From assembly GCA_964511065.1 (NCBI GenBank), contig CAZEEG010000010.1, forward strand, positions 1,796 to 65,795: a DNA stretch of 64,000 bases. The letters run 5' to 3'. Positions 1-64,000 of the stretch are shown here, piece after piece. Both the position numbers and the translations under genes were made by a program. The DNA is from an uncultured Pirellulales bacterium. Its GTDB lineage: Bacteria > Planctomycetota > Planctomycetia > Pirellulales > S012-138. The notes under the pieces were generated by a model. It made no database searches and was not told the origin of the DNA. It saw nothing but the letters and a program-made list of their open reading frames with translations. Numbering within the stretch: the stretch's first letter is position 1; each line of letters starts with the position of its first letter.

Positions 1-2
1 TG

Positions 3-527
3 GCGTTGAACCCGGCCCAGCGCTATCAGCGTCCGGCCGAGATGCTGATGGACCTGCGCCGTGCCGCCGAACGATTGGGCAGCCGGGAGTCCGCCGTGCG
101 TGGAACGGCCGCCTCCCCGGAGCCGAGCCATTCGGTGATGGTCGTCGAGAGCAACGCCGAGATGCAAAATGCCCTGCGCGATGGCTTGAAGCGGAGCGGC
201 TTCCGGGTGCTGGTGACGATCGACCCGGAACGTGCGCTTGCCCGGCTGGAAGAGAATCCCAAGCTGGTCGATTGCATGATCTTCAGCACGCCTGAGCTTG
301 GGAAACCCGCCCTGGAGGCATTTAACCGCCTGGCGGAGTTGGAGCATGGGCGCGGCATGAAGTCGATTCTGATGCTGGGCGAGGCGCATCGCAAATGGGA
401 GAAGCATGCCCAAACCGGCGAACATCGCAAGGTGCTGCACATGCCGCTGAAGCTCAAGGCGCTTCGGGCGGCCTTGGCGTCGCTGGTCGAACAAGGTGTT
501 CCCGAGGAAGAAGCCAGCGAGGCGTAG
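3..527 (+). CDS. C-terminal fragment (5' end outside the window) of a signalling protein: tail resembling the end of a Ser/Thr kinase domain followed by a degenerate (pseudo) receiver domain
   Basis: The frame is open to the window edge. 'NPAQRYQRPAEMLMDL' resembles the kinase C-lobe ending. 'VMVVESNAEM...VDCMIFSTPELG...ILMLGE...' has the receiver-fold pattern, but the DD pair, phospho-acceptor Asp and Thr/Lys positions are replaced. Confidence 0.5.
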   Translation, partial: ALNPAQRYQRPAEMLMDLRRAAERLGSRESAVRGTAASPEPSHSVMVVESNAEMQNALRDGLKRSGFRVLVTIDPERALARLEENPKLVDCMIFSTPELGKPALEAFNRLAELEHGRGMKSILMLGEAHRKWEKHAQTGEHRKVLHMPLKLKALRAALASLVEQGVPEEEASEA

Positions 528-602
528 CGCGCTGTTGAGATCTCGGGGACTTTGAGACCTCCTCAGCGGCAAGTAGGAGCCGAGCGGCTAAGGCAGCCCA
601 TG

Positions 603-639
603 AAAAAAGCCGCGAGCGAGTCAGCGACTCGCCCACGGC
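603..639 (-). terminator. Rho-independent terminator downstream of the small cytochrome c gene
   Basis: On the minus strand the hairpin GCCGTGGGCGAGTC-GCT-GACTCGCTCGCGGC (609-639) is followed directly by TTTTTT (603-608). It lies 34 nt after the stop at 673. Confidence 0.75.
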
Positions 640-672
640 CTGTGGTCCAAACGTCGTAATGTGCAACGACGG

Positions 673-1023
673 TTAGTTGCCGGCGGGCAATTTGCCCATC
701 TTGATCAGCTCACCGAAGGTCGGCGAACCGTCGCCGTTGGACGGCTTGGCAGCAACGGTTTCGAGCGCCTTGCGGATCTTGTCCGGATTCTTGGCGTCTG
801 CCTTCTTGTCCAACAATTCGGACAGCGCCATGCCGTACGCGTTGCGATCGGTCTTCTTGGTGCCTTCGTGGCAGAGGTTGCACTTCACCTCTTTCACCTT
901 GGCTTCGAGCTCGCTGCCTTCCTTCACGTACATGGCTTCGAACTCTTTGCCAAAGGGCGGAATCGCAAACGCGGCACCCCCGATGGCGACAAATGTCACC
1001 ACGGTCAAAACTGCCTTCTTCAT
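673..1023 (-). CDS. small secreted mono-heme c-type cytochrome
   Basis: The start was chosen at MKKAVLTVVTFVAIGGAAFA (signal-peptide-like), with GGGAG 8 nt upstream. There is a single CNLCH (CxxCH) heme motif. The protein is 116 aa. Confidence 0.7.
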   Translation of the reverse strand: MKKAVLTVVTFVAIGGAAFAIPPFGKEFEAMYVKEGSELEAKVKEVKCNLCHEGTKKTDRNAYGMALSELLDKKADAKNPDKIRKALETVAAKPSNGDGSPTFGELIKMGKLPAGN

Positions 1024-1469
1024 GCACAATCTCCCAAAAACTGCAGCATCAGGTTGCACTCGGCGGCGTACCGGGAAGAAATCGTCGCTCCACCGCCTTC
1101 CTCAGACAGTTAAACCCGCAGAATTGACCCTGTCAAGCGACTGTTTCCCCCCAACCTTCCCAAGCTAGCTGCCGCAGATGGCTGCTGCGAAAGCTCTGGC
1201 GGCATCACGACTTCAAGCTCGGGAAAGCGGGCAAGGTTTGCGGCCAAGCCTGTGCCTGGCGATCTTTGCCCATGATGTTTCGCTTGCGCAGCTTGGCCCC
1301 AAAAAATCTCACTGCGTCCTGGGGAATCATCGGGTCGCGCAGGTTCTGCGCTTAACGGGATTCCACCGGCCTGAAGGCAGAGAGCGTGTACTCCGGCAGT
1401 GACGCTCCCCCCCGAACATCCACGAATCGGTCTGGAGGCGTTGACCGCAGCGTTCGCCGCCCGATAGGC

Positions 1470-1805
1470 CTAGCCAGGCGGCCATGTGAGTTTGCGGCCG
1501 CCCAGCACGTGGAAATGAAGATGATCGACCGTTTGGCCGCCATCGGCGCCAATGTTGGTGACGACGCGGAATCCGCCCTCGTGGCCGCGTTCCTGGGCAA
1601 TCTTTGCAGCCACCAGGAGTATGTGCCCCAGCAATGCCTGGTCGTCCTTGGTGGCGTGGGCCAGCGAAGGAATTTCTTTTTTGGGAATCACCAGCACGTG
1701 CGTAGGTGCCTGGGGAGCAATGTCCTCGAAGGCCAGGCACTGCTCGTCCTCGTAGACGATCGAAGCGGGGACTTCCCGATCAATGATCTTCTTGAAAATC
1801 GTCAT
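1470..1805 (-). CDS. HIT-family (HinT-like) nucleotide hydrolase
   Basis: MTIFKKIIDREVPASIVYEDE... aligns with the N-terminus of HinT proteins. The histidine triad HLHFHVLGG is present. The protein is 111 aa. Confidence 0.9.
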   Translation of the reverse strand: MTIFKKIIDREVPASIVYEDEQCLAFEDIAPQAPTHVLVIPKKEIPSLAHATKDDQALLGHILLVAAKIAQERGHEGGFRVVTNIGADGGQTVDHLHFHVLGGRKLTWPPG

Positions 1806-1958
1806 AGGTCGAACTCGCATTCACCCTGCGATGGATCGGTACGGTTAACGTGGCATACCCAAACCGTGCCCGCGCGCCGTAACTGCGGGAGGGGGGGGCA
1901 TCGCAACGGCAATCGTAACCGAAAGCCGGGGAAGCAGGCCAGCACCCCTGCCGAGCGA

Positions 1959-2255
1959 TCAACCGCCGTCGGGTTTTCTCATCGCCAGCGCATGCAGAAT
2001 GAGCACCGCCCCGACGGAAACCAGTGCCCAACCGATCCACCGCGGGGGTGTTACGGTCCGCAGCGGTGTGTTGGTATCGCCCGGAATGAGCGAGGTCAGT
2101 CGAAAGGTGGCATTTTCCTGTGGGCTCCCTAGCCGCTTGGCGAGGAACTCTGAGGTGGGTTGGTTCAGAACGATCGACTCGACCATTCGGAACTGCAAAC
2201 CCAAGAACAGGAGCACGAGCCCCATCAGGAAGTAATGGTTGCGATTCAATTTCAC
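1959..2255 (-). CDS. small membrane protein, function unknown
   Basis: GTG start with GGAGGAA 9 nt upstream. There are two hydrophobic segments (HYFLMGLVLLFLGLQF and WIGWALVSVGAVLILHALA). Third-position GC is coding-like. Confidence 0.55.
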   Translation of the reverse strand: MKLNRNHYFLMGLVLLFLGLQFRMVESIVLNQPTSEFLAKRLGSPQENATFRLTSLIPGDTNTPLRTVTPPRWIGWALVSVGAVLILHALAMRKPDGG

Positions 2256-2581
2256 GGCGTCATTCCTCCACGCTGGGAGTTAAGCCGGATCCAGGTGGCC
2301 GCACAAAAGGGAAGCGGCGCCCGCTTGGCGGCAGTGAACATGCTTGCCATGGCGACATGGTTCTTCCCTGTTCCATATCGAATCGCGGGATACGGAAAAT
2401 TCACACGACCGCCGGTCGTGTCGGTCTTGACGGAACGCCTGTTGAATACGCGCGGCCGTATCATGCCGGTTGTTGCGCCGGTGCCAGTCAGTCTGTGCGG
2501 TGGGGCCCGCCACTGCACAACATTCGCGCCGCCGACATGGCCGGCACAATTGGCATGGTAGCGCTGCGCGTCAACGCTGGG

Positions 2582-2610
2582 GGCACTGTTTGGGACGGCA
2601 CTGTTTGGGA
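2582..2610 (+). repeat. perfect tandem direct repeat GGCACTGTTTGGGA (x2, 15-nt period) in the divergent promoter region upstream of the mtdA-like gene
   Basis: The 14-mer at 2582-2595 is identical to the one at 2597-2610, with 1 nt between them. The repeat lies about 145 nt upstream of the GTG start at 2755. Confidence 0.6.
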
Positions 2611-2754
2611 GGGCAAGGTTGCGGCATGGGCTTCCGCCCTACCGCCGCCGCAGGTGGTATACTGCTTGCCGGCCCCCCGGCCTCGCAATGTTGGGCTGCC
2701 GGCGCATTGTCCCAGCGGGTGGGGATTCGTTCCAAAGCGCACCTGGAGTACACC

Positions 2755-3621
2755 GTGAACCAACCAGCGAAGATCTTGCTGCAACTTGATGCCGACCCGC
2801 AGCCCAGCGTGTTTGATGCCGTGGTCGCCATTGATTCGGGCGTGGACTGCCTGCTGAGGCACGGGAACGTAACGCCGGAGAACGTGCGCGATCTGGTGTA
2901 TGGCGCGATCTTCACACGCGGCGGCGATGAGCTCAAACATACGGCGATCTTCATTGGCGGCTCAAACGTTGAAGCCGGCGAAAAGCTCCTGGCCGCTGTC
3001 GAAAAGACCTTCTTTGGGCCGCGGGTGTCGGTCATGCTCGATGCCAACGGTGCCAACACCACGGCCGTTGCCGCCGTGCTGTCGATGTTGCGGCACATAG
3101 ACGCTGCCGGAACCAACGCCCTGGTTCTGGGGGGCACTGGCCCCGTGGGGTTGCGCGTGGCGCGGTTGCTGGCCAGGTTGGGAGCCAACGTTCGTCTGGC
3201 GTCGCGCAAGCGCGAACGGGCCGCTTCTGCTTGCGAAACGCTGGCCAGCCAGGTGCCCAATGGGCGGCTGGAAGCTGTCGCCGTGACCAACGACGACGAA
3301 GTGCTTGCCGCGCTTGAAGACGCCCAAGTGCTCATTGCCGCCGGGGCGGCAGGCGTGCAACTGCTATCCAGCGAAGCCAGGGCACGCGCTACCAGACTTC
3401 AGGTCGCCATTGATCTGAATGCCGTTCCGCCTGTCGGCCTGCAAGGGATTCACCCCTCCGACAAGGCAACGCAACACAACGGCACCACGTGCTACGGCGC
3501 CTTGGGAGTGGGCGGATTGAAGATGAAAATCCACAAGGCTTGCATCCGCCGGCTGTTCGAATCGGCCGATCAGGTGCTCGACGCCGAGCAGATTCTCGAA
3601 GTGGGGCGCACGTTGTCGTAG
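2755..3621 (+). CDS. mtdA: NAD(P)-dependent methylene-tetrahydromethanopterin/methylene-tetrahydrofolate dehydrogenase, MtdA/MtdB family
   Basis: The 288-aa product from GTG 2755 is collinear by eye with Methylobacterium MtdA. Matching stretches are: LLQLDADPQPSVFD, GNVTPENV, IFTRGG, TAIFIGG, FFGP.VSVMLDANGANTTA, LGGTGPVG, NAVPP.GL.GI and YGALGVGGLKMK.HKACI..LFES. The upstream part of the 383-aa track ORF is not protein-like. Confidence 0.85.
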   Translation: MNQPAKILLQLDADPQPSVFDAVVAIDSGVDCLLRHGNVTPENVRDLVYGAIFTRGGDELKHTAIFIGGSNVEAGEKLLAAVEKTFFGPRVSVMLDANGANTTAVAAVLSMLRHIDAAGTNALVLGGTGPVGLRVARLLARLGANVRLASRKRERAASACETLASQVPNGRLEAVAVTNDDEVLAALEDAQVLIAAGAAGVQLLSSEARARATRLQVAIDLNAVPPVGLQGIHPSDKATQHNGTTCYGALGVGGLKMKIHKACIRRLFESADQVLDAEQILEVGRTLS

Positions 3622-4417
3622 CGCGTCGCCAATTATGGAGTTGGTGCGGCGCCCATGTCCGGCCGTCCAACGATCGGCGCCAGAAGGCTCCTGTGTTCCA
3701 GTGCGCTTGGCCACATTTCGGAGGGCTAGCCCGAAATGGAGCGGCCCATAGCTGCGCAGGTGTCAATATGGATGATGGCGTCCACAATTTCTGCGACAGG
3801 AAAGCCTTCCCCTGGGCGCCATCCGCCATCCGCCTGCGATTGCCCATGATGCACAACTGAACGACTTGGCGATTTGCGGAGATAAAAAAAGTGGCGGCCC
3901 TTCGAGCGTGCGAGTTGGGCAGAAACCCACACGCGCGAAACGCCGAGACGGGGCAGGAGCCTCGGCAGTTCCGTGAAGAGCCGCCACACAATTCTAACAA
4001 CCGCCCATAGGCGGAACAGGGCCGGCCATGCGCTCTCTAGCGGATTCCTCAGAGCTTCGACGGCATGATTGGGGGGCCAAGTCACCTCGCGAGAGCGAAA
4101 TCCATTCAACGGGCTTTCACAATCGTCGCATTCACAGTGGGCGATAGCGTGAAACGCGGCCGGATGTTTCCGCCTTATGGATGCGCGGTACCCGGGAAAA
4201 CCAACCCGCAAACGGCAGGGAATGACTTGGCCGACCGCAGACGGTCGCCATCGTCCTTGAAGATCGGCTACGGCCGATGATCGGCCAAAGTGGAAACACC
4301 CCTGATAGGGAATTCCCTAGCTGAAGTGGGGGTTGGCCAGATAGCGATGGGCGATGGTCAAAGCACGCTCCAACGCTGCTCGGGTGGTCCCTGCCTGCAT
4401 CCGTCGGATACACAAAT

Positions 4418-4449
4418 CCCCCTGCTTGGCGCTTGGCGCCAGGCGGGGG
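4418..4449 (-). terminator. stem-loop terminator candidate after the giant repeat-protein gene (bidirectional appearance)
   Basis: CCCCCGCCTGGCGC-CAA-GCGCCAAGCAGGGGG forms about 13 bp with one bulge and one mismatch, 62 nt after the stop at 4512. It is followed by ATTTGTGT on the minus strand and TGTGTTTT on the plus strand. Confidence 0.55.
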
Positions 4450-4511
4450 CTATGTGTTTTAGTGTGAGCAGCGAGATGATGCCGCCGCTGCTTTGGTATG
4501 AAATCGGCGGA

Positions 4512-7500
4512 TTACAGGTCGGGCCGCTGGATGACACCCTGCCGGTAGACGCCCACTTCGTCGATGCCGTCGCCGTCCCAGTCGGCCACCACAGGCATGT
4601 CGCCTGGTTGGCCGAACTCGATGTAGAGGTCGTCGGGATCGAAGGTGTGGTTGCCGTTGATGTCGATCATCCACTTGCCGTCGCGGAACACGCCCAGATC
4701 GGTGACGCCATCGCCATTGAAGTCACCAACCACCGGCATATCGCCGGCCTGGCCAAGCTCGACCATCGTTTCGCCGGGCAGCCAACGGCCATCGCCGTTG
4801 TCGTCCAGAATCCAGGTGCCGTTCATGAACACGCCGATGGTGTCCACGCCGTCGCCGTTCCAGTCGCCCGCGACCGGGATGTCTCTGGCACCGCCGAAGT
4901 AGAACACGTGGTCGATCACGTCGGTACGCAACTCGCCGTTGGCCGTGCGTTTGAGCGTGCGGTGGCCAAGGCTGGTGTCATATGGACGTGGCGGCATGTT
5001 CTTGCGGGCACCGGACGTTTCGTTCTGCCGGTCGGGCAAGCCCGGTTCGGACATGACAGCCCTGGGGTCGCCCGGCCATTCGGGGCCGAAGATGCCGATG
5101 TCGTCTTTGCCATCGCCGTCCCAGTCGCCTACCACGGGAAGGTCGCCGGCGTTGCCCAGTTTCGCCCACAGGTCGCCATCGTCCCAAACGCCGTTGCCGT
5201 TGAGATCGATGTACCAATGACCGTCGACGAAGACGCCCACTTCGGCGAACCCATCGCCGTTGAAGTCGCCGGCGATCGGGATGGCGCCCTCGCGGCCGAA
5301 GTTCAGCACCTGGTCTTCTGCGAGCCCTTCCTGCGGCAGGACAAAGTAGCCGTTTCGCAACTCGGCCTTATGGGTGCTGGTGAAGACATCGAACGTCGCG
5401 TCCGATACCGACACCAGCGATTCGCCCTCGGCACTGCCGCCGCGCGGATTACCGGCGTCGATCACGCTGAGGTGCCAGCTATAGGCCGAGGATTGAACCG
5501 TTCCGCCCGTGCCAAAATACAGGTCGATGTTGGAGTGCGGCGCCGAGACAAGCTGGGCCCCGTGGATCGGCGGACCCTGGGCGAAATGCAGCGGAGCCGG
5601 TTCGTTGAGCGGCAACTTGGGGGCCGGCGGTCCCGGCGGTGGCGGAGGCGGGATGAACGGCACCTCGGTCACCGCGATCTCGCTGAAGTTGTTGAACCGC
5701 GATTCTTGCGAGCCTACCACCGTAACGGCGGCAATCGCGTTGTAACCGTGATTGATGCCCGCCAGGGCCGGGTGCCCTTCGTTGCCAAAGTTGGCGGCCA
5801 CGCCGCCGGTCGTACCGGGCGTATCAATGCCGTCGTAGTAACCCTGAGGTTGGGCCTGAAGGATGACATACTGCCCCGGCGCCAGGCCAGAGAAGCGGTA
5901 GAAGCCGTTGGCATCGGTAAAGGTGGTTACCGGATTGCCGTTGGCATCGCGAATCAAGTTGCCGTTTGCATCGGCCAGGAACAGTTGGACGCCGGCCAGC
6001 GGTGTGTCGTCTGAGGTGAACTGGCCGTTACGCTGGCTTTGCAGCTCGATCAGGCTGGGCGTTTGGCCCTGGCGGATCATCACTGGCGGACCATCCTGGA
6101 ACACGTATCCGGAGATGCTGCCGGGTCCCACTTCGCAGAAGTGGTAATCCGTGGCATGCTGCGCGGCAGACAAGTGAATGCCGGTAATCAAGTCGCCCGG
6201 GTTGTGGGCGAAACCGCCCGCTGTACCGGCGTGGTCGTCGCTATCGTAGTAGCCGTCGGGCTGAGTCTCACGGAGGCTGTAGACGCCCGGTGCGACATTC
6301 TCGAACTTGAACTGGCCATCGGAATCAGTGAAGGTCGTGGCAACTACGTTGCCGTCCTGGTCCAGCAGTTCGATCTTGACGTTGGCGATGCCCGGCTCGC
6401 CCGGATCCCGGTGGCAATCGCCGTCATCGTCGCGGAACACGTACCCGGCAATGCTGCCAGGCGGCAGTTCGCCGAAGTTATAGTTCACGGCGTGTACGCC
6501 CTGGTTGAGCGTGATGTCGCGAATGGAGTCGCCCGGATTGTCCGGTGTGCCGCCCACGCTACCGGCGCTTTCCTGGCCGTCGTACCAGCCGGCGGGCTGT
6601 TCCACCTGCCGCACGGTATAGACGCCAGGTGGCAGGTGATCGAACTTGTAGAAGCCGTTGGAATCGGTCTTGGTTGTGCGGACGACGTTGCCATCTGCAT
6701 CGACCAGTTCCATTTCCACGTTGGCCAAGCCGGGCTCGCCAGAATCCCTGGTTCCGCTGTTGTTCATATCGCCGTAGACGTAGCCGGAAAGGCTCGCCGG
6801 CGGCAATTCGCCAAAGTTGTAGTTGGTGGCATCTTGGCCCGGGGCGAGCGACACGGAGGTGATCATGTCGCCCGGGTTTTGAGGCGTGCCACCGGCACTG
6901 CCTGCGGTATCCAGGCCGTCAAACCAGCCAGTGGGCTGTTCAACCTGCCGTACCGTGTAGGTGCCGTGTTCCAGGTTGTCGAACTTGTAGAAGCCGTTGG
7001 AATCGGTCTTGGTTGTGCGGACGACGTTGCCATCTGCATCGACCAGTTCCATTTCCACGTTGGCCAGGCCGGGCTCGCCGCCGTCCTTGGTACCGCTGTT
7101 GTTCAGGTCGCCATAGACGTAGCCAGAGAGGCTCGCCGGCGGCAGTTCACCAAAGTTGTAATTGGTGGCAACCTCGCCAATCGCCAGCGATACGCCCGTG
7201 ATACGGTCGCCCGGGTTGTGTGGCGTACCGCCGGCGCTGCCTGCGGTATCCAGGCCGTCAAACCAGCCAGTGGGCTGTTCAGCCTGCCGCACCGTGTAGG
7301 TGCCGTGTTCCAGGTTGTCGAACTTGTAGAAGCCGTTGGAATCGGTCTTGGTTGTGCGGACGACGTTGCCATCTGCATCGACCAGTTCCATTTCCACGTT
7401 GGCCAGGCCGGGCTCGCCGCCGTCCTTGGTACCGCTGTTGTTCAGGTCGCCATAGACGTAGCCAGAGAGGCTCGCCGGCGGCAATTCGGCAAAATCGTAT

Positions 7501-9224
7501 CCCGTGGCCTTCTCGTTGGAAGCAAGTGTGATGAACTTGATGTGGTCGTTGACCGATGTGTCGCCGCCGGCGGTGCCTGCTTTTTCGCCGCCATCGAAAT
7601 AGTTCGTAGGCTGCAGCTCGCGAATGGCATACGTGGCACCGGGCGTCAAATCGGTGAAGGTGTAGTAGCCGTTGGCATCGGTAACGGTCGATTGAACCAC
7701 ATTGCCATCGGCATCGAGCAGTTGTACGGTGACGCCCGCAATGCCGTAGTCGCTGCCGTCGAAAATGACGTTATCGTTATGGTCGGCGAAGACGCGGCCC
7801 GTCAGCGAAGCTGGTAACAACTCGCCAAAGTTGTACTGCTGGCCATGCTGCCCGCTGGCCGTGAACGAGACGTTGGTAATCGTATCGTTGCCAGCGAAAA
7901 CGCCGCCCAGGCTGCCGATGGAGTCCTTGCCGTCGAGCCATCCGCCCGAGGGCTGAATCTCGGTCACGGTGTAGACCTGCGTGGGATCGAGATTGCCAAC
8001 GGACCATGAACCATCGGCGTCGGTGGTGGTAAAGATCGGTGAACTGCCGCCGGAGCCGACAGCGTCGATCCGAATCTGCACACCGCCGATACCGGTCTCG
8101 CCAGCGTCCTTGATGCCGTCGTTATCGGCATCGTGATAGACATGCCCACTGAGGGTGCCTGGCAACGCCTCGCCAAACTTGTGGCCGGTGCTGTGCTCGC
8201 CGCCCAGCAGTTCGATGTCGGTAATGACGTCGTGATTGGCGACCGTTCCACCCGACCCGGCCGTCGAACCTGTGCTGAAATATCCGTCGGGCTGCGTTTC
8301 TACGATGCGGTACTTGCCTGGCTCATTGCTCGTGAAACTGAAATTGCCGTTGCTATCGGTTGTGGAGCGCAGGCCGGTGTCTTCCCACAGCCCCGTATCT
8401 TCGTTGAAGCGATAGAGCGAAAGCTCCACGTCGGGGATGCCAACTTCGCCGGTGTCGTGTTGCCCGTCCAGGTCGACGTCGTGGTAAACCGTACCGGAAA
8501 TGGTGAAGGGCGTCACCTGCTGCTGGGCGCTGAAACCGGTACCGGCGGTGCGCTCGTTGGTGCCTTCGGCCGGTGGCAGGTTGGCATCCAGCGGCACATC
8601 GACACTGCTGTCGATCATGTGATCGTAGTCATCATAGAACGTGCCGGTAGCGGTCAGATCATCGTGATGGCCGTTGGTATCGACCCACGTGGCGGTCAGC
8701 GTGGAGCCTTGGAACTCGGCACCGTCGACCAGCGAGTTGGGCGCTGAATCCAGTTCGTCCACGTCGACCAGGAAGATCAGCTTCTCGCCGGCTTCCCAGC
8801 CCTGCACATGAATGGTTATTGTGGTCTTGTCGGGTGACAACGACCAGTAGGTGATGTCCTCGGCCTTGATGTCTGAATCGTCGGCGATGGTGAATGGGAA
8901 ATATGGGCCAACACCCGGTGCGTCGCCGTCGACATCGAAGAACACGTCGCCGTTGTCGAGTATCCCGTTCTGGTTGATGTCGCCGGAGATTTCCAACTGG
9001 GTAAGCTGCGTTCCCTCGGCGCCGCCGGTCCAGGCAATTTCGAAGCGGTCACCTTCGGTCTCGAAGCTCGTCGACGACGTCTCGGTGAACACGGCCCCGA
9101 TGTGGATCGGGTCGGCCGATAGCATCAACCGCGATTCCATCTGCTCGAAGCGGCAGATTCGTGTCGTGCGCGACGTCTTGCGACCGGCGCTATCCTGGCG
9201 GCGCTGCTTCTTGAACCAGGCCAC
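4512..9224 (-). CDS. giant secreted/cell-surface repeat protein: N-terminal E-x-R-L-M-L-S motif, 8 SdrD-B/Cna-B-like domains, Pro-rich linker, C-terminal FG-GAP/VCBS repeats
   Basis: 1570 aa. The N-terminus is MAWFKKQRR...RFEQMESRLMLSADP. Eight ~113-aa units have the pattern SGYV(Y/F)xDxxxxGxxDxGExGxxxVxxxLxDxxGxxVxxTxTDxxGxYxFxxLxPGxYxVx(E/Q)xQP. The linker is PPPPPPGPPAP. At least six (I/V)xGD(F/W)(N/D)GDG...(V/I)G(V/I)F repeats follow. Confidence 0.9.
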   Translation of the reverse strand: MAWFKKQRRQDSAGRKTSRTTRICRFEQMESRLMLSADPIHIGAVFTETSSTSFETEGDRFEIAWTGGAEGTQLTQLEISGDINQNGILDNGDVFFDVDGDAPGVGPYFPFTIADDSDIKAEDITYWSLSPDKTTITIHVQGWEAGEKLIFLVDVDELDSAPNSLVDGAEFQGSTLTATWVDTNGHHDDLTATGTFYDDYDHMIDSSVDVPLDANLPPAEGTNERTAGTGFSAQQQVTPFTISGTVYHDVDLDGQHDTGEVGIPDVELSLYRFNEDTGLWEDTGLRSTTDSNGNFSFTSNEPGKYRIVETQPDGYFSTGSTAGSGGTVANHDVITDIELLGGEHSTGHKFGEALPGTLSGHVYHDADNDGIKDAGETGIGGVQIRIDAVGSGGSSPIFTTTDADGSWSVGNLDPTQVYTVTEIQPSGGWLDGKDSIGSLGGVFAGNDTITNVSFTASGQHGQQYNFGELLPASLTGRVFADHNDNVIFDGSDYGIAGVTVQLLDADGNVVQSTVTDANGYYTFTDLTPGATYAIRELQPTNYFDGGEKAGTAGGDTSVNDHIKFITLASNEKATGYDFAELPPASLSGYVYGDLNNSGTKDGGEPGLANVEMELVDADGNVVRTTKTDSNGFYKFDNLEHGTYTVRQAEQPTGWFDGLDTAGSAGGTPHNPGDRITGVSLAIGEVATNYNFGELPPASLSGYVYGDLNNSGTKDGGEPGLANVEMELVDADGNVVRTTKTDSNGFYKFDNLEHGTYTVRQVEQPTGWFDGLDTAGSAGGTPQNPGDMITSVSLAPGQDATNYNFGELPPASLSGYVYGDMNNSGTRDSGEPGLANVEMELVDADGNVVRTTKTDSNGFYKFDHLPPGVYTVRQVEQPAGWYDGQESAGSVGGTPDNPGDSIRDITLNQGVHAVNYNFGELPPGSIAGYVFRDDDGDCHRDPGEPGIANVKIELLDQDGNVVATTFTDSDGQFKFENVAPGVYSLRETQPDGYYDSDDHAGTAGGFAHNPGDLITGIHLSAAQHATDYHFCEVGPGSISGYVFQDGPPVMIRQGQTPSLIELQSQRNGQFTSDDTPLAGVQLFLADANGNLIRDANGNPVTTFTDANGFYRFSGLAPGQYVILQAQPQGYYDGIDTPGTTGGVAANFGNEGHPALAGINHGYNAIAAVTVVGSQESRFNNFSEIAVTEVPFIPPPPPPGPPAPKLPLNEPAPLHFAQGPPIHGAQLVSAPHSNIDLYFGTGGTVQSSAYSWHLSVIDAGNPRGGSAEGESLVSVSDATFDVFTSTHKAELRNGYFVLPQEGLAEDQVLNFGREGAIPIAGDFNGDGFAEVGVFVDGHWYIDLNGNGVWDDGDLWAKLGNAGDLPVVGDWDGDGKDDIGIFGPEWPGDPRAVMSEPGLPDRQNETSGARKNMPPRPYDTSLGHRTLKRTANGELRTDVIDHVFYFGGARDIPVAGDWNGDGVDTIGVFMNGTWILDDNGDGRWLPGETMVELGQAGDMPVVGDFNGDGVTDLGVFRDGKWMIDINGNHTFDPDDLYIEFGQPGDMPVVADWDGDGIDEVGVYRQGVIQRPDL
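6450..7486 (-). repeat. three tandem 339-bp (113-codon) in-frame repeats inside the giant protein gene; the two upstream copies share a 193-bp perfectly identical block
   Basis: The anchor GAAGCCGTTG recurs at 6651, 6990 and 7329, a period of 339. Positions 6952-7144 are identical to 7291-7483. The third copy (about 6450-6788) is more diverged. Confidence 0.9.
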
Positions 9225-9394
9225 GATGAACCTCCGTGTTCCTAATCGTCCCAGGGGATTGTTCTCTATGGTGCCAGGCGCATCCCGCGCCGGCTCGATG
9301 TTGCCACAACCAACATTGCCCCGAAAAACGCCTTCATCGCCCAGATGGTGGTCTCTGCCCGGGTGGATGTTGCCATTCGCCGGCGGCAGCTGGG

Positions 9395-10444
9395 CTATCG
9401 GGTGGGAAAGCCCGGCAGGTTAGCCGTGTTTCCCGGCCCGCGGCGATCGAGATTCCAGAGCATGATGGTCGTGTCGTAACTGCCCGAAATGAGCAGGTTG
9501 CGCTGGCGATCGAGGGTCAGCGAAGTCACGGTGCCCGTGTGGCCCACCAACCGATACAGTTCGGCCTGGTTGGGCAGGTCCCACACCCGCACCATGTTGT
9601 CGGTCCCGCCGGTCACCAGACGGTTGTTATCCAGGAAAAGCATCGTGAGCACGCGGCCTGGACGGCTGGGCAACGTGTGCAACAGTTCGCCCGATCGGAC
9701 GTCGTACACCGAGACATTCAGGCCTTCACCACCGGTGGCAACCTTGGAGCCATCGGGCGAGAATTCCACCGACCGCAACCGGCGGCGGTCGACTCGGATC
9801 TGGTGAAGCCGCTGCCCGCTGCCAATGTCCCAAATGGTCAACTGGCCGTCCTGTCCGACCGCGGCCAGCTTCTGACCATCAGGTGAAAATGCCAAGGCCC
9901 GCATATCGCGGCACGGGCATTCAAACTCGGTGAGCAGGTCGCCCTCGGTGCGGAACAAGCTCAACTTGGGCGTGAACCCAACCACACCAAACAGAGCACC
10001 TTGCGGATCGAATTGGGCGGCGTAGATCGCCGGGGTGTTCAACGACAATGCCCGCAGTTGTTCGCCGGTTTGCACGTCCCAGAACAAAATGGAACGGTCC
10101 TCGCCAGCGGAAATGAGCATCCGCCCATCACGGCTGAAGGATACGGTCCGCACCCAGTCTCGGTGGCCCCGCAGTACGCGGATCAACTGGCCGTCCTTCA
10201 CGTTCCAGACGCGGACAAAGTGATCGTCCCCGGCGGCGGCAATTTGCGCACCATCGGGGCTGATCGCCACCGTCGAGATCACCGAGGCCTGGGCCTGTGT
10301 CGGATCGCGCGGAACCTGGATGGTTTGCTGCGGTGGAATCACCGCGGGCGGGTCGGCCTGGGCGGCGGTGGAAAGTCCGAGTTGAATGGAAAGCACCAAG
10401 CCGCACGGTGCCAGCAAGGCCATTTGCCATCGCCGTGTCATCAT
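9395..10444 (-). CDS. secreted WD40-repeat (beta-propeller) protein
   Basis: Signal-like N-terminus MMTRRWQMALLAPCGLVLSIQLGLSTAAQA. Repeated GH...V.S..FSPDG..L.S...D..I..WD units occur about 7 times. Confidence 0.85.
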   Translation of the reverse strand: MMTRRWQMALLAPCGLVLSIQLGLSTAAQADPPAVIPPQQTIQVPRDPTQAQASVISTVAISPDGAQIAAAGDDHFVRVWNVKDGQLIRVLRGHRDWVRTVSFSRDGRMLISAGEDRSILFWDVQTGEQLRALSLNTPAIYAAQFDPQGALFGVVGFTPKLSLFRTEGDLLTEFECPCRDMRALAFSPDGQKLAAVGQDGQLTIWDIGSGQRLHQIRVDRRRLRSVEFSPDGSKVATGGEGLNVSVYDVRSGELLHTLPSRPGRVLTMLFLDNNRLVTGGTDNMVRVWDLPNQAELYRLVGHTGTVTSLTLDRQRNLLISGSYDTTIMLWNLDRRGPGNTANLPGFPTR

Positions 10445-10800
10445 AGCGGTTGAGCCCTTTGCAACGGGGAGCAGGGGGGATCATGGCGTACCCGTGGGGA
10501 CAGCTTGCGCGCAGCCGATCCTACCGGGACACTACCTTCTATCGGCCCGCTGCGCTCATTAAGGAAAGTCGAAATTGGCAAACATTGACGGCTGTTCCAC
10601 AACGGCCGAAAACTACGGCGGTTGGATGAACGGTGGAATGTTCCGATTGGGGGGGCAGCATACTGACAGGCAGCTTGGCGGCACGCTGAACGCGGCGCAT
10701 CGGTGCGATCAGCGCCGCCATGACCGGTATTGGCGGTCGTGCTGGCGCTGCCGTTACGGCTGGCACAATTTGGCATTTCCCGCCGTCCCGCAATGCGCAA

Positions 10801-10842
10801 CAAAAACGCCCGCGAGGCCGATGACATCAGCCTCGCGGGCGT
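10801..10842 (-). terminator. Rho-independent terminator of gap
   Basis: Perfect 13-bp stem ACGCCCGCGAGGC / GCCTCGCGGGCGT (10806-10818 and 10830-10842) with an 11-nt loop, followed on the minus strand by TTTTTG. It lies 45 nt after the stop at 10887. Confidence 0.8.
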
Positions 10843-10886
10843 TGGATTCTCCGTCGGTGGCACGGTTGGGGTGCCGCTGCGCAGGA

Positions 10887-11912
10887 CTACTTAAGCTGCT
10901 TGCCCATCTTCTCGATGAGATCGACGCTGCGGCAGCTATACCCCCATTCGTTGTCGTACCAGGAAACAACTTTCAGCAGGTTACCATCGACCACCTGGGT
11001 GAAGTCGGAGGCGAAGATCGAACTGTGCGAGTCGCCGATGATGTCGGTCGAAACCAGCGGATCGGTGGTGTAGCACAGGATGTTCTTCAGCGGGCCTTCG
11101 GCCGCCTCCTTCATCGCCTGGTTCACTTCTTCCGGAGTGACCGATTTGGCCATCTCGCAGGTCAGGTCCACCACGCTCCCGGTGGCAACCGGCACGCGGA
11201 AGGCGATTCCCGTCAGCTTGCCCTTGAGCTCAGGGATCACCAGGCCGACCGCTTTCGCGGCGCCGGTGCTGGTGGGGATGATGTTCTGCGCCGCGGCCCG
11301 GGCACGGTAGGGATCCTTGTGCGGCAGGTCCTGCACGTTTTGATCGTTGGTGTAGGCGTGGACCGTGGTCATCAGCCCTTTGACGATGCCAAACTTCTCG
11401 TGCAGCACCTTGGCGACCGGCGCCAGGCAGTTGGTGGTGCAACTGGCGTTGGAAACGCACTTGAGGTCCGGGGTGAGCTTGTCGTCGTTGACGCCCAGCA
11501 CGCAGGTCAGGTCGGCACCGTCCTTGGCCGGGGCCGAAAGCACGACCCGCTTGGCGCCCGCCTTAAGATGCGTGTCGTAGCCGGGCTTCTCGTCGGTGGC
11601 CCGCGCGGTGAAGATGCCGGTGCTTTCCAGGGCGATGTCCACATTCAATTCGCCCCAGGGAAGCTTGCTGGGGTCGCGCTCGGAGAGGGCCCGGATCTTC
11701 TTGCCGTCGACGGTCAGGTATTCATCGTCGAACGATACGGTACCCGGATAACGCCGGTGCGTGCTGTCGTACTTCAGCAGCGTGGCCAGCATTTCGTTGC
11801 TGGTAAGGTCGTTGATGGCGACCACTTCGAAGACGTCCGGACGAGACATCAAATTCCGGAAGACAAGTCGGCCGATACGCCCGAAGCCGTTGATTGCGAC
11901 GCGAATTGGCAC
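10887..11912 (-). CDS. gap: glyceraldehyde-3-phosphate dehydrogenase (type I)
   Basis: GTG start at 11912 preceded by GGAG. Motifs are [11 protein letters not shown] (NAD binding), the [12 protein letters not shown] catalytic Cys motif and WYDNEWGYS. The protein is 341 aa. The upstream 57 codons of the track ORF are not GAPDH-like. Confidence 0.95.
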
Positions 11913-12556
11913 GGTTTCCAACTCCTTGATGCGGGGGGATGAACGAGCGGCAGCGCGTTGTGAGTCCCGGTGCTGGAACTCGCCGCGACACCGATAGTCG
12001 AAACACTTGCAGACCGGACGCCGCGGAAACCGGCTGCTCTGCTTTTTCCGGCAAGGATGAGCCGCCCCGGCCAGGATTCGCACCCGAAAACGAGCCCAGC
12101 TTCGTCGGACGGTTCGCCGATCAACATAGCGCTTGACCGGCAGACTGTCAACGCACCCCCGGTTCGCGACTCTTCGATCCTATCGTTTTACGATCAAAGG
12201 ACTAAGGTACGTCCAACCGCCGTCGATGCCCACCCCTCTCCCCGTCCGGAGAACTACCTTCCCTGCCATGATGATTTTGGAAGTTAAAAGCGCAAATGCG
12301 GGGCTGCAACCGTGGTCCAATCAGGACCCACGCGGCGAGCTCGTTTGAGTGCGAGTATCAAGAATCGTGAACCGTGTGTACGACATTTCGTGAGGGGTTA
12401 GGACGGGCTGCCCCCCACGGGTTCTGCATCGTCGGCGATGGGCAATTCATCACACGCTTTGGGAATCACCGGTAACGTCTGATGCATCCCGCGGCCAACA
12501 CACCATCGTCCCATACCCACATTCGGCTCGGGGGGGAGGGGGCTGGCATGGCGATG

Positions 12557-12802
12557 CTACTGCGGCGGCATTGGCAGGCCTGCGCGGAGAAACCATCGAG
12601 CCCAGAGGGCCAAGGCGGAAAGCAGGCTCACGCCTGCGATGCTCAAGCCGCCAAGGTGGAGCCATATGACGGAAGTGCCCATGGCCTCGGTCGAAACGAT
12701 GAACTCATCAATCGCCGAGGGAAGCGCCTGGGGATCGAGCACCGGTGTCGGCATCCAGTGAGTCGCGACTGTCGGTGCCGCGAAGGCATCAACCAATCCC
12801 AA
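12557..12802 (-). CDS. possible small two-TM membrane protein; the start is unresolved (see finding on frame conflict)
   Basis: This frame has coding-like GC3 and the hydrophobic segments AIAAGVLGLVDAFAA and VIWLHLGGLSIAGVSLLSALALWARWF. It has only a TTG start without an SD. A strong SD+ATG at 12852 is in another frame. Confidence 0.3.
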   Translation of the reverse strand: MGLVDAFAAPTVATHWMPTPVLDPQALPSAIDEFIVSTEAMGTSVIWLHLGGLSIAGVSLLSALALWARWFLRAGLPMPPQ

Positions 12803-12890
12803 TACGCCTGCCGCGATCGCGCATACAATGCCGGCCCGATGGCGCTGCTCATCCGCTTGCCTCCTCTTGCAGCGCCGCGTGAGACGGCCG

Positions 12891-15800
12891 TTACCGCGGG
12901 CCGAACAGGCGTTTCAAACCCTGGTCCAGGTTCTGGAACAGGCTTTCGGACTTGAGTTCTTGATTCAGTTCCTGCACTCCACGGTCCAGCAGCTTTTGCA
13001 GCGCATCGCCGCCGGCCCGCTGCAGGTTATCGTCGCTCAGCAGGCCCGCAATGGCCTGCGAACTGAGTCGGCTGCGGTCGATCCGCGGTTGGCTCAGCGT
13101 ACCGTGGATCGGGATTTCCAGACCCTGTGTTTGCAGACCCGCCAGGGCGGGCACCTGGGCAAACAGCTTGGGGGCATGGACGTGGGCGACGATGGCCAGC
13201 GACTGGTCCAAGCCCACCGAGCCTCGGGTGCTCACGGTGACGTCGTCGAAATCCAGGACCAGGTTCTGGTGGTACACCCGGCCATCCACCAGGCGGTAAT
13301 TGATGACCGATTCCCGTTGGAGCCGCGCGACTTCCGCGCGGGTAAATCCGCTCGTCTTACCGCCGGCCAGGCGCACAGCATTGATCGAACCGGCGATCAA
13401 ATGCAACAGCGGGCCCGGCGTGATGGTGATATCGTGTACGTACATCCGGCCGGCAATTTCAGCGTCTTTAGCATCGCCCAAGGGGATGCGGCAACCGCCC
13501 GTATCCAGCGAGAACCGTCCTTGGGGCCTGGTGGCGTTTGCCAGCAGCGGGGCAATGTACTTCAATCCGCGGCTGCACATTTCCTCGGTCACTTCCACCT
13601 GCTCAAACAGCATGCCCGGCTCCAAGTGGAATTCGGGGCGCGGTGTGGTGAGCACAATTCGCGGTTCGGCCCGCACGCGGCCATTGTTCACGGCCAGGTC
13701 AAACGGTTTGATGCCCAGCGTTCCTTGGTACAGGTAACCTTGAATCTCGCCCGAACCCGCCCGGAAGCCGTAGGCTTCGATAGCGGTCCAGTCAACCGTG
13801 GTGGCAGCGCTCCACTGGGCCAATGGACTGGCTGCGGGCGTATTGACCGAGGCTGCCACGCCGCGCTCGCCCGCGTCCCACAACGGCCCGCTGACTTGGA
13901 ACGGGCGAGGTCGCCGAACGAGGGCAATGTTGACGCCATCGCCAATGTACGGCCGCAGCAGCGGAAGCAGCGATTCGTAGTCGTAATCGACACTACCCAT
14001 CAATGCCAGCATCGCGTGCGTTGAGACACCGCTGATCGCACCTTGGCCCTGGAGCCGCAACGAGCGGCTATCCACCTGCACGCGGTCGATTTGTACGGCA
14101 TCCTGCTGTTCGTCGTAGCGGGCCAGCGTGGCCAATGAAATGGAAGGCTCGCTCCAGGTCCAATCCGCACCGGCCGCCTTAGCATCTTTCCAAAGCAGTT
14201 GGAGGTCGTATTGGCTGCGGCGATCCGCCTGCGATACCTGGGCAGTTCCCTTCACCGTTCCGGCCATCTGCCATTGAGCCAGTGCCCGGTGCCAAGGCCG
14301 TAACCGGGCCAGGTCGCCGGAGAACGACACGGTGCCGTAGAATTGCGGCGCCCGTTGCAGAGGCAGGTCGAGCACGGCTTCGCGGGTGTCGATGCTGAAG
14401 GAATTACCGGTAAGCACCAGTTGACCGATCTCGGCCCGGCGCACGGCCTGGTTCCACGAGGCATCGATCGCCAGCTGGACCTGCGGATCGTCGATTTTCC
14501 AGTCACCGGTACGCAGGCTGAGATTGTCGACAATCGCCTGCGACTGCCGCAGGGTCACAAACTCCTTGGACGCCGTGCCAAAGGCGGACATGCGGAGGAA
14601 GCCTTGGGCCGAAACCTCGGGCAGCGGTCCGGTGAGTGGTTCCAGCCGAGCAATCAGTTGTGGCAGTTCGCCTTCCAGATCGAGCCGCAGCGGCCAGGCC
14701 GACGCGGCTTGGACGCGAGGCACGGCCTCCATAAGCGTGGCCTTGAGCCGCTCAGAGCCACTTTCAACCCGCAGCACTCCCGATTGCAAACTCCGCAGCT
14801 TGAACTCGGCGTCGGTGGAGCCAGAGGCCTTGACCAGCGCTAACAGGCGAGGTTCGCGCCAAGGGGCCTTGCCGGGCAAGGTGAACTCGAAATCCTGAAT
14901 CTGGCACTCATATTGGCCTTCAAAGGAGCCATCGGGCTGCTGCTCCCAGTGCAGGTAGCTCCAGCCATCGCCGCCGAATCGGCAGGAACCCAGATCGACG
15001 AACCGCCCCAGCTCGGCAGCCAACCGGTCGAGATCGTGTTCGGCTGCCACGGCGAACGAGCGCGACGTGCCTTCGGCATCGAGCACCAGGAAGTCCGACT
15101 CGCAATGCAGCAGGTCGATTGCGAGGCCCAGCGGCGTTTCGCGCGCTTTGAGCTCCATGCGGATCGGACGGTCCCACACGATGCGCTGTCCGGCGTTAAA
15201 GCCGGTGAGATTGGTCGTCACCACCTGAGCATGCCAGGCCATGCCATCGGTGCCTATCCGATGGGTGAGGTTGGCCTGCACGTTGCCCGACTCCACCTGG
15301 GTGCCGGGCCGGATGTGCAGCGTATTGGGCAACAGCCGCGCCAGGCGAGCGAGGTCAATTCGGGCAATCACGTCGTATTCGTGCGACCGCAGCGCTTGCA
15401 GCAGGGTTTGCCAGTCGTTGGTGATGGGGAATTCAAGCCGCCCGCCAAACTGAAGATCGCCCACCTCGCTGAAGGCATTGAACTCCTGGACGATGACGCG
15501 GTTGCCGTGACGGTAAAGCTGGCAAGGCACCTGTAGCTGTTCAAATTGCAGCGTGTCGCGGCCCAACGACGGATCGCGAATCGACAACTGCTGGGCCCGC
15601 AGCTCGCCGGTCAGCGAAGCCGTGGTCAGCCCAGACTCTTCACCCCAGTGAAACGTGTTGCTGCCTGTCAACCAGCCAGAGACCTCCAAGCCGGGCCGAA
15701 TGCGGCGAAGGATCGGGTGCAACAGTTGGAGCGGCAGGTTATCGGCATGAACCGTCAGCAGGCCGCTTGGTTCGACGGCGATCACGTCGCCCACGGTCGA

Positions 15801-16499
15801 TTCAAAGGTGGCGGAAAACTGCGAGGCCCGGTCCGGCTGCGCCACTTCTCCCGAGGCCTCCATTTGCAGCGGTGGCAGCCCATCGGGATTGAGCGTGACT
15901 TTGGCCTGAAAGCGATCGATGCGCCACCGGGTCTGGTTCGTTTGGTCTTCAATCACAAAGACGCCATCGCGCACGTGCACCACGGCATTGGGCACTGGCT
16001 GCGTGGAAGGCCGATTGAGAATCTGGGCCAGCAGCGCTTCGAGATTGCTGTCGCGCTGGGCGAACTGGATGCGCAGTTCCGGCGATTCGATGTCGATCGC
16101 GCCATACTGGTTGTCACCCGTCAGCAGCGCGAGCAGGGTTTGGTGTAACTTGATCGTCTTGGCCTGGGCAATCAGATTGCCATCAGGCTCCCGGACTTCA
16201 ACGTCGGTCAGTACCACGGGCGAAAACCAGCCCAGCGAGGCGCTGCCCGCCGTGACCGTACCGTTCAAGTCGCTGCACACTGAGCCAAGGATCACGTTGC
16301 GCAGCGGCGTATGCGCCGCGATCATGGGGGCGGCCCAAGCCAGCAGCAGCAACCCGGCCCCCAAGAGCAGCCACTTTCGCACGCGGGCGGCGCGCGAAGG
16401 GCGGCGCGGCGTATAGCCGATCTCTCGGTCGCGCTCGGCGATATTGGGCCGTGTGCGGAATCGACGCCCGGTTCGGGTCGGGGTGCGCATCGCGGTCAT
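12891..16499 (-). CDS. large N-terminally anchored envelope protein, tentatively AsmA/TamB-like
   Basis: A basic N-terminus is followed by one TM segment (WLLLGAGLLLLAWAAPMIAA) and about 1150 aa of predicted beta-rich sequence. The C-terminal 'IPIHGTLSQPRID' resembles the AsmA-like C-terminal motif. The start (16499, 16490 or 16628) is uncertain. Confidence 0.5.
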   Translation of the reverse strand: MTAMRTPTRTGRRFRTRPNIAERDREIGYTPRRPSRAARVRKWLLLGAGLLLLAWAAPMIAAHTPLRNVILGSVCSDLNGTVTAGSASLGWFSPVVLTDVEVREPDGNLIAQAKTIKLHQTLLALLTGDNQYGAIDIESPELRIQFAQRDSNLEALLAQILNRPSTQPVPNAVVHVRDGVFVIEDQTNQTRWRIDRFQAKVTLNPDGLPPLQMEASGEVAQPDRASQFSATFESTVGDVIAVEPSGLLTVHADNLPLQLLHPILRRIRPGLEVSGWLTGSNTFHWGEESGLTTASLTGELRAQQLSIRDPSLGRDTLQFEQLQVPCQLYRHGNRVIVQEFNAFSEVGDLQFGGRLEFPITNDWQTLLQALRSHEYDVIARIDLARLARLLPNTLHIRPGTQVESGNVQANLTHRIGTDGMAWHAQVVTTNLTGFNAGQRIVWDRPIRMELKARETPLGLAIDLLHCESDFLVLDAEGTSRSFAVAAEHDLDRLAAELGRFVDLGSCRFGGDGWSYLHWEQQPDGSFEGQYECQIQDFEFTLPGKAPWREPRLLALVKASGSTDAEFKLRSLQSGVLRVESGSERLKATLMEAVPRVQAASAWPLRLDLEGELPQLIARLEPLTGPLPEVSAQGFLRMSAFGTASKEFVTLRQSQAIVDNLSLRTGDWKIDDPQVQLAIDASWNQAVRRAEIGQLVLTGNSFSIDTREAVLDLPLQRAPQFYGTVSFSGDLARLRPWHRALAQWQMAGTVKGTAQVSQADRRSQYDLQLLWKDAKAAGADWTWSEPSISLATLARYDEQQDAVQIDRVQVDSRSLRLQGQGAISGVSTHAMLALMGSVDYDYESLLPLLRPYIGDGVNIALVRRPRPFQVSGPLWDAGERGVAASVNTPAASPLAQWSAATTVDWTAIEAYGFRAGSGEIQGYLYQGTLGIKPFDLAVNNGRVRAEPRIVLTTPRPEFHLEPGMLFEQVEVTEEMCSRGLKYIAPLLANATRPQGRFSLDTGGCRIPLGDAKDAEIAGRMYVHDITITPGPLLHLIAGSINAVRLAGGKTSGFTRAEVARLQRESVINYRLVDGRVYHQNLVLDFDDVTVSTRGSVGLDQSLAIVAHVHAPKLFAQVPALAGLQTQGLEIPIHGTLSQPRIDRSRLSSQAIAGLLSDDNLQRAGGDALQKLLDRGVQELNQELKSESLFQNLDQGLKRLFGPR

Positions 16500-17157
16500 C
16501 CTTGACGTTGGTGCAACCGGCCGCCGCAATTCGACCTCCGGAAGAACGAACTGCGGCGGTGATCTAGATTGGCTGGCTTGGTTTGTTGCTTGGATGGGCA
16601 AACCAGACGCTGCCTGCGCCCCGCGCAAGGCGAAGGCGGCATGCCTGCTACGCCGCGGCCGGTTCGCAGGGCAAGCTGCCGACTGCGGTGGGCCAAGATT
16701 CTAGCCGCCCGTTCAACAGCCTCCTAGGGCAATGCATGGTTCTCACGTAAAATACGGAAGGACAGGAAGACGTGGTGGATTTCGCTGCCGTCGCGAGTTA
16801 GCGCGCCTGCGCCAAATGCAGCAAACAGGAGGTTTCCGTGTGTTAGACTTACGCAGTAGCGGCGCACTCCCCTTGTTTGGCGGGCCGATAGCCTGGCTGC
16901 AGCCCAAGACGAAACCGCGGTACCAAACCGGTTGGATATCCTTGGGTTATGCGGCCTGGGTGGTGCAGGGAATCGCGCCGGTTCCCACGGAGAATAGTGC
17001 GATCGGCCGGGTGGTTTGGCCCGGTTTGACGGTGTTTTCCTGCGGCCCGCATTTTGCTAACGTATGGGCGATGCCTTCGCTGCTGCCTGCCCGCGAGCGC
17101 TTCGGCAGGTACCGACTGCGCCTGCTGCATCGCGGGCGTGCGAGACAGGAGGTTTAG

Positions 17158-18642
17158 GTGAAAATTCTACTGGCCAGCAGCGAAGTGGTTCCGTTTGCCA
17201 AGACCGGCGGCTTGGGCGATGTATGCGCGGCTCTGCCGGTGGAGTTGGCCAAGCTAGGGGTGGAGATTTCGGTCATCCTGCCAGCTTACCGGCAGGTATT
17301 TGATTGCGGCCAACCCATCCGCCCCACGGGTGTCCATGTCGACATCCCCATCGGCAACAAGCGCGTGCGGGGAGAGTTTCTCCGCAGCGAACTGCCCGGC
17401 AGTCACGTGCCGGTCTACCTGGTTGCCCAGGACGATTACTACGATCGACCGGGGCTCTATCAGGAGAACGGCGAAGACTACATCGACAACTGCGAGCGGT
17501 TCGTATTCTTCTGCCGGGCGGTGATGGAGTCGGTCCGCCTGCTCAACCTGCAAAGCGACCTGATCCACTGCAATGATTGGGCAACCGGGCTCATTCCCGC
17601 CTATCAGGCGATCGAGTACCGCTGGGTTCCCGGCTACGAGCAGATCGCGACGCTGTTCACGATCCACAACCTGGCCTACCAGGGGCACTTCTGGCACTGG
17701 GACATGGTGCTGACCGGGTTGGACTGGAAGTACTTCAACTGGCAGCAGATGGAGTTCTTCGGGCATCTGAACCTGATGAAGACCGGCCTGGTTTTCGCCG
17801 ACGCATTGAGCACCGTCAGCCCTCGCTATGCCGCTGAAATTCAATCGCATCCGCAGGGTTGCGGCATGGAGGGCGTGCTGCGCGACCGCAGCGATGTGCT
17901 GACCGGCATCCTCAATGGCGTGGACTATTCCATCTGGAATCCTCGCACGGATCCCCACCTGCCGGCCAATTACGACGCGCACGATCCCTCGGGAAAGGCC
18001 ACGTGTAAGGCGGCCCTGCAACAAGAGTTAGGACTGCCGGTCCAGGCTGATGTTCCGCTCATCGGGTTTGTCGGCCGGTTGGCCGATCAGAAGGGGCTCG
18101 ACCTGATGATGACGGTCATCCCGCAATGGCTGGAGTCCTCGCCATTGCAGTGGGTGATCCTGGGGTCGGGCAATCCCGATTACGAGCAGGCATTCCGGCG
18201 ATTGGCAGCCAAGCATCCCGATCGGCTGTCCGTCCACATCGGCTTTTCAGAACCTTTGGCACATCGTATCGAGGCTGGTGCCGATATGTTCCTAATGCCC
18301 AGCCTGTACGAACCGTGCGGGTTGAGCCAGCTATACAGCCTGAAATACGGAACCGTGCCTGTGGTTCGCGCCACGGGTGGCCTGGCGGATACGATCACCG
18401 ATGCCACGCCGCTGACATTGCAAGCAGGCACGGCCAACGGCTTTAGCTTCGAGGAGTATTCGGCCGGTGCACTCAATCGAACGCTGCGCCGAGCCTGCGA
18501 GTTATACGCTCAACCGGAAACGTGGGCGCAACTCATGACCAACGGTATGCAGCAGGATTGGTCCTGGGGCCGCAGCGCACGACAATACATCGAACTGTAT
18601 CAACGGACGACCGAACGGGTACGCGAAGGGGTTTGCACCTGA
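17158..18642 (+). CDS. glgA: glycogen (starch) synthase, ADP/UDP-glucose type
   Basis: GTG start with AGGAGG 5 nt upstream. The N-terminus [21 protein letters not shown] carries the KTGGL motif. The GT5/GT1 C-terminal part has the pattern [35 protein letters not shown]. Confidence 0.95.
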
Positions 18643-19340
18643 CGCAGAGGTGGCACCGCCGCACCACAAGGGGTGGAATTGCTTGGATATCCCAGGCCGC
18701 ATTTCCAGGCCCATTGTGCACACCAATCATGCGGCAGTACCATTCGTGCGGCAGTGCCGAGCGTGGGGCAATGAACGCGGGGCGGGTCATGACCATGGGC
18801 ATGCCTGCGCCCGGTCCTTTTTTGCGGCGAACGTTCGGCCAGCAACCTATCAGCGGGTGACCACGGATTGGTTTCTCTGAACCCCGACACGGAGGCCAGT
18901 AGCTTTCCCTTGCAAGCAGCCCGACCAGGGGCGAAGTACCACGGCGTACGCACTTCGTGCCATGGCACTGTGAGCCGCGCGGCTTGTACCACCTGCGACG
19001 GTACGAGAAGCCGTGCCGATTGCACTGTGGGCTCGCACACAATGTAACCAGGCGCGTAAGTCGCAAGGCCGCTTGCACGAACAGCCGAGAGTCAGCCACA
19101 CCAGACGCGGTGAATCCGACCGCAGGTCCCGTAAGGAATTGATAGCCAAGGTTTTGCAAAGTTGCCGGTGCGCTGGCCGTAACCGGCAACGTGGACGTTC
19201 CTCCACAAACTTTGCCAAATTGTTGCCATCGCTCCACACGGTGACATTTCGCAACCTACATTTGGACAATTCCCTCGAATCCACCGCCGCGTCCCCAGCA
19301 GGCGCGGCCATGCAAGTTCCCCCCATCAGTGAGCGGCACG

Positions 19341-21563
19341 ATGTCCCCTACGATTCGTCTGGTCTTGGCGCTGCACAACCATCAGCCCGTGGGAAACTTC
19401 GACGGCGTATTTGAACAGGCGTACCAGGAGAGTTACCGTCCATTTCTGGACGTGATGGACGACTATCCCAGTTTGCCGATTTCTCTGCACGTGAGCGGTT
19501 CGCTCTTGGAGTGGCTCGACGCCCGGCACCCTGAATACGTGGACCGCCTGGCATCGCTGGTCGCGGCCGGGCGGATTGAAATTCTCGGCGGAGCGTTTTA
19601 CGAAGCCATTCTGCCAATGATTCCCCCGCGCGACCGCGTGGGGCAGATCAGCCGCTATTCGCACTGGCTCCAGCAGCGGTTGGGCGCCGAGGTCCGCGGG
19701 ATGTGGATTCCCGAGCGCGTATGGGAACAAAGCCTGGTCAGTGACCTGGTGGCCGCCGGGATCAAGTATACCGTGCTGGATGATTTCCACTTCCGCAATG
19801 CCGGCCTGACGCCCGAGCAGTTGCACGGATACTACGTGACCGAAGACAACGGCAACGTGCTCTCGGTGTTCCCTGGCAGCGAACGGTTGCGGTACCTGAT
19901 TCCCTTTGCCGAACCGCAGCAGACGATCGACTACCTGGCGACGATTGCCCAGGAACACCCCGGCTCGGTGATGGTGTTTGGGGACGATGGCGAGAAGTTC
20001 GGCACCTGGCCCGACACGCAGAGACACGTGTACGAGGAAGGCTGGCTGCGCCGCTTCTTCGATGCCCTGGTGGCCAATGCGGATTGGCTGCAGACCACGA
20101 CCTTGGGCGAAGCGATTGATCACGTGGCACCGCTGGGCAAGATTTACCTCCCCGATGCCAGCTACCGCGAAATGACCGAATGGGCGCTGCCCTTCGACCG
20201 GTTGCAGGAGTACGAAAAGGCCCGCCACGAAATGGAGGACGACGCCCGCTGGCCGGCGCTTTCCCAGTTTGTCCAAGGCGGCTTCTGGCGGAACTTCAAA
20301 GTGAAGTATCCCGAATCCGACGAAATGTACAGCCGCATGTTGATGGTCAGCAACCAATTGCATGTGGCCGAGCAACAATTGGCTTCCCCCGGCGAGGGCG
20401 AAGCCGAGTTGATGACTGACGACCACAATCGCCAACTGCTCGATTACGCTCGGGCGGAACTATACCGCGGGCAGTGCAATTGCCCTTACTGGCACGGAGC
20501 GTTTGGCGGCATTTATTTGCCTCACCTGCGGCACGCGATCTACAACCACCTGATCGCAGCCGAAAACCTGCTGCATCAGGTGCAGGGCCGGCCGGCCCAG
20601 TTCGTTGAGGCAGTCAACGGCGACTTCAACAGCGATGCCCGGCCCGAGGTTCTGTTGACCAACGACAAGCTGGCGGCGTTCTTTTCGCCGGTACGGGGCG
20701 GGCGGATGTACGAACTCGACGTGCGCACCATCTGCCTCAACGTGCTGTCCACGTTGGCGCGGCGGCCCGAGGCCTATCACGAGAAGGTGCTCAACGGGAA
20801 TCGCGCTGCCGGCGACCAGGTGGCCAGCATCCACGACCGCGTGGTGTTCAAGCAGGAAGGCCTGGAACAGCGCCTCCAGTACGACCATCACCTGCGCAAG
20901 AGCCTGGTTGATCACTTCTGGGATAACGACGTATCCTTGGAATCCCTCGTCCGCAACGAAGCTCCGGAGCGCGGCGACTTTGCCTCGGGAAGCTACGAGG
21001 CAACCATCCGCCGCAGCCCGCAGCGCGTGCAGATCAAGCTGACCCGGCAAGGCAACGCCTGGGGCCATCCGCTGCGGATCACCAAAGCGGTGACGATCGA
21101 AGCAGGCAGCCCCACGATGACGATCGTGTATCAGCTTGAAGACCTGCCCCAGATGCCGCTGCATTTTGGCGTGGAGTTCAACTTCGCTGGTTTGCCGGCG
21201 GGCATCGACGACCGCTACTTCCGCTGCGGTTCCCAGCAGCGCCTTGGGCACCTGGGTACGCAACTCGATCTGGAAGACGTGCAGGACCTCGGCCTGGTGG
21301 ACGAGTGGTTGGGGATCGATGTCGGCTTGAGCATCAACCGGCCCTCGCACATCTGGACATTTCCGATTGAAACCGTCAGCCAGTCCGAAGGCGGCTTCGA
21401 ACTCGTTCATCAGTCCGTCGTGGTGCAACCTCACTGGCTGGTCGAGCCCGACGCGCACGGAAAATGGCGGGTTTCCATGCAATTGACCCTCGACACGGCC
21501 CTGGCTGAAAGCCGGATGCCGACATCGAACACCCAGGCGGAACCGGTCGCCGTCGCCGAGTGA
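19341..21563 (+). CDS. glycoside hydrolase family 57 enzyme (alpha-amylase/4-alpha-glucanotransferase type) with C-terminal DUF1926-like region
   Basis: GH57 motifs are present: LALHNHQPVGNF, GMWIPERVWE (nucleophile Glu context) and VFGDDGEKFG (acid/base Asp context). An alternative GTG start lies at 19329. Confidence 0.85.
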   Translation: MSPTIRLVLALHNHQPVGNFDGVFEQAYQESYRPFLDVMDDYPSLPISLHVSGSLLEWLDARHPEYVDRLASLVAAGRIEILGGAFYEAILPMIPPRDRVGQISRYSHWLQQRLGAEVRGMWIPERVWEQSLVSDLVAAGIKYTVLDDFHFRNAGLTPEQLHGYYVTEDNGNVLSVFPGSERLRYLIPFAEPQQTIDYLATIAQEHPGSVMVFGDDGEKFGTWPDTQRHVYEEGWLRRFFDALVANADWLQTTTLGEAIDHVAPLGKIYLPDASYREMTEWALPFDRLQEYEKARHEMEDDARWPALSQFVQGGFWRNFKVKYPESDEMYSRMLMVSNQLHVAEQQLASPGEGEAELMTDDHNRQLLDYARAELYRGQCNCPYWHGAFGGIYLPHLRHAIYNHLIAAENLLHQVQGRPAQFVEAVNGDFNSDARPEVLLTNDKLAAFFSPVRGGRMYELDVRTICLNVLSTLARRPEAYHEKVLNGNRAAGDQVASIHDRVVFKQEGLEQRLQYDHHLRKSLVDHFWDNDVSLESLVRNEAPERGDFASGSYEATIRRSPQRVQIKLTRQGNAWGHPLRITKAVTIEAGSPTMTIVYQLEDLPQMPLHFGVEFNFAGLPAGIDDRYFRCGSQQRLGHLGTQLDLEDVQDLGLVDEWLGIDVGLSINRPSHIWTFPIETVSQSEGGFELVHQSVVVQPHWLVEPDAHGKWRVSMQLTLDTALAESRMPTSNTQAEPVAVAE

Positions 21564-21647
21564 TTCTGGTCCCAGCCAACTTGCCGAGGCACTGCCCCTC
21601 CCAATCAGCACTCGGCAGTTAGCCGCATGATCCACCGTGAGCAGCTC

Positions 21648-21679
21648 GCGGCCGCATCGGTTCAAACCGATGCGGCCGC
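21648..21679 (+). terminator. perfect 15-bp inverted repeat hairpin downstream of the GH57 gene
   Basis: GCGGCCGCATCGGTT-CA-AACCGATGCGGCCGC lies 85 nt after the stop at 21563. The U-tract is weak (TGGTCATTTGC). Confidence 0.45.
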
Positions 21680-22002
21680 TGGTCATTTGCAGGCGCGCGA
21701 GGGTGAACCTCAAGCACCATTTCCACATCGACAAATGCTGGAGGAACGGCCCATGGGTCGAGCGGCGGCGCGGCCGAATGCGGCCTTCGGCATGTGATCT
21801 GCTCAATGCATCAAGGGCGGTGAAAGCTGGCGCTGCGAAATGCGGCGGATTGCGCAGGAAGACGGAAGACGCCCGGCGCCGACCCGTCCGACGACCAGAC
21901 ATTGGCGGCGCACCAATCAATCAACACGTTCGCCGCAATTAGGCCGAGATGGTCCAGTCATCTCCGGCAGAAACAACCCTTGATGATGAACCGAGGCTTT
22001 TC

Positions 22003-22191
22003 ATGGACCTGCTGTTTTGGGCAATCATTGCGCTGGTGGTATCGTTGATCGCCGGCGGACTGGGCTTCACGGGGGTGGCCGCAGGCGCAGCTACGATCGC
22101 GAAAGTGCTGTTCGGCATCTTCCTGATCATCGCCTTGATTTTGTTCGTACTGGTGTTGCTGGGCATTGGCGCGGTGTCCGCCGTCGTCTAG
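22003..22191 (+). CDS. DUF1328/UPF0391-family small membrane protein
   Basis: [53 protein letters not shown] matches the characteristic DUF1328 pattern (GGxLGFxGxAxxAAxIAKxLF). The internal ATG at 22003 was chosen as start. Confidence 0.75.
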
Positions 22192-22347
22192 CCCCTGGAA
22201 CACCAATCGCTCCGCGCTGGGCCAGCATTCGCGCCGTCGCGTCGCCAAAATCGGGTGCAGCAATCCCAGCGGGGTGGTAAAATCACGCCTCCAGACCGCA
22301 GACGGATTTCGGCACCAAGGTTACCCCAGCTCACACGAGCGAACTAC

Positions 22348-25300
22348 CTACTTGGCGAACATGGGATCGTTGGGATTGCCCCGCGACAGCAGGTACGCAA
22401 GCAGGTTCAGCACCTCATCCCGATTCAGCGGCTTGAGGAGATCCTTAGGCATCAGCGAGACGTTCGAAGGCACCATTTCATCGATGTCGTCCTTCGCAAC
22501 CTCTTCCACCTTGGTGATGTCCTCGGGATTGACCAACACGGTCAGCTTCTTGCCGTCGTCGCTCGCCACGCGGCCGGTGATTTGCTTGCCCGACAGGGTC
22601 ACAATTGTGTGTGCCCGGTACTGGTCGGAAATCACCTTGCTCGGATCCACGATGGCTTCGCTGAGGTCCTTGATGCTGAAACGGCCGGCACTATTGGTCA
22701 GGTCGGGCCCCGTGGCGCCGCCGTCGCCACCAAAGCGGTGGCAGACCACACAACGGGCGGCCGCGTACGCGCGCCGGCCAGCTTCAAAATCGCGGCCGCT
22801 CAAGCCGCCATCGGCCAGTTGCAATAGCTTTTGGAGCGTCCAATCTTGGCCCGGGCCGATGGGGGCGGGCAATTCTTCCTTCTTGATGGTGACCGGTACG
22901 AGCGATTCCAGGGCCTTACGTTCCGTTTCCGAAGCATTGGCCAGAGCCTCGGTACGGATGTTGTCGATGAAGCCCTGGAAGCTTGCGCCACCGCTCTTGG
23001 AACGCTGTCCATCGAGCAACTCCAAGTACTCGCGGCGCTGCTCCAGCGTCCAGCCGAATTGCACGTTCCGCAGGCAAAATGCGTAGTGGAGCAAATTCAG
23101 GTTGGGCTGGTTGGCGAGCATCTGAGCGATGGGGCCACCGTAACCGGGGTTCCGGGCCAACAACTCGGCAATTTCCACGTCGCTGGCCTGGTACGGCTGA
23201 CGCATCAACTCCAGCGTCTTTTCAACCACCGTTGGGCTCTTCAGGTAGACCAGCACCTGGCACAACTCCCGATTCAGCGCATGGGATTGGGCCGGGTAGA
23301 AGGCGTCGAGCCGCTTGGCAATCCGCGCCGCCGTGGCGGCATCGGGTTCACCCAGTCGGATGAACGCCAGGCTATACGCCCGCAGCAGGTCGAGTTGCTG
23401 GGTTTCGTTGAGTTTCTCGAAGTCGAGCGCATCCAGGGCTGCGAGCAGTTTGCCCTGCACGCCCGGTTCCCCCTGACGCGCAAGCGCCACGGCGGCATTG
23501 AGCAGCGCCCAAGGCTCCTTTTCGTTCAATGCCCTCGATTGCCAGAGCGAAACCGGCTGATGCTCCAGGGCAACTCGGGCGGCATAGCGAACAAAGCGAT
23601 CGCTGTGCGCAAGATTGGGCCAGATGGCATCAATGGCCTGGGCGGGGTTGGCCGCCGGGCGGTGGTAGGCTTCCAGCGAGCGCCGAAGTTTGCGCAGTTC
23701 CTCGCCTTGCTTCTGATGGCCGTCGACGGGGGCTGTGGATTCGGTCCCCTCGTAGACCACGCGGAACAGTTCCGACTGCGTACCGCGTCCGCCAATCGTG
23801 AAGTACAACGCGCCATCGGGGCCAACCGCGGCATCGGTCAACGGTAGCGGCGTGCGCGAAACAAACTCCTCTTTGGTTGCCCGATACGTGGCCCCCTCAG
23901 GCTGAAGGTGCAGGGCGTAAATCGTGCCAAAGGTCCAGTCGAGGATGTACAACGCGTTCTGATAAGCGGCGGGGAACTTGGCCCCGTAACCGAAGGTCAC
24001 ACCCACCGGCGAACCGGGGCCAATGTCCAGCACTTGTGGCAAGCTATCGAGGTAGTAGGTGGGCCACTTGCCGGTTCCCGACCGCCAGCCAAACTCGCTT
24101 CCGCTCACGGCGTGGGTCACGCGCGTGGGCCGATACCAGGGCGAGCCCATGTCCCATTCCATGTCGGAATCGTAAGCGAACAATTCGCCGTCGGCATTGA
24201 AGGCGATGTCGTAGGCATTGCGATAGCCGGCGCTGACCAGTTCCCAATTCTGGCCGTCGGGATCCACTTTCGCGATCCACCCGCCAGGGGCCAGGCGGCC
24301 GCGGGCGTGGCCGCGGGCATCCCATTGGCGCGGCAGCAGCAGGTCTTCGTCCCAGTTGGCGGGCAGCGTGGTGGCAGAGAACTCCGTGACATCGGTGTGG
24401 TTGCCGCACACGATGTAGATGGATTTGCCATCGGGTGAAAGCCGCAGCGCGTGGGGGCCGTGTTCGCCGCCTCCCTTCAGACTTCGTAGCTTGACGACCT
24501 CGTCAAATTGATCGTCGCCATTGGTATCGCGGGCCCGATACAGCCCGCTGCCGGGGCCGCCGTTGACGGAGATGTACAGGCTATCGAACGCGTACAGCAG
24601 GCCCTGGGCGGCGCTGATATTGATGTCCAACTTTTCAACGATGGTTTCCCCGCCGCTGCCGGGGGCAGGGGGAGTGATGCGGCACAGCCCCAGGTTGCCT
24701 TGGTCGCTGGCAATCAGCCGTCCCTTGGGATCAAAGGTGATCGCGACCCAGGAGCCCAGTTCTTCCTTGGGCACCGTAAAGAGCTTTTCGACTTTGAAGC
24801 CGGGCTGCACATTGAAAATGTCGCGTTCCGCGGCAGGCATACCCGCCACCGACGGGCCAGCAAAGACGTCGCCCCAGGGAGGGGAACCCAGTTTGGCCAG
24901 CGCCTTGGCTGCGGTCCATTTCTGGGCATCGCGCTGCTGGGCCACTTGCCAGGTGTCGTCGGTGGCGACGAAGGAATAATGGCCATCGCGACCGCCCAAT
25001 GTCAGCAACAGCACAAATCCCGAGGGACCGCCCTGGTTTTCCACTTCAGCCTCCAGCACGTTGGTGCCGGATTTGATCTGCCGATCGAGATTCACACGGA
25101 CGGGGGCGTTCCAGTTTGTCCCCTCGGCAATCTTCTTGCCGTTCAGGTACAACGTGAATTTGTTGTCGCACGCAGCGACCACGTCGGCCTTGGCGGCCCC
25201 GCCTTCAAACTCGCGGCGCAGCACGTACTTGGCATTGGGGTCGGGGCCCCAAATCCACAGTGGGGTGGGACCGGCCGGTTTCTTGTCGCTCGCCTGCGGT

Positions 25301-25506
25301 TCGGCCGGCTTGGCGTCGACGGGCTTCGCTTCGGTTTGGGCCTGCTCACGGACGCGGCTGGTTTGTGCTTCGACGGCCTGTCGATATACCTTTCGCGCCG
25401 GCGCTTCCTGACCAGCGACCGGCGAGACAAACGCCCAACAACCCAGTCCCAGCATTAGCAACCAACGGCCAGCGCGGTCGCCCGACATGCTTCCAGCTTC
25501 CGGCAT
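22348..25506 (-). CDS. PVC-type putative membrane-bound dehydrogenase with HEAT-like repeats and C-terminal heme-binding (cytochrome c) domain
   Basis: 1052 aa with a signal-like N-terminus. The central region is sorbosone/glucose-dehydrogenase-like propeller sequence. The C-terminal CVVCHRFGGDGGATGPDL...MPKDLL...L.AYL is typical of the Pirellula/Verrucomicrobium heme-binding domain. Confidence 0.8.
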   Translation of the reverse strand: MPEAGSMSGDRAGRWLLMLGLGCWAFVSPVAGQEAPARKVYRQAVEAQTSRVREQAQTEAKPVDAKPAEPQASDKKPAGPTPLWIWGPDPNAKYVLRREFEGGAAKADVVAACDNKFTLYLNGKKIAEGTNWNAPVRVNLDRQIKSGTNVLEAEVENQGGPSGFVLLLTLGGRDGHYSFVATDDTWQVAQQRDAQKWTAAKALAKLGSPPWGDVFAGPSVAGMPAAERDIFNVQPGFKVEKLFTVPKEELGSWVAITFDPKGRLIASDQGNLGLCRITPPAPGSGGETIVEKLDINISAAQGLLYAFDSLYISVNGGPGSGLYRARDTNGDDQFDEVVKLRSLKGGGEHGPHALRLSPDGKSIYIVCGNHTDVTEFSATTLPANWDEDLLLPRQWDARGHARGRLAPGGWIAKVDPDGQNWELVSAGYRNAYDIAFNADGELFAYDSDMEWDMGSPWYRPTRVTHAVSGSEFGWRSGTGKWPTYYLDSLPQVLDIGPGSPVGVTFGYGAKFPAAYQNALYILDWTFGTIYALHLQPEGATYRATKEEFVSRTPLPLTDAAVGPDGALYFTIGGRGTQSELFRVVYEGTESTAPVDGHQKQGEELRKLRRSLEAYHRPAANPAQAIDAIWPNLAHSDRFVRYAARVALEHQPVSLWQSRALNEKEPWALLNAAVALARQGEPGVQGKLLAALDALDFEKLNETQQLDLLRAYSLAFIRLGEPDAATAARIAKRLDAFYPAQSHALNRELCQVLVYLKSPTVVEKTLELMRQPYQASDVEIAELLARNPGYGGPIAQMLANQPNLNLLHYAFCLRNVQFGWTLEQRREYLELLDGQRSKSGGASFQGFIDNIRTEALANASETERKALESLVPVTIKKEELPAPIGPGQDWTLQKLLQLADGGLSGRDFEAGRRAYAAARCVVCHRFGGDGGATGPDLTNSAGRFSIKDLSEAIVDPSKVISDQYRAHTIVTLSGKQITGRVASDDGKKLTVLVNPEDITKVEEVAKDDIDEMVPSNVSLMPKDLLKPLNRDEVLNLLAYLLSRGNPNDPMFAK

Positions 25507-25871
25507 AATGACGGCTTCCCATCAAATGTTTTAAAGGGCTGATCAAACTCCGGTCGCCCCTAGAGCGTGCTCAAGGCGCCGAAGAAGTCAAACAAAACGG
25601 ATTACTGCGGTTGAGTGGACGCCATCCACCCTGGTGGGCGATGGGTGGGCTGCCTCCACAATCGAGTTACCATAGTAACCAGTTCGCCCGCGCGAAACTA
25701 CCTGGACTCGCTCCTTGGAGGTGGTTCCGCTCGTGCAGCGGCAGGTCCGCGGCGGGACAAGGGCAGCCGCACCGCGAATGCTGATATGGTCGCGGCGTGT
25801 ACCGCTTCCCGCCGGCAGCGCCTAAACTGGAAATATGGACGGTTGCCGCACTTCTGGTGGAGTTCCCGCGA

Positions 25872-28448
25872 ATGCTCGACTTTGAACAACTCGGCGCGTT
25901 CTACCTGGGCCGAGAATTCGATCTGTCTGCCCGACGGCTTCGCGACGAACTGCTGCTTTACGACTCCAAAGACCTCACCACGCATGCAGTATGCGTGGGC
26001 ATGACCGGTAGCGGCAAGACCGGGCTTTGCTTGGGCCTGTTGGAGGAAGCGGCCATCGACGGTGTTCCCGCCATCGCCATTGACCCCAAGGGCGATCTGG
26101 GCAACCTGTTGCTGACGTTTCCCGAGTTGAAGCCCGAGGATTTTCTGCCGTGGATCGACCCGGCAGCGGCAGCCCGGGAAGGAAAAACGCCCGAGGAGTT
26201 TGCCGCCGAAACGGCCAAGCGGTGGCGGCAAGGGTTGGCCCAGTGGGGGCAAGGACCGGAGCGGATTGCCCGCTTTCGGGAAGCGGCCGATATCGCCATC
26301 TACACGCCCGGCAGTAGCGCCGGCCTGCCGTTGACTCCGCTGCGCTCGTTCGACGCGCCGCCGGCCGCGGTTCGCGACGATGGCGACCTGCTCCGCGAGC
26401 GTGTTACCTCGGCCGTCTCTGGATTGCTGGGCCTGATCGGCGTGAATGCCGATCCGGTTCGCAGCCGCGAGCATATCCTGCTGGCCAATCTGCTCACCTT
26501 GGCCTGGCAGCAGGGGCAAGGACTCACCATTCCCGATCTCATTCGCCAGGTTCAGTCGCCGCCCATCGCCACCGTGGGCGTGGTCGATCTGGAAACATTC
26601 TTCCCCACCAGGCAGCGGGCGGAACTGGCGCTGGCCCTCAATAACCTGTTGGCTTCGCCAACGTTTGCCGGCTGGATGGAGGGGGAACCGTTGGACATTC
26701 AGCGGTTGCTGTATACCGATGCCGGCGGGCCACGGCTATCCATTGTCTCAATTGCTCACCTCTCCGACGCCGAGCGGATGTTCTTCGTCACGCTGCTGCT
26801 GGGCGAAGTCCTGGCTTGGGTGCGGGCGCAGGCGGGAACGTCCAGCCTGCGTGCCCTGCTGTACATGGACGAAATTCAGGGGTATTTTCCGCCCGTCGCA
26901 AATCCCCCTTCCAAGGCGCCGATGCTGACGTTGCTCAAGCAGGCCAGGGCGTTTGGGCTGGGGGTGGTGCTGGCAACGCAAAACCCCGTGGACCTGGATT
27001 ATAAAGGACTCTCCAACACCGGCACGTGGTTCATCGGTAGATTGCAGACCGAACGCGACAAGGCCCGCGTGCTTGAAGGGCTCGAAGGAGCCTCCGCACA
27101 AGCCGGTGCGGCGTTCGACCGCCAGCAAATGGAACAAACCCTGGCGGCATTGGGGCAGCGCGTGTTCCTGATGAACAACGTGCACGAAGATCGGCCGGTG
27201 ATCTTTCAAACCCGCTGGGCATTGTCGTACCTGCGCGGTCCGCTGACGCGCACGCAAATTCGCCAACTGACCGAGCAGCGCCTGGCAGCGAAGGGCCAAG
27301 GCGGCGAAGCCTCGGGAACGACCAGCGCCCCGTCGTCCCCGCCGCAAGTGGTCGGTTCTGCGACACCGGAAGACGTTCTGTTGCCCGACGATCTGTTCGC
27401 CGATGCGGCCGTGCCGGGAGACGCACCGCCCAAGGCACAAGCATCGCGCGGGCCTCTGCCCACTTCATCTCTGCCGGCGGCGCCGTCTGAAGTTTCGGCG
27501 GCTAGTTCGCCCTCTGGCATGCGGCCGATTCTGCCGGCAGAGGCGGGCGAGTGTTTCCTGGTAACAAAAACAGCGACGCCTGGCGAAACCGCCAGCTACC
27601 GGCCTGCGCTGCTGGCTCGTGCGCGGTTGCATTTCGTGCAAAGTCGCAGCCAGGTCGACCACTGGGAGGAGCTAGCACTGCTGTGTCCTTTGACCAGCGA
27701 CGATTTGCCCAATCCGCTGTGGAACCATGCTCAACTGATTGAGCCCGGCAAGCTGCATACCGTCGATGAGCCCGTCAAGGGAGCCACCTTTGCGGCCCCG
27801 CCGGCAGAAGTGCTGCGAGCCAAGAGCTACAGCGGCTTCGCAACCAAGTTAAAGGACTATCTCTATCGAAACCGCACGCTGACGTTACACCGCTCACCCG
27901 AACTCAAAATGGTTTCTCGGCCGGGTGAGAGTGAGCGCGATTTTCGTGCCCGGGCGGCACAGGTGGCCCGAGAGCATCGCGATGAAGCCAAGGAACACTT
28001 GCAATCGCGGTATGCCTCGAAGCTTGATACTTTGCAGCGGAAGATTCACACGGCTGAAGCCCGCGTCGCCCGGGAGAAAAGCGAACTGCAGCAGGCATCG
28101 CTGGCGACGACGGTTTCGTTGGGAGAATCCATCTTCGGGAGCTTGTTTGGCCGCAAGCTATTGAGCCGGACCAATGTCAGCCGGGCGTCGCGGACGGTGC
28201 GCGGCTTGGGGCGGGCACGCCAGCAACAAGCCGATGTCGCCCAAGCCGAAGCGGCACTCGCGCGGCTGCTCGAGGAGCGGGCCGAGCTGGGGCGGGAGTT
28301 GGAACAGGAACTGGCGAAGATCGCTCACGATTTCCACCCCGACCGCTTGAAGCTGGAACCCGTGGTGATTCGCCCTCGCAAGTCGGACATCCAGGCGGAA
28401 CCGGTCCGACTGGTATGGATTCCGGTTTCCACTTCTGGCATGCCATGA
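25872..28448 (+). CDS. HerA/DUF853(YjgR)-like P-loop NTPase with long C-terminal low-complexity and coiled-coil extension
   Basis: Walker A is VGMTGSGKTG, followed by IAIDPKGDL as in YjgR/HerA-type ATPases. The Walker B-like stretch is ALLYMDEIQ. The C-terminal ~350 aa contains a Pro/Ser/Ala-rich stretch and heptad-like helices. Confidence 0.7.
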   Translation: MLDFEQLGAFYLGREFDLSARRLRDELLLYDSKDLTTHAVCVGMTGSGKTGLCLGLLEEAAIDGVPAIAIDPKGDLGNLLLTFPELKPEDFLPWIDPAAAAREGKTPEEFAAETAKRWRQGLAQWGQGPERIARFREAADIAIYTPGSSAGLPLTPLRSFDAPPAAVRDDGDLLRERVTSAVSGLLGLIGVNADPVRSREHILLANLLTLAWQQGQGLTIPDLIRQVQSPPIATVGVVDLETFFPTRQRAELALALNNLLASPTFAGWMEGEPLDIQRLLYTDAGGPRLSIVSIAHLSDAERMFFVTLLLGEVLAWVRAQAGTSSLRALLYMDEIQGYFPPVANPPSKAPMLTLLKQARAFGLGVVLATQNPVDLDYKGLSNTGTWFIGRLQTERDKARVLEGLEGASAQAGAAFDRQQMEQTLAALGQRVFLMNNVHEDRPVIFQTRWALSYLRGPLTRTQIRQLTEQRLAAKGQGGEASGTTSAPSSPPQVVGSATPEDVLLPDDLFADAAVPGDAPPKAQASRGPLPTSSLPAAPSEVSAASSPSGMRPILPAEAGECFLVTKTATPGETASYRPALLARARLHFVQSRSQVDHWEELALLCPLTSDDLPNPLWNHAQLIEPGKLHTVDEPVKGATFAAPPAEVLRAKSYSGFATKLKDYLYRNRTLTLHRSPELKMVSRPGESERDFRARAAQVAREHRDEAKEHLQSRYASKLDTLQRKIHTAEARVAREKSELQQASLATTVSLGESIFGSLFGRKLLSRTNVSRASRTVRGLGRARQQQADVAQAEAALARLLEERAELGRELEQELAKIAHDFHPDRLKLEPVVIRPRKSDIQAEPVRLVWIPVSTSGMP

Positions 28449-28477
28449 GCCGTGGCGGTTGCGCCGCGGCCACGCGG

Positions 28478-28509
28478 CCCGGCGGGGCCGATGCTGCTCG
28501 GCCGCCGGG
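28478..28509. terminator. hairpin in the convergent gap between the NTPase and GNAT genes
   Basis: The arms CCCGGCGG and CCGCCGGG form an 8-bp stem with a 16-nt loop. There is no clear U-tract. Confidence 0.3.
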
Positions 28510-28529
28510 GATATCTTTCAGCCAACTGG

Positions 28530-29672
28530 CTATTCAACCGGGGGATCGGGCGGCGGATAATCGTACATCCGGTAGCGCTTGACGAGATTGGCACCGCCTT
28601 TTTCCAGGCCCAACCGGGCCATGTCGTTGGTTTCCGAGATCCACGAGAACTCGGCCTCAACCAATCCCAAGGCCAGGCCCTTGGGGATCAAACCGGCCAT
28701 CAGCACCAGGCCGATGCCCCACCGCTGGAACTCCGGTACCACGTCGATGCTGATGATCCGAATGCGGCGCAAGTTTCGCCGGGCCTTGAGCAGCTTGAAC
28801 ACGCCGAACGGGAACAACCGGCCGTTGATCTGCTTGATGACCGGGTTGAAGTCCGGCAGGCCGAGGATGCAGCCCACGGTCTTGCCTTCCACCTCGGCGG
28901 CCAGCGCCATTTCCGGCAACACCAGGTGCTTGAGATTTTTGGCCGTGACTTTCAGTTCGTCCGCGGTAAAGGGCACAAAGCCCCACATGCCGATACAGGC
29001 ACGGTTGTAGGTTTCCAGGAACAACTCCACTTCCTGCATGAACCGTGAATGGTCCATCTCGCGGAGCGAAACGCCCGTCCGATCCACGATCTGGTGGAAC
29101 AAGGGTTCCAGCCGCTCGCGGACCTCGGGCAGTTGGTCCAGTTGGCCCATGTAGGCCAACAGGTCGTGCGTTTTACGGAAACCGTATTCTTCGATCAGCC
29201 GCTCATAGTAGGGCGGATTGTAGGTCATCATGAAGGTGGGCGAACTGTCGAAGCCTTCGATCAGCAGGCCGCATTCATAATTCATCGACGGATTGGCCGG
29301 GCCGCGAATCTCCTGCACATTCCGCTCGGCAAGCCAGGCCCGGGCGGCATCGAACAGGGCATTGGCCGCTTCCTGGTCGTCGCGGCATTCGAAGAAGCCG
29401 AAGAAACCGCGGTTTTCCTTGTGCACGCGGTTGTGTTCGTGGTTGAGGATGGCAGCGACGCGGCCACATACGGTGCTTCCTCGCCGAGCCACGAAGGTTT
29501 GGATTTCTGCGATCTTTTGAAAGGGGTGGTATTTCCACCCCAGCAACTGCTTCTGGTTCCGCTGCAAGGGGGGAATCCAATAAGGATCGTCCCGATACAA
29601 ATCCCACGGAAAGTTGAAGAAGTCTTTGCGATCGTGGCCGGACTTCACCGGCGATACCACCACGTCAGCCAT
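28530..29672 (-). CDS. GNAT-superfamily N-acetyltransferase-like protein (long ~380-aa form)
   Basis: From MADVVVSP: FFNFPWDLYRDDPYWIPPL...GFFGFFEC.DD...A...WL...RGP.NPSMNYECGLLIEGFDSSPTFMMTYNPPYY. I recognise this pattern as a widespread family annotated as N-acetyltransferase. Confidence 0.55.
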   Translation of the reverse strand: MADVVVSPVKSGHDRKDFFNFPWDLYRDDPYWIPPLQRNQKQLLGWKYHPFQKIAEIQTFVARRGSTVCGRVAAILNHEHNRVHKENRGFFGFFECRDDQEAANALFDAARAWLAERNVQEIRGPANPSMNYECGLLIEGFDSSPTFMMTYNPPYYERLIEEYGFRKTHDLLAYMGQLDQLPEVRERLEPLFHQIVDRTGVSLREMDHSRFMQEVELFLETYNRACIGMWGFVPFTADELKVTAKNLKHLVLPEMALAAEVEGKTVGCILGLPDFNPVIKQINGRLFPFGVFKLLKARRNLRRIRIISIDVVPEFQRWGIGLVLMAGLIPKGLALGLVEAEFSWISETNDMARLGLEKGGANLVKRYRMYDYPPPDPPVE

Positions 29673-29991
29673 CGGAATGATCCAAACGTCTGTTGAGACG
29701 AGGAAAAACAAGTAATGTAGGTGCGGGCCGGACCGGGGGTCAACACGCCCTTTGGGGAGCGGCAAGCAGCAGCAGGCGCTGCTCGCCGCTGGAACCTGGT
29801 GCATTGTTTACGGGCGGGCAACTTATGCCGCCGCCCCTGAAACCATTTTTGGGGGGGCAGCAGTGCATGCCTTCCCAAACAAAAGCCGCCAACCCCCGAT
29901 CGGCGCACGGGGGCCGGCGGCTTGATGGTCATTGCCCGATTCTCGGCGGATGGAGCAGCCAGGAATCCTAGCGGGCGGTGCAGATTCGACC

Positions 29992-30408
29992 CTATTCCGC
30001 CATGGACGCATCGTCCGCTTCCGCGGCCAGGTCCTCAGCAGGATTGGCACCGCTGGCCGGTGCATCCGCGGCGGCCAACGCATCGGCGGCCACCATTTCC
30101 GCTTCTCCCTTGCGGTAGCCAAGATCGCGAATCACTTCGAGAATCTCGCTACAGGTAGGGAACATGCGTCCGCTGCGGCGCTTGTAGGCGTCCAGCGCGT
30201 TCATGAATTCGATTTCGTCGTTGGTGTAATCGCGCTCGCAGGTCGTGGGGTCGATCTGCCGGCGGCGTTGCACCTTGCGGCGCTCGGTCTGGCGGCGTTC
30301 GACAGCGACCGGCTCATCCTTTTTCCGGCGATCCGTTTCTTTGCGGCGGTCCTTCGCTCCTCGACGGTCGACCGTGATGGCTTCGTTCGACACTTTGCTC
30401 TTCGTCAC
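29992..30408 (-). CDS. hypothetical protein with N-terminal (D/E)RR-repeat basic region and conserved-looking C-terminal domain
   Basis: 138 aa. The N-terminal part is [39 protein letters not shown], followed by [43 protein letters not shown]. Codon bias is coding-like. Confidence 0.55.
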
Positions 30409-31202
30409 GGAGCGGTTCTCCCCTTCATGGCTTGCGGTCTGTACGTCAGACCAGGTGATGTTGGTAATGCCTGTTGCTTGCTCGACTCGGCCACATCCCG
30501 ATGGCCGAAGCAGTTGTTGGGCAGTACGAGTACGCCGGGGGCTTTCAAGGAGGCAGGTGCTAAGTGTGCCCGGCGATTAGGGAGATCGACGCGGCAGGGT
30601 GTTAAAGTTTACCGGTCAGGAAAACGGTACGGTTTTGCTCGATGGTGCAAAGAGTTCCGATCTGCAAAAGTTTCCGCTTGTGGCAAGCCCTGCCGAAAGC
30701 GTCTGGCAAACATAGCTCGCGAAGAGGGGCCGTGTACGGCTGCCGCCACAGAAACACCGCGCTTACGAAAGAAAGGAAACCTGGAACACTCCGGTTGCAC
30801 CGCCTGAGCGTCCAAGTCCAACCGTGCCGACATTGTCGAACACGTTGCTTACGTCATCGAAGACCGTGCCGCGAAGCCCCACCAGCCTGATCGGACCGGA
30901 GTGCCACGCTTCCGTTTGCCGCACCAGAGACGTTCTTTCTGCGGCTCGGCGTGTGGAACGCCAGACACGCATCGCGCAACGATCCCTGCATTTGCGCTGA
31001 TCCGTACCAGTAGGTAAGAATCCGGCGCTGGTTCGGCTCGCACCGCGCCAGCCCCTCCAGTGGAATGCCAAACGCCCTCAGTAGCCGAGTGATTTCTGGC
31101 GACTGAGGGCGTCGTGGATGGGGGCTGTCGTGGATGGGGCTTATGCCGGTTACAGCGATGATCGGCGTGGATGGCCAACCAGCGACCGTACGGCACCTGG
31201 CG

Positions 31203-31883
31203 TCAATCGCGGTTGCTGCCTCCAAAACGGAGCACGTAGTACAGCAGGATCATCACCGCCTGCAGCGTGGCGGCGACGTAGGTCCAAGCGGCCGCGTTGA
31301 GCACACGGTTCACGGGTTCCATTTCGTATTGGCCCACAATCCCGTGACCGACCAGGAGTTTCTTGGCGCGGTTACTGGCGTCGAACTCCACCGGCAGATT
31401 GATCAACTGGAAGAACACAACCGCGGCGAAGGCAATGATGCCCACCCAAACCAGCGGTTGTAAGTTCATGATCGCGCCAAAGATGATCATCATGATTCCT
31501 AACCCGCTGCCGAAGTTGGCCACAGGCACGGCCGCGTTCCGAATCACCAATGGGGCATAGCGCTCGGCATCCTGCAGGGCATGGCCAGCTTCGTGCGCGG
31601 CGATTCCCACCGCCGCCATCGAGCGGCCGTTATAGACTTCAGGGCTGAGTCGCAGCACTTTGTGTTGGGGATCGTAGTGGTCGGAAAGGTGGCCGGGCGT
31701 CTGCTCAATCGCCACGTCGTACAAGTGGGCGGAATCGAGAATCTTGCGCGCAGCCTGGGCGCCGCTCTGCCCGGCAGGCTCCTGCGAAGCTTGGGCATAT
31801 GCCGACTTTACGCGGTATTGAGCCCACAACGCCAATAGCAGCGCGGGAGCAATTGCCACGAAATACCAAGGATCGAAAATCAT
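31203..31883 (-). CDS. membrane zinc metallopeptidase, YugP/Zn_peptidase_2 family
   Basis: The N-terminus MIFDPWYFVAIAPALLLALWAQYRVKSAY is typical of YugP. The HEAGHALQ zinc motif is present, and there are C-terminal TM segments. Confidence 0.85.
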   Translation of the reverse strand: MIFDPWYFVAIAPALLLALWAQYRVKSAYAQASQEPAGQSGAQAARKILDSAHLYDVAIEQTPGHLSDHYDPQHKVLRLSPEVYNGRSMAAVGIAAHEAGHALQDAERYAPLVIRNAAVPVANFGSGLGIMMIIFGAIMNLQPLVWVGIIAFAAVVFFQLINLPVEFDASNRAKKLLVGHGIVGQYEMEPVNRVLNAAAWTYVAATLQAVMILLYYVLRFGGSNRD

Positions 31884-32289
31884 AGTCCTTCCTGTCAGAG
31901 GCGTCGTGCCAAGGGAATGTCGTTACTTAGCAATAGCTAAAGGGCCAGTCTTTGGGGGGCGTCCGGTTCCAGCCATCCGGGAGCCCCCTGGTTGGCGGTT
32001 TCCGGCAGGCAGCCAGCTTTTGTGCCGCCGAATCTTGTCCACCGGCGATTGTCACTCGCAGGGCCGGCCAATTTGGCAGACGTTTCGCGCCAATCTCGAT
32101 GGATCGCAAATTGTGTTCCAATTCCCAGTGAAAGCAATATCGGTTTTGTCGCTATTGGTACGAACGGGCGGTGGCCGCGGTTCGGTCAAATCCGCGGCAG
32201 ATCCCGCCGAACTTTAGTGTCCAAGTGGCGACCTTGAAACCCGTTACGATCTGAGCCAGCGAGGCCGCTACACACTGCGTCGTGGGGGG

Positions 32290-33642
32290 TTACTCGCACT
32301 CTGAGAGGGCGCAACTCAGGATGTCTACCGCCGTCTTGGCTTGTTCCTCGCGGACCACCAGCGGGGGGCAGAGCCGGACGCTGCTGGTTCCACAAGGCAG
32401 CAGCAACAATCCCTTCTGGAAGCAGCATTGGATCAGGCGATCGCGCTGCTCGACGGCGGGTTCCTTCGTATGGCGGTCCTTCACCAGTTCGATCGCCAGC
32501 ATGAGGCCGCGCCCTCGAACGTCGCCGACCTGGGGGTGCATATCCGCCAGCGGCCCTAGCCGCTCCAGCAGAAACTCGCCGACCTCGACCGTATGCGCCA
32601 GCAATCCCTCCTCAAGCAGGGCAATGGTTTCCAGCGCGGCCGCGCACGAAACCGGGTTGCCGCCGAAGGTGCTGGCGTGCGCGCCCGGCGGCCAGTTCAT
32701 GATGGATGCATCGGCCACGATCGCTCCCAGCGGCATTCCCGATGCGATGCCCTTGGCCATGCAAATGATGTCGGGCACCACCTCCCAATGCTCCAGGGCG
32801 AACATCTTGCCGGTGCGGCCCATGCCGGTTTGGACTTCGTCGGCCACGAACAGGATGCCGTACCGCTGGGCCAATTCTTTCAGTTCGCGATGGAAGTTAA
32901 GTGGCGGCACGATGTATCCGCCTTCACCCTGAATCGGTTCCACCACGATCGCCGCCACTTCTTCCGGCGGCACAAATTGTTTGAACAGCACCTCCTCGAG
33001 GTATCGGGCCGGCGCTTCGCCAACGTCGCCAAAGCGAGCATCGTATTGCGGCCGGTACGGATTGGCGTAGCCCACATGGAATACATCGGACAACAATGGC
33101 CCAAATCCGGAGCGTTGCACGCTCTTGCTGGCCGTTAGCGATAGCGCCCCCAGCGTGCGTCCGTGGAAGGCTCCGTGAAATGCAATCAGTTTGCTGCGGC
33201 CCGTGTGGAACCGGGCCAACTTGATGGCCGCTTCGACAGCTTCAGCTCCCGAGTTCGTAAACAGCACCTTGCGGTCGCCATCGCCCGGGGCAATCTGGGC
33301 GAGTTTCTCGGCCAAGTCGGCCTGGGGCTGGTAATAAAAGTCGGTGCCCGACATGTGAATCAACTGCCGCGCTTGCCGCTCGATGGCGGCCACCACACGA
33401 GGATGTGAATGGCCGGTGGTGCAAACCGCAATGCCAGCGGTGAAGTCGAGGAAGCGGTTGCTGTCCAGGTCTTCCAGCACCACACCGGCACCGCGAGCGG
33501 CGGCCAATGGATACATGCGGGTATACGAAGGCGAGGTAAAACGCGTGTCGCGCTCGATCAGGGCCTTGGTCTTGGGGCCGGGCAACGGAGGGTGGATCTC
33601 CGGCGCGTTCAGTGCGTCCAGCGATTCATTCCAATTTCCCAT
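32290..33642 (-). CDS. class-III PLP-dependent aminotransferase (GabT/4-aminobutyrate or related omega-aminotransferase)
   Basis: Motifs are FLDFTAGIAVCTTGHSHPRVV, FVADEVQTGMGRTGKMFA and STFGGNPV. The protein is 450 aa. Confidence 0.85.
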   Translation of the reverse strand: MGNWNESLDALNAPEIHPPLPGPKTKALIERDTRFTSPSYTRMYPLAAARGAGVVLEDLDSNRFLDFTAGIAVCTTGHSHPRVVAAIERQARQLIHMSGTDFYYQPQADLAEKLAQIAPGDGDRKVLFTNSGAEAVEAAIKLARFHTGRSKLIAFHGAFHGRTLGALSLTASKSVQRSGFGPLLSDVFHVGYANPYRPQYDARFGDVGEAPARYLEEVLFKQFVPPEEVAAIVVEPIQGEGGYIVPPLNFHRELKELAQRYGILFVADEVQTGMGRTGKMFALEHWEVVPDIICMAKGIASGMPLGAIVADASIMNWPPGAHASTFGGNPVSCAAALETIALLEEGLLAHTVEVGEFLLERLGPLADMHPQVGDVRGRGLMLAIELVKDRHTKEPAVEQRDRLIQCCFQKGLLLLPCGTSSVRLCPPLVVREEQAKTAVDILSCALSECE

Positions 33643-34193
33643 ATCGGCCTCCGTTATGTAGGGTGATTTCGGCCGCTGTTCGGCCGCCGCGGCGGTTCAT
33701 CGCTCCACATGCTGCCACCGGTATGCGATATGCCAATGGCTTGATGCGAAGGGGCGGTTGTCCGGCAAATCCCGGCGGTGCCATTTGCCGACTCGCCGGA
33801 AATGAAAGCTACAAGCAAGCTGGATGCCGCAACCTCGGCATGACAGTTGTGGCGGGCGCAGTGGTTGCCATTGGTGCGATTCCAGGAGAATTCTACGGTC
33901 CCAGTCCCGCAGGAGAAGGGTGCGCCAGGCCGTACCGGCCCGGTGCGCGAGGTGCTATTCCAAGTGCCCCCCATCAATCTGCCCCCCGCGGGCGCAGCCT
34001 GTTGCCAGCATCGCCCATATAGTTACATAGTTGGCTCTTGGGAGGAGTAGAACCCCCGGCCACTTCCGCAAGACAGCGGCCGAGCGCCCAGGGGGCGGTG
34101 AAGGACCGCGGCTGCCGTGCGGCAGTGGTTTTGCCAACCAAGTGTGGGAAGCCGGTTTCATCGTTGCCGTTCAAGCGTTAGGAGGTCACCGTC

Positions 34194-35162
34194 ATGTCGA
34201 ACGATTCCTCGTCCATTTCGACGCCTCACGCGGACATTGGTGGCCAAAACGCCCAGCAACGGTTCGCCTTGGACCTGTTTGATCGCTTGTGGCAGCGTTA
34301 CCGGGAACGGGTCAGCCACGTGCGCAGCTATGAGCAGGTGGTGGCCGATCACGGCGGCACGTTTGTCAACGACCACATTGCCTTCCGCACGTTTGCCTGC
34401 CAACGGCCCATGGTCGGCATCAGCAGCGTATCGAGGCTGTTTGAAGCTCTGGGATATCGGGCGGCCGGGTGTTATTTCTTCGCTGACAAGCAGCTTTCGG
34501 CGCTGCACTTTCAGCACCCTCATCCGCAGTTCCCCAAGCTGTTCATCTCGGAGTTATGGACTTGGGAATTACCGGAGACCGTGCGCGCCACGATTGAATC
34601 CATCGTGGCCCGGCATCGCGACCCGATCGAGAGTGCCGTGCTGGCGGCGCTGGCCGGCATGGCGGAAAACGAGCCGAGCGAGGCTCAATACGAAGCGCTG
34701 CTGGACCAGGCGCTGGACTGGATCGAACAACTCCCCTGGACTCCGCCTGAGAAGCGCGAGGTCGAACTGGTCAACCAGGAAAGCCAGTATGCAGCTTGGG
34801 TGCTGGTGCATGGCTACAACGTGAACCACTTCACGTCGCTGATCAACAGCCACGGCGTCGAGAGCCTGGACGACATTGAAAAGACCGTGGCCGCGCTGAA
34901 GGCGGCCGGCGTGCCGATGAAGGACCAGATCGAAGGCGAGCGCGGCACGAAGCTGCGTCAAACGGCAACGGCCGCGGCGGTGATCGATGTCAACGTGCTC
35001 GATGCCGGGCAGGCGACCACCATGCCCTGGACGTACGCCTATTTTGAACTGGCCGAGCGCGGGATTGTGCGCGACCCCGAAACCGGCCAGGAAACCCGCT
35101 TTGAAGGGTTCTTGGGACCGCAGGCAACACAACTCTTTGAAATGACACGGCTAGCCAGGTAG
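34194..35162 (+). CDS. DUF1338-family (VOC-fold, HglS/YdcJ-related) metalloenzyme, short form
   Basis: AGGAGG lies 8 nt before the ATG. Motifs are FVNDHIAFRTF, QYAAWVLVHGYNVNHFT and YAYFELAERG...FEGFLGPQATQLFEMT. Confidence 0.7.
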   Translation: MSNDSSSISTPHADIGGQNAQQRFALDLFDRLWQRYRERVSHVRSYEQVVADHGGTFVNDHIAFRTFACQRPMVGISSVSRLFEALGYRAAGCYFFADKQLSALHFQHPHPQFPKLFISELWTWELPETVRATIESIVARHRDPIESAVLAALAGMAENEPSEAQYEALLDQALDWIEQLPWTPPEKREVELVNQESQYAAWVLVHGYNVNHFTSLINSHGVESLDDIEKTVAALKAAGVPMKDQIEGERGTKLRQTATAAAVIDVNVLDAGQATTMPWTYAYFELAERGIVRDPETGQETRFEGFLGPQATQLFEMTRLAR

Positions 35163-35315
35163 GCCAGGTGGCGTGCAGCAGCCATTTGCCCTTTGATTGC
35201 GTTCGTGCTCAGCCGTAGGCCGGGTGCTCGGCACCCGGCAAGTATCGGGTTTCTCGTCCGCGTGCGGAACCCGAGCCCCCGGTCTGCGCGAGCTAAAGGC
35301 AGCCAGCAACATAAA

Positions 35316-35349
35316 AGCCGGCGGCGCGGGGATCCGCATTCCGCCGGCT
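35316..35349 (-). terminator. Rho-independent terminator of pilT (bidirectional appearance)
   Basis: The perfect 9-bp stem AGCCGGCGG / CCGCCGGCT has a 16-nt loop and is followed on the minus strand by TTTTAT. It lies 80 nt after the stop at 35430. A second hairpin, GCCGGGTGC-TCG-GCACCCGGC at 35219-35239, follows the DUF1338 gene. Confidence 0.6.
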
Positions 35350-35429
35350 TGATTGGTCTGGGCTGCCAGATGGTGGCCTACAAGCAACCATCTTACAACC
35401 GGGTAGCCGTGTGACCGTTCGGCAGCCTG

Positions 35430-36581
35430 TTACAGAATACCCGGGGCCGACACGTTGATACCCTTGAGGGCCATTTTGAGGGCGTCGACGTTGGGGGCCA
35501 CTTCAAAGGCCGTTTCGCGGTCGATCAGTTCCTTTTCGATGAGGTCCTTGAGGCTCATCGTGAAGTCTTGCATGCCTTCGGAGGCGCCGATGCGAATGGC
35601 GTCGGCCAGCTTGTCGTCCTGTTCTTCCAGGATGAGTTTTCGCACCGTACCGTTGAACAGCATCACTTCCACGGTCGGAACGCGGCTCACGCCCGGCTTG
35701 ATCGAGGGCAGCAGTTTCTGCGCGACGATCCCACGCATGTTGAAGGCGATGGCGCTGCGGAGGGCCGGGTGCATGTCCTGCGGGAACAAGTCGAGAATAC
35801 GACCGATGGTCGAGGGTGCGCTGGCGGCGTGGATCGTTCCGTAGACCAGGTGGCCCGTTTCGGCGGCGTGGATGGCCGTCATAAACGTTTCTTCGTCGCG
35901 CATTTCGCCCACCAGCATCACGTCGGGGTCTTCGCGCACGGCGTGTTTCATGCCGATGGCAAAGTCCTTAACGTCCAGCCCGATCTCGCGCTGGTTGATG
36001 AGGCACTTGTCCTCGGTGAACATGAACTCGATGGGGTCTTCGAGCGTGAGGATATGCTTGCGGTAGTTCTGGTTGATCCAGTTGAGCATCGAGGCGATGG
36101 TGGTACTTTTCCCCGAGCCCGTTACGCCCGCCAGCAGGATCAACCCCTGGTCGTACTGGCAGAGTTTCTGCATGACCGGAGGCAGGTTCAGCCCTTCAAA
36201 GTTCGGGATGAAGTTGTTCACGCGGCGGGCGACCATGCCCATGTGTCCCATCTGCTGAAGCAGGTTCACGCGGAACCGCCACCGGGTGCCATCGACATCG
36301 ACGGTGTAAGCGAAGTCGGCGCCGCCCTCGTCCTCGAAAATGCGGCGGTGGCGTTCGCCCATCATCCCCCACAGCATTTCCCGCATCTTCTCACCGCTGA
36401 TGGGCGGGGTCTTCAGGGGGCGAAGCGAGCCTTTCACGCGAACATAAGGCGGGTGTCCAACTTTCATGTGCAGGTCGCTGCCCTCCAGTTTGACCAGGGC
36501 CCTGAAGTATTGATCGACTTCGTTGGGAACCTGACCCTGAGCGGGCGCCGGCGAGGCAGTTGGCTTGGTATCGGTGGCCAT
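35430..36581 (-). CDS. pilT: type IV pilus retraction (twitching motility) ATPase PilT family
   Basis: Starting from MATDTKPT. Walker A is LLAGVTGSGKST, Walker B/Asp box is DVMLVGEMRDEET and the His box is HLVYGTIHA. The protein is 383 aa. Confidence 0.9.
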   Translation of the reverse strand: MATDTKPTASPAPAQGQVPNEVDQYFRALVKLEGSDLHMKVGHPPYVRVKGSLRPLKTPPISGEKMREMLWGMMGERHRRIFEDEGGADFAYTVDVDGTRWRFRVNLLQQMGHMGMVARRVNNFIPNFEGLNLPPVMQKLCQYDQGLILLAGVTGSGKSTTIASMLNWINQNYRKHILTLEDPIEFMFTEDKCLINQREIGLDVKDFAIGMKHAVREDPDVMLVGEMRDEETFMTAIHAAETGHLVYGTIHAASAPSTIGRILDLFPQDMHPALRSAIAFNMRGIVAQKLLPSIKPGVSRVPTVEVMLFNGTVRKLILEEQDDKLADAIRIGASEGMQDFTMSLKDLIEKELIDRETAFEVAPNVDALKMALKGINVSAPGIL

Positions 36582-36814
36582 GGCTTCTTCCCGGTGTCCT
36601 TCCTCGTGATGCAAACCGTTCCAGCCGCAGGGCGCGCCGGACCGGCAGGAGCGAATTGGGGAAATCGAACGAACAGCGCGACTCGGAGGCGCCTCAAGAA
36701 ATGTTTGCGGGCCCAGCCCGTTGCACCGCCCCCCGCAGGCGTCGGCCCTACTTCCTGGGACCATTCACTTTACCACGATTGTTACCGGTGTGAAGATGCC
36801 GGGCAAGCAGCCCC

Positions 36815-36843
36815 TTCGCAGCCGCATCCCCAGCACTTATAAT
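36815..36843 (+). promoter_or_regulatory. sigma70-like promoter candidate for leuC
   Basis: TTCGCA (36815-36820), a 17-nt spacer, then TATAAT (36838-36843). This lies about 215 nt upstream of the leuC start. Planctomycete promoter rules are poorly known. Confidence 0.3.
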
Positions 36844-37057
36844 TGACAGTTTGCCCGCCATCGGGGCTGGCGGGGCCAGCCAACCCGCCCGTGCTTACGC
36901 TATTGGGCCGGTCGTGCGGGTGGTTCGCCGCGGTCCCCCCATGGTGTAGTAGAAGCGGTGCAGTAGAAACCGCTGTACTCCCTACTGCCATTGGCTGGGC
37001 AGCCAGACAAGAAGCATTGGTCGAGTTGAGTGCCGTCAGCCAGAAGTGAGCGTCAGT

Positions 37058-38473
<1,416 letters not shown>

Positions 38474-38544
38474 CGACCGGTTCACTGCCTGCGCGGCGGG
38501 CGGAATCGTCGCGGAATCTTCCGCCGTTCCTGGAGAAATACCTC

Positions 38545-39051
38545 ATGTGCTGTGCTCGTCCCTGGTCGCTGTTGGTGTTGGTAGTGGCCTTTGGCGCGGT
38601 GGCAATTCTAGCCGCTATGGAATCGGGCGCGGTTGCCCCTGCCGCCGAGACAGCGGAAGCGAAAGCTGCCGCCGGTTCTGCCTCGCTTGAAGTGGTGCCG
38701 GTCGAGGAGAGCATGCACGAGTTCATGGAGTATGTCTTTGAGCCCGGCTACAAGCGGCTCAAGGTCGAAATGGCCAAGGCAGAGAAGGATCGCGCCGTTT
38801 GGAAAGCGATCAAGGGCGATGCCCTAACGCTGGCTGAGGCCAGCAATTTGCTGCTGGTCCGGGTTCCCGACGAAGACGGCGATGCTTGGAAGTCGCTGGC
38901 TGTCGCCACCCGCAAGGCTGGCCACTCGTTCTATCAGGCGGCCCGGGCGGCCGATTCCGCAAGCGCCGATCGAGCCTGGCGGCAGATGCTCAACAACTGT
39001 AACGCCTGCCACCAGAAATTCGCGGGCGGCGAATATCAACTTGCACCGTAA
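38545..39051 (+). CDS. secreted class-II (cytochrome c'-like, four-helix-bundle type) c-type cytochrome
   Basis: ATG at 38545 with GGAG 10 nt upstream. There is a signal/TM segment (WSLLVLVVAFGAVAILAA). The body is predicted helical, with a single C-terminal CNACHQKF heme motif as in cytochromes c'/c556. Confidence 0.6.
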   Translation: MCCARPWSLLVLVVAFGAVAILAAMESGAVAPAAETAEAKAAAGSASLEVVPVEESMHEFMEYVFEPGYKRLKVEMAKAEKDRAVWKAIKGDALTLAEASNLLLVRVPDEDGDAWKSLAVATRKAGHSFYQAARAADSASADRAWRQMLNNCNACHQKFAGGEYQLAP

Positions 39052-39370
39052 GCTGCGCTTGGCACCACGCCCTTCGATCACCCTTGGCAGCGAAGGATAC
39101 CCGACAGGCTGGGCACTCTTGCGCGGTGTTACGCGCGCATCGGGCGGGGCCGGCTGGAACGATTTTTCGTGACATCCCGCGCGTGCTGCGCCGCTAAACC
39201 CTGGCAGCGGCAAGGGGGGCCCGCCCCATGGCGTATTGCCTTTAGTACCCCACTTTAGGAAATCCTGGCCTAAACTTCCCATAGTGGCGCCCCCCGTTGG
39301 CGCAGTGTTCGGTGGATTTCCGATTGGCGCCTCTCTTTGAAGGGGGCGCACCCTGTGGGGAGATTCTACG

Positions 39371-39694
39371 ATGGCCAATGCGGCAATGATCGTTCCCGAG
39401 GACATGGCAGACGTCTTCAACGCGATGTCTCAGGATTGCGGGACCGTGCAGCGTCAATGGATTGGCGACGCTGTCGAGCAATCGCTGCGGCAGCAATCCA
39501 TCTCGTTTGACCTGCGGGACAAGGTTCGTCGGGCGATCCAGGATGCCGACGCCGAGCAACTGCCCGAATGCTTCAGCCATCCCAAGTTGTGGGTGGCCCT
39601 GCGGGCAGCATTTAAGGATCGGGTTGCCGTGAGTAACCGCCCGATGGGACTGCCAGCAACGCTATTGTCGGCTATCAATCACTTGAGTCGGTGA
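39371..39694 (+). CDS. hypothetical protein (107 aa)
   Basis: GGGGAG lies 8 nt before the ATG. Composition is coding-like. I recognise no family. Confidence 0.45.
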   Translation: MANAAMIVPEDMADVFNAMSQDCGTVQRQWIGDAVEQSLRQQSISFDLRDKVRRAIQDADAEQLPECFSHPKLWVALRAAFKDRVAVSNRPMGLPATLLSAINHLSR

Positions 39695-39914
39695 GCGATC
39701 GCTTGCCAGCATGCCGTCGCATTTCCGGCATAACCGCTACGGCCTTCCTGGTTTACCGGGCTGCCTGACAAGCTGGGCGAGGTTTGATGCCAGCGTAGTG
39801 GTGGTTAATGGCCTGTTGGGGTGGCGCCCGATCAATCCAGGTGTGTGCTACAGCGCCATTTCCCGCAGGCCGCTAGCACAGCTGGCAACACTCCGCGCCT
39901 CACCCAACGGCCCT

Positions 39915-41330
39915 ATGCGACGAACCACCCACCCCAGCCTGCGCCGCCGTCGTCTGAAACGCAGTCACGCCTCATCGCGCGGCAACGGCATATCCCGATC
40001 GCGGCCAAGGGGCGCCGGACCGGCGATCCTGGCGATCGCCGTGGTCTTTGCCTGGTGTACCGCCTGGCAGCCTGCCGGAGCATCTGAACTGCGGCGGACG
40101 GCCATCGTCAAAGCCGTTCAGCAGGCCGCACCTGCGGTCGTTTACATCCGTGGCGAAAAAACGGTCGTTCAGTCTACCGGCTACGATCTGCACGAAACCG
40201 CGCGCCGCGTTAACGGGATGGGCACGGGCCTCATCATCGACGAGCGAGGCTATATTCTCACCAATTCGCACGTGGTCGAAGGCGTCGAACGCATCCAGGT
40301 CACGCTGCACAATGGCCGCGCCTACACCGCGAAACGCATTGCTGAAGATTCCCAAGACGACCTGGCCATCATCAAGATCGATGCCGAATCCAGGTTGAGC
40401 ACCATTCGCGTTGGTACCTCGCGCGACTTGCTGCTCGGCGAACCGGTGATCGCGATGGGCAACCCCTATGGATACGAACAGACCATTACCCGCGGCGTCA
40501 TCAGCGCCTTGCACCGCGACGTGCAAATCACGGATACTCAGGTCTACAAGGATCTGATCCAGACCGATGCCAGCATTAACCCTGGCAACTCCGGCGGGCC
40601 GCTGCTCAATATTGACGGCGAGTTGATTGGCGTTACCGTGGCGGTACGGGCAGGCGCACAGGGCATTGGTTTTGCCATTCCCGTGGATAAAGCCATGGCG
40701 GTGGCCGCCAGGCTCGTGAGCGATCACGTGAGCCGCGAGGTGTTTCATGGCCTGACGGTGGCCGATCTCGAAAGCGGCACCGGTGCATTCGTCCAGCGCG
40801 TGGTACCGGAAAGCCCGCTGGCAGACCAGATTCAGGCTGGCGACCGCATTATTGACGTGAACGGCCGCCGCGTGGATCGCTCGCTGGACTTTGGCTGCGT
40901 GTTGCTGGAGCGTCGGCCGGGCGATGAACTCACGATTACGGTGGCACGCAATGGCGGAGGAACCGAGCGGATTCGGTTGCCGCTACAGGAAGCGATGCAG
41001 CCTGTGGCACTGGTCGATGATCTCACCTGGACCCGGCTGGGCCTGCGGCTTGAAGCGATCCCGGCCGATTCCTTCCGCAGTCTTACGACCCGCTACCGTG
41101 GCGGTCTGAAGGTGACCGACGTTCGGCCCGCCAGCCCCGCTGCGCGGCAAGGCATCCGGCGTGGCGACATCCTGCTCGGCATGCACGTTTGGGAAACGAT
41201 CAGCCAGGAGAACGTGGCCTATATTCTCAATCGGCCGGACTTCAACATGCTCTCACCGTTAAAATTCTATATCCTCCGGGGCGGCGAGACGCTGTACGGC
41301 CACCTGCCCGTCACGGCAAGCCAGCCGTAG
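39915..41330 (+). CDS. HtrA/DegP-family periplasmic serine protease with PDZ domains
   Basis: The catalytic triad contexts are TNSHVV, DDLAIIKID and GNSGGPLL. Two PDZ-like segments follow. The N-terminal anchor is AILAIAVVFAWCTAW. Confidence 0.9.
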   Translation: MRRTTHPSLRRRRLKRSHASSRGNGISRSRPRGAGPAILAIAVVFAWCTAWQPAGASELRRTAIVKAVQQAAPAVVYIRGEKTVVQSTGYDLHETARRVNGMGTGLIIDERGYILTNSHVVEGVERIQVTLHNGRAYTAKRIAEDSQDDLAIIKIDAESRLSTIRVGTSRDLLLGEPVIAMGNPYGYEQTITRGVISALHRDVQITDTQVYKDLIQTDASINPGNSGGPLLNIDGELIGVTVAVRAGAQGIGFAIPVDKAMAVAARLVSDHVSREVFHGLTVADLESGTGAFVQRVVPESPLADQIQAGDRIIDVNGRRVDRSLDFGCVLLERRPGDELTITVARNGGGTERIRLPLQEAMQPVALVDDLTWTRLGLRLEAIPADSFRSLTTRYRGGLKVTDVRPASPAARQGIRRGDILLGMHVWETISQENVAYILNRPDFNMLSPLKFYILRGGETLYGHLPVTASQP

Positions 41331-41439
41331 AGCCGGTACCACCGGCCGCATTCGACCGACGCATGCGCCAAAGCTCGGGGGATACGACGGTTTCCTCCAT
41401 GCACATAGGACGTCCGCCAATAGCCGGACCAACACAGCC

Positions 41440-41979
41440 ATGCGCATTGGCGTTTTTGCGGACAGCCACGATCACGTCGATAACGTCCGCCACGCGGTGG
41501 ACGAGTTCAACCGTCGCCAATGCGAATTGGTGATCTTTGCCGGCGATCTGGTTTCCACGTTGGTGGTGCCGGCGCTCCGCTCTTTGAAGTGCCGCATCGT
41601 TGCTTGTTTCGGCGACAACGAGGGCAATAAGGTCGGGCTAAGAAGTGGTTTTCGCATCCTGGGAACGCTCGCCGATCCGCCGTTTGGCTTTCGTGCGGCG
41701 GACGGGACGCGGATTGTGATCACCCACCAGTTCCAATTGCTAAAGAACGATTTCGCGGGGTGCGATCTGGTGGTGTACGCCCACACCCATCGGCCGAACA
41801 TTTCGCAGGTGGAAGGCGGACCGCTGCTGGTGAATCCCGGCGAAACCAGCGGCTGGACCTATCGGCAGCCGTCGATTGCCGTGGTGGAAACATCGCCGTT
41901 GAGCGCCCAGATCGTGCGTCTGCCGGACATGCCAGCGGCCGTGCCAAGGCAGATCAACCAATCGAGCCGGTATCGCTAG
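41440..41979 (+). CDS. YfcE/MJ0936-type metallophosphoesterase
   Basis: Motifs are MRIGVFADSHD, IFAGDLVS, GDNEGN and VYAHTHRP. Confidence 0.8.
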   Translation: MRIGVFADSHDHVDNVRHAVDEFNRRQCELVIFAGDLVSTLVVPALRSLKCRIVACFGDNEGNKVGLRSGFRILGTLADPPFGFRAADGTRIVITHQFQLLKNDFAGCDLVVYAHTHRPNISQVEGGPLLVNPGETSGWTYRQPSIAVVETSPLSAQIVRLPDMPAAVPRQINQSSRYR

Positions 41980-43688
41980 TCGGCGGAGGTGCCGGCCGTA
42001 AGCTGTGGCTGCACCACCTCCAGCGGACGCGATCCCATGCTGGCCTCGCGGTGCCCTTGCAGGTAGCCCACCACGTGGCACTTACCCAGGAAGGCGGCTG
42101 GCAGCGGCACTGTTACGCGGAATCGGCCGTCGCGGCACTCGGTTTCCACGGCGACCAACCGCCGGTCGTTCGCTTTCTGGTAAATGGCCTGGTAGTTGGC
42201 GCGTTGCGTTTCGCTGCCGGTGGGCGGCTCTTTGGGTGGCGGCGTGAAGGTCAGTTTGTCGCGCGGCACCACCACCTCAATCGTACAGGGGCCGTCGATG
42301 GCGCACGTGCCGGTGATCTCGATTTCCCTGCCTTGAACGATGCGATCAGGAAATTCCAGTTCCATTTGCTGAGGCCGGGGGACGCGCAGCAGAGGGTCGC
42401 CCAGCAGGTTGAACAGTTCCAGGTGTTCGCGGCGTTCGGCATCGAGGTCGCTGTGAATCCCCAGCGTCGAAGCCAGCGTGTCGAGCAGTATGGCCGTGGG
42501 ACCGTCGCGGCGGCCCAAGACCATGTTTCGCTTGGCGTGCAGCATGATCTCGCCGATGGTGGCCCGGCGGTTTTCAAAGCACTCTTTGAGCAGTTCCCGG
42601 CCCAGCACCGTCATCGCGTATGGCATCGTGGTTCGCGAACCGCTGAAGACACTGACCGGGCCGCCGGGGCTGTGCAGCAGTTCTTCGGCCAGGCAGTCTT
42701 CTTCGCGGTCGAAGGCACCCGTATAGCATGCCAGGAACAAGGCTATTGGCGCACCCTGCTGGCAAGCCAGGCGGGTCACGTCATCGCAGTGCAGGATCGC
42801 CCGATAACCCTGGTTGGGCAGCCGAATCCAATCGAGCCCCCGGGGATGCCCATGACCGATGTACACCCAGAACAGCCCGCCCTCGTTGAGCCGATTCAGA
42901 GCGGTGGCCGGGAACAGTTCCAGGGGAGGGCAATAAGGACTGGCCCAACTGGCATACGTCATCGACGTGACATACTCGGTTGGCACGCCCTCGCTGATGA
43001 AGCGCTGAGCACACATCTCGAGCACTTTATCCGCCAGTTGCCCAAATCCGCCTAACCCGGCTACAAAATGGATGCGGCGCCGCGCCGGGCCGCTAAACGC
43101 TTCGACTTCGTGCGCCGCAATCTTGCGGACCACCACGGACAACTGCTCGGGCGTATCGACAGGGAACCGCCCCACGGCCAGTTCCGGCACGCCGTCGCCA
43201 TCGAGGTCGCCATAGCGGTTGTCGCCCGCAATATCGCGGTCTTCTCCAATGGTGCGAATGATCTTGGCCGGAGTATGAAAGGTGGGAACACACCGGGCCG
43301 CCAGTGCCGGGACGTGGCCCAAGCCGGGCTCGGCGTCGCCCACCAAAAGCACAAACCGCAGGTGAGGGTAGGTCTTGGCGGCCTCGCGGATACGTGATCG
43401 AATTTCCTCAGCGGTGCCGTCGGCCGCCACGAATACCAGCCCATGGCCTTGTTCGGCCCGGAGTCGCACCCAGGGCTGGAGCGCTTCGCGAAAGACGGGT
43501 GGACACACCACGGCGGTATCGACGGTCGCCGCCGCGGCCGTTGTGCTCGGTTGGTTGGCATCGGGCGCGCCCGATACCGCGGGGCCGAGCAACATCAGCA
43601 CCAGTGCCCAGGCAGCGGCAGCGATCAGCAGAGCCGACTTGTGAGCGCGGCGGATATCCAAGCAGAAATCGGGGAAGCGGCCTGCCAT
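41976..43688 (-). CDS. peptidase C25 (gingipain)-like clan-CD cysteine peptidase, N-terminally anchored
   Basis: Motifs are LLVGDAE..., IAGDNRYGDLDGDGVPELAVGRFPV, the His context VYIGHGHP and the Cys context ALFLACYTGAFD about 45 aa later. The start was chosen at MAGRFPDF before a TM segment. Confidence 0.65.
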   Translation of the reverse strand: MAGRFPDFCLDIRRAHKSALLIAAAAWALVLMLLGPAVSGAPDANQPSTTAAAATVDTAVVCPPVFREALQPWVRLRAEQGHGLVFVAADGTAEEIRSRIREAAKTYPHLRFVLLVGDAEPGLGHVPALAARCVPTFHTPAKIIRTIGEDRDIAGDNRYGDLDGDGVPELAVGRFPVDTPEQLSVVVRKIAAHEVEAFSGPARRRIHFVAGLGGFGQLADKVLEMCAQRFISEGVPTEYVTSMTYASWASPYCPPLELFPATALNRLNEGGLFWVYIGHGHPRGLDWIRLPNQGYRAILHCDDVTRLACQQGAPIALFLACYTGAFDREEDCLAEELLHSPGGPVSVFSGSRTTMPYAMTVLGRELLKECFENRRATIGEIMLHAKRNMVLGRRDGPTAILLDTLASTLGIHSDLDAERREHLELFNLLGDPLLRVPRPQQMELEFPDRIVQGREIEITGTCAIDGPCTIEVVVPRDKLTFTPPPKEPPTGSETQRANYQAIYQKANDRRLVAVETECRDGRFRVTVPLPAAFLGKCHVVGYLQGHREASMGSRPLEVVQPQLTAGTSAD

Positions 43689-44079
43689 GACAGCGTCGGT
43701 CTCCGCACGATGGAAGGAATCTGCATACGCGATTGAGGGACGGCTGAAAACCGGTTGCCAGCCGCCGCGCTGCAAAAGCACGCATGGCTGGTAAGCGGAT
43801 ACCGAGTTCGGGCGGTGCGGTTGATGACGTTGGATAGCGGCCGCTCGCAAGCCCCCTCCCGTTGGGGCCGAATGCCGAGCAAGCGTCCACGGCAGCGACT
43901 GGCCCGCCCGCGCCGCCGGGACGCAGCTTGCCCGGTCGTCTCCTCATCATATCGGATCGGTGCCCCGGGGGCGAAGCTGCTATGCCCCGGCAAACGCGAC
44001 CCGCCCGGCCTCATCGGCCGGGACCGTGCCGACAGGTCACGTGGTGACGCCGCCGGCTAGCGTTGCCTGCAAGCGTTCG

Positions 44080-45618
44080 CTAACCCACCATCCGACTGAT
44101 CCAGCCCCAGATCAACCAAACGGTGAAAAACCCGAAGAACAATACCGACCAACCCAAAATGGCACAACGCCAGAGACTCATCCGCACGCCCGGCGGCAAG
44201 GCCCTCCGGTTCAAGTACAACAGGGTTCCGCTGTACAGAAACATCACCACACCGTTGAGCGATGCGGTCACTTCAAACATGGCCAGCGTCCCTGGAGCCA
44301 GGGCCAGGATCACCACCCCCAGGAGGATCGTCCCCCACAGGAACAGGTAATACAGCCGGCTTTCGGTCCAGCGGTCGTTATTGCGCAGCCAGTTGACCTT
44401 GACGATATCGGTGGAAATTCGCGAACAGGCATCCAGTACGCCGAACTCCGTAGTCAGCAGGATAGCGGTCCCCATCACCAGAAACATGATCCGGGCAAAA
44501 CCTCCAATGGACGGCAATCGCGCGGCGATGCCGTCGGCCTCCTCGGCAATGAACGAAAGATCGCTCCGGCCGCCGCTTTGAATATCATCCGCCAACGCGC
44601 CATCGGGCGTGTAAAACACGCTGTAGCAGATCAGCGTCAGCGCTACCAGGCACAGCAGGCACGTCAGGAAGAACGAAACAAAATGCTCCATGCTGGCCGC
44701 GCGCCACCACTTCCGCCAGCGCTCCCGGTTGAGTTCGGTATCGCGGAAGTGGTATCCCACCTCCACCACGGCTTCTTCCTGCCCGGTGATGGGGCTGGTG
44801 ATGCGGCCGATGTAGGCCCCCATGCCGTAGCCTTTGTCTTTGATGTAGTTGCTTTGGCCCAGGTTCAAGGTGCCGCCCGCACCTGCGAAAGCCAACGCTC
44901 CTAACAGCATGGCGGTCGATAGAGCCTGGGTATCGGGCAGTTGGCCCACGGTCACTGCGCCTTTCAGCAGCGCCACCACGGCATCGCCGCGCACCAACAT
45001 TGCCGCCAACACGACCACCATCACCAGGATCGCTGTCACCAAGAACCCTTGCACGCGCTCGACGGTTTCGTACACCACCGGGCCGGCCGTCAGGATGGCC
45101 CCGCAAATCAGCAACCCAGCGATAGCCAGCGGAAAGACGTAAGGACTGGTGATGCCGCCATCGGGCGTGGCCTCAGCACCAAAAATGAGCCAACTGGACA
45201 GGTCGGCCGCCCCCTTGGCCCAGGCCGGGATCATCCAGGGCACCACGTTCATCAACAAGAACACCCAGGCCCAGTGTTTGCTGAGCCGGCAAAAGCCGGT
45301 GATGGCGCTTTCGCCGGTGGCCAGCGTCCAGCGCGTGATTTCCATGTTGAGGAAATACTGCGTGGCCACGCCCAAAATGCAGGCCCAAAAGAACACAAAC
45401 TTGGAGTGGTAAACGATATTGGGCCACAGCACGAACTCGCCGCTGCCCAATGCCAGTCCCGCCAGGATGATGCTCGGGCCCAGCATGCGCCGCAGGGGTA
45501 CGACCTCGGGCAGGTCGCGATACCGCAGCGGTGGCAACTTGCCGCGCGGAATGACATGCTCGGGCACCACCTCGTCGTCGCCGGCCGATGCCACCGGGGC
45601 CGTCGGTTTACTTGCCAT
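44080..45618 (-). CDS. Nramp-superfamily transporter, divergent (canonical DPGN metal-site motif not conserved)
   Basis: About 11-12 TM segments. LGPSIILAGLALGSGEFVLWP aligns by eye with MntH FLGPGFIVAIGYIDPGNFATN, giving D->G and N->E. Confidence 0.65.
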   Translation of the reverse strand: MASKPTAPVASAGDDEVVPEHVIPRGKLPPLRYRDLPEVVPLRRMLGPSIILAGLALGSGEFVLWPNIVYHSKFVFFWACILGVATQYFLNMEITRWTLATGESAITGFCRLSKHWAWVFLLMNVVPWMIPAWAKGAADLSSWLIFGAEATPDGGITSPYVFPLAIAGLLICGAILTAGPVVYETVERVQGFLVTAILVMVVVLAAMLVRGDAVVALLKGAVTVGQLPDTQALSTAMLLGALAFAGAGGTLNLGQSNYIKDKGYGMGAYIGRITSPITGQEEAVVEVGYHFRDTELNRERWRKWWRAASMEHFVSFFLTCLLCLVALTLICYSVFYTPDGALADDIQSGGRSDLSFIAEEADGIAARLPSIGGFARIMFLVMGTAILLTTEFGVLDACSRISTDIVKVNWLRNNDRWTESRLYYLFLWGTILLGVVILALAPGTLAMFEVTASLNGVVMFLYSGTLLYLNRRALPPGVRMSLWRCAILGWSVLFFGFFTVWLIWGWISRMVG

Positions 45619-45964
45619 GGATCGAGCGCAAAAAGTAAGCGTGCGGCGAATCAATCAAAGGCCGTTCGCAGAATTTCGCCGTGGAGCAATCATGCCATGA
45701 ACCCGCGGCGCGGCTCAAGGCTTTTTGTCGCTCCTGCTCGACATCGACTTCGCGGACGCAGAGGGAAGGTTCAAGCTGCTCGGCGCGGTTCACGGCCGTT
45801 TGTGGCCCCTGCCCGACGGAATACGGTTCCCTCCCAATCCGGCCCACCAAGCCCATGGCCGATCCGCTGCTACGGATTGGGCGACCGATCACGATGCTGC
45901 GACCATTGGGCCGGCCCCTCTCGCGGATGGCAGGCCATCCGGGCGGCAACCGCAGGGGGGCGCA

Positions 45965-47386
45965 TCACAGCGTTTTCAGGTACTCGAGGACGGCCTTCTT
46001 TTCTTCCTCGCTGAGTGATTCAGGGAAGGTGTGGCCTGCGGCACTCTTGCCGAAGCGGCGTGTGTCGAAGTACCAACGTTTTTCGGCCTTGGTTTCGGCG
46101 TCCTGGGGCACCTCGCCGAACGTCTCGATTTCCAGGCCGACCTTTTCGGGATCGTAGCCATCGATGCTTCGCCGCCACACGGTAGGGCGTTCATCGGCAT
46201 GGAGTACGTGCCACAACGTAGGCACTGAACCGTTATGGAAGTACGGGGCGGACGCCCAAATGCCATCCAAGGGTGGGGCCACGTAACCGCCTGGATCGAG
46301 CGTGACCTGCTTCTCCCCGTAGTTTGAGAACCAGTTGGCCTGATAGCGGGCGCGATGCTGGGGCGTCAGCGCTTGCAGGCGGACCGGATCGGTACCGACT
46401 TCGTCGATGGGCACGATCCGGTTGGGATAGGTCCATGATTGCCCGTAGGTGCCGTGGCATTCGGCGCAGTTGCGGTTGAACACCTGCTCGCCGCGCGCGG
46501 CCAGCGCTTCGTCGATGGGGAACGGATAACGGGGCGGTTCGAGCGACAGGATCCAGTCGTAGATTTTCCGGTAATCGCTTTCCCAATCGCGGATTCGCTT
46601 GCCGCTGTTCTCTGGCGTCATCAAGAACTGCATCAAGGCCCGATGATCGCGCTCCGCGAACCCGTCGGCGTACAGCACCTTCTTCTTTTTCATCAGCCAC
46701 CAGGCCGGAGCGTCCATGTCGTGGTGGACCATCTCGGGCAGCCCGCGGTCGTAGACCAGTTCCAGGTCGTCATCGCGGGTGGCCTCCAGCAAGACTCCGA
46801 ACATGACCGCGTTGGTGGTGCCCACGTTGTCGCCTTGGGGAAAGACACCAGCCGCCACGTCGCGGAGCGAGAACCGGCCTTGTTTCCGCCGGGCAGCCTT
46901 CACGTCCTCAGATAGGGTCTGCATGGCGAACAACGTGTTGGGGGCGCCGGGAATGACCTTGCCGGCCACTTTGCCACCGTGACAACTGAAGCAGTTGATC
47001 GACCAGCCCCCATTGCCGTCGTCGGTATATTGCAAAGGAATGGGGCCTTCGCGGCCTGGCGCCGGCGTCAGCCCGTAGCGGTCGAACGCCATTTGCCGGC
47101 GTACTTCGAGGTTCGCGTTCGCGGCCTGTTCTGCCAGCGGTTTCTCCCAAACCTGGTGAAGTTGATCGAATAACTCCTGGTTGAAGGCGGCCTTGACGTA
47201 CGGCTTGTTCAGCAAGAGGCGATAGCCTTCGTGGTCGATGGTCGTGGAGACGCCGTCATCGCCGGGGGGCTCCGATACCTCGGCCCCTGCGGCCGTTCCA
47301 TCGCACCCGAAGGAAATGGCGAAGCAGCATGCCAAGACCATCATCGCGGCAGGGAAGGGGCTTAGCTGCGCGGAAGAACGACCCAT
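45965..47386 (-). CDS. secreted di-heme c-type cytochrome, cytochrome-c-peroxidase/MauG-like
   Basis: AAGGTGGAG lies just upstream of the ATG at 47386. There are two CxxCH motifs (CFSCHGG and CAECHGT). PPLDGIWASAPYFHNGSVPTLWHVL resembles the CCP/MauG C-terminal motif. Confidence 0.65.
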   Translation of the reverse strand: MGRSSAQLSPFPAAMMVLACCFAISFGCDGTAAGAEVSEPPGDDGVSTTIDHEGYRLLLNKPYVKAAFNQELFDQLHQVWEKPLAEQAANANLEVRRQMAFDRYGLTPAPGREGPIPLQYTDDGNGGWSINCFSCHGGKVAGKVIPGAPNTLFAMQTLSEDVKAARRKQGRFSLRDVAAGVFPQGDNVGTTNAVMFGVLLEATRDDDLELVYDRGLPEMVHHDMDAPAWWLMKKKKVLYADGFAERDHRALMQFLMTPENSGKRIRDWESDYRKIYDWILSLEPPRYPFPIDEALAARGEQVFNRNCAECHGTYGQSWTYPNRIVPIDEVGTDPVRLQALTPQHRARYQANWFSNYGEKQVTLDPGGYVAPPLDGIWASAPYFHNGSVPTLWHVLHADERPTVWRRSIDGYDPEKVGLEIETFGEVPQDAETKAEKRWYFDTRRFGKSAAGHTFPESLSEEEKKAVLEYLKTL

Positions 47387-47643
47387 GAACTCCACCTTTG
47401 AGGAATGCACCCCTCGCACTTGGAACATCGTCTCTCCAGGGCAGACCGCAAACGGAGTTGCTCGGGCAACCGCCGGGCGTGCGAATTTCTGCAGGTGATA
47501 CCACCATACCAACCAAGGTGGCCACGGTGAAAGGTGGACAGGCTCCCCCGCCCCCCGGGGTGGTGTCGCATGCGAAAGAGGGCGGGGCCTGCTCCCTCCC
47601 CTCATGTGGGTGGGGGTGGGCGCGGCATGGCAGGCATGGCGAC

Positions 47644-50142
47644 TTAGCCATCCGCCACCACTTCCGGCGTGCTGGGGATGATTTCTGGCGGGGGTTCGGA
47701 GAGCGCGCGCTCGAGCGAGTTGAGTTGCTCGTCGATGGCAGCATGTTCAACATCGCTCAGCGAATGACAGCCGAAGCGCACCCGGTAGAACAACTCGGTC
47801 AACCGCCGGGGAACCGACGCGAGGGCGGCCGTTCCCGGACGCTCGGCCAGGTCGGCGCCCACGGAAACGGCGAATTCCCGCTGGGTTTGGGTGCGGCGGC
47901 GCTGGAATTGGGCATCGGCGAGAATCTGCTCCAGGCGCCGATAGAAGTAGATTTCCGAAAGGTTGGCAGCGGCCGATGATTCTGGGGTTCGGGTACGTTT
48001 GCGGCGCAGCCATCTGCGCAGCCAACGATAAGCAAACAGCAGCAGCAGTTGAGCCCCGAAGGCCACCACGCCCGCCTGCCAACTGATCCAGCGATAACCT
48101 GCATCGCCACCGCTGAACAGGGCTTTGACATCCCTCCACCAGGCGGCCCAAGCATTGCCGTCGAACAGTTCAGCAAACGGTGTGTAAATGCGCTCTGTTT
48201 GCGTTTGCGGGTTCATGCCCAACACATACTGCGACCACAGCACTTCGGCCATGTCGCCGATATGTTGCACCTGCGACCAGGTTGTGGCTGTCAGGTCCGC
48301 ACGGCCGGGGGTGGCATCCAATCGCAGCCATGCATGCCGCAGACCATAGTTCTCCACCCAACGATTGTTCCGCAGGCGGCCCCGCAGGCCCTGTCCCCGC
48401 TGCATGCGGCGGGAGTAAGAGGTGGCCCACGCGCGATCGGGGCGTGGCTGAAACTCCGGCGGCACATACTCCGGCGGAATCAAGGCTTCCACCCAGGCGT
48501 GCGCGTGCCATTGCCGGACAAGGCAACTGCCGGTCTCGAAGTCCCATTCACCGCCCTTGTAACCGGTGACAACCCGGGCCGGGATATCCTGGCTGCGGAG
48601 CATCAACGCCAGCACGGTGGCAAAGTACTCGCAGTGGCCGCTCTTGCTGTTCAGCACGAAGTCTTCAGCCGGATCGAGGTCAGTTTGCCTCCGCCGGCGC
48701 GATAACGAGTAAGAGTAGATCCCCGAATCGCGCAAATGCGATTCCAAGGCCTTGGCCTTGGCCACTGGATCATTGCGCTGGCTTTCCGGCAGGCTGGCGA
48801 CGACTTCGGCCGCAACCGCTTTCAGGCCCCTGAGCGGGTCTTCGCCCACCCCGGTCGGCAACGATAGCAGGTCGCGCATCTCCTGCACGGAAATATCCGT
48901 GAGGATGGTCCACCGGAACGGCAGTTGTCTGCCGCTCTTGAAGCCCGTGGTGACGTGCTGATAGGTCACGGTCTCGGTGCGGAAAACCTCGTGGCAGATC
49001 AGCCGCTCTTCGAGCGGGTCGAAATAAACGTGCGTTTCACTCTCCAGCCCAAAGAACGGGTAGATGGCGAACAGTACGTCGGAGATTTTGCGTGAGGGAC
49101 CGTGTGACGGCAGCGGCTGAATCTCAATTTCGACCGCCACCAGGTCATTGGTCGACGAAACTTGGGCCGCTTCAAACGGCGAAAGCGGATCGGCGTGTAC
49201 CAGCTTGGCCAGGTGATCGTTCGTCGAGTACCACTCGCCGTTGCGGTAGATCAACCGCCGCGAACTGCCGCGGAAATAAATGTTCTCACGATCCAGGATG
49301 GCATAATGCTGGTCGGTCCGCATGTCGCGGAACCGGGCCACCAGGACTTCCTCCGGGTCTTGCAGCACTTGGGTGAACTCGCCGCCCACCAGCGAAACAT
49401 CCTCGGTAAACCCCACCGTCGCTTGAAGGCCGGAACCGGCGCCCCACGAACCGCGGGAGGACGTCGTCCGCGGAATGACGACAAACACCAGCGGAGCGAC
49501 GAGCAGAGTGATCAGGCCAGTGCGCATGGTCGGCCCCCAAAGTCCCCGCAGGCGCGGTGCGTGGCGCCGTTTCTGTCGGCCTTTCAGCACCAGTGGGCGG
49601 TATAGCAGCGGCCAGCGCGCATGGTCCGGTTCGGCGGCTACCCTGCGGAGCCATTGGCTGCCGGCCTGTTCGTATTCCTCGCGATACACCAGGAACATCG
49701 ACAGCGAGTAGACGGCCACGAACATGTAGAGCACCATCAACACGCCGAACAGCGGGCTTAAGCTGATGACCGCCGACACCGCCACCTGCAGGAAGCTCAG
49801 CAGCACGATCATGCCGTAAATGCGCGGAGACTTCTGCCGGAGGAACAATACGGCCTGGAGATAGACCAGCAGATTGGAGAGGGCCAGGAACAGCGCCTGT
49901 TTGTCGTCCAGGTTGCGATAGACATCGCGCAGGGCAAAGAGCGTTACCGTGAGGCCGGCCAGGTTCGCCGCACCACTTCCCAGCAAGAGCCAACCTTTGA
50001 AGTCGGTCAGAATGAAGCCGATGGCAGCGGCCGCGACCGTCAGCATCGGAAGCTGAAAGTCTTCCTTTTCCCAGCCCAGGATCAATGAGCCGCATGTCGC
50101 CAGGACGGCGATGGCAATCTGCAAGCGTCGTTCGAGCCTCAT
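47644..50142 (-). CDS. TgpA-like transglutaminase-domain membrane protein
   Basis: The N-terminal part is a multi-TM region (DUF3488-like). The transglutaminase core has SGHCEYFATVLALMLRS (Cys), HAWVE (His) and a C-terminal TM segment. Confidence 0.85.
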   Translation of the reverse strand: MRLERRLQIAIAVLATCGSLILGWEKEDFQLPMLTVAAAAIGFILTDFKGWLLLGSGAANLAGLTVTLFALRDVYRNLDDKQALFLALSNLLVYLQAVLFLRQKSPRIYGMIVLLSFLQVAVSAVISLSPLFGVLMVLYMFVAVYSLSMFLVYREEYEQAGSQWLRRVAAEPDHARWPLLYRPLVLKGRQKRRHAPRLRGLWGPTMRTGLITLLVAPLVFVVIPRTTSSRGSWGAGSGLQATVGFTEDVSLVGGEFTQVLQDPEEVLVARFRDMRTDQHYAILDRENIYFRGSSRRLIYRNGEWYSTNDHLAKLVHADPLSPFEAAQVSSTNDLVAVEIEIQPLPSHGPSRKISDVLFAIYPFFGLESETHVYFDPLEERLICHEVFRTETVTYQHVTTGFKSGRQLPFRWTILTDISVQEMRDLLSLPTGVGEDPLRGLKAVAAEVVASLPESQRNDPVAKAKALESHLRDSGIYSYSLSRRRRQTDLDPAEDFVLNSKSGHCEYFATVLALMLRSQDIPARVVTGYKGGEWDFETGSCLVRQWHAHAWVEALIPPEYVPPEFQPRPDRAWATSYSRRMQRGQGLRGRLRNNRWVENYGLRHAWLRLDATPGRADLTATTWSQVQHIGDMAEVLWSQYVLGMNPQTQTERIYTPFAELFDGNAWAAWWRDVKALFSGGDAGYRWISWQAGVVAFGAQLLLLFAYRWLRRWLRRKRTRTPESSAAANLSEIYFYRRLEQILADAQFQRRRTQTQREFAVSVGADLAERPGTAALASVPRRLTELFYRVRFGCHSLSDVEHAAIDEQLNSLERALSEPPPEIIPSTPEVVADG

Positions 50143-50446
50143 CCGGTTTCTCCTGCCTCACCCCGCTGCTGGGGCGCCGGCACTGCACCGATCATGGAGC
50201 CTGCGGTCGATCATTTTGGGTTGTGCGCCACGCTGGATCGTAGGCAAGTCGCCGTTGCCTAGCGCCCTGGCTGCGCGCGTGGAAACATGGTTCCGGCCAA
50301 GGGCCTTGGGCAATCCACTGCGTACGGATTTGCGGGTGAAACCGCACGCAGCAGGAATTTCATCAATCGAGAAGTATTGGCTGATTTCTTGGGGGGAATG
50401 TTTTGAAGCCCCCAGCGGGGGCCGCTTGGGGCGCATTACCTGGCAA

Positions 50447-51631
50447 TTATAACGCCTGGTAATACCTCAATATATCAGAACTGCTGGCGTCAATCAGCAA
50501 TACCTTGCCGAAGAGGCCTTGCTTGCGGGAGTCTTGCCGCATTTCATCCACCAGGCTCTCGTCCGTCAAATCGACGTTGCGCGTGCTGACCAGCACGATA
50601 TCGCAATGAGGCGGTAACTGATCGAAAGCTTCCGTCAGCAGTTTGCCCAGGTGGTTGGAGTTTCCGGCCGAAACGGCGGCCAGGTGTTCCATGGCTTCGG
50701 TGAAGAGACCGCGCGAGGCCGGGCCGCGCGTGATATCGACCGTGGCGCCGGCCGTGCCAAGCAGCAGTTGGCTCTGGCCCCGATGGCACATGTCCGACAC
50801 CACCGTGGCGGCGAAGCTTACCGCGAGTTCGACACTCTCCAGGTCGCTGCTGCTGTAGGACTCGGGCACCCACAAATCGAGCAGCAGCGCCAAATCGTGG
50901 TGTCGCTGCCGCTCGAATTGCCGCACCATCGGCATGCCTCGCCGCGCCGTGGTGCGCCAGTGGATCCAGCGTTGGCTGTCGCCGTGGCGGTAATCGCGCA
51001 GCGCGTGGAAGTCGCCTTCCATCAGGCCTTGCTGTCGCTTCACCGGGCGGCTGCCGTGGTATGTGGACTGCAAACGCTCCTTCCAGGCGGGCGTCAACTG
51101 GCCAGTGCGGGGAAAAACGATGATCTCGTCCTTCAACATATGCACCACCGTCCGCCGCACCAGCCCTAACGGGAAACGCGTGGTCACCTTGAGCGGCCCC
51201 AACTCGTAGCGTCCGCGGGCAGGCACGATTCCCTCGTAGGCTTCAGTCAGCGTTTCGTCCGGACTGATCCGACTGAACAACACGCCGGGCCGCAATGCGA
51301 CCCCGTTGAACGAAAGCGAGGTGAGTTTGTCATCGACCCGAACCGCCCAACTCGTTCGCTTGCCTTCGTTGGTGGCCTTGATATCGACCACCAGCTTTTC
51401 GCCGGCCACGATCGAACTGGGGGCTGAACGGCTGACCCGGATCTTGCGGAGCGAATGGGCCACGATCCGCCAGTTGACGTACATTGGGCCGATCATCAGG
51501 CCAAAGAGCAGGATGAGCAGGTTCATCTGCCGCAGCAGCGCTCCGGCCAGGATGAACCCCATGATGCCCAGGAAATACCAGCCCTCCAGGGTGATGGTCG
51601 TATGGTACTGACGGCGCGGCTTTCGTTTCAT
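50447..51631 (-). CDS. DUF58-domain protein
   Basis: Two N-terminal TM segments are present. The hallmark DFHALRDYRHGDSQRWIHWRTTARRGMPMVRQFE is present. The start was chosen at MKRKPRR. Confidence 0.85.
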   Translation of the reverse strand: MKRKPRRQYHTTITLEGWYFLGIMGFILAGALLRQMNLLILLFGLMIGPMYVNWRIVAHSLRKIRVSRSAPSSIVAGEKLVVDIKATNEGKRTSWAVRVDDKLTSLSFNGVALRPGVLFSRISPDETLTEAYEGIVPARGRYELGPLKVTTRFPLGLVRRTVVHMLKDEIIVFPRTGQLTPAWKERLQSTYHGSRPVKRQQGLMEGDFHALRDYRHGDSQRWIHWRTTARRGMPMVRQFERQRHHDLALLLDLWVPESYSSSDLESVELAVSFAATVVSDMCHRGQSQLLLGTAGATVDITRGPASRGLFTEAMEHLAAVSAGNSNHLGKLLTEAFDQLPPHCDIVLVSTRNVDLTDESLVDEMRQDSRKQGLFGKVLLIDASSSDILRYYQAL

Positions 51632-52097
51632 GTCCGTCGCGCTACCTTCAATCGGAAGATGGCGGGGGGAGTCGGAACGGGGGGGGGTGGCCCTCAGCGT
51701 CCCTGCGGGGGGATTCATCCGACGACCGCTGTATTCATTATGGCAGCACGGTCCAGTTGCTGCGATGCCCTAGCTGCCCGCTTTGCCGAGGTGTGACTTG
51801 CCGTCTGTTCTGCCAGTTTTTGCCAGTTTGGATTCTGCTGTCTGAGGTGCAGGTTCCACCGCGCGGCGGGCTTGCCGGGGGCGGTGGAGGCGTTTGCGGA
51901 TGCGGCGACTGGCAATTGCTCCCCAGGTTGCGTAGGTTATGGGCGTTCGCACGGGCGAACCCACCGATAGAGCCAGCGCCCCAACAGGTTGCTGGAGTCA
52001 CGGGGCGTTTGCCGAGCGGGCGTGTCATACCATCGATCGAAGGTCGGCCCAATGCGGCTGGCTGGTGATGTCAACACACACGTAAAGGATTGCCGCT

Positions 52098-53003
52098 ATG
52101 AAGAGGATTGCCGGCGTATTGGCTGCCATCGCGGTATCGTTCGCGCCTGCCGCTGCCCAGGAAAAGTCGTTCGTCAAGCCCGGTGCCAAGGCGGAGAAAC
52201 TGGCAGGTGATTTTGCCTTTACCGAAGGCCCCGCCGTCGATGCCAAGGGCAACATCTACTTTTCAGATATCCCTAACGACCGCATCCACCTGTGGACGAC
52301 CGACGGTAAGCTCTCCACGTTCCGCGAAGACAGCGGCGGGGCCAACGGTCTATTCTTCGACCGCGACAGCAACCTGCTGGCGTGCGAAGGCAAGGCTCGC
52401 CGAGTCACCGCGATCAGCCCTGATGGCAAGGTCACCGTACTGGCCGACAAGTACAACGGCAAGAAACTCAATAGCCCCAACGACCTTTGGGTCGATCCGC
52501 AGGGCGGCGTGTACTTTACCGATCCGCGGTACGGCAACATGGATGGCTTGGAACAAGACGGGTTCCACGTCTACTACATTTCGCCCGACCGCAAGACGGT
52601 AACCCGCGTCATCAGCGACCTGGTCAAGCCCAACGGTGTACTGGGCACGCCCGATGGCAAGTTGCTGTACGTGGCCGATCCGGGCGATCAAAAGACGTAC
52701 GTTTACCAGATTCAGGGGCCCGGCAAGCTCAGCCAAAAGAAGCTGTTTTGCAGCCAAGGCTCCGATGGTTTGACCCTCGATGAGCACGGCAACGTGTACC
52801 TCACCTCCGCCGGCATCAACATCTACAGCCCGGAAGGCAAGCTCATCGAAACGATTGAGGTGCCGGAGCGCCCGGCCAACATGTGCTTTGGGGGCAAGGA
52901 CAATAAGACACTGTTCATCACCGCCCGGACTTCGTTCTACTCGATCCCGATGCAAGTCTCCGGCGTGAAGCAGACGGTGCAGTTGCAGGGCGACAAACAG
53001 TAA
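52098..53003 (+). CDS. secreted SMP-30/gluconolactonase/LRE-family beta-propeller protein
   Basis: Signal peptide MKRIAGVLAAIAVSFAPAAAQ. Motifs are FTEGPAVDAKGNIYFSDIPN and NSPNDLWVDPQGGVYFTDP. Confidence 0.85.
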   Translation: MKRIAGVLAAIAVSFAPAAAQEKSFVKPGAKAEKLAGDFAFTEGPAVDAKGNIYFSDIPNDRIHLWTTDGKLSTFREDSGGANGLFFDRDSNLLACEGKARRVTAISPDGKVTVLADKYNGKKLNSPNDLWVDPQGGVYFTDPRYGNMDGLEQDGFHVYYISPDRKTVTRVISDLVKPNGVLGTPDGKLLYVADPGDQKTYVYQIQGPGKLSQKKLFCSQGSDGLTLDEHGNVYLTSAGINIYSPEGKLIETIEVPERPANMCFGGKDNKTLFITARTSFYSIPMQVSGVKQTVQLQGDKQ

Positions 53004-53092
53004 CCGGCGCCCGAGGAAAAGCCGATGCGTGATGGACCACCTCCCGGCGGTGCCGTGGCTGCGACGGATGTTGCGGCGCCGCGCAGAAAGCC

Positions 53093-53473
53093 TTACTTGG
53101 CTTCCCGCTGGTCCTCCGGCCCGTACCGCCCGCGGTATTGTTCCACCGGGTACTTGATGGCGTTCTTCACCATCTTTTTGCGGACCGTCGTGGAGATGTC
53201 GATACCCAGCTCATTGGCCAGTGCCAGGGTGTAGCCGAACACGTCGGCGATTTCCTCGCTGACGGCGGCCAGTTTGTCGGGCTGGTTAGCAAGCTCGCGC
53301 GATTCTTCGATGGTGAGCCATTGGAAGTGTTCCATGAGTTCGGCCACTTCCACCATCAGGGCCATGCAGATGTTCTTGGGAGCATGGAAACTTTGCCAGT
53401 CGCGCTCATCGACGAACCGCCGCATATTTTCCCGCAATTCGGCGACGGTCGTTTCGGCGTCAGTGCGATCCAT
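53093..53473 (-). CDS. MazG-type nucleoside-triphosphate pyrophosphohydrolase (single-domain, dCTPase-like)
   Basis: Motifs are FVDERDW..FH.PKN, MVEVAELMEHFQW and EEIADVFGY.LALAN. The ATG at 53473 overlaps the upstream gene by 14 nt. Confidence 0.8.
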   Translation of the reverse strand: MDRTDAETTVAELRENMRRFVDERDWQSFHAPKNICMALMVEVAELMEHFQWLTIEESRELANQPDKLAAVSEEIADVFGYTLALANELGIDISTTVRKKMVKNAIKYPVEQYRGRYGPEDQREAK

Positions 53474-54428
53474 GTTGCTTGACCATGGGTGAAGCCAGGG
53501 CATCAAATCCCGGCAGAAACTGCTGCCGAGGAGGTGTCTGACGCTCACGATACTGCCGGCGGTAGCAATCCGCCAGCCGGGTCATGACTTCCAGCCCCAG
53601 CAAATCGGCCCGGTTGAACACGTGTCGGCTGCTGCGATTGCCCAATCCTGCCAAGGTATCTTCCAGCACATACAGGTGCAGTTGCAGGAGTTGGCGACCG
53701 GAGATTCCGGCCCTGGCCAGCAACTCGGCCAGGTGGCACACTTCGCGCCGCAGGTGTCCCGAACCCATGATGACATAGGCCCGCAGTAGTTGTTGGTAAT
53801 GGCTGATGAGCTCGTCGGGCAGGGGGTGTTCGTCGCCGGCGTTGAACAATGCGCCGTCGTCGCCCACGGCCAACTCGGCCAGTTCCCCCAGTAGCCGGCG
53901 GGCTTCGGAGTGTTCTGCGGCCAACCGCGATTCTTCCGCCTGGGAGAGCCGCCGCACTTGCCGCATTAGGTGTTGGCGCTCGGCGGCCCTGGCGACGACC
54001 CAGATCAGGTGCGCCAGCGTGGCCGTTTGTTCGCACACGTACGCATCGCCGCCGGCCTGGTAACAGGCGACGGCCATATCTGCCTCGTTCCCGTGGCCAA
54101 TTACAATCACGGCTTCTTCGGCGCCGCCGGCACGCATGGCCTGCGTGAAGGCCACGGCATCCAGGCCGTCGGGTTCGTGCGGCAGAATGACGGCGTCGAA
54201 GATTTCGTCGCGCAGCCGGGCCATTCCGGCGGCCACGCCCTGCACTTCGATCAGCGTGATTTCCAGTTCCTCAATACCCACCAAACCATCCAGCAGCATG
54301 CCGCCCAGTCGCCGATGCGTGGCGACGTACAGAATCCGTAGCCGTTTGGGGACAGGGTGGGGATGCTGCGAATCGGCCGTTTCCGCCGCTGAATTCCGAG
54401 GATGCGTGAGATGCAAAGCTGAGGGCAT
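53460..54428 (-). CDS. pseudo-receiver domain protein with C-terminal RsbU_N (KaiA/RsbU helical) -like domain
   Basis: The receiver-like fold (RILYVATHRR...FDAVILPHEPDGLDAV...VIVIGHG...) lacks the acidic pocket and the phospho-Asp. The C-terminus (ISHYQQLLRAYV...LLQLHLYVLEDTL...LLGLEVMTRLADCYRRQ) parallels B. subtilis RsbU residues ~10-90. The start is uncertain because no SD is present. Confidence 0.55.
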   Translation of the reverse strand: MPSALHLTHPRNSAAETADSQHPHPVPKRLRILYVATHRRLGGMLLDGLVGIEELEITLIEVQGVAAGMARLRDEIFDAVILPHEPDGLDAVAFTQAMRAGGAEEAVIVIGHGNEADMAVACYQAGGDAYVCEQTATLAHLIWVVARAAERQHLMRQVRRLSQAEESRLAAEHSEARRLLGELAELAVGDDGALFNAGDEHPLPDELISHYQQLLRAYVIMGSGHLRREVCHLAELLARAGISGRQLLQLHLYVLEDTLAGLGNRSSRHVFNRADLLGLEVMTRLADCYRRQYRERQTPPRQQFLPGFDALASPMVKQHGSH

Positions 54429-54653
54429 GTCGAACCGTTCGCCAGGAGAATCGACCCGCCAAGAAAGGATGCGAAGCGGGTGGGACTCTACCCAAGGCTT
54501 CGCGGCACGGCAAGGTAAAGTAGGGAAGCCGGCCGTAAAGGAAACACTGCTGCGTTGCTGAGCGACGCTTCGACCCGCTCGGGGACACAGCTTGCATGGG
54601 GGCAGCGCTGTCTCGGCAGTACCCGCCGCTGGCAACAGTCAGGAGGTAGACTG

Positions 54654-56393
54654 CTAGCCCCGTTGCCATCCGCGCCGTTCTTTCTTGGCGAGTAGGGCTT
54701 GCGAATGCGCAGCGACCTGCTTCCATAGGGCCTTCCAGTCGCTGCCATCTTCCAGCGTGGCCACGTAAGCCTGCAAGAATCGCACGCAATGGCTGCGGCG
54801 GATGCGAGGGTGCAGCACAAGCGACGCTGCAAGACGGGCCAGGTTGCGTGCCCGCTCCCGGTTGCGAAGCCACACGCGGACGCGGAGGCCGTCGAGGTCG
54901 ATGATGGCCGTCTCCACCTGATCGCCGCGCTGCACCGCCAGCAGGTTGCCCCATTTCAGGTCGCGGTGGGCGATCCGCCAGCGGTGCAAGTTGCCAATCA
55001 ACTGCCCCAGGCTGGCCGCCGTCGATCGGGCAAGCCGCTCGCCTTCGGCCCGAGGCAAGTCCGCCAGTCGCCAGGCAAACAGGTGCAGGTTCTCGGCCCC
55101 ATCGATCCATTGGGTTGCCAGGTAGCTGTCGCGGCCTGGCGGGTCGATCACGCAAAGCGGTCGGGCCGTGGCGACCGCCCGCTGCCAAAGCGCTTGGCCG
55201 CGATACCAACTGGCCAAGGCTCGGGACCGACGCAGCGGTGCCAGCCACCGCTTCCATCCACCAACCAGGCGGCACCGCTTCCAGGCGATCTTGGTCGGTA
55301 CGCCGTCCACGATCAACTCCGCCTGGACCAACACGCTGGTGTGCGACAGTTTCAACGGATGGTGGTGAAACTGGGCCAGGATGGCCTCGGGATTGGCGGC
55401 GAGCTCGCCCAGTGTCTCAGGGCTGATGGAGCGAATGGCGTGAACCCGGGTTCGCCCCCACCGAAAACTCTGAAAGTCGCGGTTGTTGCGCAGCGCTCGC
55501 CGATCGCGACCGCGCATGTTTCGGCAGGCGAATGCCCTGGCCACGGCGGCCACTTCGGCGGCGGCGCGGCGAGGGCAGGCCAGTTGCAGGTCGGTTCGAT
55601 GCGTCAGGTAGGCGCGCCAGAATCGCCAGCGGTCCGTGCGGCTGGTGACGGCGATCATGCCGGCTTGCAGCATCACGAGGTTATTTCGAGTCTGCCGCCA
55701 CGAAAGCGGCCGCGTGAAGCGGACTCCCGGCAGGTCGATCAGGTGCAATCGCGGCCAAGGCAACACTCGGTCGCCAGTACGGTCGGCCGCTTCATGAAGG
55801 GAGTCTGGAGTTGAGCCGTCCGGGCCGGTGGGCGGTTCCCAGGTCACCAGCAGGTTGCCGGCATGCAAGTCGTCCTGCACCACTCCGTGCGAGTGCAGCT
55901 TGGCACAGAAGGCGGCCAGGGCACGTGTCAGCCGGTGTCGCAGCACGGTTCTTGAGCGAGGGCTATAGTGGCTCAGATACTCCACCACGCACGTATCCAG
56001 CGGGATCGCGCCCGGCAGGGCCTCGGTCACAAAGAAGTTGTCGAGCACCAAGCCGTGGCGGCGTTGTTCGCCGTATCCGATCGCATGGGCGGTCGGCACG
56101 CGGCGGCGAGAAACCTCGCGCATCTTGCGAAATTCGCGCCGCGCGGCACTGGCCCTGACGAGCGTTCGGCCGGCCCGGCCCACGGACGTGCAACGATAGT
56201 GCTTGACGTAAACGCTTTGGTCGCCCAGGTCCACACGGTATACAGTTCGATGTTCACCGGTCTTGACGATGCTGGCCTGGCCGTTTTCAAGCCATTGCTT
56301 GAGCGGCAATCCGCCCTGGTTCAGCAGACGCGATTCCCAACCTGGTGACAGATGCCAGTCGATTGGGCCAGATTGCTGAACGCCGCCGCTCAC
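54654..56393 (-). CDS. protein with two tandem lipopolysaccharide-kinase (Kdo/WaaP/RIO-like) family domains
   Basis: GTG start with AAGGAA upstream. The first domain has TVYRV...VYVKHY...DDLHAGNLLV...LIDL. The second domain has IAHRDLKWGNLL...AIIDLDG. Confidence 0.7.
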   Translation of the reverse strand: MSGGVQQSGPIDWHLSPGWESRLLNQGGLPLKQWLENGQASIVKTGEHRTVYRVDLGDQSVYVKHYRCTSVGRAGRTLVRASAARREFRKMREVSRRRVPTAHAIGYGEQRRHGLVLDNFFVTEALPGAIPLDTCVVEYLSHYSPRSRTVLRHRLTRALAAFCAKLHSHGVVQDDLHAGNLLVTWEPPTGPDGSTPDSLHEAADRTGDRVLPWPRLHLIDLPGVRFTRPLSWRQTRNNLVMLQAGMIAVTSRTDRWRFWRAYLTHRTDLQLACPRRAAAEVAAVARAFACRNMRGRDRRALRNNRDFQSFRWGRTRVHAIRSISPETLGELAANPEAILAQFHHHPLKLSHTSVLVQAELIVDGVPTKIAWKRCRLVGGWKRWLAPLRRSRALASWYRGQALWQRAVATARPLCVIDPPGRDSYLATQWIDGAENLHLFAWRLADLPRAEGERLARSTAASLGQLIGNLHRWRIAHRDLKWGNLLAVQRGDQVETAIIDLDGLRVRVWLRNRERARNLARLAASLVLHPRIRRSHCVRFLQAYVATLEDGSDWKALWKQVAAHSQALLAKKERRGWQRG

Positions 56394-56575
56394 ACGTTTT
56401 CCTTATGCTCTGCCCGCCGCTGCGCTGGGGGGCCGCTTTTTTGCCCTGCTCGTGGAGCGGCAAGGCTAGCAATCGACCCGCGGAGCGACAAGACCAAGTA
56501 GCAAACAGGCCTTGCTGTGCCGGCAGTGCCAGCGGCCAGAAGCATTTGCCTGGCTGGACCGCGGTGCGCAGCAGG

Positions 56576-57769
56576 TCATTCCCGGCTAGCTGCCGCAAGT
56601 ACGTCGACCAGTCTGGCGATCATTTCAGGGCTGTGTGCCGCGGTCAGGCAGATGCGCAGGCAGGCTTCGCCCGGGCGAACCGATGGCGGGCGAATGGCCG
56701 GAATCCACAGTCCTTGTTCCCGGAGTGCTGCCGAAAGGTCCAGTGCTTTCTGGCTGTCGCCCACCACCAGCGGCACAATCTGGCTGGCGGATTGTCCCAG
56801 ATTCCAACCTTGGCGGCGCAAGCGGTCGGCCAACTTCGCGGCCGCAGCCAGCAGTTGTTCACGGCGCTGCGGTTCCTCCCGCACAATCTGCAATGCCGCC
56901 AGGGCCGCCGCGGCGTTGGATGGTGGGGCCGCCGTGGAAAAGATATATGGCCTCGCGCGGTTGATCAGCCATTGGATCAAGGCATCGGGGCCGGCGACAA
57001 AGCCGCCACTGCATCCCAGGGCCTTGCTGAGCGTGCCCACGCGGATACTCACGGCCTGCTCCACGCCGGCCGCTTCGCACAACCCACGACCCGAGGCGCC
57101 GAATACGCCGGTCGCATGTGCTTCGTCGACCATCAGCATGGCGTGATGCTTCTCGGCTAGCTCTGCAAGCTGCGCTAGCGGCGCCATGTCGCCATGCATG
57201 CTGAACAGCGTATCAGTGACGATCAACCGCCGCCGCGCGTCACCGGCCGCTGCCAGTTGCGAGCGCAGTGCTGCCATGTCGCCGTGGGGATAGATATGCA
57301 CGTCGGCCCGGGAAAGCCGGCAGCCATCGACAATGCTGGCATGGTTCAGTTCGTCGCTGAAGACGGCATCGCCGCGGCCCACCAGCGAACAGATTGTGCC
57401 GACATTCGCCGCATAGCCCGAGGCGAACACGAGCGCGGCCTCAGTGCCTTCAAAGGCTGCCAGCTCCCGTTCCAGGTCGGCCTGCCACGAGGTATAGCCC
57501 ACCACCAGTGGGCTGGCCCCGGCTCCCCAGCCCACTTTGCCGATGGCTTGCCGGGCGGCCTCGGCAACACGCGAATCGACAGACAGCCCCAGGTAATCGT
57601 TCGAGGCAAAGTTCAGCCAGGTTTGCCCTCCGCGCGACAGCAAGCCGGGGCCGGCGCCATCGCGGGCGTGGAGTGTCCGCCGCAGATGTTGTTGGTCGAG
57701 CGATTCGAGGGCCTCGGGCAGCCAGGCCAGCGACGGTGGTAAAGAACTCACGGCGGCACCTTGATGCAT
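56576..57769 (-). CDS. bioF: 8-amino-7-oxononanoate synthase
   Basis: Motifs are FASNDYLGL, ALVFASGYAAN, DEAHATGV and the TLSKALG PLP-Lys context. Confidence 0.85.
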   Translation of the reverse strand: MHQGAAVSSLPPSLAWLPEALESLDQQHLRRTLHARDGAGPGLLSRGGQTWLNFASNDYLGLSVDSRVAEAARQAIGKVGWGAGASPLVVGYTSWQADLERELAAFEGTEAALVFASGYAANVGTICSLVGRGDAVFSDELNHASIVDGCRLSRADVHIYPHGDMAALRSQLAAAGDARRRLIVTDTLFSMHGDMAPLAQLAELAEKHHAMLMVDEAHATGVFGASGRGLCEAAGVEQAVSIRVGTLSKALGCSGGFVAGPDALIQWLINRARPYIFSTAAPPSNAAAALAALQIVREEPQRREQLLAAAAKLADRLRRQGWNLGQSASQIVPLVVGDSQKALDLSAALREQGLWIPAIRPPSVRPGEACLRICLTAAHSPEMIARLVDVLAAASRE

Positions 57770-57920
57770 TTGAGCGAATGGGCCTCATTGCCGCGGCAGC
57801 GAGGCGTGCTCCGAGGACGGTAAGCCCCGTAGCGCTTGGAAGAAGCGATGAACCATGCAACATGGCGCTGGAATCGCAGAAGCGGGTTAGCGCGGCAGCT
57901 CACGCCCGACCAGCGTTACG

Positions 57921-60521
57921 TTAATCCGGTTGTGCCTGCCGCTTCCATCTTTCAATCAAGTTGAGGGCTGCCAATGGTGTCAAGCCGTTGATGTCCAATT
58001 GCCGCAGTTCATCGAGCAGCGGATGCTCCGCGGGGCCAAATAGTGTGAGCTGCATGGCCGAGCCTTTGGGCCGCTCCTGAGGCGTGTGGATGGCTTGGAC
58101 ACCTGCTGCGTGCTGACCTTCCAGTTCCCAAAGCACATCCTTGGCCCGGTCGATGACTTCCCGCGGTACCCCGGCCAGGCGGGCCACGTGAATGCCGTAG
58201 CTCTTGTCCGCGGCCCCGGGCACGATCTTGTGCAGAAAGACGATCTCGTCTTCCCACTCTCGGACGGCCACGTTGTAGTTCTTCAACCGTGGCAGGCTTT
58301 GGGCCAGGTTGGTCAACTCGTGGTAATGGGTGGCGAACAGCGTCCGGCAACCAATGCTGTCGTGCAGGTGCTCGGTCACGCTCCAGGCAAGCGACACGCC
58401 ATCGTAGGTGCTGGTTCCGCGGCCGATCTCGTCCAGAATCACCAGGCTGCGCTGGGTGGCCGTGTTGAGGATGCGGGCTGTCTCCGTCATTTCCACCATG
58501 AACGTACTGCGGCCCCGCGCCAACTCGTCGCTGGCACCGACGCGGGCAAAGATGCGGTCCGCAATGCCGATGGTGGCCTTGGCCGCTGGGACAAAACTGC
58601 CCATCTGGGCCATCAGCGCGAGCAGTGCGACCTGGCGGATATAGGTGCTCTTGCCGGCCATGTTCGGGCCAGTGATGAGCAGTAGCGTGCCATCGTCGCC
58701 ACCGAGGCTAATGTCGTTGGGAACAAACGTTCCTTCCGGTTCGGTGACGTCGAGCACCGGGTGCCGGCCTTCCTCGATCCGGAGCACGGGTTCTTCGGTC
58801 ATTTCTGGCCGGCAATAGCCGCGGAGTCTCGCTTGCTCGGCCAGCGCGCACAGCACGTCGAGTTGGGCCAACACGTCGGCCGAGGCCTGCATCCGTTGCA
58901 CCAGGCCTTCGACTTGCCCTCGCAGTTCGAGAAACACCCGATGTTCAAGTGCCTTGGCCTGCTCGTCGGCCGAAAGTACTTTCTCCTCGTACTCCTTCAG
59001 CTCCGGCGTGATGTACCGCTCGGCGTTCTTGATGGTCTGTTTGCGTATGTATTCGGCCGGGACCTTGTCGCGGTGGGCGTGGGTGACCTCCAGGTAATAG
59101 CCAAAGACCTTGTTGAAGCCGACCTTGAGCGATGGGATGCCGGTGCGCTCGATCTCCTGCTTTTGATAGCCGGCGATCCATTGCTTGCCGCCCTGCGCCA
59201 GTTCGCGCAGGTTATCCAGTTCCGGCAGGTAGCCCGCCCGGATGAAGCCGCCCTCGCTGCTGTTCAACGGGCAATCGGCTTCCAACGCCGCCTCGAGCCG
59301 GGTGGTCAGTTCCGCGCACAAGTCGAGCCGGCCTTCCAGTTCGTTCAAGAGTTGGCTGGTTCGAGCGGCCAACTTGGCTTTGATGGCGGGAAGCCGCCGC
59401 ATCGTCCGGCCGATAAAACTCAAATCGCGAGGGCTCGCCCTGCCGGTGGTGACGCGGGCCAATAACCTCTGGAGGTCGTACACGTCGCCAAGCTGTTCGC
59501 GCAGTTCGCCGCAGGTTCGGGTATCGCGGAGCAGTTCTTCCACTGCCTCGTGTCGTGCCCGGATGGCGTCGAGATTGGTCAGTGGTGCGGCCAACCAGTC
59601 GGCCAGACGGCGCGACCCCATGGCGGTCATCGTGCGGTCGAGTATTCCCAGCAGGGAGCCCTCGCGGCGGCCTTCGCGGATGGTGGCCGTGATTTCGAGA
59701 CTGCGGCGCGAAGCCTCGTCGATTTCCAGCGCATCGCCGGGCCGGTACGGAATCAGCGCGTCGATGTGGCCCAACTGGGTTTTTTGCGTTTCGGCCAGGT
59801 AATCCAGAATGGCGCCGGCAGCGGCCAGGGCTGGAGCGTCCTGCTCGTCGAACCCAAAACCGCCCATATCCTTGGTGCCGAAGTGGTCCGCCAACTTGCG
59901 GGCCGATTCCACCTGCGCGAATGTCCAGTCGGGCCGCCGCGTGATCAGCATGTGCTGAGGCAGCAACTCGGGCGGCAACGCCTCGGCCAAATCCACACTG
60001 TCGGCGAGCAAACACTCCGAGGGCGCCAGCCGAGCCAACTCGTCGATGATGCGCGACCGCGTACCGCACGAGGCATAAAAGGTGCCGGTGGAAAGCTCGA
60101 CCCAGGCCAAGCCGAGGGATGGGCCCTTGGTGAGGGCGATGGCTGCCAGGAAATTGCTCTGGCGAGGGTCCAGCAGGGCATCATCGGTCACGGTGCCAGG
60201 GGTGACAATCCGCGTCACCTCGCGTTTGACGAGCCCCTTGGCTTCCTTGGGATCTTCGACCTGTTCGCAAATGGCCGCCCGGTGACCGGCCGCAATGAGC
60301 TTGGCCAGGTAGCTTTCCAACTGGTGGTGCGGGAAGCCGGCCATGGGAATAGGGTTTTCGCCCTTGTCGCGGCTGGTGAGTGTCAGCCCCAACTCCTTGG
60401 CCGCCAGCTTGGCATCGTCATGAAACAGCTCGTAGAAGTCCCCCATGCGGAACAGCAACAGGGCATCGGGGCAGGCCTTCTTGGCCTCCTCGTACTGCCG
60501 CATCATCGGGGTGGATGCCAT
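57921..60521 (-). CDS. mutS: DNA mismatch repair protein MutS
   Basis: The N-terminus is [15 protein letters not shown]. Walker A is [10 protein letters not shown], and further motifs are DEIGRGTST and FATHYHEL. The upstream 64 codons of the track ORF are not MutS-like. Confidence 0.95.
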
Positions 60522-60862
60522 AGCCCTACAACAAACGATTTCAAAATGGAATGAATGCGAGAAATGCGAAAAATGTGGCCTCTGCAAACATTGGTTGCTG
60601 CCAGAACGCCAGGGGAGCCGCCAGGCATGTTCTGGCTTCCGGCCGCAAGGGACGCATGCTAGCAGACCCGGCCTAGGGCACTCAAGGGTGGCAACGCCGG
60701 GAGCGGGCTGCAATGGCGGGGCAGGGCAGGGGAGTGCCCGATCAAGAGATGCTGCTTGAGGGGATAGCGGCAGATTGTCTATACTGCGCAGGCAGCAAAG
60801 ACGGTGGTGGATGTCACCGTCGGCAGCGCGTTCAGGAGGTACCGACTTCGGAGCACGGAATC

Positions 60863-61084
60863 ATGTCGATGGCAACCCTTCCTTCCGCTGTCGCCCGAAT
60901 TGGCGAAGCGGCCGGCCAACTTTGGCACCATCTCAACGAAAACGGGCCGCAATCGATCTCCAAGCTCGTTAAGGATATCGAGGCCCCCCGCGACTTGGTG
61001 ATGCAAGCCCTGGGGTGGCTGGCGCGGGAGGACAAGATTGCGATCGACGAAGAGAATCGCAGTCGAATTGTTTCGCTCAAGTAG
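60863..61084 (+). CDS. small winged-helix (DUF2582-like) protein
   Basis: 73 aa from the ATG at 60863. IGEAAGQLWHHLNENGPQSISKLVKDIEAPRDLVMQALGWLAREDKI matches the pattern of small wHTH proteins of this type. Confidence 0.55.
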   Translation: MSMATLPSAVARIGEAAGQLWHHLNENGPQSISKLVKDIEAPRDLVMQALGWLAREDKIAIDEENRSRIVSLK

Positions 61085-61135
61085 ACTGCTACAGGCCTTG
61101 GTATGGAGGGCCTATTGAAAGGCCTCTGCGATCCG

Positions 61136-62212
61136 TTAGGTCGTCTTCGCGGTTTCGCTGGCCTGGGGCTGGTCCGAGTCGAGCGAATCGGTGGCGGGAT
61201 CGGTTTCTTCCATGGGCCGGCCACCTTCGTTGACGGTGGTCACCTTCCGCCCTGCCCAACGTAAGTGCTTGGGTGGAATGATGTTCGACGCCAAGCCCAT
61301 CTTCTCCAACAACCTGATGAAGTGGTAGTTCAGGTCGAACTCCCACCATCGGTGCTGCACGGAGCACGATGCCTGGTCGAAGTGGTGGTTGTTATGCCAG
61401 CCTTCGCCACCGGTGATGACCGCTACAAACCAGTTGTTGCGGCTGCCTTCATCGGTGGTGTAGTTGCGATACCCAAACAGGTGGGTCAGCGAATTAACAG
61501 CCCAGGTGATGTGCCACACGTACACGGTGCGGACCACCACACCCCAAAGCAGGCAACTCCAAGCCAGTTGCCAGGCTGCATCCATGCCGCCCCAGTAATA
61601 TCCCAGGCCAAACCCGGCGTAGAAAATCGCCAAGGCGTGTAACAGGTAGATGCCGGGCCACACCCAGCGGTGCTTCTCCAAATACAGGTAGAACGGATCG
61701 GAGAGGATGTCTCGGGCGTAGCGGTGGTACGCTGAGATATCGTGCGTGCCGCGGTTCTCTACGAGCAGCCAGCCAATGTGCGACCAAAAGAAGTTCACAA
61801 AGGGGCTGTGAGGATCTTCCTGATGATCGGAGTGGTTGTGGTGGATGCGGTGCCACGCAACCCATTTGGCCGGCGTATCTTGCGCACAGCAGAGGGCATT
61901 GATCACAAAGCACCGCTCCACCCACTTGGGTGTGCGAAAGCTCTTGTGGGTCAGTTGGCGGTGATAGCAGATGGGGATGCCCAACTGACCGAAGAAGTTA
62001 ATCCCGACAAAAAATAGCGCAACGCCCGTCCAACTGAAGAAATACGGCACAAAGATCAGCAGGACGGCCAGATGCATCACGATGAACGGAATCGCGTACA
62101 CCCAAAGAATCCTTCCCCGCACCAGTGTGGAAGGATAGGGTAGCCGCGCAGGTCGCGAGGCTTGCGACGTATCGGCTTGCTTCTGCTTGGGAACGGTCGC
62201 TACCTGACTCAT
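61136..62212 (-). CDS. membrane acyl-CoA/acyl-lipid delta-9-type fatty acid desaturase
   Basis: Three His boxes are present: HRQLTH, HRIHHNHSD and HNNHH. There are four TM segments. The start was chosen at MSQVAT. Confidence 0.85.
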   Translation of the reverse strand: MSQVATVPKQKQADTSQASRPARLPYPSTLVRGRILWVYAIPFIVMHLAVLLIFVPYFFSWTGVALFFVGINFFGQLGIPICYHRQLTHKSFRTPKWVERCFVINALCCAQDTPAKWVAWHRIHHNHSDHQEDPHSPFVNFFWSHIGWLLVENRGTHDISAYHRYARDILSDPFYLYLEKHRWVWPGIYLLHALAIFYAGFGLGYYWGGMDAAWQLAWSCLLWGVVVRTVYVWHITWAVNSLTHLFGYRNYTTDEGSRNNWFVAVITGGEGWHNNHHFDQASCSVQHRWWEFDLNYHFIRLLEKMGLASNIIPPKHLRWAGRKVTTVNEGGRPMEETDPATDSLDSDQPQASETAKTT

Positions 62213-62656
62213 GGTCGCACTCAACAGGTAAGTGGGGAGCGCGCATCGGGAAGCGGGAGCGCGTGATTGGAATAAAATAGGAGGATAGATAAATTCGGGG
62301 GGAAAGGCAACCACCAAGAGCGGGGAATTTACTCCCGGTCGGTGGTGCGCACCCGTCGAGCCCCGGATTAAGCAGCGCACCTCGCCCAAGCCTTGTTACG
62401 GCGATCCGGGCGAACCATTCGCAGCGTGCGGCCCGGTTGGGGGGATGTCTTGTTCATCGACCGGGCAGCCTAAGGGAATCACCCCCTAAAGGGCACGCTT
62501 GAATTTTACGCGGCTGATGGCTGCCGATTGCGCATTGCGCGCGGATTTTAGCGGTTAAACCCTGGGAGCACCGCGGCGTCTTGGCTTGCAAGAAGCGAAT
62601 GGATACGTCAAGGAGGCTGCGAGCGGCGGTTCTATGACAGGCGAATCGGCGAAAGA

Positions 62657-63871
62657 TTATGCCGGCCGAGTTAGCGGACAGGCCGCGGCCACTTTGGCGA
62701 AAGCATCGGCCACGCGGGCGATGGTTTCCGCGGGTTCGAGCAGCACCGGGTGATGCAGCACCATCATGTGCTCGGCCGCCGCCAGGCTATGGGGCAACGT
62801 GCCGACTTTCCGGCAGCGCCGCGCACCTCGCAGGGCAAATCCCCGAAAGCCTTCGTGCAACGCGACCCCTTCTGCCTGAATGGCTGCGAGAAAGTCGGCA
62901 CGGCTGGTCCCGCCCAGTTTCGCTGGGTCGTGCCAAATACCTAGTTTGTAGTACGCCGGAAGCCATCCGGAGGTGTGGCGTGCATTTCGGCCATCTTGGC
63001 CCACGACTTTCAAACCTGTCTGGGTCTCGATCCAGGCGCTCAATTGCTCCGCGGCTTCAGCACGCCTTGCGGTATCGGTGGCCAGTTGAGCCAGTTGCGG
63101 GCGGAGCACGGCAGCCTGAAGTTCACTGAGCGGAAAAGTTTGATTGCCTCGCTCGCTACTGATCTTCATACGCTGATGGATCGCCGGTTGGGCTGTGACC
63201 ACGGCGCCCCCGCGTCCGGCGGTCAGCAGCTTGCTGCCGCCGAAACTGAACACGCCCACGTCGCCCCAGGTACCGGCCAGCCGGCCTTCGATCCAGGCAC
63301 CGGGCACCTGGCACGCGTCTTCCACGATGGCGACATCGCACGTTCGGGCCCAAGCGGTGATGGCCTGCATGTGAGCTAACCCGCCGTGCAGATGGGAAAC
63401 AATGACCGCCTTGGTGGCCGGCCCGGCAGCCTGGGGCAATTGTTCCACGTCGACACTGGCGGTGGCAGGATCGATATCGACCAGTACCACTTGGGCCCCC
63501 ACGGCTTCGATCGCCCGGAAGTTGCCAGGAAAATCGTACCCGGCCAGGATGACTTCGTCGCCGGGCCCGATTCCCAATCCGCGCAAAGCCAGTTCCACGG
63601 CCACCGTGCCCGACGAACAGAGCGTTACGAGCCACTCTTCTCCGGGCAAGCGCAGCCACTGGGCCAGTTCGCTAGCCAACGCGGCACATTGCTCTCCGTG
63701 ATAACGCCCCCAGTCGCCGGAGGCGTACACGGCATCCAGCGCGGCACGCACGCCCTCATCGGGCCGCGGCCAGGAAGGCGGCCCCTGGGGCAATACCGGT
63801 TGCCCGCCGTAGCAGGCCAAAGCTGCCTGTGCGCGTCGAGCGGCAGGAGATGGTTGAGGCAAATCGTTCAA
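62657..63871 (-). CDS. DegT/DnrJ/EryC1/StrS-family PLP-dependent sugar aminotransferase
   Basis: Motifs are CSSGTVAVELALRGLGIGPGDEV, VIVSHLHGG and the FSFGGSKLLTAGRGG Lys context. Confidence 0.8.
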   Translation of the reverse strand: MNDLPQPSPAARRAQAALACYGGQPVLPQGPPSWPRPDEGVRAALDAVYASGDWGRYHGEQCAALASELAQWLRLPGEEWLVTLCSSGTVAVELALRGLGIGPGDEVILAGYDFPGNFRAIEAVGAQVVLVDIDPATASVDVEQLPQAAGPATKAVIVSHLHGGLAHMQAITAWARTCDVAIVEDACQVPGAWIEGRLAGTWGDVGVFSFGGSKLLTAGRGGAVVTAQPAIHQRMKISSERGNQTFPLSELQAAVLRPQLAQLATDTARRAEAAEQLSAWIETQTGLKVVGQDGRNARHTSGWLPAYYKLGIWHDPAKLGGTSRADFLAAIQAEGVALHEGFRGFALRGARRCRKVGTLPHSLAAAEHMMVLHHPVLLEPAETIARVADAFAKVAAACPLTRPA

Positions 63872-64000
63872 TGCCGGTACTGGGAACGTACACGAACAGG
63901 TGATGGGAGAACAGCCAAGCGTAGGCGCCCCCGCAGCTTAGCTCCAGTTTGCTTCTCGCTGGCAGCGTGTGCAATGGAATGTGGCCCGTTGCGCCTGGAC

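Follow-up and report, generated by a model that had tools for sequence, protein, structure and literature searches.

What kind of protein is encoded by the middle gene of three that lie together in this 64-kb stretch of Pirellulales DNA (the window), and which of its two neighbours belongs with it? The preliminary description had read the trio as a candidate signalling module. The three genes were delineated as follows.

54654..56393, minus strand: G1, 579 aa, start codon GTG, two Kdo/WaaP (InaA)-type kinase domains in tandem
53460..54428, minus strand: G2, 322 aa, KaiA architecture (pseudo-receiver, long helix, four-helix bundle, tail)
53093..53473, minus strand: G3, 126 aa, MazG-like all-alpha NTP pyrophosphohydrolase of the DCTPP1/RS21-C6 type
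53460..53473, minus strand: 14-nt overlap of G2 and G3, read directly off the sequence

The co-directional arrangement was thus as originally described, and database gene calls with 100% identity agreed in length for both G2 (P0001, 322 aa) and G1 (P0121, 579 aa).

Architecture of the G2 protein

G2 is a member of a protein family that extends across Pirellulales. The search gave 263 relatives; the alignments of the 120 listed cover 86-100% of the query. Relatives are encoded in at least 244 species-level genomes, and the family comprises 304 clusters at 50% identity (E ≤ 1e-10). We found no paper describing this family. Four parts were distinguished in the window protein.

54018..54350, minus strand: pseudo-receiver, residues 27-137, a (beta-alpha)5 fold located by profile alignments to RssB and DrrD
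53865..54017, minus strand: linker helix of 51 residues, residues 138-188, from the AF2 secondary structure
53538..53822, minus strand: KaiA-like four-helix bundle, residues 203-297, located by Pfam, PDB profile, hhalign and Foldseek
53463..53537, minus strand: C-terminal tail with the motif PPxQxxLPGF, from family alignment A1

The N-terminal part had been described as a receiver fold without phosphorylation residues, and this was confirmed. In the profile alignment to DrrD, Ala/Thr occupies the acidic pair, Pro the phospho-Asp position, Gly the Thr/Ser position and Glu the Lys position. The phospho-acceptor position carries Asp in none of the 121 relatives, and all 121 have lost every residue of the phospho-chemistry, while His84 (acceptor position D+1) and Gly111 (Thr/Ser position) are invariant among them. 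The fold itself was predicted as (beta-alpha)5 with pLDDT >90 in an AF2 model whose overall pLDDT was 87.5. Judged by these residues, the N-terminal part of G2 is a receiver fold predicted to be incapable of phosphorylation. The alignment to the RssB receiver and its helical linker reaches profile position 185, and the corresponding linker helix of G2 is highly conserved and charged (RENRRLxQAERxRLxREHDEA in A1). At the other end of the protein, two residues of the tail, Q302 and L305, never vary in the same alignment, and P299, P306 and G307 hardly do; model confidence for the tail was low to moderate.

The C-terminal part had been proposed to follow the pattern of the RsbU N-terminal domain. 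Searched alone, the window protein matched neither Pfam KaiA nor Pfam RsbU_N at E ≤ 0.1, although 38 of 48 relatives matched the former (best 4e-6) and 20 of 48 the latter (best 1e-5). When a profile of the C-domain (alignment A2) was compared with the PDB, all eight matches were KaiA chains (best 2.1e-4), so that KaiA is the sole solved family matched. By hhalign, KaiA was aligned with 80.5% probability (E 1.3e-5) and RsbU_N with 32% (E 4.9e-4), the helices of the latter being paired exactly as first suggested. KaiA C-domains also filled the top eight places in Foldseek (TM 0.53-0.67) while RsbU_N came at rank 47; the E-values were weak (0.1-0.7) but the ranking was clean. Full-length KaiA 4g86_A aligns with G2 over 313 columns. 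Sequence identity to KaiA is only 17-22%. The bundle is nevertheless a homologue of the KaiA C-domain, RsbU_N being a more distant relative. Hence the superfamily and the helix pairing were right, while the closer relative is KaiA, and the order of a pseudo-receiver followed by a KaiA/RsbU-superfamily bundle does follow the domain logic of KaiA.

The MazG-like gene downstream of G2

The identity of G3 as a MazG-type enzyme was established. It matches Pfam MazG-like PF12643 (8e-16; 58.5 bits, cut-off 27), and residues 5-116 align with the DCTPP1 structures 6sqw and 2a3q (E 4e-20; DCTPP1/RS21-C6 also as 2OIE). The acidic metal-binding motifs EVAELMEHF and SEEIADV are present, and the enzyme thus looks catalytically intact. 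It differs from DCTPP1 in being bacterial, 126 aa long and devoid of the C-terminal extension found in eukaryotes, and in that a gene of this type lies directly 3' of a KaiA-like gene in more than half of Pirellulales, often overlapping it.

In the window the G2 stop codon TGA (53462-53460) lies within the start of G3, whose ATG is at 53473-53471. A better-supported start for G3 would have removed this overlap. In tblastn searches against 44 homologous loci, however, the alignments started at query residue 1-5, and locus L001 has the same -14 overlap, so the start at 53473 was upheld. Overlaps of 1-34 nt between the two genes occur in eight other loci.

To what extent the pair is conserved was assessed in 80 species-level relatives of G2, 76 of whose loci were informative for a downstream MazG gene. 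A same-strand MazG gene comes after G2 in 42-44 of the 76 informative loci, within ~620 nt in 42; counted over all 80, it lies downstream in 44-45 loci (~55-58%), spread over the whole G2 tree. As a control, the window neighbours bioF, mutS and SGL adjoin G2 in only 1-2 of the 80 loci. A divergent larC gene lies upstream of G2 in 37 of the 80 and is absent at the window locus. In locus L085, nikR is found beyond larC, and one subclade conserves a longer block of unrelated housekeeping genes as well. The conserved unit is thus G2 followed by a DCTPP1-type MazG-like gene, and G3 is its ancestral partner on the downstream side. As their adjacency is ancestral and overlaps are frequent, the two genes are probably co-transcribed, and the MazG-type gene is the best candidate in the vicinity for a functional link to G2.

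G2 might accordingly be thought to bind and regulate the DCTPP1-like MazG protein, gating (d)NTP hydrolysis on a signal received by the pseudo-receiver. MazG is the sole widely conserved same-strand neighbour, the way the stop and start codons overlap in several lineages points to co-expression in stoichiometric amounts, and the metal-binding acidic motifs are kept. However, adjacency is missing in ~40% of the informative loci, and 31 loci have enough sequence downstream but no MazG gene in it. G2 can thus do without this neighbour, and the pair may owe its persistence to inherited gene order and not to function. We also know of no adaptor requirement for DCTPP1-type enzymes. On this evidence, direct regulation of MazG by G2 is unlikely.

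G2 and the clock proteins KaiA and KaiA3

A further possibility is that G2 is a true counterpart of KaiA or KaiA3, acting on a KaiC-type ATPase encoded elsewhere, with KaiB optional, as part of a non-cyanobacterial Kai timer or switch. As in KaiA (PF07688; 1R8J, 4G86, 5C5E), a receiver-like domain without the phospho-acceptor Asp, a helical linker and the bundle stand in this order, and the best fold matches of the bundle are those of KaiA as well. The KaiA signature residues YRE, NL, the helix-3 His and HLxExYRR are aligned in G2 by both HMMER and hhalign. KaiA3 (Sll0485; Kobler et al. 2024, PMC11372060) provides a precedent. Like G2, it is a chimera of ~300 aa composed of a receiver and a KaiA-like C-terminus, it is also found outside Cyanobacteria, and it works with KaiB3C3 outside the standard clock (PMC11372060).

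There are also differences. G2 occurs in Pirellulales, not in Cyanobacteria, its linker is a single 51-residue helix, it carries the extra conserved tail, and its receiver resembles ordinary RssB/DrrD-type receivers rather than the N-domain of KaiA itself. Opposite KaiA His271 the window protein has Arg, and only 89 of 121 relatives have His (register corrected by hand). KaiA3 keeps the phosphorylatable Asp D65, is syntenic with kaiB3 and usually kaiC3, and co-occurs with both (PMC11372060), whereas G2 has neither any phospho-chemistry nor kai neighbours. The kaiB and kaiC genes had been reported absent from the window, and we likewise found neither in its 64 kb, nor within +/-8 kb of G2 in the 80 loci, using approximate probe sequences; the conserved neighbours are MazG and larC instead. 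In all described cases, kaiA or kaiA3 is syntenic with kaiB, whether kaiC is present or not (PMC11372060), and our literature search yielded no report of KaiB or KaiC from Pirellulales. We thus regard a Kai role for G2 as distinctly unlikely.

The kinase gene upstream and the proposed role of G2

Two tandem Kdo/WaaP-type domains had been recognised in G1 from their motifs, and this was confirmed. Pfam Kdo PF06293 matches in two stretches (4.6e-25; best, residues 383-543), the WaaP structure 6dfl matches twice (residues 35-203 and 417-544), and NCBIfam RfaP covers residues 36-271.

55581..56291, minus strand: G1 kinase domain 1, about residues 35-271, with K64, QDDLHAGN (D175, N180) and IDLPG (D220)
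54759..55376, minus strand: G1 kinase domain 2, about residues 340-545, with K372, HRDLKWGN (D478, N483) and IDLDG (D499)
54485..54514, minus strand: promoter-like element, CTTGCC followed by TAGAGT; spacer of 17 nt as measured from TTGCCG

Both domains have the beta3 Lys, the catalytic Asp and Asn and the metal-binding Asp, each kept in at least 111 of 114 relatives (domain 1: K64 in 112, and D175, N180 and D220 in all 114; domain 2: K372 in 111, D478 in 113, N483 in 111 and D499 in 114). Although both halves match WaaP/RfaP and Kdo kinases (6DFL) with this full residue set, G1 carries its two domains one behind the other in a single polypeptide of ~570 aa, and it is not surrounded by waa or LPS-core genes. 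The search for G1 relatives gave 185, of which the 120 listed are mostly 540-620 aa long. The family is spread over Pirellulales and Gemmataceae with unrelated neighbours; homologues elsewhere adjoin flagellar export or miscellaneous genes, never G2. The tandem Kdo/InaA-type kinase is thus an independent, widely conserved planctomycete gene.

The idea of a three-gene module, in which G2 would dock the kinase, in the way that RsbU_N does with RsbT, and would link it to nucleotide hydrolysis, was weighed against these data. In the window and in its two closest relatives, L001 and L002, the three genes lie side by side in one orientation, an arrangement persisting to 58-61% amino-acid identity; the G1 and G2 families are both Pirellulales-wide; and the KaiA/RsbU-fold domains described to date bind kinases or autokinases (PMC11372060). 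However, L001 and L002 are the only two of the 80 loci with the kinase upstream of G2, and this confinement to one clade indicates one event. A gap of 225 nt parts the kinase from G2. It holds the promoter-like element, ~57 nt upstream of the G2 ATG, which is the best-conserved block in the intergenic alignment of the window, L001 and L002; among 81 upstream regions the pattern occurs in these three only. The element fell below the threshold of the consensus promoter scanner, and scanners reported nothing; it is a putative promoter. Hence the kinase came to sit upstream of G2 in one lineage, and the two are probably transcribed separately.

Nor does RsbU itself (PF08673; 1W53, 2J6Z) lend weight to the module. 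The G2 bundle falls in the same KaiA/RsbU helical-bundle superfamily, but it is C-terminal, whereas that of RsbU is N-terminal; G2 has no PP2C phosphatase fusion, and no RsbT, RsbV or RsbW genes were seen near it. As the C-domain is nearer to KaiA than to RsbU_N, the docking of a kinase by RsbU_N gives no specific support to a link with a Kdo-type kinase, whose protein-kinase-like fold is moreover unrelated to RsbT (GHKL) and KaiC (RecA-like). The occurrence of the kinase beside G2 in three genomes lends a link weak but non-zero support, and we consider the three-gene module very unlikely.

It is highly improbable that G2 is an atypical response-regulator-like transcription factor that binds DNA through its helical C-domain and controls the divergent larC (nickel-pincer cofactor), for although larC, with nikR beyond it in one locus, so often lies beside G2, JGI pipelines name G2 relatives OmpR- or NarL-type regulators and conserved Arg is abundant in the C-domain, no HTH, GerE or Trans_reg_C match was obtained with Pfam, NCBIfam, PDB profile or Foldseek, the JGI names track the receiver domain only, and the window locus keeps G2 without larC.

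We consider it fairly probable that G2 is a Pirellulales-wide, phosphorylation-independent adaptor with KaiA architecture, ancestrally co-transcribed with MazG. In KaiA, KaiA3 and RsbU, this bundle serves both for dimerisation and for binding a partner (PMC11372060), and G2 is by this analogy most likely a dimeric adaptor that would use its bundle to hold a segment of another protein. The pseudo-receiver would supply a non-phosphoryl input, given by a ligand or by a further protein, and MazG may be either the direct target of G2 or simply co-expressed with it.

Gene coordinates and the receiver half of G2

G2, the middle gene of the three minus-strand genes studied here, encodes a planctomycete protein of the KaiA/RsbU superfamily, a putative adaptor with a pseudo-receiver, and no kai genes lie nearby. 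The preliminary description had placed G2 between a kinase gene (G1) and a MazG gene (G3) and had proposed that the trio forms a signalling module. The three co-directional open reading frames were read from the sequence exactly where that description had put them:

54654-56393, minus strand: G1, tandem Kdo/WaaP-type kinase gene (579 aa; GTG start, AAGGA ahead of the start)
53460-54428, minus strand: G2, KaiA-like pseudo-receiver gene (322 aa)
53093-53473, minus strand: G3, MazG-like gene (126 aa)

Public gene calls agree at 100% identity and the same length for G2 (database entry P0001, 322 aa) and G1 (P0121, 579 aa). The 14-nt overlap of G2 and G3 was also confirmed, as the ATG of G3 (53473-53471) lies ahead of the TGA of G2 (53462-53460). 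Homologues back this start: at 44 loci the tblastn alignments of G3 set in at query residue 1-5, and an identical -14 overlap occurs in L001, the closest relative. Two other in-frame starts upstream (GTG 53548 and ATG 53503) received no support from homologue N-termini. GC content stays at 0.59-0.66 across the region without a break.

When G2 alone was compared with Pfam Response_reg (PF00072), the score remained below threshold (14.8-15.3 bits versus a cut-off of 30.2). A profile built from 48 G2 relatives aligned to the RssB, DrrD and CheY receivers with E-values down to 5e-8. The AlphaFold2 model from the same profile (pLDDT 87.5) consists of a (beta-alpha)5 receiver with strands at 29-36, 56-63, 79-84, 106-111 and 129-132 and helices between them, one 51-residue helix (138-188) and, after a short disordered stretch, four helices at 205-297. 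Foldseek matched this model to receiver domains with TM scores of up to 0.83 on the target.

In the DrrD alignment, the acidic pair of G2 is replaced by A/T, the phospho-Asp by Pro, the Thr by Gly and the Lys by Glu. Most relatives carry Ser at the phospho-Asp position (101/121) and Val at the Lys position, and none of the 121 has Asp at the phospho-acceptor position. All 121 have His directly after it and Gly at the Thr/Ser position. All four positions of receiver phospho-chemistry (acidic pair, Asp, Thr/Ser and Lys) are therefore replaced family-wide, and the suggestion of a receiver fold stripped of its phosphorylation residues was verified by fold, profile alignment and family survey alike. 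G2 is thus incapable of Asp phosphorylation. The invariant His is His84 in G2, within the family motif SHEP. At the other end of the protein, residues 298-322 (53463-53537, minus strand) form a near-invariant tail, PPxQxxLPGF.

The C-terminal bundle and the G2 family

Searched on its own, the window G2 gave no match to Pfam KaiA or RsbU_N at E <= 0.1. Among the 48 relatives, KaiA (PF07688) matched 38 (best 4.1e-6, with E <= 0.1 as the criterion and not the Pfam gathering score) and RsbU_N (PF08673) matched 20 at E <= 0.1 (best 9.6e-6). Against the PDB, a profile built from only the C-domain returned exactly eight distinct sequences at E <= 10; all were KaiA (best 2.1e-4), the alignments spanned the whole KaiA C-domain, and no RsbU chain was among them. 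By hhalign, the same profile aligned to Synechococcus elongatus KaiA 187-283 with 80.5% probability (E 1.3e-5), versus 31.8% (E 4.9e-4) for Bacillus subtilis RsbU 1-100, the latter sequence being entered by hand.

Structure prediction and comparison, which the preliminary description had suggested, gave a similar picture. A separate model of the C-domain reached a pLDDT of 89.4, and its best eight Foldseek matches were KaiA C-domains (TM 0.53-0.67, probability 0.96-1.0), while the RsbU_N structure 2j6z appeared at rank 47 (TM 0.43/0.62). With the full G2 model, full-length KaiA (4g86_A) was aligned over 313 columns. The claim that a pseudo-receiver followed by a KaiA/RsbU-superfamily domain reproduces the KaiA architecture is thus correct by profile, hhalign and Foldseek, and G2 possesses that architecture. 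As for the likeness to RsbU_N, the helix pairing proposed earlier was recovered by hhalign, but the domain is closer to KaiA than to RsbU_N. The setting differs from RsbU as well: in RsbU the bundle is N-terminal to a PP2C domain and has RsbT as its partner, whereas in G2 it is the C-terminal domain, with only 25 further residues after it, and Pfam and NCBIfam gave no PP2C or SpoIIE match.

At least 244 genomes encode a G2 relative, and almost all of them bear the label Pirellulales, Thermoguttaceae, Lacipirellulaceae or Pirellulaceae. When 1.84 billion representative proteins were searched with the C-domain profile, only 405 clusters matched at E <= 1e-3, of which 304 reached E <= 1e-10 and 106 reached E <= 1e-30. 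It is a compact family of narrow taxonomic range, strongly conserved across the order (about 45-50% identity); its three parts and the tail all contain invariant residues. Three members of the Pirellulales type (L037, L076 and protein P0046) are titled as Granulosicoccus, Acidobacteria or Thermomicrobiales MAGs; these labels probably reflect binning errors, not true occurrence beyond Planctomycetes.

Neighbours of G2: MazG, kai genes, the kinase and larC

For synteny, 80 species-level loci with a G2 relative were fetched and the window genes were mapped onto them. The identification of G3 as a MazG-type enzyme proved right: it matches Pfam MazG-like (PF12643) at 8e-16 (58.5 bits versus a cut-off of 27), its residues 5-116 align to mouse and human DCTPP1/RS21-C6 structures (E 4e-20), and its acidic metal-binding motifs, EVAELMEHF and EEIADV, are intact. 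On the same strand, a MazG gene lies no more than about 620 nt downstream of G2 at 42 of the 76 loci with room for one, and no more than 5 kb downstream at 44; eight of these MazG-bearing loci show an overlap of 1-34 nt between the two. A downstream MazG is absent from 31 loci with room. Because the MazG-bearing loci are scattered across the entire G2 tree, the G2-MazG order is ancestral and has been lost repeatedly. The window neighbours bioF, mutS and the SGL lactonase gene, which served as internal controls, are retained beside G2 in only 1-2 of the 80 loci. The coupling of G2 to MazG therefore holds, by overlap and by same-strand adjacency, and the pairing of G2 with a DCTPP1-type MazG is ancestral.

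The two genes may well be co-transcribed, and MazG is the best candidate that the neighbourhood offers for a partner of G2. Direct regulation of MazG by G2 nevertheless appears unlikely, as the pairing has been lost in about 40% of loci.

KaiA itself is encoded in a kaiABC cluster. It binds the A-loop or C-terminal peptide of KaiC and stimulates KaiC autophosphorylation. The G2 family shares with KaiA a pseudo-receiver devoid of the acceptor Asp and a C-terminal four-helix bundle. Probes for kaiB and kaiC, entered by hand, matched nothing in the window or within +/-8 kb of G2 at the 80 loci (best E 0.67), and no open reading frame within the window has two Walker A motifs; the Walker-A scan turned up a PilT-like protein, a P-loop protein of 887 aa and MutS, and nothing more. 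The earlier statement that the window holds no kaiB or kaiC is hence accurate. With no such gene near any of these loci, a distal KaiC-type ATPase is a rather improbable partner. The 887-aa frame (25785-28448, plus strand) carries a single Walker A motif, GMTGSGKTG.

The kinase gene, G1, matches Pfam Kdo (PF06293) in two stretches (4.6e-25, 88.7 bits versus a cut-off of 21.3), NCBIfam RfaP covers its residues 36-271, and the WaaP structure 6dfl aligns to it twice, at 35-203 and 417-544. The beta3 Lys (K64, K372), the catalytic Asp/Asn (D175/N180, D478/N483) and the metal-binding Asp (D220, D499) are each conserved in no fewer than 111 of the 114 full-length relatives. Judged from these residues, each half appears fit for catalysis, in line with the earlier description of two kinase domains that keep their motifs. 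Of 185 relatives returned, the 120 listed are mostly 540-620 aa long, and one is from Gemmataceae. Such tandem Kdo/InaA kinases of about 570 aa (window 54654-56393; L081 6001-7707; L083 6001-7767, the last two being loci of kinase homologues) are widespread and conserved in Pirellulales and Gemmataceae. No LPS-core (waa) genes adjoin the kinase in the window, L081 or L083. PADLOC gave only weak cross-matches to the kinase domain, and a defence system was rejected.

What failed was the three-gene module. The kinase lies upstream of G2 at only two of the 80 loci, L001 and L002, which are the nearest relatives of the window in the G2 tree (74% and 61% G2 identity), and the trio is not syntenic beyond them. 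Elsewhere the kinase has unrelated neighbours, which in L081 are the flagellar export genes fliP, fliQ, fliR and flhB and in L083 are miscellaneous genes. A conserved kinase/G2/MazG module is rejected on this synteny and on the unrelated contexts, a signalling role of G2 through the kinase is very improbable, and the kinase most likely lies next to G2 by chance. G1 and G2 are 225 nt apart, and in the window clade this gap holds the non-coding block with the highest conservation, CTTGCC followed by TA(G/C/A)AGT:

54485-54514, minus strand: promoter-like block, TTGCCG-N17-TAGAGT at 54513-54485, common to the window, L001 and L002

Only these three upstream regions carry the exact pattern; none of the other 78 loci has it ahead of G2. 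Judged from this motif, G2 is probably driven by its own promoter. A promoter and terminator scan, which is uninformative for planctomycetes, found nothing, and an Rfam search of the intergenic gaps gave no meaningful RNA element.

The usual upstream neighbour of G2 is a divergent larC (37/80 loci; Pfam Ni_insertion, 2e-142), and unbiased all-against-all clustering of flanking open reading frames found no widely conserved neighbour besides MazG and larC. That G2 is a DNA-binding regulator of larC is nonetheless barely credible, as no HTH-type match to G2 came from Pfam, NCBIfam, the PDB profile search or Foldseek. LarC is the nickel-insertion protein for the nickel-pincer cofactor; the 37 loci fall among L003-L072 (for example L040 6600-7820, minus strand), and the gene has been lost from beside G2 in the window lineage. 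At L085 (5230-7975) an SBP_bac_10 gene and nikR lie beyond larC.

ATP-grasp, Metallophos_2 and GNAT genes near G2 are conserved in one subclade. There, around Lacipirellulaceae/Bythopirellula (L016, L018, L027, L032, L034, L041, L063 and others), a longer block runs DUF255, larC, G2, MazG, ATP-grasp_3, Metallophos_2 phosphoesterase and GNAT, which looks like an inherited order of unrelated housekeeping genes. At L040 the ATP-grasp gene after MazG (9425-10587) appears split over two frames (9425-9997 and 9823-10587) by a frameshift or an assembly error. Further along the window, a DUF58 gene (50447-51718) and a gene for a TgpA-like membrane transglutaminase (47644-50142; TgpA_N, Transglut_core and DUF4129) occupy 47644-51718 on the minus strand; this pairing is common and unrelated to G2.

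Relation to known KaiA-type proteins and possible role

KaiA was reported from Cyanobacteria only (Schmelling et al. 2017). Kobler et al. 2024 (PMC11372060) described KaiA3 (Sll0485-type), a receiver with an intact Asp (D65) joined to a KaiA-like C-terminus, which sits with kaiB3 and usually also kaiC3 and co-occurs with both. According to the same authors, the fold is rarely observed and otherwise known only from KaiA and RsbU_N, and the bundle dimerises and docks KaiC (KaiA) or RsbT (RsbU_N). In contrast to KaiA3, with its phosphorylatable D65 and its synteny with kaiB3/kaiC3, the G2 family has Asp in 0/121 members and neither kai gene in the window or the 80 loci of +/-8 kb. A separate case, distinct from the Pirellulales family, is the complete kaiABC operon of cyanobacterial type that Dvornyk and Mei 2021 mention for a 'Planctomycetaceae TMED241' MAG. 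We found no paper describing this family, or KaiB/KaiC in Pirellulales.

By analogy with KaiA, KaiA3 and RsbU, the G2 bundle would dimerise and grip a segment of a partner protein, and the pseudo-receiver and conserved helix may supply input or further contacts. A bolder reading, which we rate as less likely than not, is that the family is a genuine ancient KaiA homologue that works without neighbouring KaiBC. It might then be an adaptor for another target, possibly in nucleotide-pool control via the co-operonic MazG, or the KaiA part of a Kai-like system for timing or switching that has gone unrecognised in non-photosynthetic planctomycetes. If so, the KaiA fold and architecture would not have been invented by cyanobacteria, and their use would extend beyond clocks.

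KaiA has been viewed as specific to cyanobacteria, with KaiA3 (accompanied by kai genes) and RsbU_N as the only accepted exceptions. An order-wide planctomycete family with the full KaiA architecture and no kai genes nearby is a third, independent setting for the adaptor fold. The family thus bears on the origin of KaiA and on what the fold can bind, and G2-MazG offers a clean two-gene unit for probing adaptor control of nucleotide-sanitising enzymes.
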